Source of the DNA: an uncultured Clostridium sp.
GTDB taxonomy: Bacteria > Bacillota > Clostridia > TANB77 > CAG-508
Length of the DNA: 36,516 nucleotides
Reading direction: 5' to 3'
NCBI GenBank assembly: GCA_947062645.1
Contig: CAMSQT010000001.1
Coordinates: forward strand, 1 to 36,516
In this document: one piece after another, positions 1-36,516 of the stretch
Layout of the letters: every line of letters begins with the position of its first letter
How positions within the stretch are numbered: the stretch's first letter is position 1
Notes under the pieces: model-generated
What the model saw: only the letters and a program-made list of their open reading frames with translations
What the model was told of the DNA's origin: nothing
Databases searched by the model: none
Translations under genes and position numbers: made by a program

Positions 1-19400: not shown

Positions 19401-20010
19401 TTATTTGTCCCCATCGGTTCCGGGTTTGTTTGGGGATATTTAGGGATATTTTTTTGATTTCGTCCCTTAATTTAGCTGCTTCTTCATATTTTTCCTCTTT
19501 GATAGCTTGTTTTAATTCTTCTTGTAATTTTCGTAATTGGCTATTTTCAGCTTTTTCTTTTGGTTTATTTTCTTTTTTAAAAACAGCTTCTTGATTTGCC
19601 ATCTTTTGCTCAATTTTATTGTCTATTACTTTTCCTACTCTTCCTATATGTCTGTTTGCACCTTGTATTTTTCTAATAATTGGGTCTAATCTCTCTTGAA
19701 AAACTTCATAACAATTACCGCAACCTAGCTTTCCTGTTTCTGCAATATTTTCAAAAGTAGAACCGCAACTATTACATTTTAGTGTTTTAATTTCGTTAAA
19801 TAATGGCATTGTCATAAACTCTGTGGTAGCAAAATCCTCCATAAACTCCCCAAAAAAGCTTGAAAAATCAATTGGCATGTTAAAATCCATATGACTAATT
19901 CCTAGCTTTTTACTACATTCCTCACATAAATTTAATTCTTTTTTTCTTCCATTAATATTTTCTACATAATTTACATTTGCTTCTCTTTTTCCACAATTAT
20001 CACATAGCAT
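19401..20010 (-). CDS. mcsA: McsA (zinc-finger/UVR-domain activator of McsB); zero-frame CGG at 19420..19422 near the C-terminus
   Basis: CDNCGKREA...CEEC and CNSCG...CGNCY zinc fingers, and a UVR motif (EEKYEEAAKLRDEIKK). A +1 shift gives ...NIPKQT-GTDGDK* ending at 19401, just before the mcsB RBS. The zero-frame alternative ends at 19390. Confidence 0.85.
19407..19439 (-). repeat. 33-nt cassette carrying a CGG shift site (copy 2, in the mcsA 3' end)
   Basis: Coding strand ATATCCCCAAACAAACCCGGAACCGATGGGGAC, preceded by the direct repeat AAATATCCC. Confidence 0.8.
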
Positions 20011-20027
20011 TTTTACTTCCTCCTTCT

Positions 20028-20126
20028 GGTGTTTTTTGGGACGTGGGCAAAAAACATCGTTTTATTTTTAATATTTTTACTCTTTTCGAAATGATGTTTT
20101 TTGACCACGTCCCAAAAAACATCATT
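20028..20126. repeat. Twin-hairpin (REPIN-like) intergenic repeat between ctsR and mcsA
   Basis: Left arm GGTGTTTTTTG-GGACGTGGG-CAAAAAACATCG and right arm ATGATGTTTTTTG-ACCACGTCC-CAAAAAACATCAT are inverted copies separated by 30 nt. The ctsR stop lies in the right arm, and the mcsA RBS abuts the left arm. Confidence 0.8.
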
Positions 20127-20574
20127 CTAGATTTAGTAGCATATTTTTGAAGATTCTTGCTCTTACTTTGTCTTTTTCACCTTTATCTAGTTGTAAGACA
20201 TTGTCACTGGTTGCTACTTTTAGTAGCTTTGCTTCTTTTTCTTCTATTATGTTATATGTTAAAAAATCGCTAATTAGTATATCTACTTCATTGGAGGTTA
20301 TTTGTCCTCCTATGTTATTTATGATATGCATGAGGTATTCTGCTTTTTCGTTGTTTACTTTTTTGATGGTGATGTGTCCACCACCTCCTCGCCTACTTTC
20401 TACATAATAGCCTTGTGAGGGCTTGAATCTGGTGGCTATTACATAGTTGATTTGTGATGGTACACATTTGAATTGCTCGGCTAATTCGTTTCTTTGTATT
20501 TCGATACTGTCTTCTTCTTCAAATAGTTCTTTGATAAATTCTTCTATGATGTCTGACATTCTCAAATTTTCCAT
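20122..20574 (-). CDS. ctsR: Class III stress-gene repressor CtsR
   Basis: SDIIEEFIKEL..., FKCVPSQINYVIATRF, VESRRGGGGHITI. These are hallmark CtsR motifs. Confidence 0.92.
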   Translation of the reverse strand: MENLRMSDIIEEFIKELFEEEDSIEIQRNELAEQFKCVPSQINYVIATRFKPSQGYYVESRRGGGGHITIKKVNNEKAEYLMHIINNIGGQITSNEVDILISDFLTYNIIEEKEAKLLKVATSDNVLQLDKGEKDKVRARIFKNMLLNLE

Positions 20575-20642
20575 CTCCTTTCTTTTTATGTTTTCTTTAG
20601 TTTATGAATTTATAATTTGCTTAGTAATATTTTAATTTTGTC

Positions 20643-20659
20643 TTTGACTTTCTTTGACC
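20643..20659 (-). promoter_or_regulatory. CtsR operator (downstream of -10)
   Basis: Minus strand GGTCAAAGAAAGTCAAA matches the tandem heptad consensus RGTCAAA-NAN-RGTCAAA. Confidence 0.8.
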
Positions 20660-20668
20660 TATAATATT

Positions 20669-20696
20669 ATTATACTGCTTTTATTTATTATTTCAA
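20669..20696 (-). promoter_or_regulatory. ctsR operon promoter
   Basis: On the minus strand: TTGAAA (20691..20696), 16 nt, TATAAT (20669..20674). Flanked by the two CtsR boxes. Confidence 0.6.
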
Positions 20697-20704
20697 AATC
20701 TTTT

Positions 20705-20721
20705 TTTGACCTTATTTGACC
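20705..20721 (-). promoter_or_regulatory. CtsR operator (upstream of -35)
   Basis: Minus strand GGTCAAATAAGGTCAAA is a perfect CtsR tandem heptad. Confidence 0.8.
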
Positions 20722-20768
20722 TTTTCTTGGTTTTTTATTTTAATTTTTCTTTATTTTCTTTGTTTTTC

Positions 20769-20975
20769 TCATTTTTTCGTATTATTCTGTTGTTTTTCGT
20801 TTTTTGCCTTTTTAGTTATTTCTTCTAACTCCTCTACTTTTTCTTTTTGTTCTGGTAATGATACCCACGCAAAGTAAGAAGATATGAATTCTCCGTATTT
20901 AGTAGCATCTTCACCTACTTCTGCAATTCCATATTCTACTTGTTTTTCTTTTTGTTCTTTTTGGTTTTTTTCCAT
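20769..20975 (-). CDS. Small acidic/lysine-rich hypothetical protein (68 aa)
   Basis: ORF with AAAGGAG upstream at a long (14-nt) spacing. No recognisable family. Confidence 0.4.
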   Translation of the reverse strand: MEKNQKEQKEKQVEYGIAEVGEDATKYGEFISSYFAWVSLPEQKEKVEELEEITKKAKNEKQQNNTKK

Positions 20976-21087
20976 TTAAAAAATGCACACTCCTTTTTAT
21001 TGTTATGTGCATTTTTTTTGGTTTTATTCAATGATATATTTAATTTTCCAAAATCAACATAAAACTATTTCTTTTTTCATAAATATA

Positions 21088-21096
21088 TGGTATAAT
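21088..21096 (+). promoter_or_regulatory. Extended -10 promoter element for nfeD-SPFH
   Basis: TGGTATAAT (TGnTATAAT) about 30 nt upstream of the nfeD start. Confidence 0.45.
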
Positions 21097-21128
21097 AGTA
21101 ACAGTTGGTATCAAAGGAGGAATTTTCC

Positions 21129-21564
21129 ATGTGGGAAATATGGCTAATTATAGCAGGAATTTGTTTAATTATAGAAATCATAACCGTAGGATTTCTAATC
21201 TTTTGGTTGGCAATTCGGAGCCTTGCTTGCCATGGTAACTAGCCTATTTACCGACAACATTATCATACAAACCGCCGTATTTGTAATATCTTCTGGCATT
21301 CTAATTTTTGCTACAAAACCTTTTGTTCAAAAATTTGTCAATCGAAAAGTCAATAGTATAAAAACTAATGTCTATTCTAATATTGGTAAAACGGGAATTG
21401 TAACACAAGATATTGATTCTCTAAAAGCAATTGGTCAGGTGAAGGTAAATGGTGAAGTTTGGTCTGCTGTTGGATTACATGACGAAAATATTTTAGCAGG
21501 TACCGAAGTAGAAATTAAAGAAATTAAAGGTGTAAAAGCAATTGTAACACCAGTTAAAACTTAA
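21129..21564 (+). CDS. NfeD-family membrane protein; needs one +1 shift at CGG 21216..21218
   Basis: AAAGGAGG RBS then ATG at 21129: MWEIWLIIAGICLIIEIITVGFLIFWLAI-[C]GGA-GALLAMVTSLF..., then a C-terminal OB-fold (GQVKVNGEVWSA). The track shows only the C-terminal 113 aa. Confidence 0.82.
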
Positions 21565-21625
21565 GTTATCTAATTTAAGAGTTTTACTCTTACATGATAG
21601 ATATATTTTTAAGGAGGTAGAAATT

Positions 21626-22537
21626 ATGGCATTTTTATTAGTTTTACTTATTATTATTTTAATAATTGCCGTCATGTCAATTAAAATTGTTAAACAAGCT
21701 GAGGTATACATCATTGAAAGATTAGGAAAATTTTATAAGGTAGCTGATGCTGGTCTTACCATTATTGTTCCTTTTTTTGACCATGTTAGAAGCGTGGTTA
21801 GTTTAAAACAACAAACAATGGATGTCCCACCTCAAGGCGTTATTACGAAAGATAATGTTACGATTACAATCGATACGGTTGTATTTTATCAAATAACTGA
21901 CCCTGCAAAAGCAGTGTATGAAATTCAAAGTTTAAAGAAAGGTATCGAATATTTAGCCATTACCACGATTCGTGATATTATTGGTAAAATGGATTTAGAC
22001 GAAACTTTTAGTTCAAGAGATGGTATCAACAATCAATTAAGACTTGTTTTAGACGAAGCAACTGATCGTTGGGGATGTAAGATTGACCGTGTTGAAATTA
22101 AAGACATTACTCCTCCTGCTGATATTAGAGATGCCATGGAAAAAGAAATGAATGCTGAAAGAAATAAAAGAGCATTAATCTTAGAAGCTGAAGCACAAAG
22201 ACAATCTTCTATTACCATTGCAGAAGGTAAAAAACAGGCAGCTATCTTAGAAGCAGAAGCTGATAAAGAAGCTAGAATTAGAAGGGCTGCTGGAGAGGCA
22301 CAAGCAATTAAGGAAGTTGCTGATGCTAAGGCTAAAGAAATTCAAATGGTTTATGATGCTATGAAAAAGGCAGATCCAAATGATAAGCTAGTTCAATTAA
22401 AATCTTTAGAAGCTTTAGAAGAAGTTGCTAAAGGTGAGGCTAATAAGGTATTTATTCCTTTTGAAGCAACTAACGCACTTAGCTCTTTGGGTGCTTTGAA
22501 AGAAGTTGTTACTGATAAAAAAACAAATAAAAATTAA
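21626..22537 (+). CDS. SPFH/band-7 (stomatin/prohibitin-like) protein
   Basis: N-terminal TM helix, SPFH domain and Ala/Glu-rich coiled-coil tail. Canonical pairing with the upstream NfeD gene. Confidence 0.9.
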   Translation: MAFLLVLLIIILIIAVMSIKIVKQAEVYIIERLGKFYKVADAGLTIIVPFFDHVRSVVSLKQQTMDVPPQGVITKDNVTITIDTVVFYQITDPAKAVYEIQSLKKGIEYLAITTIRDIIGKMDLDETFSSRDGINNQLRLVLDEATDRWGCKIDRVEIKDITPPADIRDAMEKEMNAERNKRALILEAEAQRQSSITIAEGKKQAAILEAEADKEARIRRAAGEAQAIKEVADAKAKEIQMVYDAMKKADPNDKLVQLKSLEALEEVAKGEANKVFIPFEATNALSSLGALKEVVTDKKTNKN

Positions 22538-22550
22538 ACTAAATTAGATA

Positions 22551-22582
22551 AAAAGATTTGAAAAGATTTTCAAATCTTTTTA
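22551..22582 (+). terminator. Terminator after the SPFH gene
   Basis: AAAAGATTTGAAAA / TTTTCAAATCTTTT perfect palindrome ending in a T-run. Confidence 0.6.
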
Positions 22583-22619
22583 TCTGTGTTCTAATAAAAT
22601 TTAGAGGAGAAAATGAAAA

Positions 22620-23216
22620 ATGGAAAAATTAAAAGAAAAAATAAATAAAGTAAAACAAAATAACAAATTTATTAATTTTATATTAAATGGTAAAAATATA
22701 ACAATTATAGTATTATCTTTTTTACTTTTTTGTGCTTTTTGCTCCTATTCTAATCCTATTGATATAACAGAATATAAAAATAAGATTGAAACATTAAATT
22801 CACAAATTATAGAATTAAACAAAAAATTACAAGATACTCAAGAACAATTTCAAAACATTCAAAATGAAAATACTTCTTTAAAATCTGAAAAAGAAAAAAT
22901 CGAAAAAGAAAAATTACAAGTTGAAGCGGAAAAAGAAAGTTTAAGTAAAGAAATAGAAGAATTTAAAACTTCAAAAGCCAACCAAGTATCCTCTTCTGAT
23001 TCTAAAACTGCTACTTCTTCTATTAGTACTTCCAGCTCTTATAGTCAAGCACCATCTACATCTTCTACAACTAATTCACAAACGGTATGGATTGGAAACA
23101 CTGGTGACAAATATCACAGACAAACTTGTAGAACTTTAAAAGGTAACGGACATTCCATAACTCTACAACAAGCTCAGTCTCAAGGTAGACAAGCCTGTAA
23201 AGTCTGTAAACCTTAA
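22620..23216 (+). CDS. Membrane-anchored coiled-coil protein with Ser/Thr-rich linker and C-terminal Cys/His motif
   Basis: AGAGGAG RBS 9 nt upstream. One TM helix, then a coiled coil. C-terminal GDKYHRQTCRTL...GRQACKVCKP resembles small KYH...C...CxxC zinc-binding tails. Confidence 0.7.
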   Translation: MEKLKEKINKVKQNNKFINFILNGKNITIIVLSFLLFCAFCSYSNPIDITEYKNKIETLNSQIIELNKKLQDTQEQFQNIQNENTSLKSEKEKIEKEKLQVEAEKESLSKEIEEFKTSKANQVSSSDSKTATSSISTSSSYSQAPSTSSTTNSQTVWIGNTGDKYHRQTCRTLKGNGHSITLQQAQSQGRQACKVCKP

Positions 23217-23242
23217 ATACTAAATATAAGCACAAAACGTAA

Positions 23243-23290
23243 AAAGACAGAAATCTTGGATTCATTCACTTTCTGTCTTTCTATTTTTCT
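23243..23290. terminator. Terminator between the convergent 22620 gene and alr
   Basis: AAAGACAGAA / TTCTGTCTTT stem with an 18-nt loop, then CTATTTTT. Confidence 0.5.
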
Positions 23291-23357
23291 ATTTCCTCTG
23301 TTTTCACTTCTTCTATTCCATACTCTAAATTATTATAATTTTTTTGCTAATCAATAT

Positions 23358-24452
23358 TTACTTACAAAATTTTCTTGGCACTCTTGCACTTATGGTACTA
23401 ATCATTTCATAATTAATAGTATCGCAATGATGGGCAATATCGTCTAATGTTATTTGGTCATTATCCCAAATAAAAACTTCATCCCCCATATTAACTTCTT
23501 TACTATCTGTTACATCTACCATAATACTATCCATGCAAACCATTCCAACAATAGGTGCCTTTTTTCCTTTTATTACAACTTCCCCTTTATTGGATAAACT
23601 TCTTGGTATACCATCTGCATAGCCAATAGGTATGGTTGCTATTTTACTTTTTCGTTTTGTGATAAAGGTTCTAGCATAGCTAATACTTGTTTGTTTTTCC
23701 ACCTCTTTCAGAAAAGTTATTTTTGATTTTAAAGTTGCTACTGGTTTTAATTTTAATTTTTCTGCTATTTTTTCTTGTGATGAGTACCCATATAAAAGTA
23801 GTCCAGGTCTTACTAAATTGTACTGAGCCTCTGGAAAGTTTACGATACCATTAGATGCTAAAGCATGTATATACTTTATTTTATTTATTTTTATTAATTC
23901 TACTGCTTTTTGAAAGGTTTCTAGCTGTTGTTTTGTATAGGTTTTATCCGTATCTGGCACTGACAGATGTGTGTAAATTCCTTCTACTTTTAAATTTGGT
24001 GTTTTTTCTATTTCTTCTAACCATTTTTGAATATCTTGGAAGGCTATTCCTGTTCTTCCCATTCCGGTTTCTATCTCAAGGTGAACTTTCACTTGCTTTT
24101 TTTGTTTTTGTATTTCAGTTAAAAATTCCTTGGCTGATAGTCCAATGATTAAGTTATTTTCTATTATTTTATCAAGTTCACTAATAGCTGGCTGGTTTAA
24201 TATAAAAATTTCTTTTTGAAATCCTAATTTTCTTAAATTTACTCCTTCATCTACAGTTGCTACTCCTATGATTTCAAATTCGTTTACTACTTCTAGTTTT
24301 GTATTTAGGTAGGTTCCATAGGCATTTGCCTTCATGATTGGCATAATGGTTGTGATTGGTAATATGTTTTTTCTTATTTGTTCTACATTATGCTTAAAGT
24401 TCTGAATATTTATTTCCATTACGGTTGGTCTAGTGATTTCGTTTAGACTCAT
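23358..24452 (-). CDS. alr: Alanine racemase
   Basis: The PLP-binding motif region (MPIMKANAYG) and C-terminal domain (YGY..., CMDSIMVDV) are typical. ATG at 24452 follows GGAGAA. The track extension to 24539 overlaps the cupin gene. Confidence 0.9.
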   Translation of the reverse strand: MSLNEITRPTVMEINIQNFKHNVEQIRKNILPITTIMPIMKANAYGTYLNTKLEVVNEFEIIGVATVDEGVNLRKLGFQKEIFILNQPAISELDKIIENNLIIGLSAKEFLTEIQKQKKQVKVHLEIETGMGRTGIAFQDIQKWLEEIEKTPNLKVEGIYTHLSVPDTDKTYTKQQLETFQKAVELIKINKIKYIHALASNGIVNFPEAQYNLVRPGLLLYGYSSQEKIAEKLKLKPVATLKSKITFLKEVEKQTSISYARTFITKRKSKIATIPIGYADGIPRSLSNKGEVVIKGKKAPIVGMVCMDSIMVDVTDSKEVNMGDEVFIWDNDQITLDDIAHHCDTINYEMISTISARVPRKFCK

Positions 24453-24460
24453 ATTTTCTC

Positions 24461-24806
24461 CTATTCTTCTATTAATTTGTGTTGCTCTGGGTACCATGCA
24501 GGTGTACATGGCATGGCAATAGTACAATGTGCATCCCAATAATAGATTTCTCCTTTGTCAATTAATATGGCATCTCCTTTTTCAAATTCTATTGTTTCTT
24601 GCTTTTTGTTTAAGGTTCCTTTTCCTTCTATAACATAAATTAATTCTTTACACTTCTCATTTACACAATACCCGTGTTTCTGGATATCTTCCACTTATTT
24701 TAGCTGTTGCTAAGTTTATGTCTTTGTCTTCTAGTCCATATTCTAATACTTCACATTTTTCGCTGTTTTTAAATTTTTCAGCTTGATTTTGTTTTACTAT
24801 TTTCAT
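24461..24806 (-). CDS. Cupin-domain protein; needs one +1 shift at CGG 24672..24674
   Basis: GGAGAG RBS then ATG at 24806: MKIVKQNQAEKFKNSEKCEVLEYGLEDKDINLATAKISGRYPET-[C]GGG-GYCVNEKCKELIYVIEGKGTL... This is the only CGGG example. Confidence 0.8.
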
Positions 24807-24816
24807 GCTTACTCTC

Positions 24817-25071
24817 CTATTTTTCCCACAATTTTCTAATAAAGTTTAATGACACAGTAGATAATGTAAAACCAATAACAGGAACTAATGAACTTAAAAA
24901 TATGTTATTGATTTTATTGATTAAATAAGAATACACAATAACTACTATGTAAGTTAATATACAAATACATATTTTTCTGGTTACACTTGTTTCCCATTTT
25001 TTATCTAATTCTACTTTTTGATTTCTTTGTTTGATTTGTTCAATTTCTTTTTCTAAATCTTTATTTTCCAT
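24817..25071 (-). CDS. Small membrane protein (84 aa), hypothetical
   Basis: ORF with AAGGAGAATG-type RBS and two hydrophobic helices. Confidence 0.55.
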   Translation of the reverse strand: MENKDLEKEIEQIKQRNQKVELDKKWETSVTRKICICILTYIVVIVYSYLINKINNIFLSSLVPVIGFTLSTVSLNFIRKLWEK

Positions 25072-25088
25072 TTTTCATTCTCCTTTTA

Positions 25089-25946
25089 CTATAGTTTAAT
25101 TAATATTACACTAATTATGATTAAAATAGCTGCCATCATTTTTCTTAGCATATTATCTTTTTCTTTTAAAAATAGGTATCCAACAATTACATTTAGCATA
25201 ACTGTCAAAGCACATAATGGTGCAATAATTGTTACATTTTGTAATTGATAGGCTCTTAATTGTGAAATAATCGCAGTTCCCCACGATATCGCAGTAATTG
25301 CTATCGCTTTTTTGTTTCCATTTACTAATTCATTTTTTATTTCAGAAGGTTTTATTCTTTCAAAAATTATAATCAATATCGCTGGCACGACTAGTGTTAT
25401 TGCCACATAAAATGGTAAATTGAAATTATCTGAAATATTAACATCTAAAAATAAGGCAATCGAAAATGCAATATTTCCTAAAATTCCTAAAGCAATATAT
25501 TTATTGAATTCAAATTTTCCCTTTTGGTAGAAAATCAAAATGTTACTAATAATAATCAATAAAGCTCCTATAAATTTTGTTACAATAAATGGCTCTTTAA
25601 AGAAAATCAACCCTGCAAAAATCATAAAGGTAGTCGACAATTGTTTTAACATGCTAAAAGTAGATGCTTCTATCCCACTTCTTACGGTTGTATTAACTCT
25701 ATCTGTTATAGCATAAAATATGACAGATATGCCAAGCATAATATATACACTAGCATTTGTTGGAAATTTGATTTCAAAAAGTGGGCATAACAACAAAGCT
25801 ACTGTTCCTGCTAATAATTGTAAGAGTACTGTTAAGGCTCCTGTTTTTTGCATCGTCTTTGTTGCTACTTTATAAAATTGTGTGAATATGGTTGCTAATA
25901 TCAAGTATAAAATAACATATAATAACCAATTATTTAATATAAGCAT
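25089..25946 (-). CDS. EamA/DMT-superfamily transporter
   Basis: 285 aa with about 10 hydrophobic helices and a two-fold internal repeat typical of EamA. Confidence 0.8.
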   Translation of the reverse strand: MLILNNWLLYVILYLILATIFTQFYKVATKTMQKTGALTVLLQLLAGTVALLLCPLFEIKFPTNASVYIMLGISVIFYAITDRVNTTVRSGIEASTFSMLKQLSTTFMIFAGLIFFKEPFIVTKFIGALLIIISNILIFYQKGKFEFNKYIALGILGNIAFSIALFLDVNISDNFNLPFYVAITLVVPAILIIIFERIKPSEIKNELVNGNKKAIAITAISWGTAIISQLRAYQLQNVTIIAPLCALTVMLNVIVGYLFLKEKDNMLRKMMAAILIIISVILIKL

Positions 25947-26031
25947 GGTTTTTCCTCCTATCTCTTTTTGGTTATTTTATCATGTTCTTGTTAACTTTAC
26001 AATAAGGTAACTTTGTTCTACATAAAAATAT

Positions 26032-26069
26032 GAAAAGAAAAAAGCTTTTAAAGCTTCTTTTCTTTTTTT
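26032..26069 (-). terminator. Putative terminator after the GGGtGRT gene
   Basis: Imperfect palindrome centred on AAGCTT-TTA-AAGCTT, flanked by A/T-rich arms. Confidence 0.4.
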
Positions 26070-26074
26070 ATATT

Positions 26075-27076
26075 CTATTTCATAGCCTCTTCCACAGCAA
26101 CTGCCACAGCTACTGATGCTCCAACCATTGGGTTATTTCCCATACCAATTAATCCCATCATTTCAACATGTGCAGGTACGGATGAAGACCCTGCAAATTG
26201 TGCATCTGAGTGCATTCTTCCCATCGTATCTGTCATACCATAAGAAGCTGGTCCTGCTGCCATGTTATCTGGATGAAGTGTTCTTCCTGTTCCACCACCT
26301 GATGCTACTGAGAAATATTTTCTATTTTCTGCTAGTCTTTCTTTTTTATAAGTTCCTGCTACTGGATGTTGGAATCTTGTTGGGTTAGTTGAGTTTCCTG
26401 TGATAGATACGTCAACGTCTTCCATCCACATGATGGCAACTCCTTCTCTTACATCATTTGCTCCATAGCATCTAACTTTGCTTCTTTCTCCGTCTGAATA
26501 AGGGATTTCTTCAACGACTTTTACTTTTCCAGTAAAGAAGTCAAAGTCTGTTTTTACATAAGTAAATCCATTAATTCTTGAAATAACTTGTGCTGCATCT
26601 TTTCCCAAACCATTTAAGATAACTCTTAATGGTTCTTTTCTTACTTTATTAGCTGATTTAGCAATTCCAATTGCTCCTTCTGCTGCTGCAAAAGACTCAT
26701 GTCCTGCTAAAAATGCAAAACATTTTGTATCTTCTGATAATAACATAGATGCTAGGTTTCCATGTCCTAAACCTACTTTTCTATCATCAGCAACGGAACC
26801 TGGAATACAAAATGCTTGTAACCCTTCTCCGATTGCTTTGGCTGCATCTGCTGCTTTTGTGCAACCTTTTTTTACAGCAATAGCTGCTCCTAGTGTATAT
26901 GCCCATGCTGCATTTTCAAAACAGATTGGTTGTACTCCTTTTACGATTTCGTATGGATTAAATCCTTTTTCTTTACATATTTCTAATGCTTGTTCAAAAC
27001 TTTCAATTCCGTATTTTTCCATGACTGGTTTGATTTGGTCTATTCTTCTTTCATAACTTTCAAATGTTACTGCCAT
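26075..27076 (-). CDS. GGGtGRT-family protein
   Basis: Contains the eponymous motif SGGGTGRTLHPDN. 333 aa. Confidence 0.88.
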   Translation of the reverse strand: MAVTFESYERRIDQIKPVMEKYGIESFEQALEICKEKGFNPYEIVKGVQPICFENAAWAYTLGAAIAVKKGCTKAADAAKAIGEGLQAFCIPGSVADDRKVGLGHGNLASMLLSEDTKCFAFLAGHESFAAAEGAIGIAKSANKVRKEPLRVILNGLGKDAAQVISRINGFTYVKTDFDFFTGKVKVVEEIPYSDGERSKVRCYGANDVREGVAIMWMEDVDVSITGNSTNPTRFQHPVAGTYKKERLAENRKYFSVASGGGTGRTLHPDNMAAGPASYGMTDTMGRMHSDAQFAGSSSVPAHVEMMGLIGMGNNPMVGASVAVAVAVEEAMK

Positions 27077-27088
27077 TTTTATTCCTCC

Positions 27089-27502
27089 TTATTTTTTATT
27101 TAATATCTTATTATCAAATTTTTTTATAAAATTCTCTAGTTCTTCTATGTATTCTTCCTTTATTTGTGTATAAATTTCTTCTGCTACATCTTCTTTGTAA
27201 GTATGGGTTATTAAATTTCTATTTTTTAACATTGACATATAAGTTGATCCATTATCAATAATTTGATATTGAAAAGCAGTTCGAATCGTATTTCCTGGTC
27301 CTAATTCGTCTAACATTTCTAATTGTTGTAAATACTTTTGTAATGTTTTCCAAAAAAGTTCAAATGTATATTGATACGCATTGATAATTGCCCCTCTATC
27401 TTTTTCAGTTCCATTATCTGTATCTACAAATTCCTTTAGCTTTAAGTATGCTTTTTTAAAGGTCTCATAACTTTCAATCAAATTATTTGGCATAAAATTC
27501 AA
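27089..27502 (-). CDS. hepT: HEPN-domain toxin (nucleotidyltransferase substrate-binding protein, HI0074-like)
   Basis: 137 aa with Rx4H motif RNLITH. Overlaps the upstream MNT gene by 20 nt. Confidence 0.8.
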   Translation of the reverse strand: MNFMPNNLIESYETFKKAYLKLKEFVDTDNGTEKDRGAIINAYQYTFELFWKTLQKYLQQLEMLDELGPGNTIRTAFQYQIIDNGSTYMSMLKNRNLITHTYKEDVAEEIYTQIKEEYIEELENFIKKFDNKILNKK

Positions 27503-27791
27503 CTCCTTCTTTCAAGATAATATCCTTGATTTTGTTTTCTGAACCTATACTATTAAAATTAATTAAGTCTATTTTATATGGTAAATATAAATCGTCTATT
27601 TCATAAAATATTTTTGTATTAATGGAAAATGTTAAATTATCACCAAATAAAGCAATATCAATGTCTGATGCTTTTCTATAATCTCCTCTTGCTCTAGAAC
27701 CAAAAATCTTAGCACTTTCTACTTCTTCATATCTTTTTAGTATTTCGATTATATCATTTATGGTTTTTTCATCTAATCCAAATTTTTGCAT
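27483..27791 (-). CDS. mntA: Minimal nucleotidyltransferase antitoxin (MNT)
   Basis: GSRARGDYRKASDIDIA is the classic GSxxRG...DxD NTase motif. 102 aa. Confidence 0.82.
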   Translation of the reverse strand: MQKFGLDEKTINDIIEILKRYEEVESAKIFGSRARGDYRKASDIDIALFGDNLTFSINTKIFYEIDDLYLPYKIDLINFNSIGSENKIKDIILKEGVEFYAK

Positions 27792-27970
27792 ATTATTACC
27801 TCATTTTCTAAAACAAAGCAAGATGCCACTTTTCACTCATTTTATTGTTTTAAAAAATTAATTAAAATTAGTAAGATGTGCTTTTTTATAAAAATAGACA
27901 AGCTGAAGGCGTACGTTGGTACGTCGAAGTTTGAATATTTTTATAAAAATGTGCAGATTGCTGATTTTAA

Positions 27971-36516: not shown

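What the first reader, a model, noticed from the sequence alone, without database searches (positions are those of the whole stretch)
20028..20126. Twin-hairpin (REPIN-like) repeat family occupying intercistronic spacers of operons
Elements at 20028..20126 (ctsR-mcsA spacer) and 31003..31134 (tpiA-gpmI spacer) each consist of two roughly 33-nt arms. Each arm is itself a 12-13-bp hairpin, (G/A)(C/T)GATGTTTTTTG-loop-CAAAAAACATC. The two arms carry complementary loops (GGGACGTGG / CCACGTCCC type), so they are inverted copies. The AT-rich spacer is 30 or 63 nt.

A half copy follows tig (79..106). In both full copies the promoter-distal arm overlaps or abuts the upstream stop codon, and the other arm ends a few nt before the downstream RBS.

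The architecture parallels REP doublets (REPINs/BIMEs) mobilised by RAYT transposases in proteobacteria. I do not recognise this sequence family. Its constant placement inside operons suggests a role in mRNA processing or stability, or in translational coupling.
Basis: partly seen in the sequence, partly recalled or inferred. Interest (0 to 1): 0.62.

Follow-up and report, generated by a model that had tools for sequence, protein, structure and literature searches.

The report
REP/REPIN hairpin repeats inside operons
These spacers hold copies of a short hairpin-forming DNA repeat, usually in inverted pairs, that sister genomes link to a domesticated tyrosine transposase gene; this is a known kind of element (REP/REPIN with RAYT), found here in low-GC gut Clostridia where I found no earlier description.

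Summary
The window holds four full arms and one truncated arm of a 31-nt palindrome, consensus GATGTTTTTTG-GGACGGGGT-CAAAAAACATC (4 matches against 0.01 expected by chance).

A stems-only scan of species genomes found the same element in about a dozen 27-32% GC gut Clostridia MAGs. I counted 174 arms, and the 9-nt loop was as conserved as the stem. All 50 two-arm clusters have the same inverted order, with a modal spacer of 42-49 nt that is A-rich on the sense strand.

Sister genomes encode a RAYT-type Y1 HUH transposase (Pfam Y1_Tnp; NCBIfam REP_Tyr_transpos 78 bits; best fold match 4ER8). Its gene is flanked by the arms. In homologues of 49-59% identity the flanking arms carry lineage-specific variants.

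The ctsR-mcsA site is filled in some relatives, empty in one (17-nt spacer) and decayed in another. At orthologous sites arms are 96.8% identical, spacers 62% (chance level) and coding flanks 86%.

This is a REP/REPIN-RAYT system: a new member of a known kind. An effect on the mRNA is plausible, because the arms are co-transcribed and a 31-bp arm-to-arm stem is predicted, but it is untested.

The parts
20093..20123 (-). Promoter-proximal arm of the ctsR-mcsA doublet. On the mRNA (-) strand it reads GATGTTTTTTG-GGACGTGGT-CAAAAAACATC (orientation A). The ctsR stop codon TGA (20122-20124) overlaps its first bases.
   Evidence: the stem extends to 20089-20124 (I3)
20059..20092 (-). Spacer of the ctsR-mcsA doublet: 34 nt, 62% A on the sense strand, no conserved sequence.
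20028..20058 (-). Promoter-distal arm. The + strand reads GGTGTTTTTTG-GGACGTGGG-CAAAAAACATC, so the mRNA carries orientation A' with the C-rich loop. It ends 4 nt before the mcsA RBS GGAGG (20019-20023).
   Evidence: it shares the loop variant T with its partner arm
31102..31132 (-). Promoter-proximal arm of the tpiA-gpmI doublet. It matches the family consensus exactly on the - strand and lies 10 nt after the tpiA stop (31143-31145).
   Evidence: extended stem 31101-31141 (I2)
31036..31101 (-). Spacer of the tpiA-gpmI doublet: 66 nt, A-rich on the sense strand. The orthologous spacer in L026 is 44 nt and only 52% identical.
31005..31035 (-). Promoter-distal arm of the tpiA-gpmI doublet. The + strand reads GATGTTTTTTG-GAACGAGGT-CAAAAAACATC, with 2 loop variants. 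It lies about 8 nt before the gpmI RBS.
74..104 (-). Truncated arm (orientation A on the - strand), 9 nt after the tig stop. Its 3' stem is replaced by the poly-A/T run at the window edge. Relatives L083 and L009 carry a full doublet here, between tig and clpP.

Best explanation
The elements are members of a REP (repetitive extragenic palindrome) family, arranged mostly as inverted doublets, that is, as REPINs.

**Shown**
- The unit is a 31-33-nt hairpin: (Y)GATGTTTTTTG-GGACGGGGT-CAAAAAACATC(R).
- It is dispersed at dozens of sites per genome in a clade of low-GC gut Clostridia.
- Two-arm clusters always have the order A...A'.
- A RAYT-type Y1 HUH tyrosine transposase gene in sister genomes is flanked by the same arms, a REPtron arrangement, and its flanking arms vary with the lineage.
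- Sites are filled, empty or decayed in different relatives.

**Inferred, by analogy with E. coli TnpA_REP and IS200/IS605**
- The RAYT binds the arm as a single-stranded DNA hairpin, reading the conserved loop and the foot.
- It cuts and rejoins DNA next to the hairpin, which over evolutionary time has seeded and maintained copies.
- Copies survive mainly between a stop codon and the next RBS, or after genes, because insertions there are tolerated.

**Further inference**
- Because the window's doublets sit inside operons, they are probably transcribed with them. In the mRNA the two arms can pair into a 31-bp or longer stem that loops out the A-rich spacer and brings the stop codon and the RBS close together.
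- This may limit harm to, or modulate, coupling and stability of the flanking cistrons.
For: **A real, multi-copy family**
- Window matches are far above chance.
- The genome scan specified the stems only. It gave 105 stretches, and 138 of 182 arms carry exactly GGACGGGGT or its complement in the unconstrained loop.
- One MAG has 46 arms in the 192 kb fetched.

**REPIN architecture**
- All 50 two-arm clusters are in the order A...A'; a single three-arm cluster adds an extra arm. Spacers are mostly 42-49 nt.
- Spacer sequence is unconserved. Bertels & Rainey describe this as typical of REPINs.
- The predicted arm-to-arm hairpins have energies of -47.1 and -63.8 kcal/mol, z-scores -8.8 and -12.2.
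- The local stem shows compensatory changes: covariation score 0.107 against 0.057 in shuffles, with 0 of 500 shuffles as high.

**Transposase**
- L027:765-1535, L041:6765-7538 and L006:86-889 match Pfam Y1_Tnp at 40-48 bits (cut-off 23). They match NCBIfam REP_Tyr_transpos at 78, 68 and 56 bits, against 18 and 22 bits on the IS200 model for the first two and no IS200 match for L006.
- H63/H65 and Y124-x3-N128-P129 are invariant.
- In the AlphaFold model (pLDDT 83.6) the best PDB match is 4ER8, TnpA_REP bound to a REP hairpin (E 1.4e-6, TM 0.71).
- The gene is flanked by arms in the order A-gene-A' in 4 of 5 lineages. Lineage-specific arm variants occur at 59, 57 and 49% protein identity.
- Synteny with tex is kept.

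**Mobility and decay**
- Empty sites exist at gatA-gatB, upstream of uppS and elsewhere.
- The ctsR-mcsA spacer is 17 nt in L117/L118 and holds a decayed remnant in L120/L121.

**REP-like distribution**
- Elements are rarer in divergent spacers: 0.31 per kb against 0.84 in co-directional and 1.11 in convergent spacers.
- One arm is translated inside uvrC. Di Nocera et al. 2013 noted REPs inside repair genes.
Against: - No RAYT gene lies in the window, and the window's own genome could not be examined. The link rests on sister MAGs of 80-90% identity.
- The NCBIfam RAYT score (78.4) is just under its equivalog cut-off (80).
- The arms lack the unpaired GT[AG]G tag of classical REPs. Their foot is GATG, and it is paired.
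- No target-site signature and no within-population excision or insertion events were seen.
- All polymorphism is between species, and most doublets sit at the same orthologous sites in four or five species, so recent mobility is not shown.
- Arms are more conserved (96.8%) than neighbouring coding DNA (85.7%). Selfish spread alone does not explain this.
- The RAYT in L027 appears frameshifted at codons 2-3.
- Nothing about RNA-level effects was measured.
Confidence: 0.82

Rival explanations
1. Host cis-regulatory RNA module, either instead of mobile DNA or as a later exaptation. The twin hairpins would be selected intercistronic signals. Candidate roles are an RNase III or RNase Y processing site, 3' and 5' protective hairpins for the two cistrons, or a coupling device that brings stop codon and RBS together.
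For: - At orthologous sites arms are 96.8% identical, against 85.7% for coding flanks and 62% for spacers.
- 29 of 33 doublets lie between co-directional genes, with one arm at the stop codon and the other 12-21 nt before the start codon.
- The spacer has more A than T on the sense strand in 29 of 29 doublets.
- A very stable 31-bp stem is predicted.
- Two loop variants are shared by both arms of a doublet.
Against: - The same site is empty in one relative and decayed in another, and those operons look intact.
- The flanking genes share no functional theme.
- Copies also occur in convergent and divergent spacers and inside uvrC.
- The family tracks a RAYT gene.
- 41 of 43 arm variants are not shared with the partner arm, so arm-to-arm pairing shows little covariation.
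- No RNA end data could be obtained.
Confidence: 0.12
2. Non-autonomous derivatives of an active IS200/IS605 insertion sequence (PATE- or MITE-like), rather than a REP/RAYT system.
For: The transposase has the Y1 HUH fold shared with IS608 and ISDra2. Hairpin ends are typical of that family.
Against: - The IS200 model scores 18-22 bits (cut-off 55), against 56-78 bits on the RAYT model.
- The Y-x3-NP motif is the class 2 (TnpA_REP) signature.
- One RAYT-like gene was seen per MAG in the stretches fetched, at a conserved position next to tex.
- No tnpB gene is present.
- The arms flank the gene in inverted orientation, not on the same strand as IS200 ends would be.
Confidence: 0.05
3. Intrinsic (possibly bidirectional) transcription terminators or attenuators.
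For: Each arm is a stable hairpin. Read in orientation A, the 3' flank is mildly T-rich.
Against: - The doublets sit inside operons.
- On the sense strand the spacer after the first arm is A-rich.
- Only 2 of 22 singlets that follow a stop codon have a U-tract.
- The stems are A/T-rich, not G/C-rich.
- The terminator scan called nothing at the arms, although the scan accepts loops of 3-8 nt only, so these 9-nt-loop hairpins could not have been called.
Confidence: 0.02
4. Operator sites for a dimeric DNA-binding regulator. CtsR is a candidate because the arm contains one GGTCAAA heptad.
For: The half-sites are perfectly palindromic. GGTCAAA occurs in the arm.
Against: - The true tandem CtsR boxes are at 20643-20659 and 20705-20721, around the ctsR promoter.
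- The arm has only one heptad.
- A conserved, asymmetric loop with fixed polarity is not expected for a symmetric operator.
- The sites lie downstream of genes, not at promoters, and are depleted from divergent spacers.
Confidence: 0.02

Closest known systems
REPIN-RAYT systems of Pseudomonas, Enterobacteria and Neisseria (Bertels & Rainey, PMC5581495)
   Same: - Two inverted REP palindromes less than 130 bp apart, with conserved ends and a variable spacer.
- Extragenic, tens to hundreds of copies per genome.
- A RAYT gene at a fixed position, flanked by REPs, with vertical persistence across species.
   Different: - The host is a low-GC uncultured gut Clostridia clade.
- The palindrome is 11-12 bp with a conserved 9-nt loop.
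- There is no GTAG tag.
- The RAYT is about 257 aa, with a C-terminal helical domain of about 110 aa.
- Most doublets lie between the stop codon and the RBS inside operons.
- Bertels et al. 2017 found strong REP association only for Group 2 and Group 3 (proteobacterial) RAYTs.
E. coli REP/BIME and TnpA_REP (RayT; PDB 4ER8)
   Same: It is the best structural match and the only PDB sequence hit. It shares the HUH and Y-x3-NP motifs, hairpin DNA repeats in alternating orientation, and a preference for co-directional and convergent spacers.
   Different: Structural-alignment identity is 13%. The E. coli protein is 165 aa and lacks the C-terminal domain. E. coli REPs carry an unpaired 5' GTAG and a bulged, G/C-rich stem.
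TIRYT / TnpA_Y1 subclass 2.1 (Di Nocera et al. 2013, PMC3733652; Quentin et al. 2018, PMC6006769)
   Same: These are long RAYT-like proteins with a C-terminal extension. Their flanking inverted repeats carry GGGGWSAS; here the arm has GGGGTCAA, 7 of 8 positions. Some TIR families are self-complementary and occur as dimers.
   Different: Quentin et al. found no REP-like hairpins next to subclass 2.1 genes, whereas here the flanks are clear hairpins and are abundant. No Pfam HTH match was found in the C-terminal domain, so membership is unresolved.
IS200/IS605 insertion sequences and their palindrome-associated derivatives
   Same: They share the Y1 HUH fold, recognition of single-stranded hairpins, and the absence of target-site duplication.
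   Different: Here the gene scores low on the IS200 model. No multi-copy, self-mobile unit was seen in the stretches fetched, and there is no tnpB.

Membership tests
REP sequences | Short (20-40 nt) imperfect palindrome able to form a hairpin | tested here: met
   31-33 nt with an 11-12 bp stem and a 9-nt loop. Compensatory changes occur at base pairs 3-31 and 1-33 of the 33-column alignment.
REP sequences | Many dispersed, mostly extragenic copies in one genome | tested here: met
   At least 46 arms in the 192 kb fetched from MAG CAMNWO01 and at least 36 in CANEEJ01; 5 arms in the 36.5-kb window. A whole-genome count was not possible.
REP sequences | Unpaired 5' tetranucleotide tag GT[AG]G (or CGTC) at the foot of the hairpin | tested here: not met
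   The foot is GATG (variants GGTG and GCTG), and it is paired. CGTC occurs only inside the loop. Quentin et al. note that some classes also lack GT[AG]G.
REP sequences | Preference for spacers between co-directional or convergent genes and avoidance of promoter (divergent) spacers | tested here: met
   0.84 and 1.11 elements per kb against 0.31 per kb in divergent spacers, using crude ORF-based gene calls.
REPIN / BIME | Two REPs in inverted orientation, less than 130 bp apart, at a preferred spacing | tested here: met
   50 of 50 two-arm clusters are in the order A...A'; about two thirds of the spacers are 42-49 nt.
REPIN / BIME | Conserved ends with a variable spacer | tested here: met
   Orthologous arms are 96.8% identical and spacers 61.6%, against a baseline of 59% for unrelated spacers.
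REPIN / BIME | The doublet folds into one long hairpin | tested here: inconclusive
   This is the predicted minimum-energy structure. However, only 2 of 43 arm variants are shared between partner arms.
REPIN / BIME | Ongoing duplication or excision within populations | not testable with these tools
   Only between-species presence, absence and decay was seen.
RAYT (TnpA_REP, class 2 TnpA_Y1) | Y1 HUH fold with the HUH motif and the Y-x3-NP motif | tested here: met
   Pfam Y1_Tnp 40-48 bits; invariant H63, H65, Y124, N128 and P129; Foldseek top hit 4ER8. NCBIfam REP_Tyr_transpos scores 78.4 bits, just under its cut-off of 80.
RAYT (TnpA_REP, class 2 TnpA_Y1) | Gene flanked by its own REP type (REPtron), with REP and RAYT co-varying | tested here: met
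   L027, L107, L109 and L111 are flanked in the order A-gene-A'; L041 is flanked A'-gene-A'. Arm variants are lineage-specific.
RAYT (TnpA_REP, class 2 TnpA_Y1) | Single copy, vertically inherited, not on plasmids or phages | tested here: inconclusive
   Synteny with tex is conserved, and no arm was found on viral contigs. Whole genomes were not available, and a divergent paralogue exists in L006.
RAYT (TnpA_REP, class 2 TnpA_Y1) | Present in the genome that carries the window | not testable with these tools
   It is not in the 36.5-kb window. Metagenomes that hold the window show only short partial matches to the L027 gene.
TIRYT / subclass 2.1 | C-terminal HTH domain (Bac_DnaA_C, HTH_23 or HTH_28) and GGGGWSAS in the flanking repeats | tested here: inconclusive
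   A helical C-terminal domain is predicted at residues 146-256. It has no Pfam HTH match. The repeat has GGGGTCAA, 7 of 8 positions.
Intrinsic terminator | G/C-rich stem followed by a U-tract on the transcribed strand | tested here: not met
   The stems are A/T-rich. 2 of 22 post-stop singlets have a U-tract. Doublet spacers are A-rich on the sense strand.

The most novel reading that the evidence does not exclude
The arms may be more than tolerated passengers. At fixed orthologous sites they are kept more faithfully than the neighbouring protein-coding DNA, while the spacer between them drifts to chance-level similarity. One arm next to the RAYT gene has even flipped its loop between two species.

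Two readings fit this and are not mutually exclusive:
- A RAYT-driven 'arm replacement' process that homogenises hairpins in place, without moving the spacer.
- Exaptation of the doublet as an intercistronic RNA module, in which a 31-bp stem places the stop codon next to the RBS and 3' and 5' protective hairpins remain after cleavage in the A-rich loop.

Either would give RAYTs, whose function is still unknown, a concrete host-level role in a Gram-positive lineage.
Probability: 0.2. Interest if true: 0.65.

Novelty: new member of a known kind. Interest (0 to 1): 0.35.

Why it matters
REP/REPIN-RAYT systems have been studied almost entirely in Proteobacteria.

- Di Nocera et al. 2013 list no Firmicutes REP families.
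- Bertels et al. 2017 found RAYTs in Clostridia but no strong REP association outside the proteobacterial groups.
- Quentin et al. 2018 found no REPs next to the long RAYT-like proteins with C-terminal domains.

This family shows a full REPtron and REPIN population in low-GC gut Clostridia, with a long-form RAYT. It extends the known range of the system and offers a second, very different hairpin for testing how RAYTs recognise their targets.

There are two practical consequences.
- The arms break short-read assemblies of these gut MAGs. ctsR and RAYT contigs end at the arms.
- The arms add spurious C-termini or internal peptides to annotated genes such as gatA and uvrC.

Tried and rejected
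- **RNA evidence.** Two run searches and one lay of four putative RNA runs gave only fragmentary Logan contigs at low depth. These contigs also break at 31-nt repeats, so nothing can be said about processing or termination.
- **RAYT in the window's own organism.** Laying contigs of four metagenomes that hold the window on the L027 RAYT locus showed the arms at high depth but only 40-80-nt partial matches in the gene.
- **Arm-to-arm covariation.** Only 2 shared variants against 41 unshared, which is too few to support the long hairpin.
- **Rfam.** Nothing at gathering threshold. At E<=1 there was only a spurious mir-166 match (30 bits against a threshold of 60) on the long hairpin.
- **Other searches.** No tRNA or tmRNA. 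No exact arm on viral contigs.
- **C-terminal domain of the RAYT.** Pfam found no significant family.
- **CtsR operator idea.** Rejected, because the true boxes are at 20643-20721.
- **Terminator idea.** Rejected.
- **Target-site duplication.** None was evident at four filled-versus-empty comparisons.
- **Theme among flanking genes.** None: clpP, obg, gatB, ychF, murG, prfA, hydrogenase, spoIID, gpr.

Full report

The window carries four full arms of a palindromic repeat, at 20028-20058, 20093-20123, 31005-31035 and 31102-31132. A truncated arm lies at 74-104. The pattern GATGTTTTTTG-N9-CAAAAAACATC with up to 3 mismatches gives 4 matches against 0.01 expected from shuffles. The loop plus 3' stem gives 5 matches against 0.02 expected.

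Each arm has an 11-bp stem and a 9-nt loop. Within a pair the loops are reverse complements, so the arms are inverted copies.

Pfam confirms the gene names: tig, ctsR, mcsA, mcsB, tpiA, gpmI and pgk. All these genes are on the - strand. The other arm ends 4 nt before the mcsA GGAGG.

**2. A repeat family, not a locus-specific structure**

I scanned one genome per species with the two stems specified and the loop left free. This returned 105 stretches. Most come from about a dozen 27-32% GC gut MAGs labelled 'uncultured Clostridium' or 'Clostridia'.

- Although the loop was unconstrained, 138 of 182 arms carry exactly GGACGGGGT or its complement.
- Conservation drops sharply outside a 31-33-nt core, (Y)GATGTTTTTTGGGACGGGGTCAAAAAACATC(R).
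- The window is not identical to any of these genomes. The best matches are 90% (CANRXN01) and 80-86% (CAMNWO01, CANEEJ01).
- Runs that hold the window are mouse-gut metagenomes.
- One MAG has at least 46 arms in the 192 kb fetched.

**3. Architecture**

Of 122 clusters, 50 are two-arm clusters and all 50 have the order A...A'. The reverse order and direct orders never occur as doublets, and a single three-arm cluster adds one extra arm. About two thirds of the spacers are 42-49 nt.

Spacers share no sequence. On the sense strand they have more A than T in 29 of 29 cases (mean A 0.55, T 0.24).

29 of 33 doublets with both neighbours called lie between co-directional genes. The first arm sits -2 to about +20 nt from the stop codon. 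The second sits 12-21 nt before the start codon, so the RBS follows it directly.

Singlets next to a stop codon mostly have the same polarity as the first arm of a doublet, 20 against 5.

Elements are rarer per kb in divergent spacers (0.31) than in co-directional (0.84) or convergent (1.11) spacers. The flanking genes have no common theme: clpP, obg, gatB, ychF, murG, prfA, hydrogenase, spoIID and gpr.

**4. Structure**

As RNA, both window doublets fold best into one long hairpin in which arm pairs with arm. The energies are -47.1 and -63.8 kcal/mol, with z-scores of -8.8 and -12.2.

Evidence for that long-range pairing from variation is thin. Two loop variants are shared between partner arms and 41 are not.

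The local hairpin is better supported. At the second base pair of the core (alignment columns 3-31) the types are A-U 37, G-U 13, C-G 4 and G-C 4. The covariation score is 0.107 against 0.057 in shuffles, with 0 of 500 shuffles as high, and at most 0.045 in slid controls.

**5. The transposase**

I searched the six-frame ORFs of the fetched loci with E. coli RayT, taken from MG1655. This found three genes: L027:765-1535 (CAMNWO01), L041:6765-7538 (JAAVZN01) and a divergent paralogue at L006:86-889.

- They match Pfam Y1_Tnp at 40-48 bits (cut-off 23).
- They match NCBIfam REP_Tyr_transpos at 78, 68 and 56 bits (cut-off 80). On the IS200 model the first two score 18 and 22 bits, and L006 has no match.
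- An alignment of 32 homologues keeps H63 and H65 (the HUH motif) and Y124-x3-N128-P129 invariant. The latter is the class 2 TnpA_REP signature given by Quentin et al. 2018.
- The AlphaFold model (pLDDT 83.6) matches 4ER8 best. That entry is E. coli TnpA_REP bound to a REP hairpin (E 1.4e-6, TM 0.71). IS608 and ISDra2 transposases follow.
- 4ER8 is also the only PDB hit by sequence.
- The protein is about 257 aa. It has a helical C-terminal domain that Pfam does not name.

**6. REPtron arrangement and co-variation**

In L027 the gene lies between an arm 63 nt downstream and an arm 72 nt upstream, in the order A-gene-A'. It sits between a dCMP-deaminase gene and tex. L041 is orthologous, but its upstream arm has the opposite loop orientation and a compensated G-C pair.

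The protein family is large, with 1693 proteins at E<=1e-5. Many of them sit on contigs of about 1 kb, as expected if flanking repeats break assemblies.

Homologues of 59, 57 and 49% identity (L107, L109, L111) are each flanked in the order A-gene-A' by lineage-specific arm variants:
- GGGTG...GGGGACGGGGC...CACCC
- GGTG...GGGGACGGAGG...CACC
- GCTG...GGGACGGGGTC...CAGC

This is the REP/RAYT co-variation expected of a REPtron.

**7. Insertion polymorphism and conservation**

Most doublets occupy the same orthologous sites in four or five species. Clean empty sites nevertheless exist:
- gatA-gatB is filled in three MAGs and empty in two. In the filled genomes gatA reads through the arm to a new C-terminus.
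- The site upstream of uppS is filled in one MAG and empty in another, and there are further cases.

At the finding's own site, the ctsR-mcsA spacer takes four states:
- an intact doublet in the window, L098, L071 and L114;
- a 17-nt spacer, TAA-TAAAGGAGG, in L117/L118;
- a decayed remnant in L120/L121;
- something else in L119.

At 22 orthologous doublet pairs, arms are 96.8% identical. Spacers are 61.6% identical, against a baseline of 59% for unrelated spacers, and flanking, mostly coding DNA is 85.7% identical.

**8. Comparison with what is known**

Bertels & Rainey define a REPIN as two inverted REPs less than 130 bp apart with conserved ends and a 'highly variable' spacer, duplicated by a single-copy, vertically inherited RAYT. 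The family here fits that definition.

It differs from classical REPs in lacking the unpaired GT[AG]G tag. Its RAYT is a long form. Quentin et al. reported no REPs next to the long subclass 2.1 proteins (the TIRYTs), whose flanking repeats carry GGGGWSAS. The arm here contains GGGGTCAA, so a link to that subclass is possible but unresolved.

Di Nocera et al. 2013 list no Firmicutes REP families. Bertels et al. 2017 note Group 1 RAYTs in Clostridia with only weak repeat association. I found no paper describing this family.

**9. How it most likely works**

Shown: the hairpin repeat, its doublet organisation, its link to a RAYT-type gene, and site polymorphism and decay.

Inferred from E. coli TnpA_REP and IS200/IS605 biology: the enzyme recognises the arm as a single-stranded DNA hairpin, and cutting and rejoining at its foot has seeded and maintained copies.

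Inferred from position: the doublets are co-transcribed, and arm-to-arm pairing would bring the stop codon and the RBS together. This could explain why doublets are tolerated inside operons and could affect coupling or stability.

From my own knowledge, not checked here, E. coli REPs can stabilise upstream mRNA and, when close to a stop codon, reduce expression of the upstream gene.

The very high conservation of arms at fixed sites is not explained by selfish spread alone. It points either to in-place homogenisation by the RAYT or to a host-level role. Neither was tested.

**10. Rivals**

- Terminators are excluded. The spacer following the first arm is A-rich on the sense strand, only 2 of 22 post-stop singlets have a U-tract, and the stems are A/T-rich.
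- CtsR operators are excluded. The true boxes are at 20643-20659 and 20705-20721.
- IS200-type derivatives are unlikely.
- A purely host-encoded regulatory RNA does not fit the empty and decayed sites or the RAYT link. Exaptation remains open.

**11. Verdict**

This is a new member of a known kind and is of moderate interest.

Noticed in passing
window 27852-27980; also L026 3556-3659 and L061 6509-6634: A second, unrelated repeat: a long imperfect palindrome of about 129 nt (53-nt arms, 81% complementary, centre GAAGGCGTACGTTGGTACGTCGAAG). Copies of 76-82% identity lie at other sites in two sister MAGs; in L026 the copy sits in the pgk-tpiA spacer, which in the window holds the NUDIX gene instead. 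It looks like a MITE-like family.
   Followed up: partly
window 15593-18041 (clpC) and 29443-30983 (gpmI); window 1-75: clpC and gpmI are each split into two or more ORFs, and the first ~75 nt of the window are poly-T/A runs that replace half of an arm. This points either to homopolymer errors in the assembly or to real pseudogenes.
   Followed up: no
L021 7084-7114 and L057 6985-7015: An arm lies in frame inside uvrC and is translated as DVFWDGVKKH in a linker region, in two species. Di Nocera et al. 2013 reported REPs inside repair genes.
   Followed up: partly
L024, L033 and L101 (gatA-gatB junction) versus L072 and L010: Where the doublet is present, gatA reads through the first arm and ends in the spacer, giving the new C-terminus ...PMFFGTGSKNITKE*. 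In the empty-site genomes gatA ends 3-20 nt before gatB.
   Followed up: partly
L027 1608-1638 versus L041 6671-6701: The arm upstream of the RAYT gene has the opposite loop orientation in two orthologous loci. The L041 copy also carries a compensated G-C pair. This suggests replacement or inversion of an arm in place.
   Followed up: partly
L027 about 1520-1545: Relative to L041, the CAMNWO01 RAYT gene is out of frame with its TTG start, through a 1-nt difference in an A/T run at codons 2-3. The cause could be a frameshift, an assembly error or an alternative start.
   Followed up: no
L006 86-889 and 900-960: A divergent RAYT-like paralogue (28% identity) is followed by two direct copies of CCTGTCCCAAAsTTGCCATTTA. 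Similar GTCCC(C)AAA motifs occur in the pgk-tpiA spacer of L117. This may be a second repeat type with its own enzyme.
   Followed up: no
window 31911-32447: A NUDIX hydrolase gene sits between pgk and tpiA in the window. It is absent from the orthologous CANEEJ01 locus L026, which has the 129-nt palindrome there instead.
   Followed up: no
window 31000-31122 (run X26): One low-depth contig from a putative RNA run joins 31000 to 31122 through 25 other letters. The result is a single variant arm (loop ...ACTTAGGT) in place of the doublet, which may be a strain-level doublet/singlet polymorphism.
   Followed up: no
window 20643-20659, 20705-20721 and 20669-20696: Two perfect CtsR operators (GGTCAAAGAAAGTCAAA and GGTCAAATAAGGTCAAA) bracket a TTGAAA-16-TATAAT promoter upstream of ctsR. 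This is ordinary autoregulation.
   Followed up: yes
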